Virus record (IMG/VR): IMGVR_UViG_3300046536_000256 | Span: 124,001 to 188,000 of that record | DNA: 64,000 nucleotides | Direction: 5' to 3' (one strand) | In this document: positions 1 through 64,000 of the stretch, piece by piece | How positions within the stretch are numbered: the first letter of the stretch is position 1 | Layout: the number at the start of each line of letters is the position of its first letter | Translations under genes and position numbers: made by a program | Notes under the pieces: model-generated | The model's database searches: none | Told to the model about the DNA's origin: nothing | The model's input: only the letters and a program-made list of their open reading frames with translations

Positions 1-1343
1 ATCATCGGATTCATCATCATGCCAGGCTGCATCATCATCAAGGGATTGAACCCCATCATGTTCTGGTTGCCCATCATGTTGTTCATCATCGCCTGATTCT
101 GCATCTGCATGGCATTCATCTCCACGCGTTGCAGGAAGTTACCGCGACGGGTGCAGTGGTAAACCACTGGGCTGCCCGACATGGTGTTAACAGCATGGTG
201 CAGGACGCGTCCGCTGTTCTGATCGATTTCAGTACGGACGTAACGATCGCCCGCTTGCATTGGTGGAGGAGTGAGATCGTAATCACCCACCATCATGTTT
301 TGCGGTTGGTTCGGGTTCTGCTGCTGATTGATCTGCTGGTTCTGCTGGTTGCTGGTTGACGAGACAGACAACAGGCCGGCCATGTCATTGCGACCCATGG
401 CTTGGTTGACCGTTTCGTCTTGGGTGTTGTGACTGTTGTAGTCCATGATTGGAACTTGGCGGTAGGTCTCTGGCAACTCCTCCAGATATTCCACCCAGCC
501 CATGTCGATCATGTACACGCCGGCTTTGTCGAAATCACCGCGGAACGTATTCTGGATCTTGTTCAGCTGATCCGCGATATTGCCGTAGCAGCCCAAGTAC
601 GAGATCAAACGTGCAGCCACCGGAGTGGTCGACTCGAACTCGAACTCACCAGGGTTGTTCACCGCCGGGATGATCGACTGGAACAAGTGACGCGCCAGTT
701 TCAGTGCACCAATCGAAATGCTGTGGTTGTTGAGTTCCACAGTTTGGTTATCGGAGACACCTTCCGAACGCGCCAGCTTCTTGACGATCTCGTTGTAGAA
801 CGGGAACGACGGTTTGGTCTTGTAGTACACACGCTCGCCAGTTGCCTGGCTACGCCCACCGCCTTTAACAACCGTGAAGTGAATGAAGCGGTTGTCGGTG
901 CCGTCTTCTTCCAGTTCAATGTGCATCCGGGCAAACAACTGATTCAGCTCATCACGCACAGAGCGCTTGGCTTCTTTCAGCGGTTCCATCATGTCGATGA
1001 TGTCCTGACGCCATGCTTTCTTTGGTCGAGCAGCAGCGGCAATGCCGAACAGCACGATTGGGTAAGCACGGAATACCGACAGCAGTTTCATGCAGGTCAT
1101 CTTGCGGATGATCTTGAACACCTCGGTTTCTTTCGAGGTGATGTTCTCGCACGCTGGGTGGAAGAACACCTTGTTCATGACGTTGCCGTCGAGGATGTTG
1201 GACAGTGGCAGGTACATGTCCATTTCATCGATCCGGATCGGGAATTCCTCACCATTGATGACGAACATGATGCGGCCGTCTTCCTTGACAGCACAGCTCC
1301 ACGATTTAACCATTGCCGCGTACAGTTTGTTCAATTCGTTCAT
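1..1343 (-). CDS. Conserved jumbo-phage protein (phiKZ gp70 position), 3' end truncated by the window; M/Q/N-rich low-complexity C-terminus
   Basis: Not in the ORF track because it runs off the edge. ATG at 1343 with AAGGA SD, starts MNELNKLYAAMVKSWSC. The same frame at positions 3-430 gives ...QQNQQINQQQNPNQPQNMM...MNNMMGNQNMMGFNPLMMMQPGMMMNPM. Identity from synteny only. Confidence 0.8.
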   Translation of the reverse strand, partial: MNELNKLYAAMVKSWSCAVKEDGRIMFVINGEEFPIRIDEMDMYLPLSNILDGNVMNKVFFHPACENITSKETEVFKIIRKMTCMKLLSVFRAYPIVLFGIAAAARPKKAWRQDIIDMMEPLKEAKRSVRDELNQLFARMHIELEEDGTDNRFIHFTVVKGGGRSQATGERVYYKTKPSFPFYNEIVKKLARSEGVSDNQTVELNNHSISIGALKLARHLFQSIIPAVNNPGEFEFESTTPVAARLISYLGCYGNIADQLNKIQNTFRGDFDKAGVYMIDMGWVEYLEELPETYRQVPIMDYNSHNTQDETVNQAMGRNDMAGLLSVSSTSNQQNQQINQQQNPNQPQNMMVGDYDLTPPPMQAGDRYVRTEIDQNSGRVLHHAVNTMSGSPVVYHCTRRGNFLQRVEMNAMQMQNQAMMNNMMGNQNMMGFNPLMMMQPGMMMNPM

Positions 1344-1355
1344 GATCGGGTTCCT

Positions 1356-2795
1356 TTACTGGCCGAAGTGTTCTTTAATATTGCGGAGGTAGTTCTTGGA
1401 GGTGCTCAGACCAATGTCAGAACCGGCGATGTTGGTGCTGGTCCGGTTGATCATGTAGGTGGCGTTGGTGAACTGCTTGATGAACGCCATTTCGCCGTTG
1501 AAGCAGATGGCGACGGTGGTTTCACCAAACATGTGCGAATCTACCTCCACGTTCATGATGGTCTTCTGGTGAGCGTAAACCGAAGTGTACTTCGCGAAGA
1601 AGTGTGTCTTCAGGGACTCACAGAACTGTTCCACACGGTTGATCACGTGATCGTCGTGGTTGAGCACCGACATGGCTTCGCCGGGGATTACCACAACACC
1701 CTCATCGGAACCCACCAGACCGTTGAAGTCCATCGGGTTGTTGGTGGCGCTGAAGTGGAAGCTTGCCAGGCCACTGCTCAGCAGCAGGTGAACGGTCAGC
1801 ATGGCCAGTTCGGTTGCCATCAGTTCGTGCGGGTTAGCACTGCCGTAGGCTTCGCTGGTAGCCAGGTTAGTGTCAGCCCCGAAGTTGTTTGCTTCCAGCA
1901 TGGTCAGGTTCAGCACATCGCTGAAGTTCATAAACACGCTGTTGATCTCACCCACCGAGAAACCCTGGAACCCAGCCATGCTGTAGCCACCGGTGCTGAA
2001 CATCATGGTGGCGAAGAACGGGTTCTCAGTGATGCCGATTTCGCCCATGCCTTGGTTAGCCAGACCGTCGGCGATCCCCATTTCCAGACCACCGAACTCA
2101 GCATCGGCACCCGCACCTACCGCCAGACGCAACAGTTCGCGGGTGTGGTGAGTCGGGTTAAGGTTCTGAGTCTTCGACACCACCAAGGTGGTTCTCAGGT
2201 CAGTACCCACAGTCCCGTCGTAGCGCTCACCACGACCTTCGTTCTCCATGGCCAGGAAACCCAGCGCTTCGTTACCCACATCGATAGGGCGCATCGAACG
2301 CAGGTCTTTGACCATGTTTGGATCACCCATCAGGAATTGATGAGAAGATTCCACCACGGTCTTGGTCATTGGGAAGCCGTCGGTACCCGCGATGTTGCGA
2401 CTCAGGGTTGTCCACGCCCGCACCGGAACAAACATGGTGTCAGGGGTGATGCCTTCAATCGAAGCAGAACCGCCGGTCAGGTAACCAACAACTGACAGCT
2501 CTTGTTCCATCAGGGCATTCGACTGCACCGTGAAGCGCAACAAACCAATACCGCGGCGGATGTTCCAGCTGTCTTCGATCGTCACAAACCCTTGCGGTTG
2601 AGCCGACAGACCACCGGACATAGCGGCAACGGCGTTCAGTGTACTGCCGCGGATGCCACCGTGATGTTGCTCCATCATCAACTCGTCAAGCGCCATGCTG
2701 TTAATGTTCATGGTGTTGTGGCGGTGGACGTGGTCGTGATTCTGGTTGCCCATACCGAAGATGGCTTGGGTCAGTGTAATGGTTGAATCGTTCAT
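1356..2795 (-). CDS. Probable phage-nucleus protein-import factor (PicA/Imp1, phiKZ gp69 position)
   Basis: 479-aa ORF with genome-typical codon bias, directly downstream of the gp68-like gene. Function assigned from conserved gene order. Confidence 0.65.
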   Translation of the reverse strand: MNDSTITLTQAIFGMGNQNHDHVHRHNTMNINSMALDELMMEQHHGGIRGSTLNAVAAMSGGLSAQPQGFVTIEDSWNIRRGIGLLRFTVQSNALMEQELSVVGYLTGGSASIEGITPDTMFVPVRAWTTLSRNIAGTDGFPMTKTVVESSHQFLMGDPNMVKDLRSMRPIDVGNEALGFLAMENEGRGERYDGTVGTDLRTTLVVSKTQNLNPTHHTRELLRLAVGAGADAEFGGLEMGIADGLANQGMGEIGITENPFFATMMFSTGGYSMAGFQGFSVGEINSVFMNFSDVLNLTMLEANNFGADTNLATSEAYGSANPHELMATELAMLTVHLLLSSGLASFHFSATNNPMDFNGLVGSDEGVVVIPGEAMSVLNHDDHVINRVEQFCESLKTHFFAKYTSVYAHQKTIMNVEVDSHMFGETTVAICFNGEMAFIKQFTNATYMINRTSTNIAGSDIGLSTSKNYLRNIKEHFGQ

Positions 2796-2822
2796 TTCAA
2801 GTCTGCCTTCTGTACAAGGTTA

Positions 2823-4376
2823 TTAAGTGTTGTTGTGGCGGATCAGGGCAATGAGCTCGTTCTTGATTTCGACTTCAATCTCAATCGGGAACAGAGCGGC
2901 TTGCGCAACACGTTGGTAAACTTCCGGCTCATCCAGTACCCCGTATTCAAGGTTGGACTGCCAGATCCCATTACCCAGTTGATCCAGGAAATAGGTTGCT
3001 GCGAGAATGGCTTCGTTAAACGAACGCCCTTCATTATTACGCGACTGGATGTCACAGATCGACGTGAGGAAGTCCTTGTCTTCTGTGTTCAGCTTCAAAC
3101 CGTCAGACAGGTTACGCATGCCTGTTGGGTTGACGATCGCCCCTAAGACCGACGGAAGGTACTTAAACCCCATCTCCGACAGCTTGACTTGCCCCAGCAC
3201 AATGGCCGCCATCAGCTGGGTGTAGCTGAAAGTCCAGAACACCATTGGTGAAACCTGGAAAGCGTACGTAAGCTGCAATATCTTTAAGATATGGTCGTGC
3301 AGTTCAAAATCCCAGTTTGGGGGCAGTCGATCGTAAACGGCTTCCACCAGTTCGACCTGCTTAATGCCTAGGCCCTCGCACTGATACTTGAAGCGATCAC
3401 GCACCCGTTCTTTGTCCGTCTCGTCAAACAGACCGAAGGCAAAGTACTCGGCTTGCTTTTCTTCGTTGGCGGTCTTGGTCGACTCAGCAACTTGATAGCG
3501 CTCATAGATCGAACGTTTATCGTCGTCGTCACCTTCGGAGAAGTCTTTCTTGTTCAACTTGCTCCCGCTGGTCTCGTGTTGCTTAACCGAGGCGTTGATC
3601 GCGGTGGCCAGGTTCTTGCCGTCTTCCGTTTCCGGGATGACCGCGCAGCACAGACGACTGAAGATCGTGTTGTACAGAACCTTCTCAGTGAAGTACTCGT
3701 TACTCGCTACGGCATCCACCTGAGACGGGATACCGCGCTTGCCAAACGCAAACTGCACGTAAGTGTACAGCTTGTGCCAACCCGGCATGTTGGTAATGCG
3801 TGGGTTGCCTTTAAGCAGATCACCGCAAACCAACTCGCTGTGCCCAGGACCCATGGTGGAGTCAAAGCGCGAGAGCAGCGAGAAGATGATTGGGTAAACC
3901 GATCGTGCCACGAACGCCAACTTTACCAGCTCAACGTAATCGACATCCGTGATGGTGGTTTGTTCTGGATAATCACCCTTGCTGGCGGCAATGCTCAGGT
4001 CGGGCGGGATTTGCAGGTGACGCGAGTACTGGATGAAAGCGCAGTACTTGTCGATGTCGAGGAAATCAAACAGCGTGTTAACGATTGGCAGGAGTTGAGA
4101 GACTTCAGTGTGATAGTCTAAGAATTTACCGCTCTCAACAATACCGAAGGCTTTCTCGTACAGACGGAACAGTTCGTTCTTTTTATCCGTCGAGAAGGTG
4201 GCTTCTACGTATTCGTTCAAACAGTCAAACAGGTTGGTTTCTTTATCGGTTTTCTCCAATACCCTTTCCAGCCGGACGGTGGCCTTGCCGTTGAACCGAA
4301 GTACCTTATCGTTCAGATTGACGATAATCGCTTCGATAGTTTTCTTACTACTCCGGCGGACTTCAACATTAAACAT
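2823..4376 (-). CDS. Non-virion RNA polymerase specificity (sigma-like) subunit, phiKZ gp68-like
   Basis: 517 aa; size and position in the gp65-gp70 block match; has its own upstream promoter-like motif. Confidence 0.7.
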   Translation of the reverse strand: MFNVEVRRSSKKTIEAIIVNLNDKVLRFNGKATVRLERVLEKTDKETNLFDCLNEYVEATFSTDKKNELFRLYEKAFGIVESGKFLDYHTEVSQLLPIVNTLFDFLDIDKYCAFIQYSRHLQIPPDLSIAASKGDYPEQTTITDVDYVELVKLAFVARSVYPIIFSLLSRFDSTMGPGHSELVCGDLLKGNPRITNMPGWHKLYTYVQFAFGKRGIPSQVDAVASNEYFTEKVLYNTIFSRLCCAVIPETEDGKNLATAINASVKQHETSGSKLNKKDFSEGDDDDKRSIYERYQVAESTKTANEEKQAEYFAFGLFDETDKERVRDRFKYQCEGLGIKQVELVEAVYDRLPPNWDFELHDHILKILQLTYAFQVSPMVFWTFSYTQLMAAIVLGQVKLSEMGFKYLPSVLGAIVNPTGMRNLSDGLKLNTEDKDFLTSICDIQSRNNEGRSFNEAILAATYFLDQLGNGIWQSNLEYGVLDEPEVYQRVAQAALFPIEIEVEIKNELIALIRHNNT

Positions 4377-4416
4377 GGGAATGCTCCAGATGGAATTATT
4401 ACTACTATACAGCTTA

Positions 4417-4433
4417 ATAATGTAGGCTCAAAA
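4417..4433 (-). promoter_or_regulatory. Variant early-promoter motif (TTTTGAGCCTACATTAT)
   Basis: Degenerate copy of the 17-bp motif, about 40 nt upstream of the 4376 start and just downstream of a terminator-like hairpin. Confidence 0.45.
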
Positions 4434-4463
4434 ATATCCAATAGCAGCCATATGTCCGTTAAT

Positions 4464-4491
4464 CGAACGCAGAGGAAACCCCCTGCGTTCG
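4464..4491 (-). terminator. Hairpin, probable terminator
   Basis: CGAACGCAG...CTGCGTTCG inverted repeat right after the stop at 4509. Confidence 0.6.
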
Positions 4492-4508
4492 TAATTAAAG
4501 GTTAGCTT

Positions 4509-5240
4509 TTAGAACTCAACATCATCGTCGAAGGAATTGCTGTCATCGAAGTTACCGCCGCCACTGGAAGAGCTGTTGTTGTTCGGACGCGACTGATTGC
4601 CGTTGGCGGCCGGAGCACCTTCTTTAGGCTTCGGCGGCTCCCAGCTATCGTTGTCCATGCGGTCCAGGATCGGACGGTGGAAGTTGATCCAAGCACGCAC
4701 CGCCCAGCGGGACATGACGCCGTGATCTTCGACGCGTTCACCGGCATCGTTCTTGACGTAGACCGTGGTGTCTTTTGGACCTTTGAACAGGAACTGGACT
4801 TTGTAGTCGCCCTTGCTCCAGCCCAGGATGATACGACCTTGAGCGTCACGGGTTACGGTGAAGAAGACTTGCAGGACCGGCTGATCGGACATGCGACCGC
4901 TGCCGCCGGCGAACACGAACTGCTTCCACTGAACAGGGATCTGTTTAGTCTTGAAGTTGCCGTCCGTAGTGGCTTCCAGCAAGGCTTCGAACAGCACGCC
5001 GCGGTGGGCGTAGTCCATTTCGATTTCTTTATGGTTGCTCTTGGCACCTTCTTTATAGATGCCGTCGTTGACCTTCAACATGATCTTGCCGTTGTTGGCC
5101 TGATCCCACATCAGCTGTGCAGGATACTTCGCGCCAGGCACTGGCTCGATGGAAACCGGGTGTGGCTGACGGTAGTCGGTCAGCAGGGTTTTCTTGCGGG
5201 GTGTGAAGGCAGGGCGTTGACCGTTTTGTTGACCATTCAT
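4509..5240 (-). CDS. Probable ChmC-like nucleic-acid-binding protein (phiKZ gp67 position)
   Basis: 243 aa, beta-rich core plus an N/S/G-rich disordered tail ending DDDVEF; directly upstream of the gp68-like gene. Confidence 0.6.
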   Translation of the reverse strand: MNGQQNGQRPAFTPRKKTLLTDYRQPHPVSIEPVPGAKYPAQLMWDQANNGKIMLKVNDGIYKEGAKSNHKEIEMDYAHRGVLFEALLEATTDGNFKTKQIPVQWKQFVFAGGSGRMSDQPVLQVFFTVTRDAQGRIILGWSKGDYKVQFLFKGPKDTTVYVKNDAGERVEDHGVMSRWAVRAWINFHRPILDRMDNDSWEPPKPKEGAPAANGNQSRPNNNSSSSGGGNFDDSNSFDDDVEF

Positions 5241-5303
5241 GAGAGTTAACCTTGGATAAGGAAATGAAGAAGTTTTTGTCTATATACATTGGGGTGCAGT
5301 GAA

Positions 5304-6110
5304 TTAAAGCATCAGCAATAACCCAGCTTTATCTACACCTTGCGGCAGGTTGTTGATGGTGCCCCTTATACGACCCATGGTCGTAGCGGATGTCCAGTGA
5401 TTATCTTGGGCGAGCTTCTTAACCAGTTCTCGGATGCCATGAGAGGAAGCCTTGAAGTTGGTGGACTTGTCGCCAAAGATCTGAATAGTCAGGCGGTTAA
5501 ACGGGATGAAGTGTAACTCACCCCCGCCGGTAAGCTTGGTGTACCAAAGCGTGAAAGGTTTGAGAGTCCCCGTATGGGATTCCAATAACCAAAGCCGGCC
5601 AATGCCTTTAGCCGTGGTCAGATCGACGACATGGTGCGTCAATACAATTCCTTTACCATTGAAGTCCGGTAGTCTCGCTTTGGTCTCGACAATCAGCTTA
5701 CCGTAGTGCTTGAGCAACTTCTCAAGCACTTTTTCCACTAACTTCGCATAAGCCTTCTGCTTGGGGGTGGCCGTTGTTGAAGACTCCGAATGGTCCACCA
5801 AGTCGGCTTTAGGGAAGTCACTTTTCAGCTTACTGTAATCCGGGCAATACACCACCATTTGAATCGGTTTGCTTTTACGGATTTGTTCTAACCAAGTACC
5901 GATGAGTCGCAGGTCACTGGAAACGTCGTCAACCAATTGATCAACATCAGTTGCCTCTTTATCGCCGGACTCATAAGCTTGGCTGGCGTTGCGGATCAGG
6001 GTACGGAGGTTGAGCATGACACAGTCCGCACTCCGTATCCCGTTGGCGCCTTCGCCCTCAAAGGCAAGAGAAGTCCCTACGGACATCCCCAATGTACCGG
6101 TAGATCTCAT
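5304..6110 (-). CDS. Conserved hypothetical protein, possible degenerate 5'-3' exonuclease/PIN-like fold
   Basis: 268 aa, ATGA-coupled to the SbcD-like gene; IFGDKSTNF resembles the GDxSDN motif of FEN/5'-nucleases. Confidence 0.7.
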   Translation of the reverse strand: MRSTGTLGMSVGTSLAFEGEGANGIRSADCVMLNLRTLIRNASQAYESGDKEATDVDQLVDDVSSDLRLIGTWLEQIRKSKPIQMVVYCPDYSKLKSDFPKADLVDHSESSTTATPKQKAYAKLVEKVLEKLLKHYGKLIVETKARLPDFNGKGIVLTHHVVDLTTAKGIGRLWLLESHTGTLKPFTLWYTKLTGGGELHFIPFNRLTIQIFGDKSTNFKASSHGIRELVKKLAQDNHWTSATTMGRIRGTINNLPQGVDKAGLLLML

Positions 6111-7225
6111 AGGAACTCCTTCAGCACTGCTGCTGCCTCTTCAAGGGATATGTTGTGTTTGAGTAGCTTGTCTTCAATCTCTGGTTGTAACGCTTCCTCG
6201 ATGTTATCTTTGGTAATCGTTACACCAGCGTATACCGTGCTATCGAACATTTCCTCATCCAACAAGACTTCTTTATCAGTCGACTCGTTTTCAGACTTAA
6301 TATGCAGGTATGGGTATTCATTCTTCAACACGGAGATAACGGGATTCACAACTTCCGCACGACCATCCTTAATCCGCAGATGAGCACCGTGAGGGAACTT
6401 GCGATCTCTAATAAAGGTGTGGATGTCGACCACCAAGCGTTCGGGAGTAATGTCCTGAGGGACCGACATCGTCACGTAAGGCATGGCATTCTTGTTCTCC
6501 CAGAAGACTGGGTCGAACTTGCCGGTTGTTACATCGAGATCAAAGACGTAGCCACCCTTGGGGTGTTCTTCGCCGTGCTTGTCCCGATCAAAGGAACCCG
6601 AGGTATACAGCTTGCCAACCTGAACCGGTTTGTGGATATGACCGGCAAAGATTGCGAACTTGACAATAGATTCCCAACGATCAAGGTTATGCGACTTGTG
6701 GCGCGCCGCAGGATGCAGCTGGAACTCGAAAGCCCCGTGAAAGGCAATCATGTCCACCTGAGACAAGTTCGCCGCTCTGAGGACCTGTAAGGCCTTCTCC
6801 CAGACTTCGTCCGGTGTTAAAGCCCCCATGTTGTCCGGTACGTACATGACAGACATGCCGCCGAACTCAGGGTATGTTTCAATGCACAGGGTGTCGATAT
6901 ACCGAATATCTAACCCTTCTGGGGCGATGAACTTGAAGTGCGCCGGCTGACCCCAGTCATGTGACGAAGTACCCTCCAAGAACACAACCTTCACATCATG
7001 CTTCTTGCACCGGAGGAGAAAGTCTTTAGCCCACTCCTCCACACGGTACATGTCAGGATTGGGACGTTCCACCAAGCGTTCAAAGAAGTCGCCACCAAAG
7101 AAGATAATGTCAACCTTGGCCAAGTCATGGTCTTTATACAGAAAGGTTGACAAGTTTCCCAGTACGTGTTTCGTGGGAGTGTTAACGTGTAGCGTGTGTT
7201 GATCCGAACTCCAAAGCGCCCGCAT
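6107..7225 (-). CDS. SbcD/Mre11-like metallophosphoesterase nuclease
   Basis: Calcineurin-like motifs SDQH, GGDFF, GTSSHD, FHG and AGHIH. Confidence 0.88.
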   Translation of the reverse strand: MRALWSSDQHTLHVNTPTKHVLGNLSTFLYKDHDLAKVDIIFFGGDFFERLVERPNPDMYRVEEWAKDFLLRCKKHDVKVVFLEGTSSHDWGQPAHFKFIAPEGLDIRYIDTLCIETYPEFGGMSVMYVPDNMGALTPDEVWEKALQVLRAANLSQVDMIAFHGAFEFQLHPAARHKSHNLDRWESIVKFAIFAGHIHKPVQVGKLYTSGSFDRDKHGEEHPKGGYVFDLDVTTGKFDPVFWENKNAMPYVTMSVPQDITPERLVVDIHTFIRDRKFPHGAHLRIKDGRAEVVNPVISVLKNEYPYLHIKSENESTDKEVLLDEEMFDSTVYAGVTITKDNIEEALQPEIEDKLLKHNISLEEAAAVLKEFL

Positions 7226-7249
7226 GCGGAACTTCCCCTTAATACAGCC

Positions 7250-8008
7250 TTAACACTCCAGTGGATTGCTCGGAGTTTCGCGCTCTGCGGCGCTGATGGT
7301 GGTTGGTGCGGCTTCGACTTTTTCGTCGATGATGAACTGGCCCTTGCTCAAGTCGTGCAAGAAGCGGTACTCGTCGGCGGTCACCACTTCTTTGCGGTGG
7401 TCGCGGTAGAGGATGTCGCGGGAACGGGTGATCTCTTCGATCGGAGCTTCGTTACGGCGAACGACGTCCTTGATGTAGTAGATCTTCTGTTCCACTTCCG
7501 GGATGATCCCGTGCTTCGCGTAAAACTCCGGCGAGACTAGTTCAGTGAGCGTGAGACGCTTGGCCTGGATGTGCTCCTTAACCAGACCTGCTACCTTCAT
7601 GCTGGCGTTTGGATCCTTGCTGCGCGTGGTGTCAGCCTGCACCTGTTGGATGTGGCGACTCACGGCGCGCATCAGTTCGAAGTCGTGCGGGGTCATGTTG
7701 TGCGAGATCAGCGGTTTCACCAACACGACCGGCTGGTTGTTATCATCAACCACCAACACTGACTGGGTGCCACGGTTGCTCATCCCGGCCCACTTCTGCA
7801 CGTTGAAGTAGTTAACCCCTAGGTCATTGCCCAACGCAAACGGCATCAGCCATTCTTTTACGAAGTCGCGTTCACGCAACACGGCCGAAACGTTGAACGG
7901 CATGTCGTCGTTACCCAACATCAACTTACCGTCGACCTGGATCACCTGGATATCTTGCAACCAACCGAAATCTTCGTTGAGAATAGCATCACGTTGTGAC
8001 TTGTCCAT
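7250..8008 (-). CDS. Conserved hypothetical protein
   Basis: 252-aa ORF, typical codon bias, abuts the upstream gene. Confidence 0.8.
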   Translation of the reverse strand: MDKSQRDAILNEDFGWLQDIQVIQVDGKLMLGNDDMPFNVSAVLRERDFVKEWLMPFALGNDLGVNYFNVQKWAGMSNRGTQSVLVVDDNNQPVVLVKPLISHNMTPHDFELMRAVSRHIQQVQADTTRSKDPNASMKVAGLVKEHIQAKRLTLTELVSPEFYAKHGIIPEVEQKIYYIKDVVRRNEAPIEEITRSRDILYRDHRKEVVTADEYRFLHDLSKGQFIIDEKVEAAPTTISAAERETPSNPLEC

Positions 8009-8410
8009 TTATAGCCTCGCTGCATCTAGAAGTTTATATTGTTCGCCGGTGATCAACACCGCGTTAGCCAGATCGTAACCAACACCATCGTTCACAACCC
8101 GAACAGCGATGATGAGTCTGTATTGATTGACCTGGCCAGTAAGATTTTCTTGGGAAACCGAGACCGAACAATTCGGGAACAGTTCTTTGATGTACTGCTC
8201 CAGTTCTGTGCGGGTTTGTTCAACAAGACGATCGGGATCTTGGCCGTACTGTTTGATCAGGAAGTAGAAGCTAGGGACTTTACCCATGACCTTACCCTGA
8301 TTACGACGACTCTGAAACCAATAGGTAATATGCTTGGCCAGCGCATCGGGGACGGATTCTGTTTCCCACCCGTTTGACGTGGTCATCGTTCCAACCAAAA
8401 ATGTTCCCAT
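8009..8410 (-). CDS. Conserved hypothetical protein
   Basis: 133-aa ORF with SD-like GAAGGG; stop codon abuts the next start. Confidence 0.8.
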   Translation of the reverse strand: MGTFLVGTMTTSNGWETESVPDALAKHITYWFQSRRNQGKVMGKVPSFYFLIKQYGQDPDRLVEQTRTELEQYIKELFPNCSVSVSQENLTGQVNQYRLIIAVRVVNDGVGYDLANAVLITGEQYKLLDAARL

Positions 8411-8476
8411 TAATTAGCCCTTCCGTTGAAATATAGACGTTCTTTGCTGACGTAAGATCAATCGGCCAAAAATAAA

Positions 8477-8511
8477 AACTAAACAGGAAGGGGTTGCCCT
8501 CCTGTTTAGTT
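8477..8511 (-). terminator. Rho-independent terminator
   Basis: AACTAAACAGGA...TCCTGTTTAGTT stem followed by TTTTATTTTT on the minus strand. Confidence 0.8.
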
Positions 8512-8519
8512 CTCGTCTA

Positions 8520-9158
8520 TTACTCGCTGGTCGGCTCCACATACGACTTCAGCTTGTCGCCCATCTCACTGGTCACGTCAAACATCTTCTTGGCCATGTG
8601 ATGATCGATAGCGGCGTGAGTCTTGTGGGCGTCCACGATTTCCCGGAACGACAACTGTCCACCAACGGTATCGTAGTAATGAGTGTGCCGGAGAGTAACC
8701 TGGTCGTCGACCTTCTCCAAATTCATCACACCGCTCCACATCCGTCGGTAGAACAAGTTCTCTTCTTTAATGCCGGTGTTCCAGTTGCTGAAGTCACCAC
8801 CGTAACCGGAGATTTCTTCATCACGGTACATCTGCATCAACCCAGGGTGACACATGATAATGTCGCGCATGTGCCCCTGAGCGCCTTGTAGCCCATCGAG
8901 ACTGCCGAGGTAACCAATCTCATAGCGACCGACGTAATCACCGTCCGACTGACCCAGCAAGCGCTTACCCATTTCCCAGGCCCGTGAGTTCACGAAGCTG
9001 TTAAACGAATCGAGCGTCTTGGTAGCCTGTTGAGCGAGCCAACCTCCTGCCCCCTGCAAGAGAGAAGCGCTTTGATTGACGTAGTCCCCGTACTTGGCTA
9101 TTTGATTCTCGGTAAAACTCCCCGAGATCGCGTAGCTAAACGCATTTGCGCTGTTCAT
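8520..9158 (-). CDS. Conserved hypothetical protein downstream of the nvRNAP beta' gene
   Basis: 212 aa, AGGAG SD, 3 nt after the upstream stop. Confidence 0.8.
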   Translation of the reverse strand: MNSANAFSYAISGSFTENQIAKYGDYVNQSASLLQGAGGWLAQQATKTLDSFNSFVNSRAWEMGKRLLGQSDGDYVGRYEIGYLGSLDGLQGAQGHMRDIIMCHPGLMQMYRDEEISGYGGDFSNWNTGIKEENLFYRRMWSGVMNLEKVDDQVTLRHTHYYDTVGGQLSFREIVDAHKTHAAIDHHMAKKMFDVTSEMGDKLKSYVEPTSE

Positions 9159-9161
9159 TAC

Positions 9162-10799
9162 TTACTCCTGAAGAAGTGGAGTTTGCGCCATCAGCGTGTT
9201 GAGGTTCATCAAGTTTGTTGCCGCTTGACCAGCGTAGCCACCGACCCGGAACGGAATGTTCTTGTCGAGTACTTGGTGGTGACCGAAGCCGCCGTACGCT
9301 TTAGCTTTGGACTCGTTGTCCGCGAGAACGACAATGTACATCTGGTCGCCGTCGAAGTCAGCGTTAAAACTTTTCACACCCAGGATCGGGAGCTTGATAC
9401 TTTCGTCGGACAGATCACGGTTAGCTTTCAGGAAGAACACGCGCAGGCTGAGGTATTCAATCGAAGGATTTCGACCGGTCTCAACCAAGCACTTGCGATT
9501 CACTTCCATGTCCGTAAAGAATGCATCAATCTCTGGGACAATTTCAAACGCTGCTTTGTTGATCAGCGCCTGTGCCATCCACGGCGTAAATCCACGCCGG
9601 TATAGATAGCTGGTGATGTGATATTCCAGAATCGCAACACACATCTTCCACGGCACAATCAACACGTCAGTATCGATAATGCCAGTCTGCGAGGTAATCA
9701 CCGAACGACCCGTGAACGGAATAGACCCAGCACATACGTGCTTCCGTGAGATAGCCGGTTTGTTGAACAGCGCTTTCGGGTTGTTCACCTGACGATACTG
9801 GTCCGCCAGCAGCACCAAGTTCTTCCCGACGATGTCAATGTTGCGGCGATGGTCTTTGTCGTTCAGTTGGTAGCAGGAGTTGGACTTCAGTGTATCGGCG
9901 ATCGCGTTATACAGCTGCGCGGTCTCAGGGTGGTGCGAGTAACTGTACACGTCCTTACCGGTTCGTTCGAACACTGTGGAGTAACGCTTCGGTACTTTGA
10001 TGTACTGACAGAACGCCAAGTGCTTGTACTTGTGGTAGAACGCCAGGAACTTGTGGCCTTCCTGTGGGTGTTTGCTGTAACGCTTACCCGGTCCAACCAG
10101 AATGTATTCCATGATCTGATCAGCGTTCTCGTAGAACGTGTTCAGGTTCGGATCCCGGATACCCAATGCTTCAAGCATCTGGAACAGAATGATCATGGTG
10201 CCGTTCTTTTTCTTCTTCTCGGCCTTTTGATAGGTCGGGTCGATGAAGTAACGCGGAACGGAAACTTTCGGACTCGGGTTGCCAATGGAAATGTTGCTAA
10301 AGAATGTAGTGAAGAACCCGATGTTGATAAAGCTCTTGACGCCTTCTGGGCATTTCAGCCACAGGTTAGTGTCTTCACCTTTGTCGAGGAACTGCTGGGC
10401 TTCTTCGTGGCACTTGGTGCACTTACGACCACTGCCCAACAAGTAGTTACCTACCAACCCGCCTGTGCCGGGTGGACAACTGCAACGTGCGACAGTGTCG
10501 AACGAGTTGCTGTCAAACTCCAACCGAGTCATACGGGCGAGTTCTTCGCGATCGTCTTCTAGGTTGAAGTCAAAATCATTGAGGTATATCTGCTGCAAAC
10601 GACTGGTGTCATGCAGATAGTTAAAGTCCTCGAAGTCCGGGTACAACGGCAGTGAGAATTTTGGGTCATCAATCAGCGGACCATTGAACCGTTTCGCGTA
10701 CCCTTGGAAGTGCAGGATAGGGTCAAGTTCGGTTGGCTGCTTAGTGATTAACGCCGCAATTGCTCGTTCGTTGGAAGGAGTTAATTCTGGCAACTTCAT
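9162..10799 (-). CDS. Non-virion RNA polymerase beta' subunit carrying the catalytic motif (phiKZ gp55-56 like), uninterrupted
   Basis: NADFDGD catalytic motif, GRSVI and GRNPSI motifs, zinc finger CSC...CTKC; follows chimallin. Confidence 0.93.
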   Translation of the reverse strand: MKLPELTPSNERAIAALITKQPTELDPILHFQGYAKRFNGPLIDDPKFSLPLYPDFEDFNYLHDTSRLQQIYLNDFDFNLEDDREELARMTRLEFDSNSFDTVARCSCPPGTGGLVGNYLLGSGRKCTKCHEEAQQFLDKGEDTNLWLKCPEGVKSFINIGFFTTFFSNISIGNPSPKVSVPRYFIDPTYQKAEKKKKNGTMIILFQMLEALGIRDPNLNTFYENADQIMEYILVGPGKRYSKHPQEGHKFLAFYHKYKHLAFCQYIKVPKRYSTVFERTGKDVYSYSHHPETAQLYNAIADTLKSNSCYQLNDKDHRRNIDIVGKNLVLLADQYRQVNNPKALFNKPAISRKHVCAGSIPFTGRSVITSQTGIIDTDVLIVPWKMCVAILEYHITSYLYRRGFTPWMAQALINKAAFEIVPEIDAFFTDMEVNRKCLVETGRNPSIEYLSLRVFFLKANRDLSDESIKLPILGVKSFNADFDGDQMYIVVLADNESKAKAYGGFGHHQVLDKNIPFRVGGYAGQAATNLMNLNTLMAQTPLLQE

Positions 10800-10836
10800 T
10801 TACAATAACTCCAAAAATATTGAAAGGCAAAGAAAA

Positions 10837-10864
10837 GGTTAGGAAGACCGAAGTCCTCCTAACC
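10837..10864 (-). terminator. Terminator after chimallin
   Basis: GGTTAGGA...TCCTAACC stem followed by TTTTCTTT on the minus strand. Confidence 0.75.
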
Positions 10865-10893
10865 CCCTCATCTTTACTTAACTTCGGTTAAGA

Positions 10894-12909
10894 TCAACCG
10901 AAAGCCTGGCTCATACCGTAGCCTGCACCCAGGTTGGCGCCGCTTGGGTTGTTGGAGCCGACCGACATGTAGGTAGCCAGACCAGCGCCCGGTGCGAACA
11001 CTAGGTTGTTGGAGCGGAAGCTGCCCAGGTTGTTGGCCACGTTCAGAGTGCCGATGCCGTCCATTGCTTCGCCGATAACGGCCATCAGCTGCGGATCCCA
11101 GATGTGAGTCTGAGCGAACGAGTTGATGTGGACTGCGCCGTCGAAGATCGACTGGTTCAGTTCCAGACGCAGTTTCTGGCAACGAGCTTTGAAGTCCTCG
11201 TTGGTCATGCCGTACTGGGTAGCCAGGAACTGCTGGATGGCTTGAGTGCCGCCCTTGCCCTTGAGGTGACCGAGCATCATCTCGTCCAACTCTTGGGTGT
11301 TCAGTTTCTTGCCGCCGATTTCCGCCAGACCGTTGACAGTGATGACCGGAGTACGGTGCAGCACAGTCATCGAAGGGTTCCAGCCAGTGGTTGCCTTGAT
11401 GTTGCGATCGACCAGTACCGAGAAGGCGCCGTTCGACAGTGCGTCCATGACGGCGATCATGGTTTGCACTTCTTCTTTGCGGTTCTTGCTCGCCAGACGA
11501 ACCAGGAAGTTCTGGATCGAGGCGTGCGGGCCGCATGGGTTGATGTTGACCTGGAAGGTCGCGTGCGGGCTGACGTTCTGGCGGATCCAGTTGTTCACCA
11601 GGTCGGTGTCGGAAACGGTCTTCTCGGTCAGCACGATGCGGTTCTGGATAACGCCCACTTGTTGCAGCATTTCGTCGATCCGCACTTCCAGGGAAGCGAG
11701 GTTACCGCGAGCGCCAACGCTGTGCTTACGCAGAGCTTCGGCAAACACGAAGTTGTTGTTGGTGGCCATCAACAGGTACAGACCGTAGAAGAACGGCGAC
11801 AGACCTTGGTTGTAGGACATCATTTCACCGGCCTGAGCTTCTTCGATGGTGATCACCGGAGCCAGTGGACGGTAGCCTTGTGGGTAGATCCCGCCGCCGA
11901 TGTTCATCATGCGCTGCATGGCTTCCTGCTGCTGACGTGCGGAACCCGCGGCCAGTTGAGCAGTGTAAGCCTGGTACGATTGCGCGTTCAGAGAAACCGT
12001 AGCGGTGACGCGAGCGATCTCCTTGCTGTTCGCCGCATAGGCGTTCGGGTTGTTGATGTTGTTCATGGTGGAAGCGATCACTTCCATGTTGGCTGCGGAC
12101 AGAGTCTTGCCAGCAGTTACACGGCCGCTGATTGCCGATACACGGGCTTCAGCGTGACCATCTTTGCCGTACGGGCTGGATGGGTTGGAGAACGGCGAAG
12201 GCAGCTTGGAACCGGCGATAGCCATTTCCTGCGGAACCTTGACCAACAACGCTTCTTCCCACGCACCGGTGAGGTATTGCGACAGAGCGTGTGGACGATC
12301 CTTGATATCGCCAGCTTCGGCGTGATCCAGCATTTCCAGGTCGACCACAACCATGTTGATGATGGTGACCGCTTTGACGCCTTTCGTTTCACCGACACGG
12401 GTGTAGTGAGCGCGCAGGTTGTCGACAACGTTCTTGTCCGCGTAGCTGGCCGGAGTCAGTGGCGCCGAAACGGATTGCGAGATGCCGGCACCGAAGCCCA
12501 TCGGCGAGTTCATGCGGATGTATTCGGAGCTGATGGTCAGGTGCTTGTTCGAGAACAGAGCACCCATCACGTACAGCACGCCGCCGATTTCGCGGTAGAA
12601 GCAGACGCCCGGCAGAACTGGCGAGATCGCGGAGGTCATGGACTCGACTTCCGGGATGATGCTCAGTTGCAGTTCGGTGGTGGTCGACGACTTGATGCGC
12701 TTGTAGGTTTCGATGATCGCTTCGATGGTATCCGCAACTTCTTTGAGGTTGCGGTTATCGGAGGTCATGGAGACCATTTGGTACAGACCAGCGAGGCCGC
12801 CTTTGGCCAAACCAGCTGTGGTAGTCAGGATGGTGTTCTCGGCAGAATCTTTGCCCGAGTTTGCTTTTTCGCCGTCTTCCCAGGAAGATTTGCCAGTGTT
12901 AACGCTCAT
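10894..12909 (-). CDS. chmA: Chimallin, major phage nuclear shell protein
   Basis: 671 aa with strong high-expression codon bias, its own early promoter and terminator. It lies between the DNA polymerase block and nvRNAP beta', the canonical chmA position. Confidence 0.82.
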   Translation of the reverse strand: MSVNTGKSSWEDGEKANSGKDSAENTILTTTAGLAKGGLAGLYQMVSMTSDNRNLKEVADTIEAIIETYKRIKSSTTTELQLSIIPEVESMTSAISPVLPGVCFYREIGGVLYVMGALFSNKHLTISSEYIRMNSPMGFGAGISQSVSAPLTPASYADKNVVDNLRAHYTRVGETKGVKAVTIINMVVVDLEMLDHAEAGDIKDRPHALSQYLTGAWEEALLVKVPQEMAIAGSKLPSPFSNPSSPYGKDGHAEARVSAISGRVTAGKTLSAANMEVIASTMNNINNPNAYAANSKEIARVTATVSLNAQSYQAYTAQLAAGSARQQQEAMQRMMNIGGGIYPQGYRPLAPVITIEEAQAGEMMSYNQGLSPFFYGLYLLMATNNNFVFAEALRKHSVGARGNLASLEVRIDEMLQQVGVIQNRIVLTEKTVSDTDLVNNWIRQNVSPHATFQVNINPCGPHASIQNFLVRLASKNRKEEVQTMIAVMDALSNGAFSVLVDRNIKATTGWNPSMTVLHRTPVITVNGLAEIGGKKLNTQELDEMMLGHLKGKGGTQAIQQFLATQYGMTNEDFKARCQKLRLELNQSIFDGAVHINSFAQTHIWDPQLMAVIGEAMDGIGTLNVANNLGSFRSNNLVFAPGAGLATYMSVGSNNPSGANLGAGYGMSQAFG

Positions 12910-13000
12910 GGTGTTACTCCGTTGCTCTGAAGAATTAGGGGTGTGTTATAAACGCTATTTGTGCAGGATTGCAAAATTATCATTAGCGATTTACCAACTA

Positions 13001-13017
13001 GTGATATAGGTGTGAAA
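13001..13017 (-). promoter_or_regulatory. Early (virion RNAP) promoter motif TTTCACACCTATATCAC
   Basis: Repeated intergenic motif ending TAT(T/C)AC, similar to the phiKZ early TATTAC element. Confidence 0.75.
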
Positions 13018-13123
13018 TATTATAGCCTCACGTCTAAATCAACCAAAATGCGCTATTGACCCTCCCGGATTTCTCCAGGAGTCTTTACGGTGTATATAAT
13101 GGACGTCAACTAGGATTTAATTT

Positions 13124-14221
13124 ATGCTCACTTTGTCGTTGCCAAGTCCTTCGTCATTTGTTTACCCTAAAGTCAACTTCGGAAAACTGGACAACCTGCG
13201 TCGTCAAGCCGAATTCAACCGGAAGGCCTTTAAAGATTACGTTCGTGAGAACGTCTTCAATCTCGAGAACGAACATCTGCTGGTAGGATTACTCCAACAG
13301 TTAAGTATTGATAAAAGCTGGGATCTCGAGTACGTGGTTCAGTACACTCGGTTCCGTGCCTATTCATTGTGCACGCTGTTTAACATTACCTCACTCAGTC
13401 ACGTTGGGTCGGCCATCGACACCGGGTTCTACCGGGAAGCCACCTTGGAACACTGGTGCCTGATCGAGGATGACCGCGTCTATAATGAAGCCACCTTCGA
13501 CTTCGCCACATCCTACCCGATCGTCCCGCTCTACACCACCCGTACCGACCATGGGTATCGCCACAGCGCCATCAAGCGCTGGGAAAACCCTAACCCACCA
13601 AAGCACCTGGCTGTCATCGGCTTGAACCTTGTGGAGCTTGCTGTGGGCTGGTGGAAGTACATGCGGGATCCTCAGTACGACGACACTGGCACCTCGGCTT
13701 ATGTCTGTTACTTCGGGTTGGTCAACGCTCAGCTGATCCACAACCAGATGGCGGTGTTCAACGTGCTGTACGAACACATGGCTGACGGAAAGCCATTGGA
13801 CGAGTTGATCAAGACCAACGACGTTACCTTCATCACGGTCAGCGAAAGCAAGCTGCTGAAAGAGTACGTGGAGTTCTTGGTGGATCGGTTCAACGGCAAT
13901 CGACTCATGGACCTCAATCACTTGATGGTGCAGATTCAAAGCATCTACAAGCAACCGTACTTCAACTACGTCCGGGCTGGTAAGTCAGCGTTGTTCTCGC
14001 AGACCTGTTGGGTGTGGGAGATCCAGATCATGAAGCTCTACGCTCTGTATCTGACGATCGCCAACAACAAGGGCTACAAAGCAGCCGACATTAACACGGT
14101 GATCGATCGGTCTCACGCTGCTCGTTATAACAACTATCAGCGCATTCCAGAGAAGATCTTCCGTAACCATTTCGAAGCCATGGCTGACAATGTCTTCGAG
14201 CTCAACAAACTCAATGTGTGA
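13124..14221 (+). CDS. Conserved hypothetical protein divergent from chimallin (phiKZ gp52 position)
   Basis: 365 aa, AGGA SD, followed by a hairpin. Confidence 0.82.
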   Translation: MLTLSLPSPSSFVYPKVNFGKLDNLRRQAEFNRKAFKDYVRENVFNLENEHLLVGLLQQLSIDKSWDLEYVVQYTRFRAYSLCTLFNITSLSHVGSAIDTGFYREATLEHWCLIEDDRVYNEATFDFATSYPIVPLYTTRTDHGYRHSAIKRWENPNPPKHLAVIGLNLVELAVGWWKYMRDPQYDDTGTSAYVCYFGLVNAQLIHNQMAVFNVLYEHMADGKPLDELIKTNDVTFITVSESKLLKEYVEFLVDRFNGNRLMDLNHLMVQIQSIYKQPYFNYVRAGKSALFSQTCWVWEIQIMKLYALYLTIANNKGYKAADINTVIDRSHAARYNNYQRIPEKIFRNHFEAMADNVFELNKLNV

Positions 14222-14234
14222 AACATAGTGCCCT

Positions 14235-14262
14235 CTGGCCAGCTCCGAAAGGGGCTGGTTGG
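14235..14262 (+). terminator. Hairpin terminator
   Basis: CCAGCTCC-GAAA-GGGGCTGG with a GNRA loop and a T-rich stretch downstream. Confidence 0.6.
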
Positions 14263-14356
14263 ATGACGTATTTTATTTCACTGTCTATTCTGTGGGAAAG
14301 AACTTTGCTGGGAGTACCAGTGAACGAATTCCAAATGGTAGAAGAGATAACATAAA

Positions 14357-14403
14357 AACCCACTCCCTAGAGGCAAGCCTTGGGCTTCCTCTGGGAATGG
14401 GTT
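14357..14403 (-). terminator. Terminator of the DNA polymerase operon
   Basis: Long imperfect stem AACCCACTCCCTAGAGG...CCTCTGGGAATGGGTT followed by TTTATG on the minus strand. Confidence 0.7.
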
Positions 14404-14411
14404 ATGCACGC

Positions 14412-14759
14412 TTACTGCTCTGGAACACCCGCAACAATGAACCAGAAGATATTGTCGATGCCGACATCGAAGTGCTCGAGTACCTTGTCCGGTTCAGCCA
14501 GATCAACCACTTCGGTGATCTTGTCGGTGAAGGTGACCCGCAGCTTACGCCCGTCGTTATCGGTCAGGACCATCGGAACGCTGGCATCAAACTTGACCTC
14601 CGCGCCTTCCAGTGCCAGTTTGACGTGCAGCGGACAACGTTGACTGTTTTCGCTGGCGTCGCCCGGGGCTACTCTGAGTTGAGCAACGTTCATGGTATCG
14701 CGACCACTGTCGTCAACGTAGTAACCGAATGGACCTTTACGTACACAAATTGGTTTCAT
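14412..14759 (-). CDS. Hypothetical protein
   Basis: 115 aa, GAGGA SD, typical codon bias. Confidence 0.78.
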   Translation of the reverse strand: MKPICVRKGPFGYYVDDSGRDTMNVAQLRVAPGDASENSQRCPLHVKLALEGAEVKFDASVPMVLTDNDGRKLRVTFTDKITEVVDLAEPDKVLEHFDVGIDNIFWFIVAGVPEQ

Positions 14760-14774
14760 TGTACATCCTCGTTA

Positions 14775-16853
14775 TTAATGTTCGTCGGAGACCAGGCGGG
14801 TAGTCTTAGAGTTCATAATGAACAGACCCAAGGTTTCCAGAATGGCGTACACCGACTTCAGGTTTTGGGAGATCAGCAGACGGGTGTCCACAATGGGCAT
14901 GATCTCTTTCGGAATCCCGCCCATTGCAGTGATCATGTCCACTGGAATGTAAACAGACGTCAAGTTACTGCGCGCGCTGATGAACTCTTCGAGCTTGGCC
15001 ACCAGTGCGTTTTCGCGGTGTGCGTCGAAGAAGTGCTTGATCTTGGTCTTGTTGCTCAGTGCCAAGTTGACCTTGTACGCTTTATAAGGCAGAACCGGTG
15101 CTCTACCGTATTTGTCGGAGAAGACTTTCTCCCACATCTCGTGGTAGTAGTAGATCGACGAGTCGGGTGTCGTGTAGGACTCTTGTTCCTTGATACCGTT
15201 CTTCGTCAACCAACCCCAGCCGCCTTCCTCGATGTCCTTGATCAGATCACGCTCAATGTTCCCCACTTCATGCAACACAGTCGCTGCATCCAGCTGAGAA
15301 CGTCCGTAGAGCGCATCCAAGATCTTCCGCATGAGTTTGGTGGTGAAGTCCCGCACCAGCAAGGCAATCTTCACGCCGCGTAAGTGGACACCTTTCAGTT
15401 CCAAGTCGGCATGGTCGTTGAGGATACCCTCCACCATAAGCTGCAATGCGAAGTAGTGCTTCGACATCGAAGTCGTTACATACGACCCAAACAGGTATTC
15501 GTTCTTCATGTTCAGGCGGTGCAGGTACTTCTTCGCCACGTTCATGTTCTTGCTGAGACGCGCATGCTGGTCTACGGCAATCGAACGGATGAAGTACGTC
15601 AGTACCCCGTTGAACTTCAGCCCGGTGTCGGCATCACTGGCGTAATCGTCAATGATCAAGTCAACGCTATAAATCGAGGAGTCAGTGTCGGAAGTCAATA
15701 CAGACTCACGCACCATCTCTTTTACATCGAACAAGCCAGTCGGCGGAATCTTCGACTTGAGGAACGCCCGAATAAACCGATCCCACTTCACTTCCAAACC
15801 GATGTGGTATTGGTTGAGGTGGTTGACCTGCAACGGGGTGGCTTTCTTACCCAGCTTGGTAATACAAAGGATCTTGTAGTCGCCGTTGGCTGGTTTAGGG
15901 AAGTCCGCTGCATCAGCACCTTCTGGAACCTCAGGGATCACACACCATTCAGCGAAGTACTGTTTCATCAACGCCGGGTTAGTGACGTAAAGTCCACGCA
16001 AGTCCATCGAGCACAACAGGATCGTCAATTCCAGCGGGTCCAAGTCCGCCAAGAACATTTCAATAGCCCGCAGGTTCGACGGGCTGTTCCAGTAGTACGA
16101 CGTGCAACGGATCACCATGTCCATGACTTGCGGGACAGTGGCGTACGTCATGTTGTATTCGTTGATCACCGCTTGGATCAGGTCACGGTCTGCATACCGC
16201 AATTGAGCCAGGAAGTACTCGATCGTTTTGTTGTACGTCAGCAGCAGACGGTTACCGGTGATCAGCCGTTCGTTGGTCAGGTTGGCCGTCGAGGTGACTG
16301 CGCGACAGGTACTGGTCAGCGAGGTGTGGCCCGACTTGTTGAACAACGGTGTACCCGAAGACGACATACCGCCCGACTGGGCGTTGTTGAAGATCTTCAG
16401 GGCGTTCTGGATTTCGTTGAACGCTTTCCAGGCTTCGGAGCCTTTCGGTACTTCGCCGCGTTTGCCTTTATACAGGCGACGGAACTCAATGAAGATCTCC
16501 GTACCCGAGGCGTTAACCGATTGCTCTTCCATCGTGTTCTTGTAAGCAACGAACGACGGAGACAAGTGCCAGTTGTTGTCTTCTACGGTTTGGAAGAACT
16601 CACGGGCTGGTTGGACAACTGCTTCGCGGTCGCCATACTTGTTCTTCTGGAAGACTTTGAACTTGGCTTCTTTAAAGCCATTCTCATTCGGAACAAACAC
16701 ATCCTTGATCAACATCAGGATGTGGTCATAATCGTACTTATAAACAAGCGCCAGATACATCGCCGCTTGTTCATGATAATGCCTGACCACGTTACGGTCG
16801 GAAGTGTAATCAACTTCAACAAAAGGTGAAAGGTGGAGAGCTTGAACGCCCAT
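14775..16853 (-). CDS. Family B DNA polymerase, polymerase-domain half of the split phiKZ-type enzyme (gp50-like)
   Basis: Motif B-like LKIFNNAQSG, motif C SDTDS, KHYF and LKGV; no exonuclease domain apparent. Confidence 0.88.
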   Translation of the reverse strand: MGVQALHLSPFVEVDYTSDRNVVRHYHEQAAMYLALVYKYDYDHILMLIKDVFVPNENGFKEAKFKVFQKNKYGDREAVVQPAREFFQTVEDNNWHLSPSFVAYKNTMEEQSVNASGTEIFIEFRRLYKGKRGEVPKGSEAWKAFNEIQNALKIFNNAQSGGMSSSGTPLFNKSGHTSLTSTCRAVTSTANLTNERLITGNRLLLTYNKTIEYFLAQLRYADRDLIQAVINEYNMTYATVPQVMDMVIRCTSYYWNSPSNLRAIEMFLADLDPLELTILLCSMDLRGLYVTNPALMKQYFAEWCVIPEVPEGADAADFPKPANGDYKILCITKLGKKATPLQVNHLNQYHIGLEVKWDRFIRAFLKSKIPPTGLFDVKEMVRESVLTSDTDSSIYSVDLIIDDYASDADTGLKFNGVLTYFIRSIAVDQHARLSKNMNVAKKYLHRLNMKNEYLFGSYVTTSMSKHYFALQLMVEGILNDHADLELKGVHLRGVKIALLVRDFTTKLMRKILDALYGRSQLDAATVLHEVGNIERDLIKDIEEGGWGWLTKNGIKEQESYTTPDSSIYYYHEMWEKVFSDKYGRAPVLPYKAYKVNLALSNKTKIKHFFDAHRENALVAKLEEFISARSNLTSVYIPVDMITAMGGIPKEIMPIVDTRLLISQNLKSVYAILETLGLFIMNSKTTRLVSDEH

Positions 16854-16962
16854 ATTGACTCACTTGATCTGAGTAACCGTTATAAAAATAATGACGCGAC
16901 AAAAAAGAAAAGTAGCTACTACGCGCCCTAATAATAGGACACGTAGTATTTGGTTAACCGAC

Positions 16963-17382
16963 TTACTGGTCTTTCACGTTCAGGGTGTAGGTGGCCCCGA
17001 GATTGGCCATGAACGTTTTGAGCGGCGCGCGGAAGTCTTCACGGAAGTTGGTGATTTGCAGCGTGGCGATACGACCGTCCACAATGCGATACGACGACTC
17101 CTGAATCCACGGCAACCCGATGACCTCAATCGCTCCGTTCGAAGCCTGTACGGCCATGTAGGAGTAGTTGGAGGGGTCATTGATGTAACCCACCTTCTGG
17201 TCGAAGTACGGGAACAGGGCAGTGTGTTTCAGACCGACCTGGGGTTCCATGAGCAAGGCGGCTTGGTAACTGATGTCACCCGCCAACACTTTAACCTGCA
17301 CCCGCTCATCGCCGTTGACACCGTTAACAACCAACTGGAAGCTAACGACGTCCCCGTTCTTGGGGGTAATAATATCTGCCAT
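16963..17382 (-). CDS. Conserved hypothetical protein (phiKZ gp49 position)
   Basis: 139 aa, AGGAG SD, followed by a hairpin at about 16917-16949. Confidence 0.8.
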   Translation of the reverse strand: MADIITPKNGDVVSFQLVVNGVNGDERVQVKVLAGDISYQAALLMEPQVGLKHTALFPYFDQKVGYINDPSNYSYMAVQASNGAIEVIGLPWIQESSYRIVDGRIATLQITNFREDFRAPLKTFMANLGATYTLNVKDQ

Positions 17383-17393
17383 CGGTGTAGCTC

Positions 17394-17714
17394 CTAATAA
17401 TCGATTTCGAGGAGGATCAAAGGCATGATGAAACTTTGACGACCCGTGTTAACCACATGACCTGGTACTCTAGACACAAAGATGTCGGTCAGGGTTCCGA
17501 AGGTCAGCCTTTTGAGCAAGATCTCGGTGAAACGGGTGTCTGTGGCGAAAGCATCTGCGTCCATCATATCTTCGACGTGTTGATCAATCACCTCCCTGAA
17601 ATGCTCAAACGACATTTTGGAAAGTGGGCTGTCTTTATCGTCTTGACGGTAATACAGTTGCAGGTGCTCAGCCAGTTCATCATAATCCACTTTCACAAAG
17701 TGCGTCAGTTTCAT
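17394..17714 (-). CDS. Small hypothetical protein of the phuZ-polymerase array
   Basis: 106 aa, operonic spacing. Confidence 0.75.
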   Translation of the reverse strand: MKLTHFVKVDYDELAEHLQLYYRQDDKDSPLSKMSFEHFREVIDQHVEDMMDADAFATDTRFTEILLKRLTFGTLTDIFVSRVPGHVVNTGRQSFIMPLILLEIDY

Positions 17715-17718
17715 AGAA

Positions 17719-18018
17719 CTACTCGTTATAAGAGAAAACGAACGTCGCCGTGGTGTTTTGCACGCGGGTGTTGATCAAAGTAAGCCCGTCGTGCTGCATC
17801 ATGGCGCCTTTCAGAAGATTCATCGTCCCAAAGAATTCAACAGTGAGCCTTTGGTTCTCTTCCGGGATAGGGTGAGTGAAGCCTTGGGTACCTGCCGGGA
17901 ACGGATCAACCACTGGGATTCCCATGGAGCTAAAAAGGGAATGGTACTGTCCCACCAGTTCCCGGACATCCGTCAGCGGAGGCACTCTCACCGTGTGTGT
18001 TAAATACTTCTCGGTCAT
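17719..18018 (-). CDS. Small hypothetical protein of the array
   Basis: 99 aa, GGAG SD 7 nt upstream. Confidence 0.72.
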   Translation of the reverse strand: MTEKYLTHTVRVPPLTDVRELVGQYHSLFSSMGIPVVDPFPAGTQGFTHPIPEENQRLTVEFFGTMNLLKGAMMQHDGLTLINTRVQNTTATFVFSYNE

Positions 18019-18331
18019 CCTCTATCTCCAGTAGAATAACGTAAGGCAAGACATCCCAGCGAATCAGCTGGCCACCGGCGGCGTACTGCTTTATGTAATT
18101 ACCCAGCTCAGTGAGGTAATACCCGCCTTCCATCAGCAGCATTTGTTCTGCCAATGGGTCCAGTCCTAATTCGGGTAAAAGGAATTCAATCGTCAAGGCA
18201 TCGTAATGATGGTTGGCGCGCCACAGGTGGATAAACCCTATCAGCGCCGCAATGGTTTCATTTGACGAGAATCCGATCCGCTTAAAAATCGTCGGTAACT
18301 TCCCAAGCGGTATCGTCACAAATCTGCTCAT
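17930..18331 (-). CDS. Small hypothetical protein of the array (overlaps the next gene by 89 nt)
   Basis: 133 aa, GGAG SD 7 nt upstream. Confidence 0.7.
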   Translation of the reverse strand: MSRFVTIPLGKLPTIFKRIGFSSNETIAALIGFIHLWRANHHYDALTIEFLLPELGLDPLAEQMLLMEGGYYLTELGNYIKQYAAGGQLIRWDVLPYVILLEIEDDREVFNTHGESASADGCPGTGGTVPFPF

Positions 18332-18743
18332 GGATAAACTCCCGGGGGTCTAACCCAATCAGCACGTTACAGTTTGGAAGCAAGCGGTAAGCGAAACGGT
18401 AGCGGATGTCCGTGGTCGGCAATATGGATAGCACTTTGGTGTTAAGTGCCGACGCTATATCCTGGGCGATCTCTTCGATATCCTCAGAAAGCAAGTGCTT
18501 CTTTGCTAGACCTATGGAGAATCGGGTGTCGCCCAAGTGAACACCTTTGCCGTGTGCAAAAGTATCGAGGCTCATCTGCATCATGCCGACAGCCATTTCA
18601 TTGTAACGGTTAAACCCAGGGGGAATCCCTGTACTGCTACCACTTACGTCCGTTCTTATCCGAGTTAATAAATCGCCCGCCTCGATCTGATAGTAACGGA
18701 GTTCTGGGCTTAAGTTGGCGAGAAAGCTCTCGATCGAATTCAT
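18282..18743 (-). CDS. Small hypothetical protein of the array (overlaps the next gene by 50 nt)
   Basis: 153 aa, GGAG SD 7 nt upstream. Confidence 0.72.
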   Translation of the reverse strand: MNSIESFLANLSPELRYYQIEAGDLLTRIRTDVSGSSTGIPPGFNRYNEMAVGMMQMSLDTFAHGKGVHLGDTRFSIGLAKKHLLSEDIEEIAQDIASALNTKVLSILPTTDIRYRFAYRLLPNCNVLIGLDPREFIHEQICDDTAWEVTDDF

Positions 18744-19188
18744 TCAATAGCTCCGCACCGGGGTTATCTGAAACGACGTCAGTAATCTCCGGACGTCTTG
18801 CTTTAGTATGGGTACGCCGTACCGCACTAACTTCAGCTTGAACCGTTGCATCCAGGTCCATGCGGACGGTGATACGGTGGAACGTGTTGGACAACTTCTT
18901 GCTTTCGAGCTTGACCTTCATGCGTGGGTCCCAACCGCTGGCCGCCATATCTCGCTTGATACGTTCGACCAACTCCATGACAATGCCATCCGCGCAGGGG
19001 AGCCCCATTTCGAGTTCGTAAACTTCCGCCAAGCCTTCAAACAGCTCCAAGTGCCGAGACTTAGGAAAGTTAACGACTTCAACAGCGGCTTCAATTAAAC
19101 GCTCGGCGACGACCTCTTTGGCACTAATGTGTTGGTCATTCAAGAACACTAAGTCCTTGGCCATTTGTTTAACATCAAACACTGACAT
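18637..19188 (-). CDS. Hypothetical protein of the array (overlaps the next gene by 107 nt)
   Basis: 183 aa, GGAGG SD. Confidence 0.75.
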   Translation of the reverse strand: MSVFDVKQMAKDLVFLNDQHISAKEVVAERLIEAAVEVVNFPKSRHLELFEGLAEVYELEMGLPCADGIVMELVERIKRDMAASGWDPRMKVKLESKKLSNTFHRITVRMDLDATVQAEVSAVRRTHTKARRPEITDVVSDNPGAELLNEFDRELSRQLKPRTPLLSDRGGRFINSDKNGRKW

Positions 19189-19204
19189 ACACCCTCCCCT
19201 TGCT

Positions 19205-19501
19205 TTAAAAAGTAAACGTCAGCAACAACCGCTGAGATTTCCCGCCCAGTCGTTTTACATCCACTTGGGCCGTGGTAGGAATACCCAGGGTTGCTTGCAT
19301 CAACGTTTCGTTAAGCGATGGGATAAACCCAAAGCGGAAAGGCAACACCCCAGAGTACTCATTAAGGTTGTTATACCCTAAGTCGATGAGCACCTGAGAA
19401 ACCTCGTAAGGCCCTATTGCCCTCTGTAAGATCCTTTCTCCTCCAGCAATGGGTCTGCACAGGGAGAACGGCGTTAAGTCGATAGAGAAGCTCTTAGACA
19501 C
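19205..19501 (-). CDS. Small hypothetical protein of the array
   Basis: ORF track 19205-19561; the more likely start is GTG at 19501 behind GAGGG. Confidence 0.65.
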   Translation of the reverse strand: MSKSFSIDLTPFSLCRPIAGGERILQRAIGPYEVSQVLIDLGYNNLNEYSGVLPFRFGFIPSLNETLMQATLGIPTTAQVDVKRLGGKSQRLLLTFTF

Positions 19502-19586
19502 GTTGTAGCCCTCTTGTAAGCGGTCATGGCTATAAATATGCCTTTGGCAGTAAGAAACCAATCTACAAATAAAGACATAAGAAAGA

Positions 19587-19622
19587 TATAAGCAGGGAGA
19601 GCATTCGCTCTCCCTGCTTATA
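19587..19622 (-). terminator. Terminator after phuZ
   Basis: Perfect 16-bp stem TATAAGCAGGGAGAGC-ATTC-GCTCTCCCTGCTTATA. Confidence 0.8.
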
Positions 19623-19636
19623 GTCGGACCTGGGTG

Positions 19637-20629
19637 TTACAGGATCATGCCGCTGTCATCGGCGCCGACACTTACGTCTTTCTGCTTGACGTAGGTGGTG
19701 GCGACTTCAGCTTTATGATCGTCCAGTGCTTGCATTTCCGATTCCAGTGCGGCCAGAGCTTCACCGTGGTCCAGGACCATGTGCAGCTGAGTCATGCCTT
19801 TTGGCAGGACAGTGCCTGGCGCAAAGACGCCGGTGGTACGGTAGCTGGTGCCTTCGAAGACCGGGATGACTTCGTCGCTGCTGGTGAACAGACTGGCCAC
19901 GGCCACCGGGGTTTTGCCTTTGAAGTTCTTGACCGAGTCCTGATCGTAGAACGACACTTCCGACAACGCCGGCGGAATGTTGCTGTGACGGGAGTAAGCC
20001 AGGAAGTTGCTGATGTCTGCGTAATCCATTTCACCGTTGGCTTCGGTGAAGAACAGGCTGACCAGGTTCAGACGCTCGACCACCAGTTCGTTGACTTCAC
20101 CGCGGGTCAGGTCGTTGGTGTTCTTGTTGTGCAGGAAGCAGATCGGCAGGTCCAGCTGGCTCTTGGCCGTTTGGTTGGCGGCGGAACGCAGAGTGCCGAC
20201 GGCGTTTTCCTTTTCCTTGGTGGAAGTGAAGTCCGAGATGTTCTGGAAGAAGATCGGCAGACCTTGCTTGGCGATGGCGCGGCCAACCAGAATACCCAGC
20301 ATGGAACCAGTACCGCCAGCAGTGTTGCAGACGATGACGTTGAACGACGACGGTTTGTGCTTGGCCAGAACCTGGGCTACGAACGCCGGAGCCTTCTCGT
20401 AGTTGGCGCCTTTGACCTTGCCGCTACCGCGAGCCAGTTGATCGGAGCTGCCGGCAGTGGTGATGTACTCGACCGGGAACAGGTCGTCAGGGCTGTTGGC
20501 GCCAGAAGCGTCGAGACCGATGAAGGTAGCTTCTTTGTTGGCCGGGGTGCGAGAAGCGGCTTTCAGAGCCTTGCCGATGTTGATGCCAGTGCCACCGCAG
20601 AGGTAATAAGTAATACCATTAGTTGTCAT
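19637..20629 (-). CDS. phuZ: PhuZ phage tubulin
   Basis: CGGTGINIG, RGSGK, the tubulin signature AGGTGS, T7-like NGEMDYAD and an acidic tail ending DDSGMIL. Start reassigned to ATG 20629 because the longer ORF spans the promoter. Confidence 0.95.
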   Translation of the reverse strand: MTTNGITYYLCGGTGINIGKALKAASRTPANKEATFIGLDASGANSPDDLFPVEYITTAGSSDQLARGSGKVKGANYEKAPAFVAQVLAKHKPSSFNVIVCNTAGGTGSMLGILVGRAIAKQGLPIFFQNISDFTSTKEKENAVGTLRSAANQTAKSQLDLPICFLHNKNTNDLTRGEVNELVVERLNLVSLFFTEANGEMDYADISNFLAYSRHSNIPPALSEVSFYDQDSVKNFKGKTPVAVASLFTSSDEVIPVFEGTSYRTTGVFAPGTVLPKGMTQLHMVLDHGEALAALESEMQALDDHKAEVATTYVKQKDVSVGADDSGMIL

Positions 20630-20690
20630 GTGTTCTATCTCTTCGATGTGTGAAAGAATTTTGGAACAAGCTGTTATGCTTATCCTGAAA

Positions 20691-20707
20691 GTAATATAGG
20701 GGTGAAA
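20691..20707 (-). promoter_or_regulatory. Early promoter motif TTTCACCCCTATATTAC
   Basis: Copy of the repeated motif, about 60 nt upstream of phuZ. Confidence 0.78.
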
Positions 20708-20931
20708 TTCTCTTGCCCCCTTATCCCCCGACAAGGAGTCGGACTACCTTTAAAGAAAAGGACCCCCTGGTGCTCTTCAGAGCGACACACCAGGAGGCTG
20801 CTCTCAAGTACAGAGAACCAGGTCCTTAGGAGAGCCGATGATCCACGCCGAGGTACTAGCCAAAGAACCCCGAAGCAGTTTACCGGTATATCATGAAACG
20901 CTAGTAACGAAAAAGATGAAAGCAAACATAA

Positions 20932-20973
20932 CCCTCATTCACTGAACCCCGCAAGAGGCCCAATGAATGAGGG
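20932..20973 (-). terminator. Terminator-like hairpin
   Basis: CCCTCATTCA...TGAATGAGGG followed by TTATGTTTG on the minus strand. Confidence 0.65.
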
Positions 20974-21155
20974 AGATGAATTGTTGGGGTTTTCGTTTTG
21001 CTAATCGGAGGCAATAAACTGGGGGAACACCCCGATCACTACGGCAGGTTGTTATCCCCTAACCTTACCGTGAAACACTCCACAACCACCGCACACTTAA
21101 CGAGAGCTTCTTCAGGGCAACGTCATCAGTGAAACATAACATAGCACTAATAGGA

Positions 21156-21455
21156 TTATCGTTCAGTATTCAGGTCGGTCATTGTCAAGGGGACACCGTC
21201 TTTAGGAAGAAAGAACATCACCTTGTCGAAGTACTTGAACAGGAGAACCCACCCCAACTTTTCATACAGTTGTGTAACTGTTGGGCGCAGGTATTCCGGG
21301 ATAGTGACGTCAATACAAATGTGTTCGTCGTAGTTAGTGCAGCAGCCTACAGAGAAGTTACCCCGTTTAAGGTCCACTTCGATCGTGTTGATGACCGCTA
21401 GGAACTCTTCGCTCTGACAGAGCACTTCCTGGGTAGACGTTAGTGTAATTTGCAT
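21156..21455 (-). CDS. Hypothetical protein
   Basis: 99 aa, AAGGA SD. Confidence 0.7.
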   Translation of the reverse strand: MQITLTSTQEVLCQSEEFLAVINTIEVDLKRGNFSVGCCTNYDEHICIDVTIPEYLRPTVTQLYEKLGWVLLFKYFDKVMFFLPKDGVPLTMTDLNTER

Positions 21456-21465
21456 GACAGGTTCC

Positions 21466-22041
21466 TTAATCGAGGTCCGACCAGTCAGTGGATAGGTGTA
21501 CCGGTTGTGGTTCTATCCCAGCACATTCCTTGAGAGTGTTACCGAAGCCTTCCGCAAGTTTGTCTTGAATATCCCGCAGTGGGCCAGGGACGATTTCCTC
21601 GTATGTCCGTTGGTTTTCGGACAGGGGTAAATGCAACTCCAAACCATCTAGGTGGGACATATCAATTGTCACGCGCAGGCAGTTGTCATCACAATCCTTA
21701 ATGAAAGGAGACTCTTCGAAGGTATGCGTGGACGCGGTTTGTCCACGCGCTTCGATAGGGGATGAGCGATCACTCTTGACATGGTGGCTCTGAATGCAAC
21801 CGCTGGCCCCAATGAAGTCAATACTGTACGACGTATCGACACTACCTTCACTGATTGGCCTGTCTAGCGGGTCCCGTGGGTAAATGCGACCTGAGGGGTT
21901 ACCGTGGGCTCGATGTTTCCCCACCCTTACTGAGAGATAGGCTGGGTCGTCGGTTTTAGCGATCACGACCCTGATCTCAGCATCCGCCAGATCGCAAGGG
22001 GTAGGGTTGCGCTTACCTACAACTATAACGGGCTTGTACAT
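21466..22041 (-). CDS. Hypothetical protein
   Basis: 191 aa, AGGAGG SD. Confidence 0.72.
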   Translation of the reverse strand: MYKPVIVVGKRNPTPCDLADAEIRVVIAKTDDPAYLSVRVGKHRAHGNPSGRIYPRDPLDRPISEGSVDTSYSIDFIGASGCIQSHHVKSDRSSPIEARGQTASTHTFEESPFIKDCDDNCLRVTIDMSHLDGLELHLPLSENQRTYEEIVPGPLRDIQDKLAEGFGNTLKECAGIEPQPVHLSTDWSDLD

Positions 22042-22049
22042 GCAACCTC

Positions 22050-22310
22050 CTAGTCGGCTGGAGTGGTTTGGTAAATCGATACCTTTGGGTAAGGACAGTC
22101 AAACAGCTCCCCACTGAGGTAGCGTTCCCAGTCCGCATCCGAGGTGCCTTCCGGTCGAGGTTGAGTGGCTGCGAAAGCTGCGCGTTCTTTCCGGCATTGT
22201 TCCAGACTGGTGGTAAGCTTCTGCTTGATTTCCAAAGCAGCCCCAGTCAATACCACTGGCTTACGACGAACCTCAATGGTGATCTTTTTACGCCCGAATT
22301 GGTTCAACAT
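22050..22310 (-). CDS. Hypothetical protein
   Basis: 86 aa, AAGGA SD, operonic. Confidence 0.7.
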   Translation of the reverse strand: MLNQFGRKKITIEVRRKPVVLTGAALEIKQKLTTSLEQCRKERAAFAATQPRPEGTSDADWERYLSGELFDCPYPKVSIYQTTPAD

Positions 22311-22312
22311 GA

Positions 22313-22849
22313 TTAGACGTCCTTAGTAGGCCGGGTGGACAAGACTTTAGGTTTACCTGGGTGCTCCCACGTTGCAATGGGCGCGCTGGTGTAAGGGTCC
22401 AGCAGCGCGGCTGAGCCAACCGCAGCTACGGCGTCATTACCGACGGTCATCACTGAGAATGCAAACACCGCTCCGCTTCCCACAGCAAAAGGACCGTTCA
22501 CCGGGATCAAACTGTTATAGTCAAGATCCTGATCTGGGTAACGGGTTACAGCCCAAGCAAATACTTCACGACTCTCTGTAACCAAGATAACGTGGAAGTC
22601 CAATTCAACCGCTTCGCTGGTGACTCGGTACTTGTGGGTGATCCCTTCTTGCAAAGAGTCTTTAACCCATTCCACGTTTTCAAGGCCGCCCGCAAAACCC
22701 ATGGCCAAGATCCGTTTACCGAAGACTTCCCAGTAACAGTTTTCGGTAGGGTGAAAGATCTTGTCCTGTTCGTATTGAAGAATGGTCCCGTCCATTACCG
22801 CGCAAGTATCAGCAGCAAGAGTGTGGCCATCCCAGGCAATGGTGGTCAT
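22313..22849 (-). CDS. Ntn-hydrolase, HslV/proteasome-beta-like peptidase
   Basis: MTTIAWDG..LAADT with an N-terminal Thr nucleophile, DKI Lys, GFAG, AVGSG and a C-terminal D..T motif. Confidence 0.8.
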   Translation of the reverse strand: MTTIAWDGHTLAADTCAVMDGTILQYEQDKIFHPTENCYWEVFGKRILAMGFAGGLENVEWVKDSLQEGITHKYRVTSEAVELDFHVILVTESREVFAWAVTRYPDQDLDYNSLIPVNGPFAVGSGAVFAFSVMTVGNDAVAAVGSAALLDPYTSAPIATWEHPGKPKVLSTRPTKDV

Positions 22850-22851
22850 GG

Positions 22852-23586
22852 TCAGGCCTTCTTCGGTTTCTTGATAACCAGACCAGCTTCTTGGTCCATG
22901 AGGTCCCGCGCAGCCAACGCCAACCGTTCCGCTTCTAGTACCAGTTCTTTGGCAGTAAGAGGGGTCTTTGGTTTCTCGTCTGCTTGATCAAGACTGGACT
23001 TGATTGCATCGGCTACCGCCGTTTCCAGATCTGTCTTGGTAAACACCGGTTCCGGTTCCGCCTTGGGTGGACGAGTGCTCATTACTTCAGGCACCCCCGG
23101 GAATACCCACGTCTGAACTGACCCGCCACTGTGGTTGTCCAAACGAATGGCTTGTTTAACAGCGTCTACAGCTGTCGCCCCAACCGACATCACCGCGGTG
23201 GCAATGGTTTGCCCGCTGCCCGCTGCACAAGGCCCAGTAATAGCACTGAGGATCACAGTGTTACGCTGGTGCCGATGACTACGAGACAGTCCCCAGTACC
23301 AAGCTTGCCCGTTCTCGGTCACCGCCAGAATTACAAAATCAGACTCTGGCAAATCTTCCAGCCGTGTACGGTGAGTAACCCCGATCTCGAGTTCCTCTTT
23401 TATCCACGGCAGCATATCAATCTCACCAGCCAATGCAAAGGCCAGCACTTTGACACCCTGGATTTCCCAGTATTCGTTTCCAGTGGGTGTAAAAATCTTT
23501 TGATGATCAGCCAGCATCGCAACGTTTTGTTGCGAGCACTTGGAGTCAGAAGCCAGTGTCGCCATATCCCAGCAAATTGTAGTCAT
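22852..23586 (-). CDS. Ntn-hydrolase, HslV/proteasome-beta-like peptidase, paralog with a helical C-terminal extension
   Basis: MTTICWD..LASDS, QKI, ALAG, AAGSG and LDNHSGG; aligns by eye with 22313-22849. Confidence 0.8.
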   Translation of the reverse strand: MTTICWDMATLASDSKCSQQNVAMLADHQKIFTPTGNEYWEIQGVKVLAFALAGEIDMLPWIKEELEIGVTHRTRLEDLPESDFVILAVTENGQAWYWGLSRSHRHQRNTVILSAITGPCAAGSGQTIATAVMSVGATAVDAVKQAIRLDNHSGGSVQTWVFPGVPEVMSTRPPKAEPEPVFTKTDLETAVADAIKSSLDQADEKPKTPLTAKELVLEAERLALAARDLMDQEAGLVIKKPKKA

Positions 23587-23670
23587 ACCCTATTACCCTT
23601 TTACTCACAGTTAAGACCAAGCACTGTTCTGTCATAAACAGTACTATACCGAATCCAGTTATTCAATAAG

Positions 23671-23687
23671 GTAATATAGGTTTCAAT
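23671..23687 (-). promoter_or_regulatory. Early promoter motif ATTGAAACCTATATTAC
   Basis: CCTATATTAC core upstream of the peptidase operon. Confidence 0.68.
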
Positions 23688-23772
23688 CTTTCCTATGAGG
23701 CTTCTGGTATAGTCTCTCTTCTTACTCCTCGTGTGATTACTCCGTTCCGGAGTAAGAGCAGAACAAGGAAGC

Positions 23773-23792
23773 GTAGTAGCTTAAGCTACTAC
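23773..23792. repeat. Perfect 20-bp palindrome GTAGTAGCTTAAGCTACTAC
   Basis: Read directly; lies in a divergent intergenic region with several other inverted repeats. Confidence 0.9.
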
Positions 23793-23953
23793 TTTAAGAG
23801 CATTCTCACATTGTTCACATTTGCTTAAATTACCCACACACTCCCCCTCTGCTTTCGCAAAGAGTTTACTTATCCAGTATACAATATGACTCCGTAAGAA
23901 AAATACTCAAATGCTATGAACAGTAACACATAGATCCTCTAGGGAGCATATCC

Positions 23954-24799
23954 ATGAACTGCGTCGATTACGCAATCAATAGGGTGATGGGGTCCGACAT
24001 TGATGATTACCTCTTCAAGCTCGCATTCGAAAACCCAAACGCCAACTACAACGGTAACTGGTACAACGTCCAAGGCGCTACCACTACCCCGCAAGGTATC
24101 CGGGAACAAGTGATCTTCCGTACCGTTCTCCCGGCTTGTAACGTGGGCGGCGGTAAAACCGAGTTCGTCGATCTGTCTGGTGCGAAGATGATGGACAAGG
24201 GTAACGGCTGTGTGGAAGTTAACGTACCCGACATTGCTACAGGTGGTCGCAAGATTATCTCGGTCAATGAAGTGTACCTGGGCAGCATGACGTCCGCGAC
24301 TGGTATGCTGGGTATGGGGATGAACGACGGGACTGACTGCGGCCAAGGTTCCATCAGCGACATGATGCAGGGCTTGATCGACGGTTTAACCCCAAGCCGC
24401 TCCATGCCGCACACCTACACCAATGTGCACATGACGGGCAACAACAGCTTTGTTATCTTCGGGCTGAACTCCGGCACCTTCTCCATGACGGCCAAGTGCA
24501 TCTTGGAATACGACCAAGGGTTGTCCAGCATTCACCCGCGCCACTACGAGCAGTTTGCCGAGCTGGTTGAATTGGCGGTGAAGGCTTACATCTATCGGAA
24601 GTGCCGCCGTGCGACTAACGAGGCCGTAATCCGCGCCGGTGTCCCGTTGCAGGACATCAAAGACGATATCCAGGCTTACAGCGACGCATGGACTCAATAC
24701 AAAGAGTACTTCGGCGACACCTGGAAACGTTGCATGGCTTGGTCTGATCGTCAACTGGTGCAAGACACTACCCGCATGAGCGTACCCCGCCGCATGTAA
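23954..24799 (+). CDS. Conserved hypothetical protein, probably virion structural
   Basis: 281 aa, GGGAG SD, TATG late-promoter-like motif at about 23915. Confidence 0.75.
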   Translation: MNCVDYAINRVMGSDIDDYLFKLAFENPNANYNGNWYNVQGATTTPQGIREQVIFRTVLPACNVGGGKTEFVDLSGAKMMDKGNGCVEVNVPDIATGGRKIISVNEVYLGSMTSATGMLGMGMNDGTDCGQGSISDMMQGLIDGLTPSRSMPHTYTNVHMTGNNSFVIFGLNSGTFSMTAKCILEYDQGLSSIHPRHYEQFAELVELAVKAYIYRKCRRATNEAVIRAGVPLQDIKDDIQAYSDAWTQYKEYFGDTWKRCMAWSDRQLVQDTTRMSVPRRM

Positions 24800-24810
24800 G
24801 GAATCCCCTC

Positions 24811-26247
24811 ATGTTGAAAGAACAGTATAACCCGTCGGACTTCAACTACGCCGAAGAAGAGGAACGACTCTACCACGAACAAAACAACGTCTTCAGTTTG
24901 TTCGAAGGCCTGGACAAACACAGCTACCTGGCACAACAAGGTTTGTACCTGGAACCCCTGCACCTTGGTGAAGTCCAATCAGTGACTGGTGCTGAGGCAT
25001 TGCTTACTGGTGTGAACTTTGAAAGCAACGGTGCCATCATGGCCGTCTGCAATCGGTTCGGTGGTGACTTGGACCCTACACCTAAGTGGGCCGGTGTTTT
25101 GCGTCGTTACGTGTACAGCTTCATCACCCGGCGTGTCGGGATGGTGGACTACATGGAGTTCTTTGGTAGCCCGTACTTGGGGTTGCAGAAGATCACTTTC
25201 ACCACGGCTGATCGGAACCAATGGTTCAGTGAGATCTTCGACGTGGACGAAGAGGAACTCAAAGAGAACCTGCACGCCTGCAAAGCGATCAACACTGAGT
25301 GGTCGGTAGTAGGCGACGTGTTCAACCTGACGGTTCCATTCCTGCTGTACAAGGTGTACCACAGCAAGCTGGACCAGAAGACCAAACACCAGGCCTTGAT
25401 CGATATCCTCTGCATGTACCACTACAAGTGCCTGACCTCCATCATTCACAACGACTACCCATTCCAGGCGCGTCGTGAAGTGGTGTTGGAAACCTACAAC
25501 CGCCTGAGTCTGAAATACGACATCAAGCGTTACGGTAGCTGGCGTGCCTTGATTGAAGCCCGGGCTGAGTTCATTCTTAACCCGAAGACAGGTATCCACT
25601 TCGACGCTTACACCAAAATGGATGACGATAAAAAGATTGTCTACATGGTCGGCGATATCCAGAACCGCTTGCGTCGGGCGATCAACGACATCAACAAGGT
25701 GTTCCACGAGGTCAAGACTCAGACCAACATCGTGAAGCTGGACAGCTCGAAGGTGAACCTTGGGGATGAATTGACGATCAAGTCGGTTACCAAGGAAGTC
25801 ACCCAATACGGGTTGTACATCGACCGGGTATTGACCGAGGAAACCTCGTTCTACAAGGAAGAGCTGGCTGGGTTTGCCGCGAGTGTCCTGGAGAACGTGC
25901 CTCGGGACAAGCTGGCTTTCATTATTCAAACCTTCCCGCAAGTGTACAAGAACGCTAAGAAGCCCCACTATAAGGAGTTTACTGACGCGGTCTTGATTCA
26001 CTTGTTCGAATACCTATACACCAATGGTATCAAGAAGACCAATGTGTACGACGTACTTACCAAGATGCGTGGCGCCTACGGTGCTCCTCGGAGTAAGAAC
26101 GATACGGTTAAAGTCATCCGCGCTTTGGGCGACGAGATCGTTGTGGAACAGACCGGGGTTAAAACACCTCAAACGGTTACGGTACTGCGCACCGCTCTGA
26201 GTCTGTACTTCGTGCTACGGATTCTTTCAAAAGAATATTTCGACTAG
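24811..26247 (+). CDS. Conserved jumbo-phage protein of unknown function
   Basis: 478 aa, AAGGA SD, typical codon bias. Confidence 0.82.
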   Translation: MLKEQYNPSDFNYAEEEERLYHEQNNVFSLFEGLDKHSYLAQQGLYLEPLHLGEVQSVTGAEALLTGVNFESNGAIMAVCNRFGGDLDPTPKWAGVLRRYVYSFITRRVGMVDYMEFFGSPYLGLQKITFTTADRNQWFSEIFDVDEEELKENLHACKAINTEWSVVGDVFNLTVPFLLYKVYHSKLDQKTKHQALIDILCMYHYKCLTSIIHNDYPFQARREVVLETYNRLSLKYDIKRYGSWRALIEARAEFILNPKTGIHFDAYTKMDDDKKIVYMVGDIQNRLRRAINDINKVFHEVKTQTNIVKLDSSKVNLGDELTIKSVTKEVTQYGLYIDRVLTEETSFYKEELAGFAASVLENVPRDKLAFIIQTFPQVYKNAKKPHYKEFTDAVLIHLFEYLYTNGIKKTNVYDVLTKMRGAYGAPRSKNDTVKVIRALGDEIVVEQTGVKTPQTVTVLRTALSLYFVLRILSKEYFD

Positions 26248-26256
26248 GAGAGTTAC

Positions 26257-26589
26257 ATGGAACGCTTTCAAGATGACGCTGTTAAAGTACTGGTTCAAAC
26301 CGACAGCATTGTGGCGGGGAAAACCATTCTGCAACACGGCAGTGGCAAAGAAGCCTCGGAGACCGAGGTGTACGTACTGATCCGTCTGGAAGACGACAAC
26401 CGTCGTTACTACTCCAGCTCGGTTGTATCCAAAGCGGCTTTCCGCGAGATCACCGAGAACAAGGCGACCTTCGAAACCCTGACAACCAACTTCAACGGTC
26501 GCAGCAAAGGCGACATGATCACGTTCTTGGCCAAGAACTACATCGCACCGAAGGTTGTTGCCGAACAGCCCGAAACCGAAGCAGCCTGA
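26257..26589 (+). CDS. Hypothetical protein
   Basis: 110 aa, AGGAG SD. Confidence 0.78.
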   Translation: MERFQDDAVKVLVQTDSIVAGKTILQHGSGKEASETEVYVLIRLEDDNRRYYSSSVVSKAAFREITENKATFETLTTNFNGRSKGDMITFLAKNYIAPKVVAEQPETEAA

Positions 26590-26590
26590 C

Positions 26591-27262
26591 ATGACCGTCG
26601 ATATCAGTAAGTACCTCATCGCAACACCGCTGCCAGTCTCTGATACGAACCCGGTAGCATTGGAACTCATGGGCGCTGAAGCACTCGTGTTGTGTCCTGA
26701 CGTGATCGCCCAGTTGCCTGATGGGTCGGTCCAGATGAGCGCCCCTACTAAAGGCGCCTCCAGCAAAAGCACCCACCGCACTCGCTGCGAATGGAAAGAG
26801 CCTGAGTATTGGGCATTGGCCAGCGCCGAGCGCCACTGGAGTCGTCAAGAGTTGATGGTGACTAAGGTCAACTCCGCCTTGAAGGTAGTCGTCGGACAGA
26901 TCCATGTCAAAGACGCCACCACCCCACCGCTGAAAGTGTTCTGGAACAAAGGCAAGATCACCATCGGTTTCCGCGCTAGCTTTGAAAGCGCCGAGATCTA
27001 CAACGCGGTGATTCACGACGATGTTCCGCTGGGTGTGAAGTTTAAGCTCAGCATCGGGGTTACCTCCTCCGGTACGGTCTCGGTCAATGTCCTGTGTAAG
27101 GGTGTGTCCTCGGTCAAGACCTCACTGCGTCTGGGTGACTCTTGGCAAGACAAGGTACTCCAGTTCCACGGTGGTTTGTATAACCAGGTCGATTACACCG
27201 AGAACACCCTGCCGTACGACGGTTCGGTTTGCATCCTCAGTGAGCTGACCACTACGCATTGA
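26591..27262 (+). CDS. Polysaccharide lyase family 7 (alginate-lyase-like)
   Basis: PL7 motifs: RCEWKE (RxExR-like), GQIH, and QFHGGLYNQ (YFKAGxYxQ-like). Start ATG 26591; no signal peptide. Confidence 0.8.
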   Translation: MTVDISKYLIATPLPVSDTNPVALELMGAEALVLCPDVIAQLPDGSVQMSAPTKGASSKSTHRTRCEWKEPEYWALASAERHWSRQELMVTKVNSALKVVVGQIHVKDATTPPLKVFWNKGKITIGFRASFESAEIYNAVIHDDVPLGVKFKLSIGVTSSGTVSVNVLCKGVSSVKTSLRLGDSWQDKVLQFHGGLYNQVDYTENTLPYDGSVCILSELTTTH

Positions 27263-27278
27263 GCAAAAGGAATGCTGC

Positions 27279-27821
27279 ATGTCCTACGTCCTTGTCAACA
27301 GTTCCAGCTTACAAGTCGCTGAGCAAGCCGCGTGTGATATCAAGGCTAAGCTTCACTTGAACTTCGGTCGTCGTTCCATCATCGTTCGTGATTTCATGTC
27401 GGAAACCGAACGGGGTCAAGCGATGTATGCCGAAATCACCAAGAAAAACGTCCGAGGTGCGCGCGCTCTTGCGATCATCCTGGAACAGCGCAAGGCTTTG
27501 ATTAAACAAGTCATCCTCCCTGCGGTTGATAAGGGTATTGTGGTGATCTACGTGGGTGGTGTACTTGACGACACGCGGTATGTCAAGACCCTTGAGTTTC
27601 ACGAGATCCTCAAGGAAAACCAAGAGATGCTGCAAAGCATTGGTGGACATACCTACCCTCTTGGGGCGGTGTACGCGAAGTGCGTTATGGATTCCCCTAA
27701 CACCAGTCGGGGGTACAACAAGCGTGTGGACCGTATGTTGCAAAGCATGGCCGGGTTGAAGCTGATTGGCTACGACCCGAGCTACAACACCATGAACAAG
27801 ATCAACAGCTTGTTTGGCTGA
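27279..27821 (+). CDS. Hypothetical protein, degenerate thymidylate-kinase-like
   Basis: 180 aa; RKALIKQVILPAVDKGIVVI parallels RAQHVALKIRPALQEGKVVI of Tmk; no P-loop. Confidence 0.6.
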   Translation: MSYVLVNSSSLQVAEQAACDIKAKLHLNFGRRSIIVRDFMSETERGQAMYAEITKKNVRGARALAIILEQRKALIKQVILPAVDKGIVVIYVGGVLDDTRYVKTLEFHEILKENQEMLQSIGGHTYPLGAVYAKCVMDSPNTSRGYNKRVDRMLQSMAGLKLIGYDPSYNTMNKINSLFG

Positions 27822-27830
27822 GGGAACAGT

Positions 27831-28106
27831 ATGAGCCTGACGAACCTTAAAACTATCGAGCGTGACAACAGCCTTGCATTGCTAGAAGTACAGATGAACC
27901 CAACGTCGGCTTGGTTGCTTATTCCGCTCGACACCCCACCCGACCATACAGGGGTGATTGATTTCAGCAATGAGAACTATCGCTTCTACCTCGACATGAA
28001 CATCGCCCGCGACGCCTTCTGTAAGGCTGGCAAGGGAATCGAGTTGGTCGGGAAGTGGAAAGGTACTCGTTGGGCTGATATGAAGCCGTTCTTAGTTTCG
28101 CATTGA
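27831..28106 (+). CDS. Hypothetical protein
   Basis: 91 aa, GAGGG SD. Confidence 0.72.
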   Translation: MSLTNLKTIERDNSLALLEVQMNPTSAWLLIPLDTPPDHTGVIDFSNENYRFYLDMNIARDAFCKAGKGIELVGKWKGTRWADMKPFLVSH

Positions 28107-28116
28107 TTCAAACATA

Positions 28117-28156
28117 CCCCTTACCCTGTCCCCGTAATGGAGGCAGGGTAAGGGGG
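28117..28156. terminator. Bidirectional terminator between convergent genes
   Basis: CCCCTTACCCTG...CAGGGTAAGGGG, flanked by TATG(T) tails on both strands. Confidence 0.75.
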
Positions 28157-28165
28157 TTATGTCCG

Positions 28166-31100
28166 CTATGCCGCTCTTTTGAGTTGCAGGATACGTTTGC
28201 TGCGTTCGAACTTGGCTTGTTCAAGCAGGCTATCGACTGTCATGAGACGCGATTGTTCAGGCGGCAGGACTTTGCCCAGCTTCCTGATTTCCGCTTCCAG
28301 ACGCATCGCTAGGATGTTGTCGTTGGTCGCCATCAGTTCTTCGGTCAAAGCATCCACTCGCGCTTTCACTTTGTCCATGAACTGAACCACATGCGGCTCA
28401 AACTCCTGAGCCTTACGACCATTGGCCCTGTCCAACAAGTTCTTGGTATCAGTGAGTGCAATGCCACCCTGAATCCCGTACAGCGACTTGTTAGCCCCCA
28501 GCTTGATAAACCAGTACGTCAGCAGCCAACCAATTACCAAGTCATCGTGCTTCTTGGCATCGTGGTCGATTCGATCGCCCTTAGTCCGCAGGTTGATCAA
28601 CTCGTCCGCCAGCCTGTCGTAGTTCAAGCCATACGCCGTCATCCCTACCGCTTCCTGAATCAGACCGTAAAGAACTTCACGCGATCTGGAGGTGGTGTTG
28701 AAACCGAAGTATTGCTTGTACTTCAGGTAGAAGTCCTTGTAACGATAAGCAAACTTGGTGCCTTGTACTTCCTTGTACTCTTTCTCGTACGTCACGGTGT
28801 CTTGGTAGATCTGGTTGAAGATACGGGTGAATGGGTCCATCCCTTTCGCTGGCAGCATGATCAACAGGTTATCGATCATGTGGTGAGCATAGTTGCGCTC
28901 AATCACCAGGAGGCTATTGTCCAGCACTTGCAACAGGTCCACGATAATGGCTGTCACGTCGTCCAGGAACGCCAGTGGGTAACGACCCACCCCGATTACC
29001 TTGCCAGTCCGCATACTGCGAATGATGATGGTGCAGGCGTCCTTGTTGATAGCCGAGGACGTATCCACCCCAATCAAGAAGAAGTCGTTGTACTCCTTCT
29101 TACCCATTCGGATCAACTCTTCCTGGGTACAGAAGAAGTCCATGAACAGACCACTCTCCCGATACTCCTTACTCCAGACCACCGAGTTCTTGCAGTTGTT
29201 GATTGCTTCCCGTGTGATGTCGTCGAACAGTCGGTTCTCCCCGTCTTCCACCCACATGAGGAGTAAGTCGATCTTCGCCTTGGCAAGGCTGAGGTTAAGG
29301 GAGTCGATGGTTTCTTTGACCCAGTCTTTGTCTTTACCCAACTGCATGTAGTTGTAGACCATGGCAATCGAGGGACTGGTGGTCGTCTTCGGAGACGCTC
29401 GCAACAAACGTTCCCGCAGATGACTCTCGCTAAACGAATCAAAGAACTTCTCACGCCATTCCGTCGAGGACATCAACTTCTCGAACATGAACTCACCACT
29501 TGGGTGCAGGGTCGTGTTCGGGGTCGTAATGAAACTGATCCCGTACGGTTTACCCTGTGTCCTGGCGTTAGCCATCGCGGTCAGTGCGGAAGGCGCGCAG
29601 CCGTTGATGATCTCTTCAATGAAGCTGATGTACGCCGGTTCGTCGTAAGTCGTGGTCTCAACGGTAAGACCCCGTCCCAAGTCACCTGCTGCGTCACGAC
29701 CCATCTGAGGAACGTTAATGTTGAGTGTGTTGACATACTCATCACCAAAGGCCTTGTAGTTGAGGTAGTTACCTGAGTCCTTGTCTCGCCAAGTGGGGTT
29801 CACCAAGTAAGACGGCATACAAGTTCGGATCTTCTTGATGGCGTCAATGAACTGCGCCCGGTTATCCGACTTCAACGTAATGAGGTGAGACTTATACCCT
29901 CGCCCGTTGATGTAGGTTAACCAGAAGTTGATCACCTGCACCGACACCGTGTTGTGCGTGACAATGAAGTCATCGGTGATGTACAGGTGTTCTTGGTTGT
30001 CGACTTCGATGCAGGTTGCTTCGTCATCACCACAGAACTCAATCTTCTCAACCCAGAGCCGGTTGTCCACTTCAGGACGCTTGTCTTTACGGAAACGGAA
30101 ATACTCCATCTCCTTAGGCAGCGAGACCGTCAGGGTTTCCTTCTCTGGCTTGGCAGTGCCACCCAGACTTCTGACCACGTAGGCCAGCTGAGACGCTATA
30201 AGCGCGTTAGGCGCCTTTAAGGTCAAAGTCTTACCGATCTTCAGTCCTTCATCGAAAAACGCCTGTAGCAGCTTTAGGCGATCCTCCTGAGCCCCTTCGA
30301 GGTAGGTTGCCGGAAGCCCTACGTTTAAATCAAAGTCAAAAGGTTTCCCGTCACGACGTTTGATCGTGCGGAACTTCTTGTCCTGAGCGACCGCCAGTGT
30401 TTGAGGGATAATCGAGTTCAGGAAAGCGTCTTGTTCCTTACCCAGAGTACGACCTTTCAACACACCGTCGGTTAACTGGGAGTTGATCATGCAACCGATC
30501 AGATACGGGTCCAGAGTAAAACGTTGAGCCTTACCTTTCTCCGAACGAATCAGAGGAAGTTCAAACGCATGACCTTTAGCCATCGCAGAGATCAGATCCG
30601 CGGTGGTGTAGTCATCCGTAATCCCTCGACGACTGGCGGTACCCCGTGAGAAGTCCTTCAGGGTCCACAGGTGCTCAGCACCCACATCCGTAGAACGACC
30701 GTCGCTCATGGTCACTCGGTACAGACGCAACACCCCTTGTGGGTGAATCCCGATCACGTTAGTGGTCTTACCGAAGCGATCCATCAACACATCACCGGTA
30801 CGCAGGTCCCCAATCTTCTTCCACGTATCAGCCGGAGTGATGTTACCGATCCGTTCCGTCTTCACCCGAACCTTGCTCGAGTTACGTTGCATCTTGCCTT
30901 GCTGTCTCGGCATGATCATGTAAGTGGTCACATGATTCAAGTAGTTCCAGATAAAGCTGATGTTACCGCGGTTAGCCATAAACGCTTGTTCTGGCTTCAA
31001 CCGGCACACTTCGCGGAGGAAGTACCAGAAGTTAACCCGACACTCTTCAGCGACCATCAGTTTCTGTTCGTTGGTCAGGTCCGGAGAGTAAGGGTCCACG

Positions 31101-31465
31101 CCCTGCAACATCCGGTTGTTCAGTTGCAGTAGGAAGTAATAGTTCTTAATCCCTTGCTGCCGGAAGATCTCCGCGGTACGGATGAAACTTGCGTTGGGAG
31201 TCTTCAGGTCCGGTGCTGCTTTGTAACGATAAAAGTCTTTCAGAAAGCGAACCGTCTTAATGCTGTGCAGACTGTCTTCTTCGAAGTGAGCCATCAAGGT
31301 CTCTTCTTCGGAACGCGCTTCAGAGTCTATACGTTTTTCACGGTCATCGATTAGTTTCTTGGGGAGGTTCTGGGCTCCCAGGTAATTCACCAGTTTCTTG
31401 GCGAACTCCAGTACCTTGGCATAACCTTCGGCAACTGGCGCTTCAGTTTCAGTAGCGTCAGACAT
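28166..31465 (-). CDS. terL: Terminase large subunit precursor containing an intein
   Basis: NFWYFLRE, Walker A PRQQGK|T split by the intein, GRG, Walker B TTYDE, ITTP coupling motif, and nuclease motifs IGVDTS, VIERN and HDDLV. Confidence 0.93.
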   Translation of the reverse strand: MSDATETEAPVAEGYAKVLEFAKKLVNYLGAQNLPKKLIDDREKRIDSEARSEEETLMAHFEEDSLHSIKTVRFLKDFYRYKAAPDLKTPNASFIRTAEIFRQQGIKNYYFLLQLNNRMLQGVDPYSPDLTNEQKLMVAEECRVNFWYFLREVCRLKPEQAFMANRGNISFIWNYLNHVTTYMIMPRQQGKMQRNSSKVRVKTERIGNITPADTWKKIGDLRTGDVLMDRFGKTTNVIGIHPQGVLRLYRVTMSDGRSTDVGAEHLWTLKDFSRGTASRRGITDDYTTADLISAMAKGHAFELPLIRSEKGKAQRFTLDPYLIGCMINSQLTDGVLKGRTLGKEQDAFLNSIIPQTLAVAQDKKFRTIKRRDGKPFDFDLNVGLPATYLEGAQEDRLKLLQAFFDEGLKIGKTLTLKAPNALIASQLAYVVRSLGGTAKPEKETLTVSLPKEMEYFRFRKDKRPEVDNRLWVEKIEFCGDDEATCIEVDNQEHLYITDDFIVTHNTVSVQVINFWLTYINGRGYKSHLITLKSDNRAQFIDAIKKIRTCMPSYLVNPTWRDKDSGNYLNYKAFGDEYVNTLNINVPQMGRDAAGDLGRGLTVETTTYDEPAYISFIEEIINGCAPSALTAMANARTQGKPYGISFITTPNTTLHPSGEFMFEKLMSSTEWREKFFDSFSESHLRERLLRASPKTTTSPSIAMVYNYMQLGKDKDWVKETIDSLNLSLAKAKIDLLLMWVEDGENRLFDDITREAINNCKNSVVWSKEYRESGLFMDFFCTQEELIRMGKKEYNDFFLIGVDTSSAINKDACTIIIRSMRTGKVIGVGRYPLAFLDDVTAIIVDLLQVLDNSLLVIERNYAHHMIDNLLIMLPAKGMDPFTRIFNQIYQDTVTYEKEYKEVQGTKFAYRYKDFYLKYKQYFGFNTTSRSREVLYGLIQEAVGMTAYGLNYDRLADELINLRTKGDRIDHDAKKHDDLVIGWLLTYWFIKLGANKSLYGIQGGIALTDTKNLLDRANGRKAQEFEPHVVQFMDKVKARVDALTEELMATNDNILAMRLEAEIRKLGKVLPPEQSRLMTVDSLLEQAKFERSKRILQLKRAA
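29951..30892 (-). mobile_element. Intein (314 aa) with a class-3 WCT signature and a degenerate LAGLIDADG endonuclease
   Basis: Inserted at GK|T. Starts MQRNSSKV, block B GAEHLW, block F ATCIEVD, ends FIVTHN with +1 Thr. Endonuclease remnants DPYLIG, LLQAFFDEG and VVRSLGG. Confidence 0.9.
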
Positions 31466-31552
31466 AGGGACCTCGTTAAAAATAGGGGTAACGGTAAGGA
31501 AAAGAAAAGCAGACCAGAGGTGTTACCCCCTGGTCTGTTTAGAGCGCGGGTG

Positions 31553-31738
31553 TTACTCGACTGCTTTCACGCGTTCGTTCGACGTAACGGCGCGAGCGTC
31601 GTAGATCATGATCTCGGTAGCTTCACCGTCTTGCAGAACATGTTCTTCGATGGCCACACCAGTTTCGGTGTTGAACACACGAACCACTACTTCCTTGTTG
31701 TTGGCGCAGTGGGCTGCTACTTTAACGCTGGACGTCAT
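31553..31738 (-). CDS. Small hypothetical protein
   Basis: 61 aa, AGGAG SD, followed by a hairpin at about 31509-31540. Confidence 0.75.
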   Translation of the reverse strand: MTSSVKVAAHCANNKEVVVRVFNTETGVAIEEHVLQDGEATEIMIYDARAVTSNERVKAVE

Positions 31739-31766
31739 GAGACTACTCCTGATTTGATGTATAACA

Positions 31767-33500
31767 TCAAGGGAGCAGATCGACCACCAGACCGGTCAGA
31801 CCCAACTGCAACTCGGCACCCGAAGATGCACGGTTGACCCAGCTAATGAACCAGGTCTTGCCCATCTGAAGCTGGATGTTGATCGGGTTCTGCTTGTTGT
31901 AGTCGTCGATCGAGAACCGCCACTTACGCCCAGTATCATCCATGAGGTCGAAGTGGGTAGGTGTCGGAGCCTGATCTTCGTTACGCGGCGAGTAGCTCGG
32001 CTTGATGGACCAGTACAGCTCGTTGAGCCAATCCACTTGGTCGCGTTGCCCTTGCGACAGGTCGAACGTCGTATTGACACCGGCGTTCTTGACCATGAGC
32101 GTTTTACCACCCACAGCCGGCATGTCGTTCGAGAACGAAACGTCCCAACGCTTGCCTGGACCGTTGACGTCTTTGTACAGAACGATGTCAGTGTGTTGGA
32201 TGAAGACCACACTCTCGTACAGGTTGGAGACGTCACGCAGGTTCAGGTTGAAGATCATCGATTGCGACACGCCGTACGCCGTTGGACGGAATGGCGGGCT
32301 CTTATCGTTCAACGTCACCTGAGCAGTCACATCGGTCCGGGTCTTACGATCCAGATCGAACAGCCAGTGCTTGAGCACATAGCCAGACGTTGCGGCATCC
32401 CATTGCGGGTAGGTGTAGATCTTCGGCGAGTAAGCCCCAATCGCATCACCGGCCTGAAGCTGGTAGATATGCGACTCGTGGTCAGGACTGCCCGGCTTGG
32501 CGATGTAGTGTTGCTCATCGTCAGCCAGTTTGTAGATCAGCGTGATCTCGGTGGACTGTCCAGGCCAGGTAGGACGGTGTTCCTGCAACCCGTACAGGTT
32601 GAACTTGGTACCGTTGACCGGCCAAACCTGCGACGAACCGTCCGAGTAGTACACCGCCGCCCGCAGTTCCACCGACAACAGTGGAATGTTCATCGGAACG
32701 ATGAGACGGTCCGGGTCGCTGGAGTTGGTGAACCATGGCGAGATAAGCTTGACCTCGGTAACGTACTTGATACCGATCTGGTGGTCGCGCATGTAAGCAC
32801 AGTGCTGGGTCATTACCGGCTGGATAGGCGGAATGAATTCACCGGACTCATCGTAGAACACCAGAGTGGCACGAGTGCCGTCAGGTAACCCTTCGGCGTT
32901 CTCAGTCACCGAGAACGAACCGGTGGTCATGATCGACGCGTTGGTCCGATCCACAATCTCGGCCAACTTGGTCGGAACCTTGTTAGACAACAGATTGAGG
33001 GAAGCGTCGTATTGCGCGCTGATGATCTTGCCGTTCTCGCTGGCGTCGTTACCCAAGAACAACTTGGCGTACGCTGCGCCTGGACGCATGATGGTGCTGT
33101 CGACACGAGCCACGTTAGGACGTACGCTGTAATCGACACTCAACAGTGCTTCGCCCGCCAGAGGACCACCGCGCAGACCGAAGATCCAGTCTTGCTCGGT
33201 GGTGGTCCCCTCGTCGACGTTAGTCAACCGCCAAGGGACCAAGGTGGTTTTCAGGGTAGCCTGCCAGTCAACATGCGATGCCCGGTAGATGACGCCTTGA
33301 TCGATATCGAAGACCGCCTCGTTTTCTTGAGGCACTACGTACTTGTTGAGGTCGTCAATCGGATGTTTGTCCGGATCGAAGATGTTCTCAATGTAGTGGA
33401 AGTTTTTGCGTTCCCCGGTGTTGACGGGTCTGATCGCTGTTGCTGCGACCGCACCCGTCGCCGCGGAGTTGGGCGTGTTATCGAACATTGTTGTTGACAT
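31767..33500 (-). CDS. Virion structural protein (phiKZ gp26 position)
   Basis: About 577 aa from ATG 33500 (GAGGG SD); lies between terminase and sheath. Confidence 0.75.
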   Translation of the reverse strand: MSTTMFDNTPNSAATGAVAATAIRPVNTGERKNFHYIENIFDPDKHPIDDLNKYVVPQENEAVFDIDQGVIYRASHVDWQATLKTTLVPWRLTNVDEGTTTEQDWIFGLRGGPLAGEALLSVDYSVRPNVARVDSTIMRPGAAYAKLFLGNDASENGKIISAQYDASLNLLSNKVPTKLAEIVDRTNASIMTTGSFSVTENAEGLPDGTRATLVFYDESGEFIPPIQPVMTQHCAYMRDHQIGIKYVTEVKLISPWFTNSSDPDRLIVPMNIPLLSVELRAAVYYSDGSSQVWPVNGTKFNLYGLQEHRPTWPGQSTEITLIYKLADDEQHYIAKPGSPDHESHIYQLQAGDAIGAYSPKIYTYPQWDAATSGYVLKHWLFDLDRKTRTDVTAQVTLNDKSPPFRPTAYGVSQSMIFNLNLRDVSNLYESVVFIQHTDIVLYKDVNGPGKRWDVSFSNDMPAVGGKTLMVKNAGVNTTFDLSQGQRDQVDWLNELYWSIKPSYSPRNEDQAPTPTHFDLMDDTGRKWRFSIDDYNKQNPINIQLQMGKTWFISWVNRASSGAELQLGLTGLVVDLLP

Positions 33501-36135
33501 TGAAATGGCCCTCGAGCACACAAACTGAGTTGAGGTAGCTTTCGTTCACTTGATTCAGGAACAGGAGTTCGTTCGCAGTCATGGTCAGTTTCCCCATGTT
33601 GGCAAACGGCATGATCGCAAAGTAACGACGATCAAACCCCAGATGAATCGGATCCGTGTCCAACCACCAGAGGTACGGCGCCACAGTTTCCCGGATCGAC
33701 TGCTCCGTGAACAACGTAGTGTCGTTAGCGCGCGGTGGGGGAACAATGACACGGTTGATCAGACCGTTGACGATGGCGTTCATTAAAGGACTGAACAGCA
33801 TGTACTTGTCTTGCAGGTTTGGAATGACGGGAACACCAGGACCGGTAGGCTGAACGGGCTCAGTCTCGCCAGCGTTGGTCGCCGGTTTCGGCAACCACAG
33901 GGTCATGTAGTCGCTAACGCGTTGGTCGGTCGCCCGGCTGCGGTCATACAAAGGGAAGTTGGTGTACGGCTCGACATACTTAATCGGGCAGTAAACGTGC
34001 TTCACCATGTACGGCTTGCCGTTGAGTTGGTTCCAGAGGTCGTCCGGCACTTCTCTTTCAGCACGAGGAACCTCGTCGGTGGGATAAAGGGCTCCATTGA
34101 TAACCGTGCGAGTAACTCGATCGCTACGCAAGTTATAACGACCAAAACGCCCAATGACACCACCTTCAACAAAGCCCAGCTCAGTTTCGAACTTAGGCGT
34201 CTGCATGTCGCTATGTATCCCATGGGCTCTCACCGTGATCATTTGCGGACCATCGACGATGAACTCTTTGTTGATGATGTAACAGTACTTGTCCTTGTAC
34301 AACCAGTCAACGTGGTCCACCAACGGATGGCCGTTCAACCACACGTCCACTTGAGCGAAACTCATCGGGAAGATCAAACCGCCTTCCTCGTAAAGCTCAG
34401 TCAAAGCAAACGACAAACCGTGATCGATGTGGTCCAACTCAAACTGGTACGCCAAGCACGCAAGGTTGGTCAGGACAATACCACGGTAGTTAACCTTGTC
34501 CAAGCCAGTCCAGTGAATGGTTCCGTCCACCAGGGTGTAGACCGTGTCATCCCCTGTAACGTCGACCATCTCCCCAACCAATTGATTCAGGTCAATGTTC
34601 CACGGTTGTTTGTAGACACGGAAGTCATACTCAGGATCAAGCACAACGTCATCTTTCGTCACAACGTAGTCGAGCTTACGCCCGGCTTCCCCCAACACGA
34701 ACTCCACCATGACACACAGTGGATTGAACGGACTGTAGTACATCTCGCTCTTACGGTTGTGGACTTCCAGCAACTGACCGGATGCGTCGTATTCCCAGGC
34801 CGAGAACGTCTTGCGGTAAGTAGACGGAACAACCACACCCCGACCCCCTTCCACAAAGGAAACCCGTACCGGGGTTTCGCTCACCACCCGCGTTGCTGCG
34901 TTGTAACCCAGCGCCAGCGATGCGTTCTCACGGCTTACAGCAGGATACTGGGTGCGCGCCAGCGTCATCACTATCCCGCTCTCCAGCCCTTGTGCCGTCC
35001 ACTCAGGAACCGTAGCCCGGTCACCTGTCATTGCTCGCACAATCCCCTCGTCGTCGAAACGATACAGGTACTTGATACGCTGGTGTTCATTTGGCCACGG
35101 GTATTCCCAGTCAGTCTCCCGCACCAACACCATGACCCTGACCTTGGAAGTGTCAGCCAAGTCAGCCAGGTAGTTACCCGCATTACGGATTGCTTCGTCA
35201 GCAACTGCCACGTCAACATGGGTCAATTGACGGACCGTGGTCTCATCGTTGCGATGAATGTACAACCCACGCATGTTCGGTCCGATCACGTAGTAGTCGT
35301 TGTCATCGAAGTAACGAAGGGTAAAGTCGTCTTGACGTTTCGGTGGATGCAGAATCAACTTCCGCTTCAGGTCCATGTCGGAGTAGTAATCCTTCAAGTC
35401 CTTGTAAGCGTAGCGTTCTACCCGGATAACCGTTGGGTCATGCCAGAACTCCACCAAGTCACCCGCTTGAAGCCCCGGAATAGCATTTGGAGGGCCATCA
35501 AAGTACACACCGTTATACAGCACACCAGTGAACCCAGGCTTGCCCTTAAACAGGCTGTAGCGAGCCGTGAAGACCGACAGCTCAGCTGTACTTTCGTACG
35601 TCATGGTTTCGTAGGTGTACGGGTTGTTCAAGTCCGACAACGCCAAGTCACCGAAGTCTACGGGAATGCTCGGAGTAAAGCAACGGAAGAAGAACTCATC
35701 CGTTTTCGGTACCGGGAAGCCTTTGGTCTTTTGCAAAGCAATCAAGACCAGCCCGTCGTAGGTGATCATCACCCAGGCGTTCGAACGGCTAAACTGGAAA
35801 CCCTTGGTGTTGTACAAATCGAGTTGCATCCCTCGAACCTTGCACAGCGCACCCAGGTTTACCCAGCGGTCCAGCGGATTGCGATACAGCACGTTGTTGC
35901 GGAAGTTCCAGAACCCAGGATGCAAGCCTCCAGCACTGAAGATGTGGAAGAAGGTATTGACCTTAGGCAACGCCCGCCACTTCCCCATGTAGTTGTAGTT
36001 CATGGAGACCCCGTAGTCGTCAGTGACCCGAACCAGCTTCACTTGATACTGGTGGTTCTCTTCCGGGTTACCCCACAGGTTGCTCTCTGCGTACTGAACA
36101 ACCGGGTTATTACTGTCGTAAACGGTCGTCGTCAT
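33478..36135 (-). CDS. Virion structural protein (phiKZ gp27 position)
   Basis: 885 aa, conserved block adjacent to the sheath gene. Confidence 0.78.
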   Translation of the reverse strand: MTTTVYDSNNPVVQYAESNLWGNPEENHQYQVKLVRVTDDYGVSMNYNYMGKWRALPKVNTFFHIFSAGGLHPGFWNFRNNVLYRNPLDRWVNLGALCKVRGMQLDLYNTKGFQFSRSNAWVMITYDGLVLIALQKTKGFPVPKTDEFFFRCFTPSIPVDFGDLALSDLNNPYTYETMTYESTAELSVFTARYSLFKGKPGFTGVLYNGVYFDGPPNAIPGLQAGDLVEFWHDPTVIRVERYAYKDLKDYYSDMDLKRKLILHPPKRQDDFTLRYFDDNDYYVIGPNMRGLYIHRNDETTVRQLTHVDVAVADEAIRNAGNYLADLADTSKVRVMVLVRETDWEYPWPNEHQRIKYLYRFDDEGIVRAMTGDRATVPEWTAQGLESGIVMTLARTQYPAVSRENASLALGYNAATRVVSETPVRVSFVEGGRGVVVPSTYRKTFSAWEYDASGQLLEVHNRKSEMYYSPFNPLCVMVEFVLGEAGRKLDYVVTKDDVVLDPEYDFRVYKQPWNIDLNQLVGEMVDVTGDDTVYTLVDGTIHWTGLDKVNYRGIVLTNLACLAYQFELDHIDHGLSFALTELYEEGGLIFPMSFAQVDVWLNGHPLVDHVDWLYKDKYCYIINKEFIVDGPQMITVRAHGIHSDMQTPKFETELGFVEGGVIGRFGRYNLRSDRVTRTVINGALYPTDEVPRAEREVPDDLWNQLNGKPYMVKHVYCPIKYVEPYTNFPLYDRSRATDQRVSDYMTLWLPKPATNAGETEPVQPTGPGVPVIPNLQDKYMLFSPLMNAIVNGLINRVIVPPPRANDTTLFTEQSIRETVAPYLWWLDTDPIHLGFDRRYFAIMPFANMGKLTMTANELLFLNQVNESYLNSVCVLEGHFNVNNNVR

Positions 36136-36140
36136 AGTCC

Positions 36141-37019
36141 TTACCCATTGAGGTCGTAAGTGTATTCGATGTTCTTCTTGAAGGACTCCAAGGTGTTCTT
36201 GTTGTACTTCGGATCCATCGCGATAGCCAGAGGGCTCTTGCTCCAGGCATTAAAGGTGGCCGCGCCGTAGACGATTGCCGTGAACAGGCAAGGGGCTTCA
36301 GTTGAAGCGGCGATCACCTTAGGACCCAAGGCGGCAAAACCGATGGACCCAGCCATAGCGATCATGCTCTTCTGATCCAACACCTTCAGCTTGAACAGAA
36401 TCGGGTTGTCACGGATTGCACCCACCAAGTCAGACAAGGTGGTCATGCGTGGCAGCTCTTCAATGACACCCAGAATGTAATCCTTCTCGGTGCCGTAGAT
36501 GCTGCGGATCACGTTGACGCCGATGAAGACCATGTCGTCCGATGGGTTTTCCTGGAGGGTCAGGAAGAAGTACGCCAGCAAGACTTTAAGGGTCAAGCTT
36601 TCGTTCTTATCCAAACCAGCGCTCTGGACCATCTTCATCGACAGGGCTTCGGAGAACGCTTTGGTTGCCAATAGGCGGCAGTTCTTCAGCGGGGTCATGT
36701 AACCGTCGGCGACGTCCTGTTGCAAGAACGCGGCCAGACGACTCACGGTGATTTCGTTCGGGTGAGTTACTTGGTTACTTTTGTTGCGGTACGGACGCTC
36801 GTCATACACGGTAATCATTTCACGCGTATGACTTTGCATGGTGATCGGGAATGCGAAAATGGGGATCCGCAATTCGGTTTCGTTGGTGAGGCAGAAGACG
36901 TTTTTCTTCTTTGTCGGCGTCAGGTTTCGCGACATATGAAGGGTCTTAATGGTGTTCGCGACATCGTCCGTACTGCGATAGGGTTGCCCGACCGTAGTGT
37001 CATAAGCATTAATTAGCAT
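36141..37019 (-). CDS. Virion-associated protein (phiKZ gp28 position)
   Basis: Start reassigned to ATG 37019 (AAGGA SD, MLINAYDT); divergent from the sheath gene. Confidence 0.75.
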   Translation of the reverse strand: MLINAYDTTVGQPYRSTDDVANTIKTLHMSRNLTPTKKKNVFCLTNETELRIPIFAFPITMQSHTREMITVYDERPYRNKSNQVTHPNEITVSRLAAFLQQDVADGYMTPLKNCRLLATKAFSEALSMKMVQSAGLDKNESLTLKVLLAYFFLTLQENPSDDMVFIGVNVIRSIYGTEKDYILGVIEELPRMTTLSDLVGAIRDNPILFKLKVLDQKSMIAMAGSIGFAALGPKVIAASTEAPCLFTAIVYGAATFNAWSKSPLAIAMDPKYNKNTLESFKKNIEYTYDLNG

Positions 37020-37124
37020 GGGTGTGTCCTTAAAAAAATACATGTTATGTGCCAGATGTATACGCACTGTACGGCCCTATAGTGGGTTGCATACGATTGC
37101 TCCAGTACACTTACGAGGTTCTCC

Positions 37125-39293
37125 ATGACCATCTTTAACAAAATTGTTCCGGGGAAAGTCAACAACCGGGGGATTAAGGATAACTCCATCCCCGACTATG
37201 CTGTTGCCTATCCTGTTTACCCGCTGCATGCGCCGGTCATCTCTCTCGTCACTCCGAAAGGTGAACTGGCGTCGGAGAAAGGCACGCAGTGGATCTCCAC
37301 CAGCGACTTCCCCGCCATGTTCGGCGACGTGATGGATTACAAGACTCCGTTCTACAACCCGACCTCTTTGCTGATCCAGCAATTGGCCCGTGGCGGTCAG
37401 TCGGTAATCGGTGTCCGTCGTCTGTCGGCGAACAACGAGATTGCGCGGGTCGCGCTTTCTGCTTTCGTTCAGCAAGTTGATGTCCAGGATTACGAGCGTG
37501 ACCTGTCGGGTCAGTTCAAGCGTGACGCGGCCGGTCTGAAAATCCCAACCGTGGGCAAGACCTACCCAGGTCTGAAAGTCGTGATTCGTCCCGACGACCA
37601 AGCCAAGACTAAAGGCTACGGCAAGTTGGAACACCGCGTTATCCCGGGTACCCCTGCTGTTGGTGAAACGCCAGCTGTTCCGGAAACCCTGGTTTACCCA
37701 CTGTTCGAACTGGCAGCTGGTGTGGGCGATGCTTACAACGCCGGCGGCGTCAACATGGGTGTGTCCAGCACTACCCTGAACTGGAAATCCATCTCGGCCT
37801 TCGTGAAAGCGACCGGTGTGTTCCCGTTCGACATGCGCATGTTCACTGATTCGGACGCAGGTGTCCGCACCTTCGCCAAAACCATCGAGAAGAAAGAAAC
37901 AGCTAGCTTCACGCTGTTCCCGACTGAAGCCGGTGGTGATCAGTACAGCGTTACTCGCGCTGTCGGTGCGTTCACTGGCACCAACGTCAACCGCAAGATC
38001 ATTCCGATTCCTCAGCCGTTCAAAGACGCTCACGTCTACGACGAAGACATCGACACGCTTTGCCAACTGATGTACATGGTTGAGAAAGACGTGAACGACA
38101 GCCTGGTTGAAGTGGGTGCTCGTCCGTACCAGCAGATGAACCCGTTCACCGCGACCAACCACGTTGGCGCTCCGTACTTCGCGATCCAAACCGACGACTC
38201 TACCCTCTGGGACATGAGCGGTGCGGTGAAGGCGCAGTTCGGTGTGAACCCGTTCTACCTGGCCAACGGCGACATTCCGACTGGTGTTACCCCGGTGACT
38301 GTTAACGACCCATTCGGTCTGTTGGCTGACACCAAGTTCCCGATGACCAATGGTCAGGCATGGGAAGTCACCAACCAGCTGATGGTTGCGGACCTGACGA
38401 CTTACGTCAACGGCGCCGAGATCAAGAACTACACCCGTAACCGCCAGTCGGTTTTCTGGGACGTGGGCTACAGCAAAGCAGTTAAGGACGTCGCTGAGCA
38501 ACTGCTCGGTCAGCGTAAAGACGTCTACTTCTTCGGCGATGCAACTGTCTGGGAACCAGGCGTGCCGAACCAGCTGGGCGACATCTACTCCCGCATGGCA
38601 TCCATGGTGGCTTCGCTGCGCCTGACGCCGGAATCGGAACAGTGGGGTACTCCAACCGTACGTGCGTCGATCAACCTGATCGAAGCCAAGCTGATCAACG
38701 AAGTGACCGGCGGCTACTTCTCCGGTAACCTCGACCTGGCGTACGCGTTCGCTCTGTTCGCCGGTAACAACAGCGGCATCATCACGGCTTCGGCGTCCCC
38801 GGACCATGGCGACAACCGCATCCTGCGCACCATGCACTCTCCGAACATCGAGTTCGAAGAAGACGACGTGGCGAACGACAACTTCGAAAACGGCGGCATC
38901 ACTCTGCGCCCTTACGACGTTGAGCAGCTGTATCGTCCGTGCGTCGTAACCGTGTACAACAACGTTGACTCCGTGTTGAAAGATGCGGTAACTGCGTTCC
39001 TGTGCATCTGCATGGAGAAGATCCTCCAGGACGAGTGGAACACCGTTTGTGGTGACACCTCGATCTCCGCTGCGAACTACGCTGCGCTGGTCAAAGATGG
39101 TGCCGAGCGTAAGTGCCGCGACCGCCTTGGCGGGCTGGTGAAGAACATCACTGTACAAACTTCCTACGACGAAACCCGTCCTGGCGGTCGTGCTGTGATG
39201 AACGCTGTCGTGAACGGCTACTTCAACAAGGGCAAGTACATGATGAACCTGGACCTGTTCGCCTACAACGAACAAGATCTGCCCACCGCTTAA
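37125..39293 (+). CDS. Contractile tail sheath protein (phiKZ gp29-like)
   Basis: 722 aa with high-expression codon bias; N-terminal GIKDNS and FWDVGY motifs as in phiKZ-type sheaths; followed by a tube-sized gene. Confidence 0.85.
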   Translation: MTIFNKIVPGKVNNRGIKDNSIPDYAVAYPVYPLHAPVISLVTPKGELASEKGTQWISTSDFPAMFGDVMDYKTPFYNPTSLLIQQLARGGQSVIGVRRLSANNEIARVALSAFVQQVDVQDYERDLSGQFKRDAAGLKIPTVGKTYPGLKVVIRPDDQAKTKGYGKLEHRVIPGTPAVGETPAVPETLVYPLFELAAGVGDAYNAGGVNMGVSSTTLNWKSISAFVKATGVFPFDMRMFTDSDAGVRTFAKTIEKKETASFTLFPTEAGGDQYSVTRAVGAFTGTNVNRKIIPIPQPFKDAHVYDEDIDTLCQLMYMVEKDVNDSLVEVGARPYQQMNPFTATNHVGAPYFAIQTDDSTLWDMSGAVKAQFGVNPFYLANGDIPTGVTPVTVNDPFGLLADTKFPMTNGQAWEVTNQLMVADLTTYVNGAEIKNYTRNRQSVFWDVGYSKAVKDVAEQLLGQRKDVYFFGDATVWEPGVPNQLGDIYSRMASMVASLRLTPESEQWGTPTVRASINLIEAKLINEVTGGYFSGNLDLAYAFALFAGNNSGIITASASPDHGDNRILRTMHSPNIEFEEDDVANDNFENGGITLRPYDVEQLYRPCVVTVYNNVDSVLKDAVTAFLCICMEKILQDEWNTVCGDTSISAANYAALVKDGAERKCRDRLGGLVKNITVQTSYDETRPGGRAVMNAVVNGYFNKGKYMMNLDLFAYNEQDLPTA

Positions 39294-39304
39294 GGAGTTA
39301 ATTC

Positions 39305-40213
39305 ATGGCTACTACGAACTATCCGCATCGTGATGCGGACACGCTGCTTCCCCAGAGCGATGCCTTTGTCCAGGCGCTGGACCTGTCGAAACGTCCCGTC
39401 ATCAACGCCGAATCTGGCGGTATGTACGGTTGGGCTGGCAACGTCTTCGAGTACATCAGTGCTCAGCCCCACGTTTCGCAACAAAGCTGGTGCATCCTGC
39501 TCAGCACCCCGGCCATGTTCTCCCGCCTCCCAGGTGGTGATCGTCTGCATGCTCTGTGCAAGGCGTTCTTCGAGAACCGCTCGCAGTCCTTCGAAGGTCT
39601 GCAAGATCGTACCGAACACGCCTTCGGGCGTATGGAATGGACTGGCCACGTCATGTCCATCCCTACCGGTGCGACCCGTACCCTGGGTAGCGTGACTCAC
39701 ACCGTGATCGACGTTGAAGGTGAATCTTTCACCAAGATGCTGAAGATCTGGGGTCAGTGGGGTGTGATGGATCCGGAGATCATGAACGCCAAGTTGGTGA
39801 TTCTGTCGGATCCGGGCGACATGCTGCTGGACGAAGTATCGGCTGCGGCTTGCTACTTCGAACCAACCCGCAACATGCGCGACATCGCTCACGCCGCGAT
39901 CTGCGTAGGTATGATGCCTAACGGTACCGTACCGATCGAGCTGAAGCGTAACAAAGCGGAAGAGAACACCATCCGTACCATTCAGATGGAGTTCACCGGT
40001 GTTGTTGAATTCGACACCTTGGCTGTGAAGCAAATCGCTCGCGAAATGCTGGCACTGCTGCCGCTGTACAACCCTGATGCAATCGATGCGCCGGAAGGCT
40101 TCAAGTCCCGCACTTCGACTCTGGAAGGTCTGACCAACGCTGGTACCATCGAGCGTATGACCACTCAGAAGGCCACTGTGGCCAACACTGCTACCGGCCA
40201 GTACATGGGCTAA
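39305..40213 (+). CDS. Tail tube protein (phiKZ gp30-like)
   Basis: 302 aa directly after the sheath gene, AAGGAG SD, C-terminal IQMEFTG. Confidence 0.8.
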   Translation: MATTNYPHRDADTLLPQSDAFVQALDLSKRPVINAESGGMYGWAGNVFEYISAQPHVSQQSWCILLSTPAMFSRLPGGDRLHALCKAFFENRSQSFEGLQDRTEHAFGRMEWTGHVMSIPTGATRTLGSVTHTVIDVEGESFTKMLKIWGQWGVMDPEIMNAKLVILSDPGDMLLDEVSAAACYFEPTRNMRDIAHAAICVGMMPNGTVPIELKRNKAEENTIRTIQMEFTGVVEFDTLAVKQIAREMLALLPLYNPDAIDAPEGFKSRTSTLEGLTNAGTIERMTTQKATVANTATGQYMG

Positions 40214-40231
40214 GTAACAGGCACAAATATT

Positions 40232-40272
40232 CCCCTTACCCCACACTCCTTTTGGAAGTGTGGGGTAAGGGG
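40232..40272. terminator. Bidirectional terminator
   Basis: CCCCTTACCCCACAC...GTGTGGGGTAAGGGG between convergent genes. Confidence 0.8.
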
Positions 40273-40296
40273 GTATTTCGCCGCTTGGGTAAAGCG

Positions 40297-40734
40297 TTAG
40301 GTCCGTTTAGGGTCTCTACGGTCTTCAGTGAACAACACCCCGCGAATGCACGTAAGCGCGTAGTTGTTCTTCAGCACCACCTGCCTGAATACTTCCAGGT
40401 CTTTTGAGTGGGACTTATTTTTGCCTTCAGTCGGGTTAGCCCGCATGATAAAGCGATAAACTTGTTGGTCAGTGTACCAGCCTGGGAAGACGATCTCCCA
40501 CCCATCTGCTTTGCGCAGTATGTTGGGATACTCCAGACTCCAATCCCTGGTAATTCTGACACAACCGGCGTAGATCCCCAACGTGTAGGTGAAGACCATG
40601 CCGTTAGAAGTCCTTTCGACGAGGTAAGAGAACCCTCGACTTTCCATAACCCGTTGGATGATCAGAATGGTTAGCACACCGTAGATAATCACGAGCGCCA
40701 TGTTCATTGCGATATCGTACGTGGTATTGGACAT
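40297..40734 (-). CDS. Hypothetical membrane-anchored protein
   Basis: 145 aa, AGGAGG SD, N-terminal hydrophobic helix MALVIIYGVLTILII. Confidence 0.72.
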   Translation of the reverse strand: MSNTTYDIAMNMALVIIYGVLTILIIQRVMESRGFSYLVERTSNGMVFTYTLGIYAGCVRITRDWSLEYPNILRKADGWEIVFPGWYTDQQVYRFIMRANPTEGKNKSHSKDLEVFRQVVLKNNYALTCIRGVLFTEDRRDPKRT

Positions 40735-40743
40735 ATGGGCCTC

Positions 40744-41484
40744 CTAAGCGAATATGTGCTTAGCGTTTTGGTGGATTAGGTTTCGGATGAGTTCTTGGTT
40801 TTCGGCGATTACGTTGAACTTATGAATTTCCTCTCGATAGACCTCCTTGGCACCCGAGGACACTGCATTCCAAATAGTGCCCTTGTATCCATATCTTGCG
40901 GTGAATTTTTCCGCCAACGCTCCTACCCATTCTTCAATGTTGATGGGCTCATCATTATCAACGGCGCTTGGGTCTTTGTTTGCTTTAACAAAGACGGTTA
41001 CCAGCTTGGCTGGATTGGGGTACACCACGTCTGTTAAGGTTCTGACGTTGTGTACGAGTATGGTAATGCGGGTTCGGTCCGACAGCTTCATGCTGTGCGG
41101 ATAGACAGGTCGACAGCTTCGGCTGATAAACCGCTCATCCACCGGATTAAAGAATCCGAGAGCATGTTGCTTAAGGAACGAGTAGGTTAACCCCGGGGAG
41201 ACTTCGTAAGGGAAATCATCCGAGTAAGCATGCCCGGTCTCCATTAGAAAGATGATCGCGTAAGCAATCGCTAACTCGTCTTGGGTCAAGTCTTGCTTGA
41301 TCGAAAGCCGTCGAGTAAGCCGTATAGCATTAATTAAAAAGATGTGGTCATAATCACCTTGCTTGCATTCCCGCAAGTGCTGGAATATGGCGATAATGAA
41401 GTTCATCGGCAAGTAAGGCCCGGTGATAGCCAGTAGTTCCGAGAACGCATTGAAGTCCTTTCGATCGGCACTGGTTATGGGCAT
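40744..41484 (-). CDS. Hypothetical protein, possibly a degenerate HD-domain fold
   Basis: Start reassigned to ATG 41484 (AGGAG SD); AYAIIFLMETG sits where AALLHDIG would be. Confidence 0.68.
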   Translation of the reverse strand: MPITSADRKDFNAFSELLAITGPYLPMNFIIAIFQHLRECKQGDYDHIFLINAIRLTRRLSIKQDLTQDELAIAYAIIFLMETGHAYSDDFPYEVSPGLTYSFLKQHALGFFNPVDERFISRSCRPVYPHSMKLSDRTRITILVHNVRTLTDVVYPNPAKLVTVFVKANKDPSAVDNDEPINIEEWVGALAEKFTARYGYKGTIWNAVSSGAKEVYREEIHKFNVIAENQELIRNLIHQNAKHIFA

Positions 41485-41548
41485 GGTGTATCTCCTACAA
41501 AAAAAAAATAAAAGGAAAAGGGTGTGGGGCGATAACCGCCCCAACCAC

Positions 41549-41998
41549 TTAATCCACAACGGTCATATTTTCGAACAGTTGGTAATCGTCAAACTTCGAC
41601 CGGAGTGACTTTGGGTCACAGGTTTCGTAAGACGTTTCAACGCCGCCCTGCATGATTTGAAAGGAACCAGACTTGGTTCCTTGCTTGTCAGTGTAAGTAA
41701 CGTTGTAGAACTTTTCCCCGTCCGTAACATAAAGCTCACGATTGAGGATGCCTTCTTCACGCGACATCTGTGCAGAGGTGCCTAAGTTGGTGCCACGCTT
41801 CATGATGGTCAACTCGGGCATGTCGATGTTCAGCCCGTACGACAGGATGAAGACATCGGTTGTTGGGTTATGTTCGACCAACACGTGTTTCCCGCTAGGC
41901 AGGTCGCAGGTGAAAATCACTTCATTGCTACCAGCTTGTGCTTGAACACTACCCAGCATCAACGACACCAGTACGAACAGGGCTGTTACATACTTCAT
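41549..41998 (-). CDS. Exported/periplasmic protein
   Basis: Sec signal peptide MKYVTALFVLVSLMLGSVQAQA, two Cys; ATGA-coupled to the upstream gene. Confidence 0.8.
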   Translation of the reverse strand: MKYVTALFVLVSLMLGSVQAQAGSNEVIFTCDLPSGKHVLVEHNPTTDVFILSYGLNIDMPELTIMKRGTNLGTSAQMSREEGILNRELYVTDGEKFYNVTYTDKQGTKSGSFQIMQGGVETSYETCDPKSLRSKFDDYQLFENMTVVD

Positions 41999-42327
41999 GC
42001 TGCTACTCCTAGATTATTAAATTCAATACCAAACTGGAAAGCCTTCTTGTGTTGGAAGAATTCACCAGTCAGTTTCTTAACGGAACCGAAAGTACGTTCA
42101 GACGGGGTGATGTAAACAGCACCAGTCCTCCAGAAACCATCGGGGTCTTGACGTGGGATAACAAAGCCTACAGCCTTGCCACCTTTAACGAACACGTACA
42201 GCTCGTGGAAGTGACGAATCCAAGAACTGACGTCGCCCAACCAACGGTCCTTTTTGGACTCGTCGATCAGCCACTGGTCCGCTTCTTCGCCACGCCTAAT
42301 GAAGCCAACTTCAGTCTTGTATTCCAT
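41995..42327 (-). CDS. Short GNAT-like protein
   Basis: 110 aa, AGGAG SD; YVFVKGGKAVGF...GAVYITPSER resembles GNAT beta2-beta4/motif A. Confidence 0.6.
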   Translation of the reverse strand: MEYKTEVGFIRRGEEADQWLIDESKKDRWLGDVSSWIRHFHELYVFVKGGKAVGFVIPRQDPDGFWRTGAVYITPSERTFGSVKKLTGEFFQHKKAFQFGIEFNNLGVAA

Positions 42328-42372
42328 TGCGCATCTCCTTGCACGGAAAGATTTGTATTACTTAACTCCCCA

Positions 42373-42389
42373 GTGATATAGGCCTGAGA
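42373..42389 (-). promoter_or_regulatory. Early promoter motif TCTCAGGCCTATATCAC
   Basis: Copy of the repeated motif between a terminator and the next start. Confidence 0.7.
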
Positions 42390-42432
42390 TCGAATGTAAG
42401 TTAAATTTGTGGAAACAAATAAAGCGCTGTGA

Positions 42433-42465
42433 ATAACCTCCTACCCGTAATGGGTAGGAGGTTAT
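42433..42465 (-). terminator. Terminator
   Basis: Perfect 14-bp stem ATAACCTCCTACCC-GTAAT-GGGTAGGAGGTTAT. Confidence 0.8.
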
Positions 42466-42478
42466 ATGCTTTATCTGA

Positions 42479-43090
42479 TTAGCCCATGTGAGGCTGAGGT
42501 TTGAAACCAGTCAGGTTAGCGTACATGCGCCCTTCGTGTTCTTCCACCACGGAGTTCTCGCTGTAGCGGAAAGGACCGCGGTGTGCGTGGCCAAACAGCT
42601 CAGCTTCTTCAGCCCGTTCCAGGGTACGAGTTTTCACTCGACGATGGACAGCCATCACACGTTCCAATTTGTCCATGTGGTGACCGATGTTTTCCGAGAT
42701 GTTGTGCTGGTTGACCACGCGGGTAAGGATCTCCAGCGTGATCAGATCGCCGATCATGGCACCGATGAAGAAGTCCAGAGACTCCGGCGCATGCACATCG
42801 AGGGCGAATGGACCATGGCCCAGTGCATTCGTTTCGCACATTGCCACAACACCTACACGGGTGCCGACCATGATGATGCGCCGCCCGTCTTCAGTTTGCG
42901 ACTTGCCCACTTCGCCAATCGCCAGCGGGTGATGGATGATAGCGAAGATGTATTTTTCACCTTCATCTTCCACTACCCAATCTTCACTGAATGGAGTGAA
43001 GTCCAGGATCTTGGTCAGGGTGTTAGTGAACGCATCTTCCAGCGCTTGTTCGTTTGCAGCAGCTTGTTGTACAGCGGTCAAATCGTTCAT
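42479..43090 (-). CDS. Hypothetical early protein
   Basis: 203 aa, AAGGA SD. Confidence 0.78.
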   Translation of the reverse strand: MNDLTAVQQAAANEQALEDAFTNTLTKILDFTPFSEDWVVEDEGEKYIFAIIHHPLAIGEVGKSQTEDGRRIIMVGTRVGVVAMCETNALGHGPFALDVHAPESLDFFIGAMIGDLITLEILTRVVNQHNISENIGHHMDKLERVMAVHRRVKTRTLERAEEAELFGHAHRGPFRYSENSVVEEHEGRMYANLTGFKPQPHMG

Positions 43091-43133
43091 TGTTTCAAAT
43101 CCTTGTACAAGAGTGTAAGAGTGTTAGGGAGGA

Positions 43134-43520
43134 TTAGAACTTTACAACGTTGGTCAGTTGACCACTGGAGAACGGGAAGCCAGCTTGCTCAGTGTTGTAC
43201 TGCGCCACGCCGTCTTCCATTGGAGCCCCGTGTAGTTCGATCACGCCACCCACCGAGTTGATGGACAGGTGAGCTTCACCGGTGCTGTTCAGGTAAACCA
43301 GGTTCAGCGAGAAGTAGCGTGCGTCGATCAACGCAACCGGTGTTTGACGACCGTCTTTCTCCAGAGTACCCATGCCCCACAACTGGATGGTTTTGCAGGC
43401 ACGGTGATCGTCGGCAATCACACCGCCGGCAGCTTGGGCTACCGAGTAGAGGTGAGCGTTGGCTACGGTCAGGGTAGGAGTGGTAGCAGCGGAAACAACA
43501 ACAGCGTTAGAAGTAGTCAT
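43134..43520 (-). CDS. Hypothetical early protein
   Basis: 128 aa, AAGGA SD, first gene behind the promoter motif. Confidence 0.78.
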   Translation of the reverse strand: MTTSNAVVVSAATTPTLTVANAHLYSVAQAAGGVIADDHRACKTIQLWGMGTLEKDGRQTPVALIDARYFSLNLVYLNSTGEAHLSINSVGGVIELHGAPMEDGVAQYNTEQAGFPFSSGQLTNVVKF

Positions 43521-43576
43521 GATTCAAGTCCTTGTAGATCAGGGTAGGAAAGTTATTTGTATTACTTACTGAACTG

Positions 43577-43593
43577 GTAATATAGACTTGAAA
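43577..43593 (-). promoter_or_regulatory. Early promoter motif TTTCAAGTCTATATTAC
   Basis: Copy of the repeated motif. Confidence 0.75.
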
Positions 43594-43630
43594 TGAAATG
43601 TATCTTAAAAATAAAAGAATCAAACATAAC

Positions 43631-43664
43631 CTATTCCCCAGCAGCCGAAGCCACTGGGGAATAG
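43631..43664 (-). terminator. Terminator
   Basis: CTATTCCCCAG...CTGGGGAATAG followed by GTTATGTTTG on the minus strand. Confidence 0.75.
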
Positions 43665-43671
43665 TTACGGG

Positions 43672-43845
43672 TTACTTGTTTGGAACTTTCAAGTTTACAC
43701 CGAACTCGAAATGCTTGGGCGGTTCATTCGGTTTGATGATGCCCTGAGACTTGCTCAGGTAAGATGGGCGCTCAGGAGGAACGGTCTCATGGCGACGACC
43801 GAGTCCTTCCAGTAGTTTAGGATCAATAACAACGTCGTTGCTCAT
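43672..43845 (-). CDS. Small hypothetical protein (57 aa, below the ORF-track cutoff)
   Basis: MSNDVVIDPKLLEGLGRRHE...NLKVPNK, AGGAG SD, fills the gap before the terminator. Confidence 0.7.
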   Translation of the reverse strand: MSNDVVIDPKLLEGLGRRHETVPPERPSYLSKSQGIIKPNEPPKHFEFGVNLKVPNK

Positions 43846-43859
43846 GACACTGCTCCTGG

Positions 43860-44471
43860 TTACGGAAACACTTTCTTGCGGAAGTCACTGCCGATCTTCA
43901 ACTCATTAACTTCCCTAACGGCGATTTGACCACCTTCAGGATACAGCATGAGATGAGGAACATTAGCGGCATACTTGTTGTAGCCATACTGGAAGTCATC
44001 ACGTTGGCTGGCGGCGATATAGCAGGAAGCAGTGATCCCGGTGTTTTTACTGATTTGGATTTTCAACCGGGTCCGGGATCGACCTGCTTCGCCAGCCTTT
44101 AACGTCTCGCCGGCAATCAGGTTATTCCACTTCCGCAACAGAGCAGGGTTATCGTCCACCCAATTATGTTCTTCACTGAACTCATCCAACAGCTTGGTCT
44201 TCATCAAGCTTTCGACCACATGGAAACGGATACCGTCTTCCAGTTCATTGACGTCAATGATGTGCTCGTAAATACGGTGACCGGTGTACCAGAAAGGATG
44301 CCCCTTGCTGAATACTTCCGGCAAGATCTTTGAGGGGATCGGATCAAAGAAGAAAGAAATGTGGTCGAGGTAGTCGTCAGATACCTTAACACCCTCCGGA
44401 GCTGGTGACCCAGTCATGCGTCGAGTAAGAAGGACGTCGTACTGGGTGTCGGAATAATGGTACAGTTTCAT
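43860..44471 (-). CDS. Hypothetical protein
   Basis: 203 aa (MKLYHYS..., YAANVPHLMLYP); operonic with tmk. Confidence 0.78.
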   Translation of the reverse strand: MKLYHYSDTQYDVLLTRRMTGSPAPEGVKVSDDYLDHISFFFDPIPSKILPEVFSKGHPFWYTGHRIYEHIIDVNELEDGIRFHVVESLMKTKLLDEFSEEHNWVDDNPALLRKWNNLIAGETLKAGEAGRSRTRLKIQISKNTGITASCYIAASQRDDFQYGYNKYAANVPHLMLYPEGGQIAVREVNELKIGSDFRKKVFP

Positions 44472-44483
44472 GGTGTTCTCGAA

Positions 44484-45140
44484 TTAAGTTGTCGGTCGTG
44501 GGATCATGAGGTTCTTGATCTTCATCAGGGTTGGGAGCATTTGCGCAAACACTTGATCGCGCGGTTGGTTGGCGTCAACTACAACATACGCCTCAGGCTT
44601 TGTCTTGGCTTCGATCAGGTAGGCCTCACGAGCTCGCTCATAGAACGGAAGCCCGAGCTTGTCGTACTTGTTCACCTCATCACGGTCTTCGGCCTGCATG
44701 CGCTGTAGGAAGACCTCAGGAGGACCATCCATTAACAACGTCATATCAGGATACATCCCGATCGCCAATTCGTGGATGCCGCGCAGAGTGTCTTTATCAA
44801 CACCCATGCCCGCACCTTGATAAGCGAGGGTGGTGTCGAAGAAGCGATCGCAAATCACCACCTTACCTTCTTGCAATGCGGGGCGTATCTTCAGAGCAAC
44901 GTGCTGAGCTCGAGCGGCATTGAACAACAACATTGCCGCAACAGGGTCAACATCTTCGTGAATGCCTTCAAAGCCGTGACGCAGACCCAGACGGATGAAC
45001 TCAGCCAGATCCGTTCCACCAGGTTCCCGGGTAACAATGTGCGGTACTTGCGCTTGCTCAAACCAGTGACTGATACGAGTCACTGTTCCGGACTTACCCG
45101 CGCCGTCAATACCGTCAACAACCAGCAACAAACCTTTCAT
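44484..45140 (-). CDS. tmk: Thymidylate kinase
   Basis: P-loop DGIDGAGKS, TREPGGT, ICDRFFDTTLAYQG and PD motif. Confidence 0.95.
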   Translation of the reverse strand: MKGLLLVVDGIDGAGKSGTVTRISHWFEQAQVPHIVTREPGGTDLAEFIRLGLRHGFEGIHEDVDPVAAMLLFNAARAQHVALKIRPALQEGKVVICDRFFDTTLAYQGAGMGVDKDTLRGIHELAIGMYPDMTLLMDGPPEVFLQRMQAEDRDEVNKYDKLGLPFYERAREAYLIEAKTKPEAYVVVDANQPRDQVFAQMLPTLMKIKNLMIPRPTT

Positions 45141-46129
45141 GCACTTTCCCTTATTAGTTTCCGAGTATCTTCTTCTGTCAGCAACTTCGGCATTGCTTGA
45201 GCAGACCTAATAAGATCCTGTACACGGTCGGATATCTCCGACTTAATAGCACTTACGTCTTGCGGGCGAATAAGTGTGCGGCCTTTAGCGAAGAAGGGTG
45301 AAACGCTGCGCAACAAATCGCGCGTGGTAAGAGAGTCTTCCAACCCCACGTCGACAGGAAGAAGACAGCCAGAAACATACCGTCCAATCCAGCTGGATTC
45401 TTCGATAGGGAAAGAATACTCCTTCCGTGTAGGAATGCCCGACTCTTCCCATTCTTCAACCTTGTGGTCGTAAGGAATATGCGTGACGATCCGGGAAGCC
45501 CAGTTGACGTGCCCAGCGCCGTTAGGAATGAGCATCTCCTTCACCTCAGGGATCAGGCTGTTGTAGACCTCTTTCTTCGACATCTCGAAGATCGGTGACC
45601 GGAACGGAACCCCGATGTTGTCAGAGTTACTCAACGGCCCGATGATCTCAGGCAACATGAGCAATGCTCGGTAATCGGCTTCCGTGAAATCAATCTCGTT
45701 AAACGAGGACTCCGCGGCGTCTTGTTTAAGCCAACCGATCCATACCGACGGGATGTTTGTGTCGATGTATTCACGACGAATGGCCATCATCCCCAGCACA
45801 ACAGCGAACTGCTGAGTCACGTCGAAGGTCACCACGGAACGGAACTTGTCTTGACGCGGAACATACGGACACACCGGCATGTGCATGATGTCCTTGATCT
45901 CGCCCTTGAAGCGCCACTGCGCTTTAGGACGGTAATCCTGGTCATCCCGGATCAGTTCTTTGAACACCTCGATAATCCGTTCCATGGCGATGATCTCGCT
46001 CATGCGGGTTTCGAGGTTGTTGTTCACGTTGATCAGGCAAAGGTTGACTTTGAAGCCGCGCTCCAATGCCATCTGTAACAGGTATACCGATTCAACCCCA
46101 CCGCTGAACGCAATATTTACAGTCGTCAT
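45137..46129 (-). CDS. PP-loop (QueC-like adenine nucleotide alpha hydrolase) protein
   Basis: IAFSGGVES PP-loop variant, VWIGW...D and SPIFEMSKKEV; lacks the C-terminal Cys zinc site. Start ATG 46129. Confidence 0.68.
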   Translation of the reverse strand: MTTVNIAFSGGVESVYLLQMALERGFKVNLCLINVNNNLETRMSEIIAMERIIEVFKELIRDDQDYRPKAQWRFKGEIKDIMHMPVCPYVPRQDKFRSVVTFDVTQQFAVVLGMMAIRREYIDTNIPSVWIGWLKQDAAESSFNEIDFTEADYRALLMLPEIIGPLSNSDNIGVPFRSPIFEMSKKEVYNSLIPEVKEMLIPNGAGHVNWASRIVTHIPYDHKVEEWEESGIPTRKEYSFPIEESSWIGRYVSGCLLPVDVGLEDSLTTRDLLRSVSPFFAKGRTLIRPQDVSAIKSEISDRVQDLIRSAQAMPKLLTEEDTRKLIRESA

Positions 46130-46189
46130 GTTTACCCCAATCAAAAATAATCCCCTCCCCACCGAGGCAGGGAGGGAATGGAGCCGCAA

Positions 46190-47353
46190 TTACGCTTCGC
46201 TGGCTTCGGTGGTTACCAGGTGTTGCTTGGTGTTGACTTCGATGGTCTCGCCATCATGCTTGGTGACACTGAGGTCGACCGTGAAGTAATGACCTTCCTG
46301 ATCTTGACCGGCCAACGGTGTTACTTCGACACGGAATTTGTCGGTGATAAAGGCGCCCAGCTTTTCGTTGATCAGGTCAACGGTCAGCTTCTCGGTCGCC
46401 TTCGCAGCTTCCGCAATGGAAATACTGGTGTCGGCGGTTACCGAATCCCAAGCCGCTTTGGCGATTTCTTCCAACTGGGTACGGATATGGATATCGACGG
46501 TGGTGGTCGCGATAACCGGTTCTTCCGGAACTTCGCGAGTGGTACCGTCGACGTTGTGGAAGGTGGACAGGATGTAAGCTTCCAGCGCCTTGATCTGGCC
46601 AACAATCATCTGCGACCACGGCTCGAACGGTGTTTCCGGATTGCTGAACATTGGATCGTTCAGCAGATCGTCAACGCTAGCCCAGGCCACGGCGTCGTTC
46701 TGTGGTTCGCGCATTTCGAACGACGCCACTTCGTTGGAAGCGTCCAGAGCGTAGACCACGCCGAAGTGAATGTTACCGACATAATCAGGTTCAGGACTGC
46801 TGTCCATGACGAAACCGACTTTCTGGAAACCAACAGTGTTGGCAGCGCCGACGATGCCAGCGGTCAGGTCGAGACCGTCACGAGTTGCCAGCAGGACTTC
46901 TTCGATGTATTCGCGGATGTACGAATCGTCGATGGTTTCCAACATGTCGATGGCCGACGTTGGGATCAGCTCGTCGTTGTCGTGAATGGTGTGATAAGAA
47001 ACGTCATCACCTTCGATGTGACCACCAGCGCCCAGGGACAGTTTGGAAGACAACCGGCCTTCGCCATTGGTCTTGTTACGTTTGTAAACCGCGAACAACA
47101 GACGCAGACGGCATTCGTCGGTGGTTTCAACCTTGTAGGTCAGGCCGTAAGCAATGGCCTGGCGCAGCAGTTGCAGCTTGTGGTTGAGCGCACGCACCGA
47201 ACCCATGACACCTTGGTCCAGGTGTTTCAAAGCAGAGATCAGTACTCCCTGGTCCAACATGGTGAAAGCATTGTCGGGAGCAACTTCAGCCAATACGTCC
47301 TTGTGAACGCCGTAGGTGAATTCGGAGTTTTTGGCGAGAGCTTTAACGAGCAT
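46190..47353 (-). CDS. NUDIX-family phosphoesterase with an acidic C-terminal extension
   Basis: GEGRL..KLSLGAGGHIE, REYIEEV, VGNIHFGVVY and EPWSQ motifs. Terminator-like hairpin at about 46151-46178. Confidence 0.8.
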   Translation of the reverse strand: MLVKALAKNSEFTYGVHKDVLAEVAPDNAFTMLDQGVLISALKHLDQGVMGSVRALNHKLQLLRQAIAYGLTYKVETTDECRLRLLFAVYKRNKTNGEGRLSSKLSLGAGGHIEGDDVSYHTIHDNDELIPTSAIDMLETIDDSYIREYIEEVLLATRDGLDLTAGIVGAANTVGFQKVGFVMDSSPEPDYVGNIHFGVVYALDASNEVASFEMREPQNDAVAWASVDDLLNDPMFSNPETPFEPWSQMIVGQIKALEAYILSTFHNVDGTTREVPEEPVIATTTVDIHIRTQLEEIAKAAWDSVTADTSISIAEAAKATEKLTVDLINEKLGAFITDKFRVEVTPLAGQDQEGHYFTVDLSVTKHDGETIEVNTKQHLVTTEASEA

Positions 47354-47366
47354 GAGGATTCCTTAG

Positions 47367-48443
47367 TTAGCGGGTTTGATTAAGTTGTTTGATTTTGTGC
47401 TGGCCGTAGTTGTGGGCTTCTTCCCACTCCATCGGATGACTGTAACGTATATGAATAACATACCCTAGTGATAAATGTCCTGAAGACGTTTGGATATCGG
47501 CAGGAACATCTTCGCGTTCAGCCTGACTGCGATACTTTTCGGCCTTCAGTTGGACTATCAATTCCTGGCGCAACAAAACGGCAGAACCGTCTCGGACCGC
47601 ATAGTAACCAGGTTGTTGATATTTCCAGGTAATCCAAGGGTTATCCACGTAGTTCTCTTGGTCTGGGCCGAAGGGACTTGGTTCATCTTTGTCCGGGATA
47701 TAACGACCTGGGTCAGCGAGGGTTGACTGCATTGTGTTGCCCATGACCAACCTGTCTTCGGTGTCGATGACGTTGGGCATCAACTTCGCATGATGAGGGT
47801 AGATCTGTTCCAGTTCTTGTGCCGATCGCTTGGAATCAATCATGAACTCTTCAGGCGACATCTCCTGCAACTGAATAAGCCGCTGAAGATACTCGGTGTA
47901 TTTCTTATCGTCAGCAAAGGTCATGCGAAGCTTCACTTCCAGAGAGCGAACATAATCGTCCTCTGTCAGACTGGCGCGTAGCTTACCGAACGGACTTGGT
48001 TCACCCTCTCGCAGTTTGTTAAGAGTAGCGCTCAGGCTGATACGACGCAGCGCACGACCGATCAAACCACCCTTCCCTTCTGTAAGTTCACGAGCGGTAA
48101 GTAGGTTACCTTCGCCATCGGTAACAACCTGACTACCTTGGTGTTCAATGAGCTCACGGAGAACCCTTTCAACAAAGTCAGTGTCGTAATCGCTGGCCAT
48201 ACCGGTCCACACCACCGAACCAGAACGCAGGTGACAGATGCGAGTGAAGCCATTACCGCCACCCATCATGCCGGGAAGGATGCGGGACAGGTCACCACCA
48301 TTCTCACAGATGGAGATCAGCTGAGTGGTCTTGTCGAAGAATACGGCATACTTCTTATCGGCTGTAACGAAGGGTGGGTAGTGGAATTCAAACAAACCCA
48401 GTTTATTCAGCTTAAGCAACAAGTCACGAACTTGACTGTACAT
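47367..48443 (-). CDS. Hypothetical protein
   Basis: Start reassigned to ATG 48443 because the longer ORF runs through a terminator. Confidence 0.72.
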   Translation of the reverse strand: MYSQVRDLLLKLNKLGLFEFHYPPFVTADKKYAVFFDKTTQLISICENGGDLSRILPGMMGGGNGFTRICHLRSGSVVWTGMASDYDTDFVERVLRELIEHQGSQVVTDGEGNLLTARELTEGKGGLIGRALRRISLSATLNKLREGEPSPFGKLRASLTEDDYVRSLEVKLRMTFADDKKYTEYLQRLIQLQEMSPEEFMIDSKRSAQELEQIYPHHAKLMPNVIDTEDRLVMGNTMQSTLADPGRYIPDKDEPSPFGPDQENYVDNPWITWKYQQPGYYAVRDGSAVLLRQELIVQLKAEKYRSQAEREDVPADIQTSSGHLSLGYVIHIRYSHPMEWEEAHNYGQHKIKQLNQTR

Positions 48444-48476
48444 AAAGTTTCCAACGAAAAATAAAGAAGGCAAACA

Positions 48477-48504
48477 TATGGCTAGGGGAATGCCCCTAGC
48501 CATA
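48477..48504 (-). terminator. Terminator
   Basis: TATGGCTAGGGG-AATG-CCCCTAGCCATA. Confidence 0.78.
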
Positions 48505-48518
48505 CTTGCGGATGCCGA

Positions 48519-48959
48519 TTAACCGAAGAGCTTAGCGGCCAGCTCGTGGTTAGCCTGACGCTGGGTATCCAGCCAGGTTGCCGCTTCGCTGCTGTGAACG
48601 TAGTTCACAGCAGTGGTAGAGTGACCGAACAGGAATTCATCACCGACTTGTTGACGCAGGTGATGCTGGGTGTTCACGGAGAACGGGCCGAAGGCGAGAG
48701 TGCCGTCGAGGGTGGTGAGTTTGTCGTTTTCAGCGAACTGGGTACGGGCGATTTCAGCAGTAGCTTGTTCGGCCACAGCGCTGAGGTCATTGATCCAGTT
48801 AACGTGCTGAGCGACGGATTCGGTGGTGATGCCTTCTGGCAGTTCCAGCTTTTCGGCGTCGAAGGTTACGTGGTTGGTAGCCTTGTCGTAGTTACCGAAT
48901 TCGACCATGCTCTTAACTTGCAGGTCCATGGATTCGCCATAAGTTTTGTTAACAGTCAT
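48519..48959 (-). CDS. Hypothetical early protein, high-expression codon bias
   Basis: 146 aa, GAGG SD. Confidence 0.8.
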   Translation of the reverse strand: MTVNKTYGESMDLQVKSMVEFGNYDKATNHVTFDAEKLELPEGITTESVAQHVNWINDLSAVAEQATAEIARTQFAENDKLTTLDGTLAFGPFSVNTQHHLRQQVGDEFLFGHSTTAVNYVHSSEAATWLDTQRQANHELAAKLFG

Positions 48960-48995
48960 AATTGCCTCTGTATCAGAAAGAAGGTGGATGAAGGA

Positions 48996-49148
48996 TTAGC
49001 GAGACGCTACTTGAACCTTGTGAAATTTACCGTGCGAAATGCGGTCCAACAAACGTTCGCTTGCAAGCTGTTGGCTGACAGCGGAACCGTTAGAGAAAAC
49101 GATGCCGTGCTTATCAACCAGTACAAACAACTTCTTGAATTCGGACAT
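48996..49148 (-). CDS. Small hypothetical early protein (50 aa)
   Basis: MSEFKKLFVLVDKHGIVFSNG...VQVASR, first ORF behind the promoter motif; weak SD. Confidence 0.55.
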   Translation of the reverse strand: MSEFKKLFVLVDKHGIVFSNGSAVSQQLASERLLDRISHGKFHKVQVASR

Positions 49149-49233
49149 TACTAGATCTCGTTATAGTGTCGTAAAGTTACAACAAAGGAATGTGTTCACT
49201 CCTCCCCAGGTATTAACCTGCGTTGTCAAGAAA

Positions 49234-49250
49234 GTAATATAGGTGTGAAA
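49234..49250 (-). promoter_or_regulatory. Early promoter motif TTTCACACCTATATTAC
   Basis: 16/17 identical to the chimallin promoter copy. Confidence 0.78.
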
Positions 49251-49295
49251 TATTCCAGCTCGAGCAACGTTAATTACTCGAGCTGGGGTTGGGGT

Positions 49296-50309
49296 TTACA
49301 GCTGTGCTTCTTCCAGCGTTTGGATCGACTCGGCGTAGTTGTACACCGAGGCCACTTGCTTCACACTGAACGTGCGGCCGGCGTCGTGCATCTTCTTCGC
49401 GAACACCACCAGCCAGTCTTTGAACTCACTGGTGTAGTCGATGTCTTTCGGCAACACGACGTTCATGCCGTTGTAGTGCTGCGCGCAGACTTCGATGGTG
49501 GTCGACGGATCGGCGTCGTCAGGGTCAACCTCCAGCAGGAACGCAGAGGGGTCGACACCGGTTTCGGCTTTGGTGGCACCGGACAGTTCGGCGTAGAGCG
49601 CGGCGCTGTCGGCATGGTCTTGATTCACCTGAACCACTACGTCCAGGATATCGAACAGATCCCAGTGGTTCATGGTCACGCCTTCGAACGCTTCGAAGTA
49701 CTTGCCCGCTTGGTACAGGTGATCGATGAAGAACTTCGGCGTAAAGCCTTCGGTCTTCAGCAGGATGGACAGGTCAATGGTTTGGTCGATGTACATCAGG
49801 TGTGGCTTCTCGCCATTCACCGACAGGTCGAACTGTGCCGACAGGTAATCCATCAGCAGCTTGGCTTGGACGTCGACGTTGGTTTCAAGAGCGAACTTGA
49901 CCAGCGCGTCGTCGTAACCAATAAGGCGGGTGGCCACGAGCAAGAACAGCTCGGTGCTGGACTTGAATTCGGTTGCAGCAATACGGTTGCTGATCGCGAT
50001 GTTGGTCGGGTTTTCGCTGGCCACAGTATCTTTGGTCCAGGCTGTCAGGCGACTGCCGGTAGAGATCATGTGCAGCTTGACGACCTTGGCGATGTAAGTC
50101 TTGACCGCTTCGGACTTCTCAGGGCTGGTGAAGACACCCTTAATGAAGTGACGGTCGGTGCTTGCGTCGAAAGAACGATCCCATTCTTCTTGGCCAGTCC
50201 GGTGCAACGCTTGAATGATCTTGGCGCCATTAACAACGTCGCGCATGCGCAGAATGAATGCATTGTAATCCATCAACGTATTCATGTTGGCTTGTGGAAC
50301 TACGCTCAT
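49296..50309 (-). CDS. Hypothetical protein
   Basis: 337 aa, AGGAG SD, strong codon bias. Confidence 0.8.
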   Translation of the reverse strand: MSVVPQANMNTLMDYNAFILRMRDVVNGAKIIQALHRTGQEEWDRSFDASTDRHFIKGVFTSPEKSEAVKTYIAKVVKLHMISTGSRLTAWTKDTVASENPTNIAISNRIAATEFKSSTELFLLVATRLIGYDDALVKFALETNVDVQAKLLMDYLSAQFDLSVNGEKPHLMYIDQTIDLSILLKTEGFTPKFFIDHLYQAGKYFEAFEGVTMNHWDLFDILDVVVQVNQDHADSAALYAELSGATKAETGVDPSAFLLEVDPDDADPSTTIEVCAQHYNGMNVVLPKDIDYTSEFKDWLVVFAKKMHDAGRTFSVKQVASVYNYAESIQTLEEAQL

Positions 50310-50427
50310 CTAATTTCTCCTAGGAATGATCTCGGCCCCGTCGGGCAATAAGAAAGATACGCCGGTACATAAAAATAGCAAATAGCTAAGACCAGCAGGT
50401 TTCCCTGCCGGCCTTAGTATCACGGAT

Positions 50428-51276
50428 TTAACCGAAGATGCTCATCGAGTTGGATTGGATCAACTGAATAGGCTTGCGAACTTGCAGGCGCTTCAATTGC
50501 TCAACCATCTCGTTCACCCGGCTGAAGCTTTCCGAACCTTCGAAACGCGCCATCATGGCCACGTCTTTCATGTTCGTCTCGCACACATGGATAACTTCAT
50601 CAATGGTGGTGGAGACTTCAACAAACTGAGCCCCTTCGATTTCTTGCAGGTAGCTCTCCAGACCAGCTGTGAGGTGCTTGCAAGCACGAAGGACACCTTG
50701 TTCCACAACCATGTCGTAAGTACTGTGGTACTCGACCTCACGCACCATGTCACCCATGCGTTGCGGTTTGGTCACAGAACGAAGACTGATAGCGGCGTTG
50801 ATGTCCGGGTTGGTGAGTGCGTCCGCTGTCCAGTCTTTGTACGGACCGAATGGCGTCAGCTCTACTTCGTTGTAAACAGGAGCGCTGTCGTTACCGGTCA
50901 TGACCCAGTGGATCTTCCGGATGTGCGCACACACGTTTTGCATCTCGATCGTGCGCAAACGGTTGATCCATTGAAAGACCTCCGTGATCTGTGTACGAAC
51001 GATCTGGCCGTTGATGCGTTCCAGGAAGTACTGAGGAGGGTGCCCCAGCTCACAATACACCTGGCCTTCGCTGACGCGACGGTTCAGGTCACTATCAGGA
51101 GACATGCACTCCTTTAAGTACTGATTAAGACGGTACACAATACCGCCGCGGTTCGGGATGTTGAAACCACCAGCGTTCATCCGCCAGTAACCCGAACCAT
51201 CGCTCATCGGCTTGAGAATGCCACGCTTGCCAGTATCGCCAAGCATGATGTTCCCAAAGGTAATGACCTGACTCAT
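50428..51276 (-). CDS. Prohead maturation protease (phiKZ gp175-like)
   Basis: CELGHP catalytic His, AISLRS catalytic Ser, STYDMV..G; T4 gp21/phiKZ gp175 pattern. Confidence 0.85.
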   Translation of the reverse strand: MSQVITFGNIMLGDTGKRGILKPMSDGSGYWRMNAGGFNIPNRGGIVYRLNQYLKECMSPDSDLNRRVSEGQVYCELGHPPQYFLERINGQIVRTQITEVFQWINRLRTIEMQNVCAHIRKIHWVMTGNDSAPVYNEVELTPFGPYKDWTADALTNPDINAAISLRSVTKPQRMGDMVREVEYHSTYDMVVEQGVLRACKHLTAGLESYLQEIEGAQFVEVSTTIDEVIHVCETNMKDVAMMARFEGSESFSRVNEMVEQLKRLQVRKPIQLIQSNSMSIFG

Positions 51277-51998
51277 TTTGGAACTCCTTTGATGATCTCT
51301 TCGAGATCGGTGACTTTGGTGTCAGGGTTAACGATAGCCGCCAAGGTGTTGTCCTGAAGATACCCGCCCAACAACTTCGAGAAGGTACCGTCAATCAGCA
51401 TTGCACTGTTGTTGAGCCCCACGATCGCAGGAGGTCGTCCTTCCAGCATAGCTTTACTGTGCCGGTAAGCGATATCCAGGTTATCCGGATCGCGGAACTG
51501 CAAGCCGATCAACACCCGCATGACTTGAGGGCTGCTACCCACCTTGCCACCGCACTCGTACTGAGCATAGTCGTAAAGGGAGGTCAGGTCGTCCTTGTTC
51601 ATGTACCAAGGGATCTTGGCGTAGAGGTTGAACTCGAGGTAGTACTGGTGAGGTTTGTTGGGGTCCTGCAACACGTCCAGGTTCTCGATTAAGGTGTCAC
51701 CCTTACCGAACTCCAAGATGAGGTACTGAACCCCGTTAATGGCCGCTTCACGAATGCTGAGAGGCACCAGTGTAATGTCCATCATCGCCAAAAGGGGAGC
51801 GTAACACTCCCCCGGAATGACCAACCCCAGTACAGCCGAAGTCCAAACAGTCTCGCCCACAACCGCCATACCGTTTTCCACAAACCGTTTAGGGATATGG
51901 ATTTCCATTGGACGATTCGCAATAACCGAACCGTCGTCTAGAACTGTGTAGGCTTTGTGGATCTTGGCATCGTCTCTGACTAGATGGCTGATTTCCAT
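51273..51998 (-). CDS. Conserved virion-associated protein (phiKZ gp176 position)
   Basis: 241 aa, ATGA-coupled to the protease gene. Confidence 0.78.
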   Translation of the reverse strand: MEISHLVRDDAKIHKAYTVLDDGSVIANRPMEIHIPKRFVENGMAVVGETVWTSAVLGLVIPGECYAPLLAMMDITLVPLSIREAAINGVQYLILEFGKGDTLIENLDVLQDPNKPHQYYLEFNLYAKIPWYMNKDDLTSLYDYAQYECGGKVGSSPQVMRVLIGLQFRDPDNLDIAYRHSKAMLEGRPPAIVGLNNSAMLIDGTFSKLLGGYLQDNTLAAIVNPDTKVTDLEEIIKGVPK

Positions 51999-52003
51999 GG
52001 CAC

Positions 52004-53554
52004 TTATTTCCCGAGGGAGTGACGAACGATCAGCTTGATCAGAGCCAGGTGCAGACGCTCACGCTTGGCGGCGGTGTCTTCTTGCGTTTCAACCGAAACG
52101 TAGGTGGCTTCCACAATGTCAGCCGCCAGGTTGCAGTTAACCGCACGCAAGAAAGCGGGAACCAGACCGCCAGCCATCAAGGCTTGCAAGACCACGTTGT
52201 CGTGACCCACTTCGACGTCGATGGGACCACCGCCACCTTGACCTGCCGCAGCCAGAGCTGTCGATACAGCGTAGTACGCCTTCTCGTATTCCAAGCCGAT
52301 CTTGGCGGTGAACCACTCTTCCACCATGAACTTGCCGTCGCACAGGCTACGGACACGGTCATTCAGTTTCGGAGTTTCCAGCAGGAACTTCAGCGAACGA
52401 GCACGAGCAGCCTGGATGAACAAGGTTTTCGCCTTGGTACCCAGAGTCTGGTCGATCGACTTGTAGTAAGCACTCGCCCATTGCTTCACTACTTCCGGAG
52501 AAGCCAGTGTAGCGGCTGGGTTCAAGTCGGTCTTGTTGAACTTGGCGTAAGTAATCGCCACCAACCACTCGTTAAAGCTGATACCGTTTTGCTCCAGTGT
52601 CTCCAGCGCTTGAGCGGTGTAGAAGATCTGCACGCTGCCGCTGATGAACTTGGCGCCTTCGTAGTCCTTGGACGGGTGATCCGCCATGCGCAGAGGCTCG
52701 ATCTCACCGATGGCCACAACGCGGCTACGGTAGGCCTTCGCCACTTGCTTCAGGCTGATCAGGTAACGGGTCATACCGTTCCACAGCAGGTTAACGAACT
52801 CGCGGTAGTCAGCGAGCGAACCCGACGCCAACCACTTCACCGGGCTTTCGTCGGTAACCATTTTGGTCAGCACGACATACATCTTGAGCAGCTTGTTGAT
52901 TTCCAAGCTCTGGATGACGGAGAAGTTGAACACGTTGTTCTTGTTGGAGAACATGCGACTCAGCTCGTAGACGTCGGTTACCGTGTTGGCGGCGCGCGAC
53001 AGGTCGTACTCGTCGTTAGACAAGATCTCGACCACGTCCGGGTGAGAAGTGTTGATGTAGGTCGCGATCTCTTCCGCGCTGGCGTAGTTAAACGACAGAC
53101 GGCTCAGCACGTCCAACGAAACGTTGGTGAAGTCCAGGGCGCTGTTCTTCACTTCGGTCGGGTAGATCTGCGAGTCGAAGAACGGATCGTCAACGTTGAC
53201 GTAGCTGTACGACAAGCGGCTGAAGCACAGGTCCTGCAAGCGGTCTGAGGTGTAGAGAATGCTCAGCTCGCTGGCCAAGGCCTTAGCAAAAGGCACACCG
53301 TAGTCCTTGATCATGTCAAAGCCACCACGAATCACGGAAGCCAGTTTGTCGCTGGTGGCCTCCATGACCGGGGTGTGTGCGGTGGTTTCGCCGGTGACCT
53401 GAGGGATCTCAGTGCGGAACGCTTCGGTGTACGCGGCAGAGCCATAGCTCTGTTCGTTCAAACCGACGATCAGATCCTTAACACGGATCGGGGTGTCGGA
53501 GTTGTGAGCGACCGCGATGGATTCGGCAAGGGAAAGGCTAGAAGAACGAATCAT
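52004..53554 (-). CDS. Conserved protein (phiKZ gp177 position)
   Basis: 516 aa, strong codon bias. Confidence 0.8.
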   Translation of the reverse strand: MIRSSSLSLAESIAVAHNSDTPIRVKDLIVGLNEQSYGSAAYTEAFRTEIPQVTGETTAHTPVMEATSDKLASVIRGGFDMIKDYGVPFAKALASELSILYTSDRLQDLCFSRLSYSYVNVDDPFFDSQIYPTEVKNSALDFTNVSLDVLSRLSFNYASAEEIATYINTSHPDVVEILSNDEYDLSRAANTVTDVYELSRMFSNKNNVFNFSVIQSLEINKLLKMYVVLTKMVTDESPVKWLASGSLADYREFVNLLWNGMTRYLISLKQVAKAYRSRVVAIGEIEPLRMADHPSKDYEGAKFISGSVQIFYTAQALETLEQNGISFNEWLVAITYAKFNKTDLNPAATLASPEVVKQWASAYYKSIDQTLGTKAKTLFIQAARARSLKFLLETPKLNDRVRSLCDGKFMVEEWFTAKIGLEYEKAYYAVSTALAAAGQGGGGPIDVEVGHDNVVLQALMAGGLVPAFLRAVNCNLAADIVEATYVSVETQEDTAAKRERLHLALIKLIVRHSLGK

Positions 53555-53724
53555 GCTTTATCCCCTGTCACAACAGCATTAATAGCTTTGCTGATGGCTT
53601 CGTCTTGAATGGTCTGTTCCAATGGAGCGATGAACTCCAGGCCGACCTTGTTGATAGTGCTCTTCACGAGTTCCACCGTGTTGGCGATAGACACCGTGTC
53701 TTGAATGAAAGTTTGCTGATTCAT
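53551..53724 (-). CDS. Small hypothetical protein (57 aa)
   Basis: MNQQTFIQDTVSIANTVELVK...VVTGDKA; its TGA overlaps the ATG of the next gene (ATGA). Confidence 0.72.
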   Translation of the reverse strand: MNQQTFIQDTVSIANTVELVKSTINKVGLEFIAPLEQTIQDEAISKAINAVVTGDKA

Positions 53725-53754
53725 GGTGAACAGACCCTTTACGGAAGAATGGGA

Positions 53755-54639
53755 TTAAGCGGCGATGACACGGTTAACAGTGTCCATGCCCTGGTAATAT
53801 ACGTCGTACAGACGAGAGTTGATCTCACCCACGGTGATCTGACCGTCTTTGTCGTAGTCGAAACCACAGTTCTGACGATAGCCGGTAGTCTCGACATCTT
53901 TGCGGAAGATAACCGTGTCCGCTGTCTTACCGACGGCTGCCGGATAGAAGATGGTGAGATAGAAGTCTTCCAGTTGGGAGAAGACCTTACCGCGCTTTGC
54001 CCACAGGTCGAAGTAGGCGAAGACCCACTTGAGCTGTTCGACCTGTGGCAAGACCCGCAATGCGGCTGTGCTGGTGTTGAGATCGCCGGCGGCCATGTCG
54101 CCGAACTGGATCAGACCGAAGTACTTGGCACCTGCGCCGTTCTGAATAGTCGGGCTGAATGTACCACCCGTCTCGAAGCACATGCACGACATCAACCAGT
54201 CGACAGCAGCATCTGGCCAGCCGCGCTGTTTACAACCAGCAATGACCGCGTCCAGAAACTCCTTCGACACCTTGGTGGACCAAGCAGCCTTATAAAGAGG
54301 CAAGCGGTTCTGTTGACGATAGGACTGGCACACTTGCTGAATTGCCGCAAGAGTGCCTGCCCCGAAGACACCGTCTACTTTACCGGTGTACAAACCAGCA
54401 GCCTTCAACAGGTCCTGGAATTTCACAACAGCTTGGACCATTGCGTCACCAGGGATGGTGGAAGCCGGGATGCTAGGCAACACATTCCCGGTTTGTTGAC
54501 GATAGAACGCCGATACCAAAGAGGTAGCCGCGGTCATGCTTCCTGGACCCACTTGACCATCAATTGCGCCAGTGTAAACCCGGGTCTCTTTCATCAGCAC
54601 TTGCAAGCTGCGCAACCCGTTGAAGTTTCTGTAGTTCAT
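53755..54639 (-). CDS. Modular endolysin: peptidoglycan-binding repeats plus a lysozyme/transglycosylase-like domain (EL188-like architecture)
   Basis: Two PGBD motifs (YTGAIDGQVGPGS, YTGKVDGVFGAGT), catalytic-type CFETGGTFSP and GLIQF. Start ATG 54639 with GAGGT SD; no signal peptide. Confidence 0.88.
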   Translation of the reverse strand: MNYRNFNGLRSLQVLMKETRVYTGAIDGQVGPGSMTAATSLVSAFYRQQTGNVLPSIPASTIPGDAMVQAVVKFQDLLKAAGLYTGKVDGVFGAGTLAAIQQVCQSYRQQNRLPLYKAAWSTKVSKEFLDAVIAGCKQRGWPDAAVDWLMSCMCFETGGTFSPTIQNGAGAKYFGLIQFGDMAAGDLNTSTAALRVLPQVEQLKWVFAYFDLWAKRGKVFSQLEDFYLTIFYPAAVGKTADTVIFRKDVETTGYRQNCGFDYDKDGQITVGEINSRLYDVYYQGMDTVNRVIAA

Positions 54640-54640
54640 T

Positions 54641-57600
54641 TTACTTACCTCGATAAACAGCGACGGCCAATTTGGTGAATGCAATGGTGAGTTCATTACT
54701 AACCAGTTTGTTCCGGAAGCTCAACACCATTCGGTTGAACATACCTTTCAAACTGGTCTTGATCAGAACCTCGCGACCATCTTCAGTCATCAGGGGTCTG
54801 TGCATGATCCGACCCACGGTGCCTTTCATTTGGTTCGCGATGACGTATTTGTCAGCGTTTGTACTTGGATCCATGGATTCAACCAAGATGGTAATGAACG
54901 CTTTACCCGGCGACAGAATCGGCTTGTTAACGTTCAAACTGTTAGACACAGCACCCTTGGTAACATCAGAACCTTCGATCTCGGCTTTCTTCTTGCGGGC
55001 TTTGTCTTGAGCGTTGATGAACTTCCTCACGCTGTCCGACATTTCTTCAAGCGGTGAGTTGTACACCACCTCGATTTTGATGACCTTACCGTGATGCTTG
55101 GAACGCACTTGTTTGATACCCAGTTTGTTCACTTCGGCAATGAGCACGGCTTCAGCAACATCCGCCACCAAGTGGGCGTCTTCAACGTTGCATAAAATCG
55201 AGTCATAGTCAACAGAATCACCCACTTTGACTTCCAAGCTGATGTTCTGAACCACATCGATCGCAAAGCGCATCCCCTTGATGTACGGAGTCACACCTTC
55301 CATTGCCAGTTCTTTCGCAATAGCAATGGAGTCTTCGTACACGTCTTGGTCTTCCACCATGGCAATCCGCACCATGCGACCCGCTTTCCAAGCCACTTGA
55401 CCCGGGCAGAAAGGATCACGAGCAAACCACTGCTCATCCCAACCCAAGACATCGCCTTTCTGGAAAGTATCGCCAACCTTCAGGTCAGTGATCCGGGTAT
55501 GACGATGGTACTCACCCGCAGCCTCACCGATTTCCAACCCCAGAGGGTAGACGTCAGTGGTCCCGTCCTTATAGGTCACTCTGAGAGCGTCCTCAGCGAG
55601 CTCTGTGACCTTCCCTGCATCAGCAGCAACCTTGCTGTACAGATCAGACGTACGGTGCGCTACGACGTTCTCGTAGCCTGTACGGAGGATGTTCGGCGTG
55701 TAGTTCATTGCACTGACCGCCTGACTCGCTTGAGTCGAGGTAAAGGTCGACCGTTTAGGGTCATCGTGCCCAACGCCGTACTGAAGGTTACCCGTCACCG
55801 ATACCAGCCCGGAATTGGACCCCTTGTCATCCTTAGCGATGTTACCCCGGAAGTCTTTAATGCGAGGGTCAGAAGAAAGGTAGGTTACGAAGCCTACTTT
55901 ACCGCTGTCCTTGTTCGCCTCCGAGATGACCCCCTTGTACGTGTCAAGTTGTTGCCGGGCGCGCTTGACCATGGTGATCTCGCTACGACCGCCGACCCCA
56001 CCAAAGGTAACCTCTTCCTGATCCTTCAACTGGTGAATCGGGTTCACCTCTTCCACCAAGTTCACCGAGGTATCGGTAATGATGTTGAGGATGACCGCTT
56101 CAGGATTGATGTCAATGGAGTGCTTGCGCTCTTTGCCTTTGTTCCGGTACATACGGATGGCTTTAACCATCTCCCGGTACACATGGCCCGCAAACCGCTC
56201 ATACCCAACAATGCGTTGTTCGTCCAGCTCAACCTCATGACGAGAGAAGTCCGTTTCCAGCAACTTCACCGCGTCAATCAGCAGGTAGTGGAACGAAGTC
56301 GCGTAGCCCAACCGCGCCAGCTCTTCCTTGGTCACCGGATCGATAAACAGGTCAAACAGGTTCTTCATTTCCTTGAACTGCTGCGGCTTAACCTTTGGAT
56401 CGCCCATCAACGGAACCCAGATACCTTTCTCGTTGAGATCGGTACGACTGAAGTTGCTGATGTTGTTCAGCTTCGGCATGCCACCAAAGATCAGACTGGC
56501 CAACTTCTCACGACGGTTAAAGATCAGGTACTCGTCGTTGAACGCGATCGCGTACTCATCCTCACTGAGCTTAGGACGGGTGCCCATCGGAACAGAGCGG
56601 GTAGTAGCCCCAGTAACCTCAATCAGTTTGTCAATACCGAAGTAGTAACACAGCACAACGCCCATAGGGAAGTAGTAACCGCTGATGTTGATCACGGCAT
56701 ACTCAATCGGCGCTTTCGCCGTAGAGACACCCATTAGGCCTTCCACGGTGTTGATCTCGGTGTCCCCTTGGAAGAGGTTACCGAAACTGTCCACCCACAG
56801 CGGCTGCTTGTCCTTCACCCCTACCAGGAAAGCATCTTTCTTGGTGTACTTCTTGAACTCAGGGTGTTGAGTCAGCAGATCGTCAATACGGAAGTCGAGG
56901 GTAATGTCCCCAACCGTGATGAACACAAACTTCTTGGCCAGAATGGAGTAAATGCGTGGCGACGTGTATTCAGCACTGTAACCTGAACCTTGGCTGTACG
57001 TCAGGAAGGCAGGACCACCTTCAGGCTTAATACCCCGAATACGAATCTGCTTCACCAACCACAGGCCGTAATCGTCCACCACCTTCTGACTACGCAGCAC
57101 CATGAGCTTGCGGTCATAGTAGCTGGTCAAGGCGACCTTAAAGGCGTTGATCTTGCGGAGTGGCAGTTCCATGCGTTGCAGCTGCATGTGTTGCTTCACG
57201 CCGTCCACGGTAAAAGTCCCGTCCTTCTGCACTTTAGGCAAACGGATTTGGTGGGTGCTCTGCGTACCGTCCACAGGGTGCAACTGGATACGCAGGACGT
57301 CGTACGAACCTTCAACCCCGGAGATCACTTCCTGCTTGTAGTCCGCCACAGCAACACCGGCGTTCTGAATGCCCACAACCATCTTGGCGATGTCTTTGTG
57401 CAGGAAGCGTTGAGCGTACTCTTGTTTCAACACGGCGGAACGACTGCGGAGCATGCTGTCGTCAAGAACGGTGATGAAGTTACCCTCGATCTTACCGTCC
57501 AACGAATCGATCTCCTCAGGAGAGATCTGCATGAACTCCCCCAACGTCTGACCGTTGCCCATTTCGATGTGCTGGTACGCAGACCCCTTACGCATGAAGA

Positions 57601-58966
57601 AGTTCTGTTCAGAGACCGTCAAGGAGCCATCACGAGCCCGTTCTTCCAGAGCCGCTTTAATACCAGCCTCAGGAGTAGGGAATGCATCTTTCTTGGTAGA
57701 GATTTCCACCGTGGTGGTTTCTACTTCCAGCAGAGCATCGTCTACGTGACTTGTCCAATCCCCAGCAGCTTCATCAATTGGATGTTCTGCCTCATCTCCT
57801 TGCCCTTCCACCAGTGGACTGTTATTTCCCTGGTGACTCCCGAAAACATCAAGGATGCTACGATCAACAGAATGATCATCCACAGGCGCATGCGAGCCAG
57901 TAGGCGTGGCTGCTTTTCCGTCACCGGATGCTCGTCCTTGCCCTTGCGCAGCTCCCTTCTCTCCTTGATCCACTGAAGCGTCGTTTTCCGCTCCTGGGGT
58001 TGGGGTTCCTGTTCCATCTTTCTTCTCCTCGTCAGAAATCTCCTTCTCGCTGACCGACCCACGCACTAGGTTCATCAACGCCAAGTAGAACCGCTTGGTA
58101 ACGTTGATGCGTTTAGGCGAAACCCCTTCAGGTTTTTGTGCGCCTTCCTTGACGTGTGTGTCCAGTTCTTCGAGCCAGGACTTGATCGTTTTGATGTTGA
58201 TGATCAAAGCCTTGCTGTTGGCGGTAAAGATAAAGTGAAGGTCGTCTTCCGCCTGAGGGGTTAACTTACCAAACAAACTGTACTCATACTCGCCTTGCAG
58301 GAACGCCAACAAATCTAGCAGCCAGTAGCACCCTTCGGCTTTAGTTACCCGAAGAGACTGGTTACTAGGAACCGGAAGACCCTCTTTAAAGCTCCCAATA
58401 TACTTTGCATAGTCGACCATCAAATCTTTGTAAGAAGGAATGTTAATAGGCAGTTCAAACCGCAGGAACTGCTTACGTGTTTGCGCGCGCTCAGCCTCGG
58501 TGTTCATGCCTTCAACCAGCATGTTCAACCGGTTGTAATGAATCTCGAAGTTGACAAAGGTAGCAGCACGCTGCGCCCAGGTCTTATCGGCAATGCCGTA
58601 GTTCTTGACGATCAGCACATCGTTGCGGCGATAAACCGTATTGATGTCTTTGGTCCAATTGTAGTTGTAGTGACTGGCGCGGTAAGACTGAATCGCCTTC
58701 TTGACATCAAACGCCAACACACGGCCATGCCCCATCACCGGAGTGAAACGAGGCACGAACTCAATGAACACATCTTCAGGGAAGTTCGAGATGAAAGCTT
58801 CCGACACAGAAGGACCAAACTCTGTAGCCAGCTTCGGCACGAAATGCACCAAGGCTTGCTTCGGCATGACAATCTCGCTCACGCCGATAAAGTTAGGCTC
58901 CATGAGCTCCTGTTTCTTCCGCTGTACAAACAGTTTAAAGAACTCACTGTACGTAAGAAGCCGCAT
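54641..58966 (-). CDS. Virion RNA polymerase beta subunit (phiKZ gp178-like)
   Basis: 1441 aa; GGVGGRS, SEANKDSGKVG, YEDSI, ADKYVIANQMKGT and FNRMV beta-subunit motifs. Confidence 0.92.
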   Translation of the reverse strand: MRLLTYSEFFKLFVQRKKQELMEPNFIGVSEIVMPKQALVHFVPKLATEFGPSVSEAFISNFPEDVFIEFVPRFTPVMGHGRVLAFDVKKAIQSYRASHYNYNWTKDINTVYRRNDVLIVKNYGIADKTWAQRAATFVNFEIHYNRLNMLVEGMNTEAERAQTRKQFLRFELPINIPSYKDLMVDYAKYIGSFKEGLPVPSNQSLRVTKAEGCYWLLDLLAFLQGEYEYSLFGKLTPQAEDDLHFIFTANSKALIINIKTIKSWLEELDTHVKEGAQKPEGVSPKRINVTKRFYLALMNLVRGSVSEKEISDEEKKDGTGTPTPGAENDASVDQGEKGAAQGQGRASGDGKAATPTGSHAPVDDHSVDRSILDVFGSHQGNNSPLVEGQGDEAEHPIDEAAGDWTSHVDDALLEVETTTVEISTKKDAFPTPEAGIKAALEERARDGSLTVSEQNFFMRKGSAYQHIEMGNGQTLGEFMQISPEEIDSLDGKIEGNFITVLDDSMLRSRSAVLKQEYAQRFLHKDIAKMVVGIQNAGVAVADYKQEVISGVEGSYDVLRIQLHPVDGTQSTHQIRLPKVQKDGTFTVDGVKQHMQLQRMELPLRKINAFKVALTSYYDRKLMVLRSQKVVDDYGLWLVKQIRIRGIKPEGGPAFLTYSQGSGYSAEYTSPRIYSILAKKFVFITVGDITLDFRIDDLLTQHPEFKKYTKKDAFLVGVKDKQPLWVDSFGNLFQGDTEINTVEGLMGVSTAKAPIEYAVINISGYYFPMGVVLCYYFGIDKLIEVTGATTRSVPMGTRPKLSEDEYAIAFNDEYLIFNRREKLASLIFGGMPKLNNISNFSRTDLNEKGIWVPLMGDPKVKPQQFKEMKNLFDLFIDPVTKEELARLGYATSFHYLLIDAVKLLETDFSRHEVELDEQRIVGYERFAGHVYREMVKAIRMYRNKGKERKHSIDINPEAVILNIITDTSVNLVEEVNPIHQLKDQEEVTFGGVGGRSEITMVKRARQQLDTYKGVISEANKDSGKVGFVTYLSSDPRIKDFRGNIAKDDKGSNSGLVSVTGNLQYGVGHDDPKRSTFTSTQASQAVSAMNYTPNILRTGYENVVAHRTSDLYSKVAADAGKVTELAEDALRVTYKDGTTDVYPLGLEIGEAAGEYHRHTRITDLKVGDTFQKGDVLGWDEQWFARDPFCPGQVAWKAGRMVRIAMVEDQDVYEDSIAIAKELAMEGVTPYIKGMRFAIDVVQNISLEVKVGDSVDYDSILCNVEDAHLVADVAEAVLIAEVNKLGIKQVRSKHHGKVIKIEVVYNSPLEEMSDSVRKFINAQDKARKKKAEIEGSDVTKGAVSNSLNVNKPILSPGKAFITILVESMDPSTNADKYVIANQMKGTVGRIMHRPLMTEDGREVLIKTSLKGMFNRMVLSFRNKLVSNELTIAFTKLAVAVYRGK
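57742..58017 (-). CDS. Putative overprinted 91-aa single-pass membrane protein nested in the vRNAP beta gene (+1 frame)
   Basis: GAGGAG SD 7 nt before the ATG, TM segment LWMIILLIVASLMFSGVT, and distorted host-frame codon usage over this interval. Confidence 0.6.
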   Translation of the reverse strand: MEQEPQPQERKTTLQWIKERRELRKGKDEHPVTEKQPRLLARMRLWMIILLIVASLMFSGVTREITVHWWKGKEMRQNIQLMKLLGIGQVT

Positions 58967-58968
58967 TG

Positions 58969-60585
58969 TTACTCCTCAAGACCGCTCGTAGCAGCCTTCA
59001 ACATAAACAGAATCGGTTCGTTGACAGGGTCATAAAGGAAACGACCACTGCCACTGATGTAGTACTCGCGCTTACCGAACAAAGCATTGACTTCAGTCTT
59101 GCTGTCCTCGGCGTTCACGCTGTTGCTGTTCAACTGGTCACCGTCGTGGTCGGAGTCATAGCCCGCTTCACGAGAAGGGTCAACCGACATGGCATCGAAG
59201 TAATCGGGGGTTTCTGTCCGATGTGGGTAACGGGTACAGGTTTCCAGCACTTCCCAATCGGGAGTACGGATGGTCCGAGTCTTTGCGCCTGTGATGGTCA
59301 CTAGGTTCACCCGCGCCGGCACGATGGAACCGATACCAATGATCGGGTAACGTGTCTGTTGAGTGATCTGATCCATGACGGTTTGTTGGCACGACAGGTA
59401 GAACAGCTCCATGTACGTGATGGGTTTGACGAACTTACGATCCTTACCTTCAGGCAGGTCGTTGATGTCATAAAGCACACAGACATCTTCGCCATCATCA
59501 TAAACAAGGGCTAGGTAGTGTTTCTCTACCACGATCTCTTTGTTGCGCAAGTGCACGTTGGAGAAGCCGTTGAAGAGTTTGTTCAACCCGGTAAAGGTTG
59601 ACCATTTCTCCACCACACTCGGGGCCACTTCGACGTACTCGTATTCGAGGGTCTTGGTGTTCACCAACTTCACTGTCTGCGAACCTGGGGTAAAGATGTT
59701 CTGCAAGTACTTGCTCAGGAGAGCATGCACACAGACGTACTGGTTGTTCAGCAGCGCCTGATACAGACCGATGTCCGTCGAGTTAGGGTTAACTCCGTTA
59801 GGCTTGAACAAGTCAGCCCGGGAGACCTTACGCGCTGTAATAACGTTACGAGTCCCCGACACCACACCACGCGTTGACAGCCGCTTCTGAAACAAGCCAC
59901 CTTTACCTTCAGTCAAACCGAAGAGGTACTGGTCGATGTCGTTGAATGCACTTTGCAAGCCCCAACGCACGTTGTCGTACAGTGGGTTCTCGGCATCCCG
60001 TTGACTTCCTAGGCTAATGACCCGGGTCTTGAAGATCAACTTACGGTACAGTTCGGTGATCTCGGGTTCAGTCGGAGTGCCGTTAGCTTGGAACTGAATG
60101 TCCCGTAAACCAGCCGGAATCACCAAGACCTTATTGCTCACCGAGATGTCGCGGAATTGGGTAACCAATTTCACCCGCTGCTTACGTTTATAGGAATCGG
60201 TGCTGGCCGGGACGATTTCGTAGAAGTGACGCATAAAGAAAGCGAAACCGGTTTCACCGTCCAGCAGGTTGGATTTTATGAAATCCTTCGCCTCTGGATC
60301 CCATACCGCGTATTCCGTTCCTTTGAGAATACTGAGGTACAAAGATTTTATTTGTGTCAGTGCTTTGAAGTAGGTTGGGTTGAAGAGCCCGAGCTTTGTG
60401 TCAATGTACGCTTCAGTCTTATCGCGCTCTTTACTACCCAGCTTACCGAAGATCTCTAAGGAGTACAGACCCTCGTCGTTCAGGTTCTGGGTCATCCCTT
60501 CAAAGGCGTCCGTAGACGTGACTTCTTTGAAGACACCCGGCACGATAGACTTGGGGTCTAGCAGTTTAAGGTTTGTGGGTTTCAT
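58969..60585 (-). CDS. Virion RNA polymerase beta' subunit with catalytic aspartates (phiKZ gp180-like)
   Basis: GLYSLEIFG, VIPAGLRD, GTRNVIT, TRYP and DSDHDGD (DxDGD). Confidence 0.92.
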   Translation of the reverse strand: MKPTNLKLLDPKSIVPGVFKEVTSTDAFEGMTQNLNDEGLYSLEIFGKLGSKERDKTEAYIDTKLGLFNPTYFKALTQIKSLYLSILKGTEYAVWDPEAKDFIKSNLLDGETGFAFFMRHFYEIVPASTDSYKRKQRVKLVTQFRDISVSNKVLVIPAGLRDIQFQANGTPTEPEITELYRKLIFKTRVISLGSQRDAENPLYDNVRWGLQSAFNDIDQYLFGLTEGKGGLFQKRLSTRGVVSGTRNVITARKVSRADLFKPNGVNPNSTDIGLYQALLNNQYVCVHALLSKYLQNIFTPGSQTVKLVNTKTLEYEYVEVAPSVVEKWSTFTGLNKLFNGFSNVHLRNKEIVVEKHYLALVYDDGEDVCVLYDINDLPEGKDRKFVKPITYMELFYLSCQQTVMDQITQQTRYPIIGIGSIVPARVNLVTITGAKTRTIRTPDWEVLETCTRYPHRTETPDYFDAMSVDPSREAGYDSDHDGDQLNSNSVNAEDSKTEVNALFGKREYYISGSGRFLYDPVNEPILFMLKAATSGLEE

Positions 60586-60614
60586 TCAAATTTCCCTTAA
60601 TTAGGAGTTAGCAC

Positions 60615-63600
60615 ATGGCTGACGATTATAGTTCGGATTGGGGCGATGATCCCTTTTCGGGGGACATGGATTTTGACAGTGATTTTGACAGCCCGTCCAA
60701 CCATGGCTTCCTGCGTTCATTTACCACAGGGTTTCTGAAAGGCTTGGTTGATAAGACCGTCGGTGATACTGACGCCCGAATCGACACCTTGAAGATGGTG
60801 TTACCGCGCTCTTATCTGGGAGCGTTCAGCACACTAGGTGAGTTGAACCGCCGACGCACTGAGTTGATGCAAGAGATCAAGGGGGACTCCTACGAGTCCG
60901 TAAAAGACCTGCAATACCTTGCCGGACGCGCGGCAGATAAGCTCCGCAAGGTAGCTCCTAATAGAATCGCTGACGGTTTTCAGGAGTTCAGCAAAAACGA
61001 TTTCAGTGATTGGGAGCGCTCTAGCAGCAGTTCTAGCAGTGATAGCGGACCTAGTCTGGCCGACACCACCGATGACGATGTAAAGGAAGCTCTGGCTGCT
61101 GCTGACGCAAACTCCATTCTGGAACGCGAAACAGTAATTGGCGCTGCCGGCACTATCACCGACATGATGGCTAACGTCGGGGGTCGTACCCTGGCTAACC
61201 TCTCGGCAATGGGTGCGGGTACCGTTCGGACGAATCAGTTGCTGGAACAAGTCGTTGATTATCAGCGCCGGGTTCAAGCGCGTAATGATTCCCTGAAACT
61301 CAACATCATGACTCGGTCGTACTTGACAGACGCTAAGTTCTACAAGTTCGTTGAGGCAAGTAACCACCGTATTGTTGCTGAACTGAAGAAGATCAGCGAA
61401 AGCTCGGCTAAGTCGGACTACGAGAAGACCACCCACTCCCAAGCGGTACGTAAGAGTGTGCGGGAATCCGTGTTCAACACCGTCAAGGCCAAGGTCGGTG
61501 GTATTGCTGGGTTTATCGACGAGAAGTTCGGTAAGACCGCTCGAGGTCAATTCGGCAGAGACATCAATGAACTGACCAGCTCGGTACGCATGGCCGCCGA
61601 GATGACTGAAGGGATGAACATCAACCTCGGTGACATCCTGGGTACTGCGGCAGCGGGTATCTTCATCAATAACCTTCCACGGATGATGAAGAGCGGCAAA
61701 GCCCAAGGTTATCTGAACGAGTTCAAGAAGAAGTTCCCGAAACAAGCCAAGTGGGCGGAAGACGCTTACATCCGTATTGGTGACTTGGGTCACGTTGCGT
61801 CTTACACCTTGAGCAACGCTGAAGGCCTGACGAACACCATGGCGAAGTATTACCAAGGTGGCAACAGCTTCTCTGAGGCAGACAGCTACGAAGAGTACTT
61901 GGAAACTCTTCCGCCTGGCGAGAAGCCGATGATCAAGTTCGATTGGACGATCTTGAACAAAGCAAAGCGGCTCGGTAATAAGAGCATCTCGGGCGTGTTC
62001 AACAACATGTCCAAGTCCAACGGCACGCGTTACAACATGGCGCGCCGTACGTTGGAAGATAGCTTTGAACAGACGCTGTGGAACAAACGTTCTGATCGCA
62101 CCTTGAACGAAATCCTGCCGCGGTGGTTAAGCCAGATTCACTTGTCCATCGAGAAGTTCCGGACCGGTAAAGATGACATGCGCGAAATGACCTACGACTA
62201 TGTCAAGGGTAAGTTCGTTAGCCACAACCAGAAAATCAGCACCGTGCTCAACCAAGTGCTGGACAAGCGTCAGTTCAGTGCACAGGCTGACATGGCGAAT
62301 GGCTTGGCTGATCGGTTGGACAGCGACAACGCGATGAGTCCTGCCGCCAAGAAGGAGCTGGCGTTCCGTTTGGCGCACGATGGCGATATGGAGTTGGGGC
62401 TTAACCCTTACAACTACCTGCACACTGATAAGGAACACGGTGTCGCTCCGGAGATCGCTAAAGAAATCAAGGAGATGATCCAAGCTCAATTCGGTATCAC
62501 CGATGAGCACATCAAAAAGTTCCAAAACGGGACTGACGTGGACCGTGGGAAACTGTTGACGTACATGCCAACGGAAGCGGGTCGGGCTAAACTTGCTGAC
62601 CTTGCTCCTCAGGCTCAAACGTTGGCTGCCTTTACCCCGGACATTGTTAACCGTCTGGACTTGTACAAGTCGAATGGGTTTTACGAGCCATTAAAGGAAG
62701 CGGGCATCGTCAAGTCTGAAAACGGCTGGGACACGGTGAACATGGACATGATGCGGTCTACGTTGCGAGACTTCATTAATGATCCTAAACGCGAAACCGC
62801 GCAATCCGTTCCTGACGAGGCTCCGTTGCCAAGTCGTGTGTTTGGTGGCGGTGGCGGTCCAACACCACCGGGTCCTGGTCCTACGCCTGAGTTCCAGTGG
62901 CCGGCGTATCCGAAGTTCGAGTGGCCAGAGTTCCCAGCACTTCCTGCGTGGCCGGCTTATCCACCGTTGCCGGGTCCAGCAGGTCCTTCTCTGGGCCCTA
63001 CACCTCCAAGCAATCCTGGTCCTAGTGTTCTCCCGCCGGCTGAACCTCAATCGGTCACGCTGAACGGGATGGAGGACCTAACCAAGTCTCTGGCGGGTCT
63101 GGGTGACTTGAAAGCCAGCATGGATCAGTTGGGTAAATCCTTCTCGGGTTATCGTCCTCCTGAAAATGACGCGGTCTTTGATGTCAAGCCGATTGTCGAT
63201 GGCTTCGAAGGGGTAAACAAACGCCTTGAAGCGCTGATGGTTAGCGCCAATGCCCGGAACCAAACCCTGTCTGACATTCTCCTGCGACAACCTCCGAAAC
63301 AGAAGGAAGTCTCGGACAGTGATGACAAGGAGATGAACCGGGAAAAGAGAGGTATCCTGGAGAAACTCAAAGGGACTTCCTTCCGCGACATCTTTAACAA
63401 TGGCGTGGACAAAATCCTGGATAATCAACCGCTGATTCTGGGTGGGTTACTCGGCGGCTTGGCGGGCATGGCGGTGTACAACCCGAAAGGGGCTGCCCTG
63501 CTGGCGGGTGGCGCGGCTGTTGCAACGGCTTATATGAAGATCAAGAGTCTGTCCACAGCACGTTCGGCGAAAGCTACCGAAGACTTGTACGAAGAAGGGA

Positions 63601-64000
63601 GCGAGACACCTATCCTGGAAGCGAACAAGCTGTTGAAGGGTGACTACCTGGACATGACGTCGGGTTTCATCATCGACAGCTGGGACAAGATCACGGGCAG
63701 CCTGAAGGACATCACCAACAACACCATTATTGGCGCGCGTCGTCTGGCGGGCAAACTGTTTAACCAAGAGAACAAGGAAGTGTTCATCTCTGGGTTAAGC
63801 AAGATGCGGGATGCCATGATGAAAGCGTGGAACGCTATGGACCCTTTCTCCCGGGTCAAGCGTTGGGGCAATGCGTTGAAGACGCGTTTCTACCAGATGG
63901 ACGTGTATAAGGAAGGGGACGACTCACCGACACTCGTTGGGAAACGTTTTGCGTCGGGTGCTTACTGCAAGCGTAACGAGTCCGGGGAACTGGTCGTCAT
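60615..64000 (+). CDS. Giant tail/tape-measure-type virion protein (phiKZ gp181-like), 5' part only
   Basis: ATG 60615 with AGGAG SD, acidic start MADDYSSDWGDDPFSGDMDFD, frame spot-checked as open (not in the ORF track because it runs off the edge). Divergent from vRNAP beta' as in phiKZ-type genomes. The lytic domain is not visible in this window. Confidence 0.78.
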   Translation, partial: MADDYSSDWGDDPFSGDMDFDSDFDSPSNHGFLRSFTTGFLKGLVDKTVGDTDARIDTLKMVLPRSYLGAFSTLGELNRRRTELMQEIKGDSYESVKDLQYLAGRAADKLRKVAPNRIADGFQEFSKNDFSDWERSSSSSSSDSGPSLADTTDDDVKEALAAADANSILERETVIGAAGTITDMMANVGGRTLANLSAMGAGTVRTNQLLEQVVDYQRRVQARNDSLKLNIMTRSYLTDAKFYKFVEASNHRIVAELKKISESSAKSDYEKTTHSQAVRKSVRESVFNTVKAKVGGIAGFIDEKFGKTARGQFGRDINELTSSVRMAAEMTEGMNINLGDILGTAAAGIFINNLPRMMKSGKAQGYLNEFKKKFPKQAKWAEDAYIRIGDLGHVASYTLSNAEGLTNTMAKYYQGGNSFSEADSYEEYLETLPPGEKPMIKFDWTILNKAKRLGNKSISGVFNNMSKSNGTRYNMARRTLEDSFEQTLWNKRSDRTLNEILPRWLSQIHLSIEKFRTGKDDMREMTYDYVKGKFVSHNQKISTVLNQVLDKRQFSAQADMANGLADRLDSDNAMSPAAKKELAFRLAHDGDMELGLNPYNYLHTDKEHGVAPEIAKEIKEMIQAQFGITDEHIKKFQNGTDVDRGKLLTYMPTEAGRAKLADLAPQAQTLAAFTPDIVNRLDLYKSNGFYEPLKEAGIVKSENGWDTVNMDMMRSTLRDFINDPKRETAQSVPDEAPLPSRVFGGGGGPTPPGPGPTPEFQWPAYPKFEWPEFPALPAWPAYPPLPGPAGPSLGPTPPSNPGPSVLPPAEPQSVTLNGMEDLTKSLAGLGDLKASMDQLGKSFSGYRPPENDAVFDVKPIVDGFEGVNKRLEALMVSANARNQTLSDILLRQPPKQKEVSDSDDKEMNREKRGILEKLKGTSFRDIFNNGVDKILDNQPLILGGLLGGLAGMAVYNPKGAALLAGGAAVATAYMKIKSLSTARSAKATEDLYEEGSETPILEANKLLKGDYLDMTSGFIIDSWDKITGSLKDITNNTIIGARRLAGKLFNQENKEVFISGLSKMRDAMMKAWNAMDPFSRVKRWGNALKTRFYQMDVYKEGDDSPTLVGKRFASGAYCKRNESGELVV

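What the first reader, a model, noticed from the sequence alone, without database searches (positions are those of the whole stretch)
26591..27262. Stand-alone PL7 alginate-lyase-like gene in a late-type operon
Seen: QIH and the terminal Tyr motif are retained; the usual YFKAG reads QFHGG; there is no signal peptide or tail-fibre fusion. Knowledge: PL7 enzymes cleave alginate, the exopolysaccharide of mucoid pseudomonads, while most phage depolymerases are tail-spike beta-helices. Inference: a host-derived soluble depolymerase released at lysis to open biofilm. It also points to a Pseudomonas host.
Basis: partly seen in the sequence, partly recalled or inferred. Interest (0 to 1): 0.6.

Follow-up and report, generated by a model that had tools for sequence, protein, structure and literature searches.

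The report
Soluble alginate-lyase-like gene in jumbo phage
A nucleus-forming giant phage from a rhizosphere sample, probably infecting Pseudomonas, carries a small free-standing enzyme gene of the alginate-lyase family PL7 with its catalytic residues intact; the gene is real and under selection, but it is a new member of a known enzyme family, already named as such in a related phage.

Summary
Window 26591-27262 (+) encodes a 223-aa protein that matches Pfam Alginate_lyase2 (PL7) end to end (E 2.9e-38). It folds with high confidence as a PL7 jelly roll (TM 0.83 to PA1167). It keeps the four catalytic residues: R65, Q103, H105 and Y197. It has no signal peptide and no fused domain.

QFHGG in place of YFKAG is not private decay. 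It marks a whole subfamily (RTRxEW / QxH / FHGGxYNQ), found here only in Pseudomonas genomes and prophages, and in about 24 jumbo-phage contigs including phage Psa21.

The jumbo-phage copies form one clade under purifying selection (dN/dS about 0.13). They are 62-75% identical to the window's protein, while core genes of the same phages are 28-40% identical or undetectable by pairwise search. This points to horizontal spread among distant chimalliviruses.

The window phage is EL-like. The gene lies in an accessory slot between a conserved virion-gene pair and the terminase gene, with no early-promoter motif upstream.

A Pseudomonas host is well supported. "Host-derived" is favoured but not proven (AU p = 0.12). 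"Alginate" and "released at lysis" remain inferences.

Verdict: new member of a known kind, moderate-to-low interest.

The parts
26591..27262 (+). PL7 (Alginate_lyase2) gene, 223 aa, single domain, no signal peptide
   Evidence: Pfam PF08787 E 2.9e-38, full length. phrog_31475. AF2 model pLDDT 95.2. Foldseek best match PA1167 1vav, TM 0.83. Only one PF08787 copy in the 233-kb genome.
26777..26797 (+). Codons for R63-T-R65-C-E67-W-K69, the counterpart of the PL7 RxExR block. R65 is the catalytic or neutralising Arg; the second Arg is replaced by Lys69.
   Evidence: Alignments to PA1167 and A1-II'. R63, T64, R65, E67 and W68 are invariant in 39 homologues.
26897..26905 (+). Codons for Q103-I-H105, the PL7 QxH block. 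H105 corresponds to His191 of A1-II'.
   Evidence: The H191N mutant chain 2zaa fixes the register. Q103 and H105 are invariant.
27161..27187 (+). Codons for Q191-F-H193-G-G-L-Y197-N-Q199, the counterpart of YFKAGxYxQ. Y197 corresponds to the catalytic Tyr284 of A1-II'.
   Evidence: The Y284F mutant chains 2zab and 2zac fix the register. F192, H193, G194, G195, Y197, N198 and Q199 are invariant; position 191 varies among Q, A, E, N, D and G.
23954..24799 (+). First gene of the same-strand cluster: DUF7484, homologue of phiKZ gp42 (portal adaptor) and of EL gp14
   Evidence: Pfam DUF7484 E 1.5e-84. tblastn hit on PHIKZ042. gp42 is the dodecameric adaptor in PMC13250141. EL gene order.
24811..26247 (+). 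Second cluster gene: phrog_2921, homologue of EL gp13, annotated as a virion or head structural protein in several relatives
26257..26589 (+). orf110, unknown function. Its stop lies one base before the PL7 start, so translational coupling is likely.
   Evidence: Homologues in syntenic contigs L013 and L020 at 70-82%.
27279..27821 (+). orf180, thymidylate-kinase-like fold, accessory gene downstream of PL7
   Evidence: Atlas structure search TM 0.77-0.80 to dTMP-kinase clusters. No Pfam hit.
27831..28106 (+). orf91, unknown function, last gene of the cluster, convergent with the terminase gene
23671..23680 (-). Early-promoter-like motif CCTATATTAC. It serves the divergent HslV-like gene (22852-23586, -), not the PL7 cluster.
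   Evidence: Motif enriched about 20-fold in upstream regions genome-wide, including upstream of the chimallin gene. No copy on the + strand between 23.9 and 28.1 kb.
28166..31465 (-). Large terminase subunit (1099 aa, probably with an intein), convergent on the cluster. It marks the conserved border of the accessory slot.
   Evidence: phrog_2. 77% identical to EL gp11 over the C-terminal part.

Best explanation
The gene encodes a catalytically competent, endo-type PL7 polysaccharide lyase of a Pseudomonas-specific subfamily. Its most likely substrate is the host's alginate (M/MG-type, possibly O-acetylated). It is translated in the cytoplasm of the infected cell, probably together with late virion genes, and it has no export signal and no virion-anchoring domain. 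It would therefore reach its substrate only when the cell lyses, and would then thin the surrounding alginate matrix so that the very large progeny virions can diffuse to new cells.

Shown: PL7 sequence and fold; an intact Arg/Gln/His/Tyr catalytic set; no signal peptide or fusion; purifying selection; restriction of the subfamily to Pseudomonas and its phages; location in an accessory slot of a late-looking gene cluster.

Inferred: the substrate, the timing of expression, the soluble non-virion status, and the benefit for spread.
For: - **Family and fold:** Pfam PL7 full-length match. AF2 model pLDDT 95.2. Top structural matches are all PL7 lyases: PA1167 TM 0.83 and A1-II' TM 0.81.
- **Catalytic residues:** R65, Q103, H105 and Y197 align with R146, Q189, H191 and Y284 of A1-II', with the register fixed by mutant chains. 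They are invariant in 39 homologues and kept in distant phage relatives.
- **Selection:** dN/dS median 0.13 across jumbo-phage copies. Twenty-four intact copies of 222-227 aa form one clade.
- **No leader:** the N-terminus is part of the fold.
- **Host link:** 49 hits in the GTDB-wide pattern scan, 48 of them named Pseudomonas. About 26 of 301 sampled Pseudomonadaceae carry the type. None of 400 other genomes in an even sample of the class matched at E<=1e-30.
- **Known parallel:** the nearest solved relative, PA1167, is itself a small PL7 alginate lyase (polyMG-preferring per PMC8829089); its 222-residue PDB chain suggests it also lacks a leader.
- **Expression context:** gaps of 1-16 nt between the six cluster genes. 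The first gene is the portal-adaptor homologue. There is no early-promoter motif on this strand.
- **Distant relative:** in phage AH02 a PL7-like gene sits next to an esterase and two genes before the holin.
- **Other enzymes:** neither the beta-helix pectate-lyase family (PF12708) nor the GDSL esterase family (PF13472) is detectable in the genome.
Against: - No biochemical data exist for any member of this subfamily.
- Two residues that contact substrate in studied PL7 enzymes are changed. The Lys four residues before the catalytic Tyr is His193, and the second Arg of RxExR is Lys69 (roles from PMC11920209 and PMC10811132). Specificity could therefore differ from alginate.
- PL7 also contains glucuronan lyases (7nde).
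- No transcript or proteome data: only DNA runs hold the sequence.
- phiKZ-type late promoters are only a TATG, so the late class cannot be read from sequence (PMC7598289).
- The neighbouring thymidylate-kinase-like gene is not a typical late gene.
- Virion association is not excluded.
Confidence: 0.55

Rival explanations
1. The enzyme is a true lyase, but its substrate is another uronic-acid polymer of Pseudomonas or its surroundings (for example a glucuronan-like polymer or a uronate-containing O-antigen or capsule), not alginate.
For: The substrate-contacting Lys of YFKAG is replaced by an invariant His. The second Arg of RxExR is Lys, Ser or Thr across the subfamily. Residues at the minus subsites are said to set specificity in PL7 (PMC11920209). 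A PL7 glucuronan lyase (7nde) is among the structural matches. Pseudomonas genomes that carry this type also carry a separate PA1167-type PL7, which would fit a division of substrates.
Against: Almost all characterised PL7 enzymes cleave alginate. The closest solved structure is the P. aeruginosa alginate lyase PA1167. Alginate is, to my knowledge, the main 4-linked polyuronate made across the fluorescens, putida and syringae groups (not tested here). Both QIH and QVH variants occur in the clade, as in alginate lyases (PMC8618178).
Confidence: 0.17
2. The protein is virion-associated, either packaged in the head or bound to the tail, and acts at adsorption to clear the exopolysaccharide in front of the incoming phage.
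For: It follows two genes whose homologues are virion proteins. phiKZ-like virions carry many proteins (my own knowledge, not tested here). In P. putida jumbo phages a PL7-like gene lies next to a gene annotated as minor tail protein.
Against: It is a bare 223-aa catalytic domain with no anchoring or trimerisation module, and its N-terminus is buried in the fold. Its genomic place differs between jumbo lineages and is even inverted within the same slot. In Psa21 it lies among tRNA and HNH genes. In prophages it lies in the immunity or early-left region. None of this is typical of structural genes.
Confidence: 0.12
3. The protein works inside the cell or in the lysogen, not as a lysis-released matrix enzyme. 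Examples would be trimming alginate oligomers, switching off the host's alginate coat as a conversion function, or a role unrelated to polysaccharide.
For: No member has a signal peptide. In the mandelii/fluorescens group the gene sits between a cI-like S24 repressor and the recombination genes of lambdoid prophages. It also occurs as a repressor-orf96-PL7 remnant beside a candidate defence gene. These are slots typical of lysogen-expressed or early accessory genes.
Against: No 4-linked polyuronate substrate is known in the cytoplasm (my own knowledge). The catalytic set is invariant, which argues for real lyase chemistry. There is no PADLOC match. In the window phage, which is virulent-type, the gene rides with late-looking genes.
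Confidence: 0.12
4. The gene is a neutral passenger picked up from the host gene pool and has no role in the phage life cycle.
For: It lies in a variable accessory slot that holds only one small ORF in phage EL. EL-group isolates lack it.
Against: There are 24 intact copies in jumbo contigs with dN/dS about 0.13. Composition is ameliorated (Psa21 copy 41.7% GC in a 41.9% locus). The gene is retained across chimallivirus lineages whose core proteins are barely alignable.
Confidence: 0.04

Closest known systems
PA1167 of Pseudomonas aeruginosa (PDB 1VAV), a PL7 alginate lyase, and its paralogue PA1784
   Same: Same size (222-223 aa). A single PL7 beta-jelly-roll domain, TM 0.83. Same Arg/Gln/His/Tyr catalytic set and QIH block. 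From Pseudomonas. The full-length 222-residue PDB chain suggests it also lacks a signal peptide.
   Different: Only about 24% identical (E 7e-7 pairwise). PA1167 has canonical RSELR and YFKAG; this protein has RCEWK and QFHGG. It is a separate paralogous lineage: the P. migulae genome carries both types, at 403 and 51 bits. PA1167 activity has been measured; this subfamily's has not.
PSA21_405 of Pseudomonas phage Psa21, annotated 'polysaccharide lyase family 7 protein'
   Same: Same subfamily and same jumbo-phage clade, 62% identical over the full length, with the same motifs. Psa21 is also a jumbo phage of Pseudomonas.
   Different: Different genomic setting: among tRNA and HNH genes near one genome end. 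Psa21 belongs to a different jumbo-phage genus (Tepukevirus; the window phage is EL-like). No function has been tested, to my knowledge.
A1-II' of Sphingomonas sp. A1 (PDB 2CWS, 2Z42, 2ZAA-2ZAC), the mechanistic reference PL7
   Same: Fold (TM 0.81) and the four catalytic residues, with the register verified through the mutant chains.
   Different: About 18% identity. A1-II' comes from an alginate-assimilating bacterium. Its substrate-contact Lys and second Arg are not kept here.
Classical phage exopolysaccharide depolymerases (tailspike or tail-fibre beta-helix enzymes)
   Same: The presumed job: cutting the host's exopolysaccharide to help the phage move through it.
   Different: Those are large trimeric beta-helix proteins built into the virion with an N-terminal anchor. 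This is a 24-kDa monomer-sized jelly roll with no anchor. No beta-helix pectate-lyase domain is detectable in the genome.
PL7-like genes of P. putida jumbo phages (vB_PpuM-Peetri and relatives) and of the temperate-type phage AH02
   Same: The Arg, QxH and FHxGxYNQ signature is kept. All are Pseudomonas phages.
   Different: Only 30-40% identical. AH02's protein has a C-terminal extension of about 60 aa and sits beside an esterase and the lysis genes. Peetri's sits beside genes annotated as a minor tail protein and a 'lipase'.

Membership tests
Polysaccharide lyase family 7 (Pfam PF08787 Alginate_lyase2) | Significant full-length sequence similarity to the PL7 catalytic module | tested here: met
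   132.4 bits against a cut-off of 29.7, E 2.9e-38, profile positions 1-225 of 225.
Polysaccharide lyase family 7 (Pfam PF08787 Alginate_lyase2) | Beta-jelly-roll fold with a substrate cleft, as in PA1167 and A1-II' | tested here: met
   AF2 model pLDDT 95.2, pTM 0.91. Foldseek TM 0.83 and 0.81; the first 41 matches listed are PL7 entries.
Polysaccharide lyase family 7 (Pfam PF08787 Alginate_lyase2) | Catalytic Arg, Gln, His and Tyr (R146, Q189, H191, Y284 in A1-II') | tested here: met
   R65, Q103, H105 and Y197. The register is fixed by the H191N and Y284F chains. All four are invariant in 39 homologues.
Polysaccharide lyase family 7 (Pfam PF08787 Alginate_lyase2) | Canonical consensus blocks RxExR, QxH and YFKAGxYxQ (descriptive consensus, not the criterion of membership) | tested here: inconclusive
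   QIH and the Y-N-Q end are kept. RxExR reads R-C-E-W-K and YFKAG reads Q-F-H-G-G. The variant is constant across the subfamily. NCBI names the homologues 'polysaccharide lyase family 7 protein'.
Polysaccharide lyase family 7 (Pfam PF08787 Alginate_lyase2) | Beta-eliminative cleavage of alginate or another polyuronate | not testable with these tools
   Needs an enzyme assay. No characterised member of this subfamily was found in the literature searches.
CAZy PL7 subfamilies PL7_1 to PL7_6 | Placement in one of the six curated subfamilies | not tested
   No dbCAN or CAZy subfamily models were on hand. The six subfamilies are listed in PMC10811132.
PA1167/PA1784-type Pseudomonas PL7 lyases | Orthology or close similarity (the two share 47% identity with each other) | tested here: not met
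   24% identity, E 7e-7. One Pseudomonas genome holds both types at 403 and 51 bits. Scores in 301 Pseudomonadaceae genomes fall into two main classes, at or above 286 bits and at or below about 83 bits, with a few intermediate hits at 130-216 bits.
Virion-borne phage depolymerases (tailspikes) | Beta-helix catalytic domain joined to a virion-anchoring N-terminal domain | tested here: not met
   Single jelly-roll domain of 223 aa. No PF12708 domain in the genome.
Late (non-virion RNA polymerase) transcription unit of a chimallivirus | No early vRNAP promoter motif, and co-transcription with structural genes | tested here: inconclusive
   There is no CCTATATTAC-type motif on the + strand of the cluster. 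The genes are tightly spaced and the first is the adaptor homologue. Late promoters cannot be recognised from sequence (PMC7598289), and no RNA data exist.

The most novel reading that the evidence does not exclude
A Pseudomonas-restricted PL7 subfamily (RTRxEW / QxH / FHGGxYNQ) is a mobile accessory gene of the Pseudomonas virome. On this reading it has moved horizontally between deeply divergent nucleus-forming jumbo phages and the immunity regions of lambdoid prophages. It would be kept because a freely diffusing matrix lyase, released at lysis or on SOS induction, offsets the poor diffusion of very large virions through alginate. That would be a soluble 'public-good' depolymerase strategy, distinct from tailspike enzymes. 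The His-for-Lys change might tune it to acetylated bacterial alginate.
Probability: 0.3. Interest if true: 0.55.

Novelty: new member of a known kind. Interest (0 to 1): 0.3.

Why it matters
If the enzyme is active on Pseudomonas alginate, it would be a small, soluble, easily expressed phage lyase already adapted to bacterial alginate, which is acetylated and lacks G-blocks. That is of practical interest for work on biofilms of plant-associated and clinical pseudomonads.

Biologically, the gene is retained and exchanged among distant chimalliviruses and temperate Pseudomonas phages. This suggests that matrix degradation by non-virion enzymes is a recurrent and little-studied part of phage spread.

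For annotation, the gene is a useful host marker: it ties an uncultivated 233-kb rhizosphere phage to Pseudomonas.

The family itself is known, and the homologue in Psa21 is already labelled PL7, so the finding extends existing knowledge rather than opening a new category.

Tried and rejected
- **NCBIfam and PADLOC:** no family for the protein or its small neighbours.
- **Degenerate-motif idea:** I considered that QFHGG marks a decaying or inactive copy. This is rejected because the variant is constant in all 120 homologues, the catalytic residues are invariant, and dN/dS is low.
- **PA1167/PA1784 orthologue:** rejected.
- **IMG/VR contigs of 20-60 kb:** I first took them for host flanks. Context shows many are lambdoid prophages with the gene between the cI-like repressor and RecT/YqaJ. 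P. putida-group copies lie among ordinary chromosomal genes.
- **AU test:** the run on the full 115-row tree did not finish in two attempts. It was replaced by a 41-row set.
- **Chimallin in other jumbo contigs:** a pairwise search with the window's chimallin nearly failed. The PHROG profile found chimallin in all five contigs tested.
- **Promoter and terminator scan:** the sigma-70 scan was uninformative, as expected for a phage with its own RNA polymerases.
- **Expression data:** no RNA runs hold the sequence.
- **Terminase:** Pfam finds nothing in it.
- **Not used:** the large representative-protein search, since the family was not left open and absence was tested through genome samples instead; complex prediction, since no binding claim is made.
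Full report
**1. The observation**

The reported ORF exists as described. It starts with ATG at 26591, one base after the TGA of the upstream ORF (26257-26589). It ends with TGA at 27260-27262 and encodes 223 aa. A longer TTG-initiated reading from 26555 is listed mechanically, but all 120 database homologues begin at the M-x-V-D-I-S position, so 26591 is the real start.

Pfam PF08787 (Alginate_lyase2, the PL7 catalytic module) matches from end to end at 132 bits against a cut-off of 29.7, E 2.9e-38. It is the only such domain in the 233-kb genome.

- QIH at residues 103-105.
- Q-F-H-G-G-L-Y-N-Q at residues 191-199, where canonical PL7 has YFKAGxYxQ.

**2. Fold and catalytic residues**

An AlphaFold2 model built on 39 homologues is confident (pLDDT 95.2, pTM 0.91). 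Foldseek against the PDB returns PL7 lyases: PA1167 of P. aeruginosa first (TM 0.83, 24% identity), then A1-II' of Sphingomonas (TM 0.81), among the first 41 matches listed.

A profile of the homologues was searched against PDB sequences. It aligns the family to wild-type A1-II' and to its H191N and Y284F mutant chains. The substituted letters fall exactly opposite the family's His and Tyr, which fixes the register. The mapping is:

| Window residue | A1-II' residue |
|---|---|
| R65 | R146 |
| Q103 | Q189 |
| H105 | H191 |
| Y197 | Y284 |

All four residues are invariant in the 39-sequence alignment. They are also kept in the distant phage relatives Peetri and AH02.

Residues 9-27 form two strands of the jelly roll, and the N-terminus has no basic or hydrophobic leader. 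There is therefore no signal peptide and no room for one. The protein is a single domain with no fusion.

**3. What QFHGG means**

QFHGG is not a private degeneration. All 120 closest database proteins, from phages and from bacteria, carry RxEW(K/S/T), Q(I/V)H and xFHGGxYNQ. His193 and Gly194 are invariant, while position 191 varies.

In studied PL7 enzymes the two Arg and the Gln bind the C5 carboxylates at subsites +1 and +3. The Lys four residues before the catalytic Tyr contacts the sugar at a minus subsite, and those minus-subsite contacts are thought to set specificity (PMC11920209; PMC10811132). So the catalytic machinery is intact, but two substrate contacts are systematically different. 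The family is a distinct PL7 lineage whose exact substrate preference is unknown.

It is not the PA1167/PA1784 lineage, whose two members are 47% identical to each other (PMC8829089):
- Pairwise similarity to PA1167 is only E 7e-7.
- A P. migulae genome holds both types, at 403 and 51 bits.
- Scores across 301 Pseudomonadaceae genomes fall into two main classes, at or above 286 bits and at or below about 83 bits. A few hits are intermediate at 130-216 bits.

**4. Who else has it**

- **Isolate phages.** Only 12 records match: Psa21 (62%, already annotated "polysaccharide lyase family 7 protein"), nine P. putida jumbo phages (about 38%) and AH02 (30%). All are Pseudomonas phages.
- **IMG/VR.** There are 65 loci. 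About 24 lie on jumbo-type viral contigs, the longest reaching 315 kb, at 62-75% identity. About 40 lie on smaller contigs (most 20-60 kb) at 57-61%.
- **Bacterial genomes.** In one genome per GTDB species, 49 loci match at 49-63% identity. Forty-eight are named Pseudomonas (fluorescens, mandelii, putida and syringae groups, and P. jinjuensis). One is labelled Pantoea but sits inside the putida-group clade.
- **Profile search of whole genomes.** The type is present in about 26 of 301 sampled Pseudomonadaceae. It was found in none of 400 other genomes in an even sample of the class at E<=1e-30.

**5. Phylogeny and mobility**

In a 115-row tree and in a careful 41-row tree, the jumbo-phage copies form one clade (SH-aLRT 99; UFBoot/SH-aLRT 98/99). 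This clade lies in a polytomy with two Pseudomonas clades, and P. jinjuensis is basal.

That topology favours an origin of the phage clade inside the Pseudomonas gene pool. Three cautions apply:
- The AU test does not reject placing the phage clade outside all Pseudomonas copies (delta lnL 7.2, p = 0.12).
- The outgroups are long-branched phage sequences.
- treekit flags a possible long-branch artefact.

The direction of transfer is therefore favoured, not shown.

Composition gives little help. The gene has 55.4% GC against 51.9 +/- 2.4% for the phage's genes (93rd percentile). The Psa21 copy is fully ameliorated.

Selection is clearly purifying, with a median dN/dS of 0.13.

Several jumbo records with PL7 at 68-74% identity share only 28-40% identity with the window in terminase and in a virion protein. 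Their chimallin is found only by profile, not by pairwise search. The lyase is thus far more similar than the core genes, which indicates horizontal spread among distantly related chimalliviruses that presumably share Pseudomonas hosts.

**6. The phage and the local context**

The window is part of a complete 233,283-bp IMG/VR record with terminal repeats, recovered from rhizosphere metagenomes. It encodes a nuclear-shell protein and PhuZ tubulin, so it is a chimallivirus. Its terminase is 77% identical to that of the EL group of P. aeruginosa phages, 78% to vB_PQ1 (Pseudomonas sp.) and 66% to Erwinia phages RisingSun and Joad.

Gene order is colinear with EL: PhuZ, HslV-like, gp14 (DUF7484), gp13 (phrog_2921), gp12, terminase gp11, virion protein gp9. 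Where EL has only the 98-aa gp12, the window has four genes: orf110, PL7, a thymidylate-kinase-like orf180 and orf91. The lyase therefore lies in an accessory insertion slot.

Among nine syntenic metagenomic relatives the slot always holds the lyase, but with varying companions. In two of them the lyase is inverted. In the other jumbo lineages the gene is elsewhere; in Psa21 it lies among tRNA and HNH genes.

**7. Is it a late-type operon?**

- The six + strand genes 23954-28106 are separated by 11, 9, 1, 16 and 9 nt.
- The first gene is the homologue of phiKZ gp42, the dodecameric portal adaptor in the phiKZ cryo-EM atlas (PMC13250141).
- The second gene is annotated as a virion or head protein in several relatives.
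- De novo k-mer enrichment over all upstream regions of the genome yields an AT-rich motif, aaaCCTATATTAC. It precedes the chimallin gene and other minus-strand genes, as expected of the early vRNAP promoters described for each RNAP-encoding jumbo phage (PMC7598289).
- The 367-bp divergent region upstream of the cluster has one copy, on the minus strand, serving the HslV-like gene. The cluster itself has none.
- Late promoters of phiKZ are only TATG, so a late class cannot be proven from sequence.

"Late-type" is plausible but inferred.

**8. Bacterial and prophage context**

In the mandelii/fluorescens clade the gene typically lies in lambdoid prophages. It sits between a cI-like HTH-S24 repressor and the RecT/YqaJ recombination genes, with cro, pRha and lambda-P-like genes on the other strand (L123). 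In many species representatives it occurs as a repressor-orf96-PL7 remnant, in P. migulae next to a candidate TIR defence gene.

In the P. putida group it is flanked by ordinary chromosomal genes. In Pseudomonas sp. 681 it lies beside a DUF2252 gene.

The "host" pool from which the jumbo phages may have drawn the gene is therefore itself partly viral.

**9. Mechanism proposed**

The most likely reading is a soluble endo-type PL7 lyase made in the infected cytoplasm. It cannot reach any polyuronate until lysis, and it then degrades the alginate around the burst cell.

The rationale that very large virions diffuse poorly in gels, and so gain most from such an enzyme, is my inference and not a result.

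Several points support the alginate reading:
- The family itself.
- The nearest solved structure, PA1167 (polyMG-preferring).
- The occurrence of both QIH and QVH forms within the clade. A loose and often-broken rule links these forms to MG/G versus M preference (PMC8618178).
- The position of the distant AH02 homologue, beside an esterase and the lysis cassette.

Neither the beta-helix pectate-lyase family (PF12708) nor the GDSL esterase family (PF13472) is detectable in this genome.

The rivals are another uronate polymer as substrate, virion association, an intracellular or lysogen role, and a neutral passenger. They are weighed in the structured fields.

**10. Novelty and verdict**

The protein meets the sequence, fold and catalytic-residue criteria of PL7. 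It departs from the textbook motif strings in a subfamily-wide way, and no member of the subfamily has been assayed. The Psa21 homologue already carries the PL7 label.

This is a new member of a known kind. It has three modestly interesting features: a Pseudomonas-restricted subfamily signature, horizontal spread among divergent nucleus-forming phages, and a recurrent place in prophage immunity regions.

Its interpretation is partly supported: host inference yes; soluble, non-tailspike character yes; host origin, substrate and timing not shown.

Noticed in passing
window 28166-31465 (-): The large terminase is 1099 aa. Terminase profiles match only residues 24-197 and the C-terminal part. Residues 208-330 hit families that often carry inteins (phrog_50, phrog_510), and a T-H-N/T junction is visible. 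EL gp11 is equally long. This is probably an intein in the ATPase domain. Pfam finds nothing.
   Followed up: partly
window 27279-27821 (+): orf180, directly downstream of the lyase, has a thymidylate-kinase-like predicted fold (TM 0.77-0.80 to dTMP-kinase clusters) but no Pfam hit. By eye its N-terminus shows no canonical P-loop.
   Followed up: partly
window 13001, 20691, 23671, 42373, 43577, 49234, 53794 (all - strand), plus other sites in G000: A genome-wide AT-rich motif, aaaCCTATATTAC, lies 20-105 nt upstream of minus-strand genes, including the chimallin and HslV-like genes. It is most likely the early (virion RNA polymerase) promoter of this phage.
   Followed up: partly
G000 upstream regions, e.g. 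window 20926 region and genome 25514-26953, 30350-31288, 72171-73307: The octamer TATGTTTG, often just after a GC-rich hairpin, recurs upstream of about ten genes. It is a candidate terminator-plus-late-promoter unit containing the phiKZ-type TATG.
   Followed up: no
L123:4400-12503; L030, L033, L040 and others: In Pseudomonas lambdoid prophages the same PL7 subfamily sits between the cI-like S24 repressor and the RecT/YqaJ genes. This is the slot where lysogen-expressed or early accessory genes usually lie.
   Followed up: partly
L084:3973-8029: In P. migulae a repressor (HTH_3 + Peptidase_S24), a 96-aa ORF and the PL7 gene form a small island. It lies next to a 413-aa CAP12/Pycsar-type TIR protein that matches the PADLOC candidate PDC-S35.
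   Followed up: partly
L003:4505-8034 (phage AH02) and L002:6001-12308 (phage Peetri): Distant PL7-like genes keep company with possible deacetylases. In AH02 the order is aminohydrolase, 'alginate lyase', esterase, one small ORF, then holin. In Peetri the neighbours are annotated as a minor tail protein and an 850-aa 'lipase'.
   Followed up: no
L008:4643-6669 and L016:4643-6669 versus window 26591-29500: Within the same terminase-to-phrog_2921 slot, the lyase gene is inverted in two related jumbo contigs. There it is co-directional with the terminase, which suggests cassette-like rearrangement.
   Followed up: no
window 26591-27262 versus L013 and L020: In the closest syntenic genomes the flanking proteins are 84-92% identical to the window's, but the lyase is only 68-73% identical. 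It is closest (75%) to copies in less related genomes (L006/L065). This points to faster evolution or exchange of the lyase.
   Followed up: no

Follow-up and report, generated by a model that had tools for sequence, protein, structure and literature searches.

An overprinted gene for a single-helix membrane protein within the virion RNA polymerase beta gene of a clade of giant phages

The DNA examined was a 64,000-nucleotide window from the IMG/VR virus record IMGVR_UViG_3300046536_000256 (positions 124,001 to 188,000 of that record), and all coordinates below refer to this window. A string of minus-strand genes near one end of the window includes an RNA polymerase subunit gene (58969..60585, 538 aa), the equivalent of RisingSun gp229. 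It tightly abuts a 1441-aa gene (54641..58966) for a virion-type multisubunit RNA polymerase (RNAP) beta subunit, a phiKZ gp178 / EL / OBP_278 homologue that is 59.5% identical to the EL protein and 57.5% identical to that of RisingSun and matches PHROG 3148 (E = 0). A search of the PDB with the N-terminal 622 aa of the RNAP found no solved relative. An endolysin gene (53755..54639) starts 2 nt after the RNAP stop codon. Its product carries a PG_binding_1 domain and an EL gp188/OBPgp279-type catalytic domain and has no hydrophobic N-terminus. This is followed by a conserved 57-aa gene (53551..53724), a homologue of RisingSun gp232 and HHBS8_1 CDS0217 (PHROG 17945). The 57-aa product was considered as a holin, but it has no transmembrane (TM) segment and is not one.

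Within the RNAP beta gene, a 91-codon open reading frame (ORF) lies on the same strand in the +1 frame (57742..58017, ATG at 58017..58015, TAG stop at 57744..57742). It is preceded by the Shine-Dalgarno (SD) sequence GAGGAG at 58030..58025 with a 7-nt spacer. The predicted product is a small bitopic membrane protein consisting of a charged, basic N-terminal domain (residues 1-44) ending RLLARMR, a TM helix LWMIILLIVASLMFSGVT (residues 45-62, 57832..57885) and a C-terminal amphipathic helix of 29 aa (residues 63-91). The ORF lies over the low-complexity, poorly conserved G/A/T/D/E-rich linker of the RNAP (residues about 317-409, 57740..58018). An earlier note, made from the sequence alone, had described this ORF, its SD, its coincidence with the linker and an unusual codon usage in the RNAP frame. 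Each of these descriptive claims was checked against the sequence, and the observation is confirmed.

The codon anomaly is real and extreme. GC3 in the RNAP frame is 0.35 over the 93 overlapped codons compared to 0.65 in the rest of the gene, and the lowest 92-codon GC3 window of the whole gene starts at codon 314. GGA accounts for 9 of 15 Gly codons in the linker but 0 of 91 elsewhere (Fisher p = 1.5e-9). When the interval is read in the ORF frame, the periodicity is that of a normal gene of this genome (GC1/2/3 = 0.49/0.36/0.77). Over the TM helix, T at ORF codon position 2 corresponds to T-ending codons in the RNAP frame. One possible explanation is that there is no second gene and that the open frame, the hydrophobic stretch and the odd codon usage are by-products of a low-complexity, G/A/D/E-rich linker under relaxed codon selection. 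ORF length alone does not argue against this, since the 54.6 kb of coding sequence in the window contains 7 stop-free runs of at least 106 codons at offset +1 and 6 at offset +2. Also, given the amino-acid composition of the linker, the +1 frame stays open in 2-80% of synonymous resamplings. The evidence beyond chance comes from the codon-usage footprint and, above all, from comparison with relatives.

Next, the RNAP beta genes of relatives were aligned, which the earlier note had put forward as a way to test its idea, naming stops in the +1 frame or loss of the SD or TM helix in close relatives as grounds for rejecting it. The +1 frame was open over the same alignment interval in all 26 relatives examined with at least about 37% whole-protein RNAP identity, while the +2 frame was full of stops. 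These relatives include the loci L002-L014 (our numbering of relatives), EL, RisingSun, OBP, pEt-SU, the Miami-like phage BUCTxx100, Aphrodite1, pTD1, ZPAH34, AH04, FishSpeaker, Sureiya, VP4B, PDCC-1 and IMG/VR contigs. The ORF was absent in 7 outgroups. Each of the 26 encodes a basic N-terminus, one TM helix and a conserved C-terminal helix, and the hydrophobicity of the TM helix is conserved in every lineage although the RNAP-frame residues over it vary freely (DDHSVDR, AAPNDSG or SANPGPR). The ATG and the TAG/TAA stop fall at fixed alignment columns. The ATG is preserved through changes in RNAP-frame amino acids ([D/N]-[G/E/V] = xAT Gxx), and the stop is always built on an RNAP-frame NTA codon. 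Most relatives have a GAGGA-type SD, and the anti-SD duplex energy falls in the top 10% of the gene background in 15 of 18 lineages (binomial p = 6e-13).

Substitutions between close relatives show that the wobble position has moved from RNAP codon position 3 to position 1, which is position 3 of the ORF. Between L002 and L003, differences at RNAP codon positions 1/2/3 are 24/9/5 in the overlap and 99/59/406 in the rest of the gene (Fisher p = 3e-12). Amino-acid identity between them is 92% for the ORF and 71% for the RNAP frame over the same bases. The pattern was replicated in 10 further pairs and recurs in independent clades: Aphrodite1/2 TSL-2019 and Aphrodite1/PDCC-1 (p = 2e-9 to 1.5e-11), pTD1/VP4B (p = 5e-13) and OBP/pEt-SU (p = 3e-6). 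In null models conditioned on the RNAP protein, the probability of an open +1 frame with a TM-grade helix was 0.06-23% per lineage, with a product of about 1e-27 over 16 lineages. Since the lineages are related, the multiplied probabilities overstate independence, and a codon-model estimate of selection for overlapping frames on a full phylogeny of all available Chimalliviridae RNAP beta genes, which would date the origin, was not made. Conversely, 1.6% or fewer of the synonymous resamplings that preserve the ORF protein leave the RNAP frame open in each of 18 lineages, yet it is open in all of them. The absence of a second gene cannot explain the conserved ATG, SD and stop, the conserved TM hydrophobicity, the substitution pattern or the higher amino-acid conservation in the +1 frame than in frame 0. 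We regard that explanation as effectively refuted.

Another possible explanation is that the +1 frame is reached by programmed +1 ribosomal frameshifting out of the RNAP frame, giving a membrane-anchored, truncated N-terminal RNAP fragment. The two frames are on the same strand in a +1 relationship and, in the window, the +1 frame is open for 16 codons upstream of the ATG. However, in several lineages (UViG84, UViG65, BUCTxx100, ZPAH34, Aphrodite1 and FishSpeaker) a +1-frame stop lies only 2-7 codons upstream of the conserved ATG, and the ATG and a correctly spaced SD are themselves conserved. A slippery site was not looked for, but we consider this explanation very unlikely.

Homologues of the product were then sought. 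No DNA-level homologue of the linker was found in GenBank phages, in which only the flanks matched at 65-70%. A tblastn search of phages with the 91-aa product gave only hits of E = 0.1-0.5, although these fall inside RNAP beta of pEt-SU and AH04. A word-indexed protein search returned one 60-aa fragment. An exhaustive HMM search of 1.84 billion representative proteins returned 6 hits between 60 and 90 aa long and no free-standing homologue; the two whose contigs were seen came from contigs of 309 and 706 bp. Gene callers pick this ORF on short metagenome contigs, but it is annotated in none of the GenBank records inspected. Searches of Pfam, PHROGs and NCBIfam with all members gave nothing. 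The ORF-family alignment was too divergent to seed a search for related loci, and the BUCTxx100 RNAP as query found no IMG/VR relative. An AF2 model contained only helices at moderate confidence (pLDDT 67), and no fold search was attempted.

Taken together, 57742..58017 is best explained as a genuine protein-coding gene created by overprinting, wholly within the disordered linker of the virion RNAP beta gene, and we hold this explanation with high confidence. The comparisons themselves demonstrate that selection maintains both reading frames and that constraint on the embedded frame dominates over the interval, whereas the mode of expression and the properties of the product are inferences or predictions and the function is inference alone. 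The ORF would be translated by internal initiation at its own SD and ATG on the late polycistronic mRNA that also carries the RNAP subunits and the endolysin. Translation was not measured, and literature searches found no Ribo-seq or mass spectrometry data of infected cells. The predicted product is an inner-membrane protein of about 85-105 aa, oriented N-in/C-out, with a basic helical cytoplasmic domain (motif W-L-K-E-R-x-E-L-R-K-G-K), one TM helix ending S-L-M-F-S and a periplasmic helix of about 30 aa (motif P-x-E-x-R-E-x-E-[IL]-[IL]).

The interpretation in the earlier note is only partly supported. Its core inference, a concealed gene for a single-pass membrane protein that leaves a footprint of selection on a second frame, is strongly supported, but its functional label of holin or lysis regulator remains a hypothesis. 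The most likely role is in lysis, either as a class-III-topology holin or as a partner or regulator of a separate holin. We are very confident in a real, selected membrane-protein gene, but a lysis role of any kind is only a possibility, less likely than not, and that it is the holin itself is a tentative suggestion. Members have features expected of a holin, being 75-106 aa long with one transmembrane domain (TMD; KD17 1.9-3.1) and an N-terminal net charge of +2 to +15. Position gives no clear answer: the ORF is in the same tightly packed, same-strand gene string as the endolysin, which lies immediately downstream of RNAP beta in every ORF-bearing relative checked, but it is 3.1 kb upstream of the endolysin and the spanins are elsewhere (EL gp110/111, OBP_139/140). 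Agricanviruses (Simmy50, Desertfox) also place a transglycosylase right after RNAP beta, and Simmy50, the one checked, lacks the ORF, so the synteny argument is weak. Neither PMF-sensitive lethality nor complementation of lambda S was assayed, and there are no expression or phenotype data of any kind.

The closest functional comparison is the experimentally proven 'class IIIb' holin gp142 of the related jumbo phage phiKZ (Manohar et al. 2026, Sci Rep, PMC12894885). Like gp142, the embedded gene encodes a small protein with a single TMD, predicted N-in/C-out with the larger domain in the cytoplasm. This topology rests on the positive-inside rule applied to 18 members, whose periplasmic tails are about 25-50 residues, compared to about 30 in gp142. 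However, hhalign with query A1 gave a probability of 0.3% against gp142 and 0.15% against a 6-member gp142 profile, so no homology was detected. gp142 is a free-standing gene in a compact cassette (spanins, holin, regulator, endolysin) and has an 80-aa cytoplasmic helical bundle, whereas the present gene is embedded in an RNAP gene, has a basic N-terminus of 30-45 aa and is untested. A tblastn search with gp142 found no hit in EL/OBP/RisingSun-type phages. Its homologues occur only in phiKZ/PA3/201phi2-1/Phabio/Noxifer-type phages, of which phiKZ and Phabio, the two checked, lack the embedded ORF.

The earlier note also stated that no other holin candidate was visible near the endolysin, and this is true only locally. 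A conserved protein with two TMDs and a charged C-terminus, a more conventional holin candidate, lies next to the spanin pair in EL (gp109, convergent to gp110/gp111), RisingSun (gp94, beside gp95/96) and OBP (OBP_138, beside OBP_139/140). This free-standing family is unrelated in sequence to the embedded gene and is conserved across the whole ORF-bearing clade. It could be the actual hole-former, in which case the embedded gene would be an antiholin, a lysis-timing regulator or a second holin-like component. Single-TMD N-in/C-out proteins with short periplasmic tails are known as holin regulators (T4 RI and lambda S107-type logic). We consider this explanation doubtful, since the gp109 family has no holin annotation or experimental data (PHROG 14084, unknown function) and is also present in Agricanvirus, where Simmy50, the one checked, lacks the ORF, so that the two do not strictly co-occur. 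Pattern scans of the window's own IMG/VR contig did not find the gp109-family gene, probably because of a limit of exact-pattern seeding, and the 233-kb contig was not scanned completely for gp109-family and spanin genes. The region at 16.9-18.7 kb of the window was considered as the equivalent of the gp108-111 (spanin) region and rejected, as the ORFs that had suggested it were on the wrong strand.

It is also possible, though unlikely in our view, that the gene is real but unrelated to lysis. It could encode a membrane protein for superinfection exclusion, for envelope or early-vesicle remodelling, or for virion or RNAP-packaging logistics, and its location would then reflect only where a permissive disordered linker was available for de novo gene birth. 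The lack of homology to any lysis protein, the weak synteny and the presence of the acidic linker in outgroups that lack the ORF are consistent with this, and overprinted genes typically arise in disordered regions whatever their function (Pavesi 2021, PMC8227390; Sabath et al. 2012, PMC3494269). On the other hand, the size, single TMD, charged termini, late-operon position and absence of a gp142-type holin fit a lysis protein at least as well. A more far-reaching possibility, also unlikely but not excluded, is that a whole clade of nucleus-forming-type jumbo phages (EL, OBP, RisingSun, Miami-like, Aphrodite/pTD1, and Aeromonas and Shewanella relatives) hides its holin or master lysis-timing protein in this linker. 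This would be a new holin family, born by overprinting, physically coupled to an essential structural-enzyme gene and translated from the same late mRNA as the endolysin, and it would explain why no holin has been annotated in these phages.

Small membrane-targeted proteins encoded out of frame inside, or overlapping, another phage gene and missed by standard gene calling include lambda Rz1 within Rz, phiX174 E within D and MS2 L overlapping coat/replicase. The +1 embedded geometry is identical to that of Rz1/Rz and E/D (see also phiKZ 141/141.1 in PMC12894885). In contrast to Rz1, the window product has no Cys, lipobox or N-terminal signal and is not an o-spanin. The TMD is central rather than N-terminal as in E, the host gene is a 4.3-kb RNAP subunit gene with no lysis role, and the genome is over 200 kb, where coding compression is not an obvious driver. 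As in the de novo overprinted viral genes catalogued previously (PMC8227390, PMC3494269), the new frame lies in a low-complexity, poorly conserved segment of an older gene, is restricted to one clade, has no homologues elsewhere and is accompanied by distorted codon usage in one frame. Here, however, the younger frame carries the stronger constraint and the genome-typical codon periodicity while the older RNAP frame looks off-frame, and most catalogued cases are in small RNA or ssDNA viruses rather than jumbo dsDNA phages.

Overlapping genes are assumed to be rare and unimportant in large dsDNA phages, and annotation pipelines forbid them. The embedded gene adds a new protein family to the conserved gene set of a large jumbo-phage clade and is a clean natural example of de novo gene birth inside a disordered linker. 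It is also a candidate for the missing lysis-timing component of EL/OBP-type phages, whose endolysins (EL188, OBPgp279) are widely used as enzybiotic scaffolds. In engineering, 'silent' recoding or linker edits in the virion RNAP beta gene would mutate a second gene. Lastly, we considered gene capture, in which a free-standing gene was swallowed by fusion of split RNAP genes. This scenario is disfavoured because an acidic linker of similar length is present in outgroups with an unsplit gene and no ORF.

An ORF of 91 codons was found on the minus strand, opening with an ATG at 58017 and ending with TAG at 57744..57742. It lies at offset +1 inside a 1441-codon ORF, 58966..54641, which is the virion-type RNA polymerase (RNAP) beta subunit of a jumbo phage (PHROG 3148), with 59.5% amino-acid identity to Pseudomonas phage EL and 57.5% to Erwinia phage RisingSun. 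GAGGAG lies 7 nt upstream of the ATG. The product has a charged 44-residue N-terminus, an 18-residue hydrophobic helix and a 29-residue tail, and the ORF covers the low-complexity linker of the RNAP, residues about 317-409. The next gene (54639..53755) is an EL gp188/OBPgp279-type endolysin with a PG-binding domain and no signal sequence. All of the descriptive statements made in the earlier note, which had proposed a hidden membrane-protein gene at this position, were found to be correct. Directly after the endolysin, at 53551-53724 on the minus strand, lies a 57-aa gene of unknown function that has no TM segment and is conserved in RisingSun (gp232) and EL-like phages (PHROG 17945); phiKZ has a similarly placed small gene (177.1) after gp178, even though its endolysin is elsewhere. 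In EL (locus L010) and several EL-like phages, as at locus L016 (5692-6150), the RNAP beta gene is split into two CDSs by an insert of about 400 bp, with an HNH endonuclease gene just upstream. In contrast, the gene is uninterrupted in the window phage (54641-58966) and in GXNNE2, suggesting an intron or homing-element polymorphism.

The length of the ORF is not evidence for a gene, since the 54.6 kb of coding sequence in the window contains seven +1 and six +2 stop-free runs of at least 106 codons. Given the amino-acid composition of the linker, the +1 frame stayed open in 67% of synonymous resamplings of the window gene. Very long antisense ORFs also run opposite the RNAP gene on the plus strand at 55346-56737 (463 aa) and 56990-57976 (328 aa); these were not tested for conservation and are probably by-products of the strong G/C-ending codon bias. 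The codon footprint of the embedded ORF, however, is real. RNAP-frame GC3 is 0.35 over the overlap against 0.65 elsewhere, and the lowest 92-codon GC3 window of the whole gene starts at codon 314. GGA accounts for 9 of 15 Gly codons in the linker and 0 of 91 outside it (p = 1.5e-9). Read in the ORF frame, the stretch has the normal coding periodicity of the genome (GC1/2/3 = 0.49/0.36/0.77).

Next, the ORF was compared across relatives, which was the test that the earlier note had asked for and which proved decisive. A search of the phage collection returned no DNA-level match to the linker. The window's own contig (UViG_3300046536_000256, 233 kb) and relatives at 88, 84, 65, 62, 59, 57 and 55% RNAP identity were obtained from IMG/VR, and deeper relatives were obtained from GenBank. 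In all 26 loci examined with at least about 37% whole-protein RNAP identity, the +1 frame is open across the same alignment interval: EL, RisingSun, BUCTxx100 (Miami-like), ZPAH34, Aphrodite1, USC-1, pTD1, VP4B, PDCC-1, 2 TSL-2019, OBP, pEt-SU, Sureiya, AH04, FishSpeaker and the IMG/VR contigs. In all of them, the ORF starts with ATG at the same column and stops at the same column, while the +2 frame is littered with stops. The ORF is absent from seven outgroups: Simmy50, KpHz_2, Goslar, SPLA5c, RSF1, Phabio and phiKZ gp178.

The products (75-106 aa) share one architecture, consisting of a basic N-terminus, with W-L-K-E-R-x-E-L-R-K-G-K in the EL/RisingSun group, one TM helix, often ending S-L-M-F-S or L-T-F-T-P, and a C-terminal P-x-E-x-R-E-x-E-[IL]-[IL]...K-x-G helix. 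Over the TM helix, the RNAP-frame residues are unconserved (DDHSVDR / AAPNDSG / SANPGPR / PRADRPA), while the +1 frame stays hydrophobic. The start and stop signals are conserved as well. The ATG survives RNAP-frame amino-acid changes ([D/N]-[G/E/V], always xAT Gxx), and the stop always rides on an NTA codon. A GAGGA-type SD precedes the ATG, and its anti-SD duplex energy is in the top decile of gene background in 15 of 18 lineages (binomial p = 6e-13). A frameshift fusion product is unlikely, because +1-frame stops lie 2-7 codons upstream of the conserved ATG in several lineages.

To examine selection, nucleotide differences between the window phage and its 88% relative were counted by RNAP codon position. 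Differences at positions 1/2/3 are 24/9/5 in the 92 overlapped codons and 99/59/406 in the other 1315 codons (Fisher p = 3e-12). The wobble position has moved to RNAP position 1, which is ORF position 3. ORF identity is 92%, against 71% for the RNAP frame over the same bases and about 90% for the rest of RNAP. The same shift was seen in independent clades: Aphrodite1 compared to 2 TSL-2019 and PDCC-1 (p = 2e-9 to 1.5e-11), pTD1 compared to VP4B (p = 5e-13), OBP compared to pEt-SU (p = 3e-6), and six deeper pairs (p = 2e-3 to 1e-5). ORF identity exceeds RNAP-frame identity in every pair.

Null models gave the same answer. The joint probability of an open +1 frame with a TM-grade helix, given the RNAP protein, is 0.06-23% per lineage. 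The product is about 1e-27 over 16 lineages, which is an overstatement because the lineages are related. Conversely, given the ORF protein, the RNAP frame would be open in at most 1.6% of resamplings in each of 18 lineages, yet it is open in all of them. Both frames are therefore maintained. This is a true dual-coding region, and the embedded frame carries the stronger constraint.

An acidic, low-complexity linker occupies the same position in outgroups that lack the ORF (phiKZ, Phabio, Goslar, Simmy50, and RSF1). The gene was thus most likely born de novo by overprinting in a pre-existing disordered linker, at the base of one clade. None of the GenBank records inspected annotates the ORF, and literature searches found no description of it. 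An exhaustive profile search of 1.84 billion representative proteins found only six hits, between 60 and 90 aa long, and no free-standing homologue. The two hits whose contigs were seen are on contigs of 309 and 706 bp, where the gene caller preferred this ORF. On such very short metagenome contigs (L042, which is ENA ERZ27315818 k141_511, 706 bp, and protein records P0001-P0006), the caller picks the embedded ORF rather than the truncated RNAP frame, which fits its genome-typical coding periodicity. These are the only database records of the family.

The product was then searched for clues to its function. No Pfam, PHROG or NCBIfam family matches it, and AF2 gives two helices at moderate confidence (pLDDT 67). 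The region flanking the TMD on the N-terminal side is consistently more basic than the C-terminal flank, which predicts an N-in/C-out orientation. This is the topology of phiKZ gp142, recently shown experimentally to be the phiKZ holin and proposed as "class IIIb" (PMC12894885). However, profile-profile comparison with gp142 shows no homology. Homologues of gp142 exist only in phiKZ/PA3/201phi2-1/Phabio/Noxifer-type phages, a distribution that appears complementary to that of the embedded ORF, although only phiKZ and Phabio were checked, both of which lack it. In every ORF-bearing relative checked, the endolysin follows RNAP beta directly, so the ORF and the endolysin share a late gene string. 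Agricanviruses show the same synteny, and Simmy50, the one checked, lacks the ORF.

The spanins of EL (gp110/111) and OBP (OBP_139/140) lie elsewhere (Kongari et al. 2018 supplement, PMC6139136). Next to the spanins sits a conserved 2-TMD protein with a charged C-terminus: EL gp109 (15515-15883 of locus L043), RisingSun gp94 (1429-1821 of locus L051) and OBP_138 (1186-1833 of locus L052). It always lies convergent to the overlapping spanin gene pair, after a RuvC-like gene, and belongs to PHROG 14084 ("unknown function"). Its homologue was not retrieved from the window's own contig. This protein is an unannotated candidate holin for EL/OBP/RisingSun-type jumbo phages, and a more conventional one than the embedded ORF product.

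Taken together, the interpretation in the earlier note, that a lysis-timing gene may be concealed within a polymerase gene, was partly supported. We are highly confident that the hidden overprinted membrane-protein gene is real. The maintenance of both frames by selection was shown, whereas the function of the gene is only inferred. A lysis role is the best single guess, but a tentative one. That the product is the holin itself is possible but doubtful, and a regulator or partner of a gp109-type holin and a membrane function outside lysis are both live alternatives.

Two other genes in the window, both on the minus strand, encode proteins that may be envelope-directed. A 145-aa protein (40297-40734) has an N-terminal TM anchor and no Pfam or PHROG match. 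A 149-aa protein (41549-41998), which was not searched against these families, has a cleavable-looking signal peptide (…SLMLGSVQAQA). Both may be accessory proteins.
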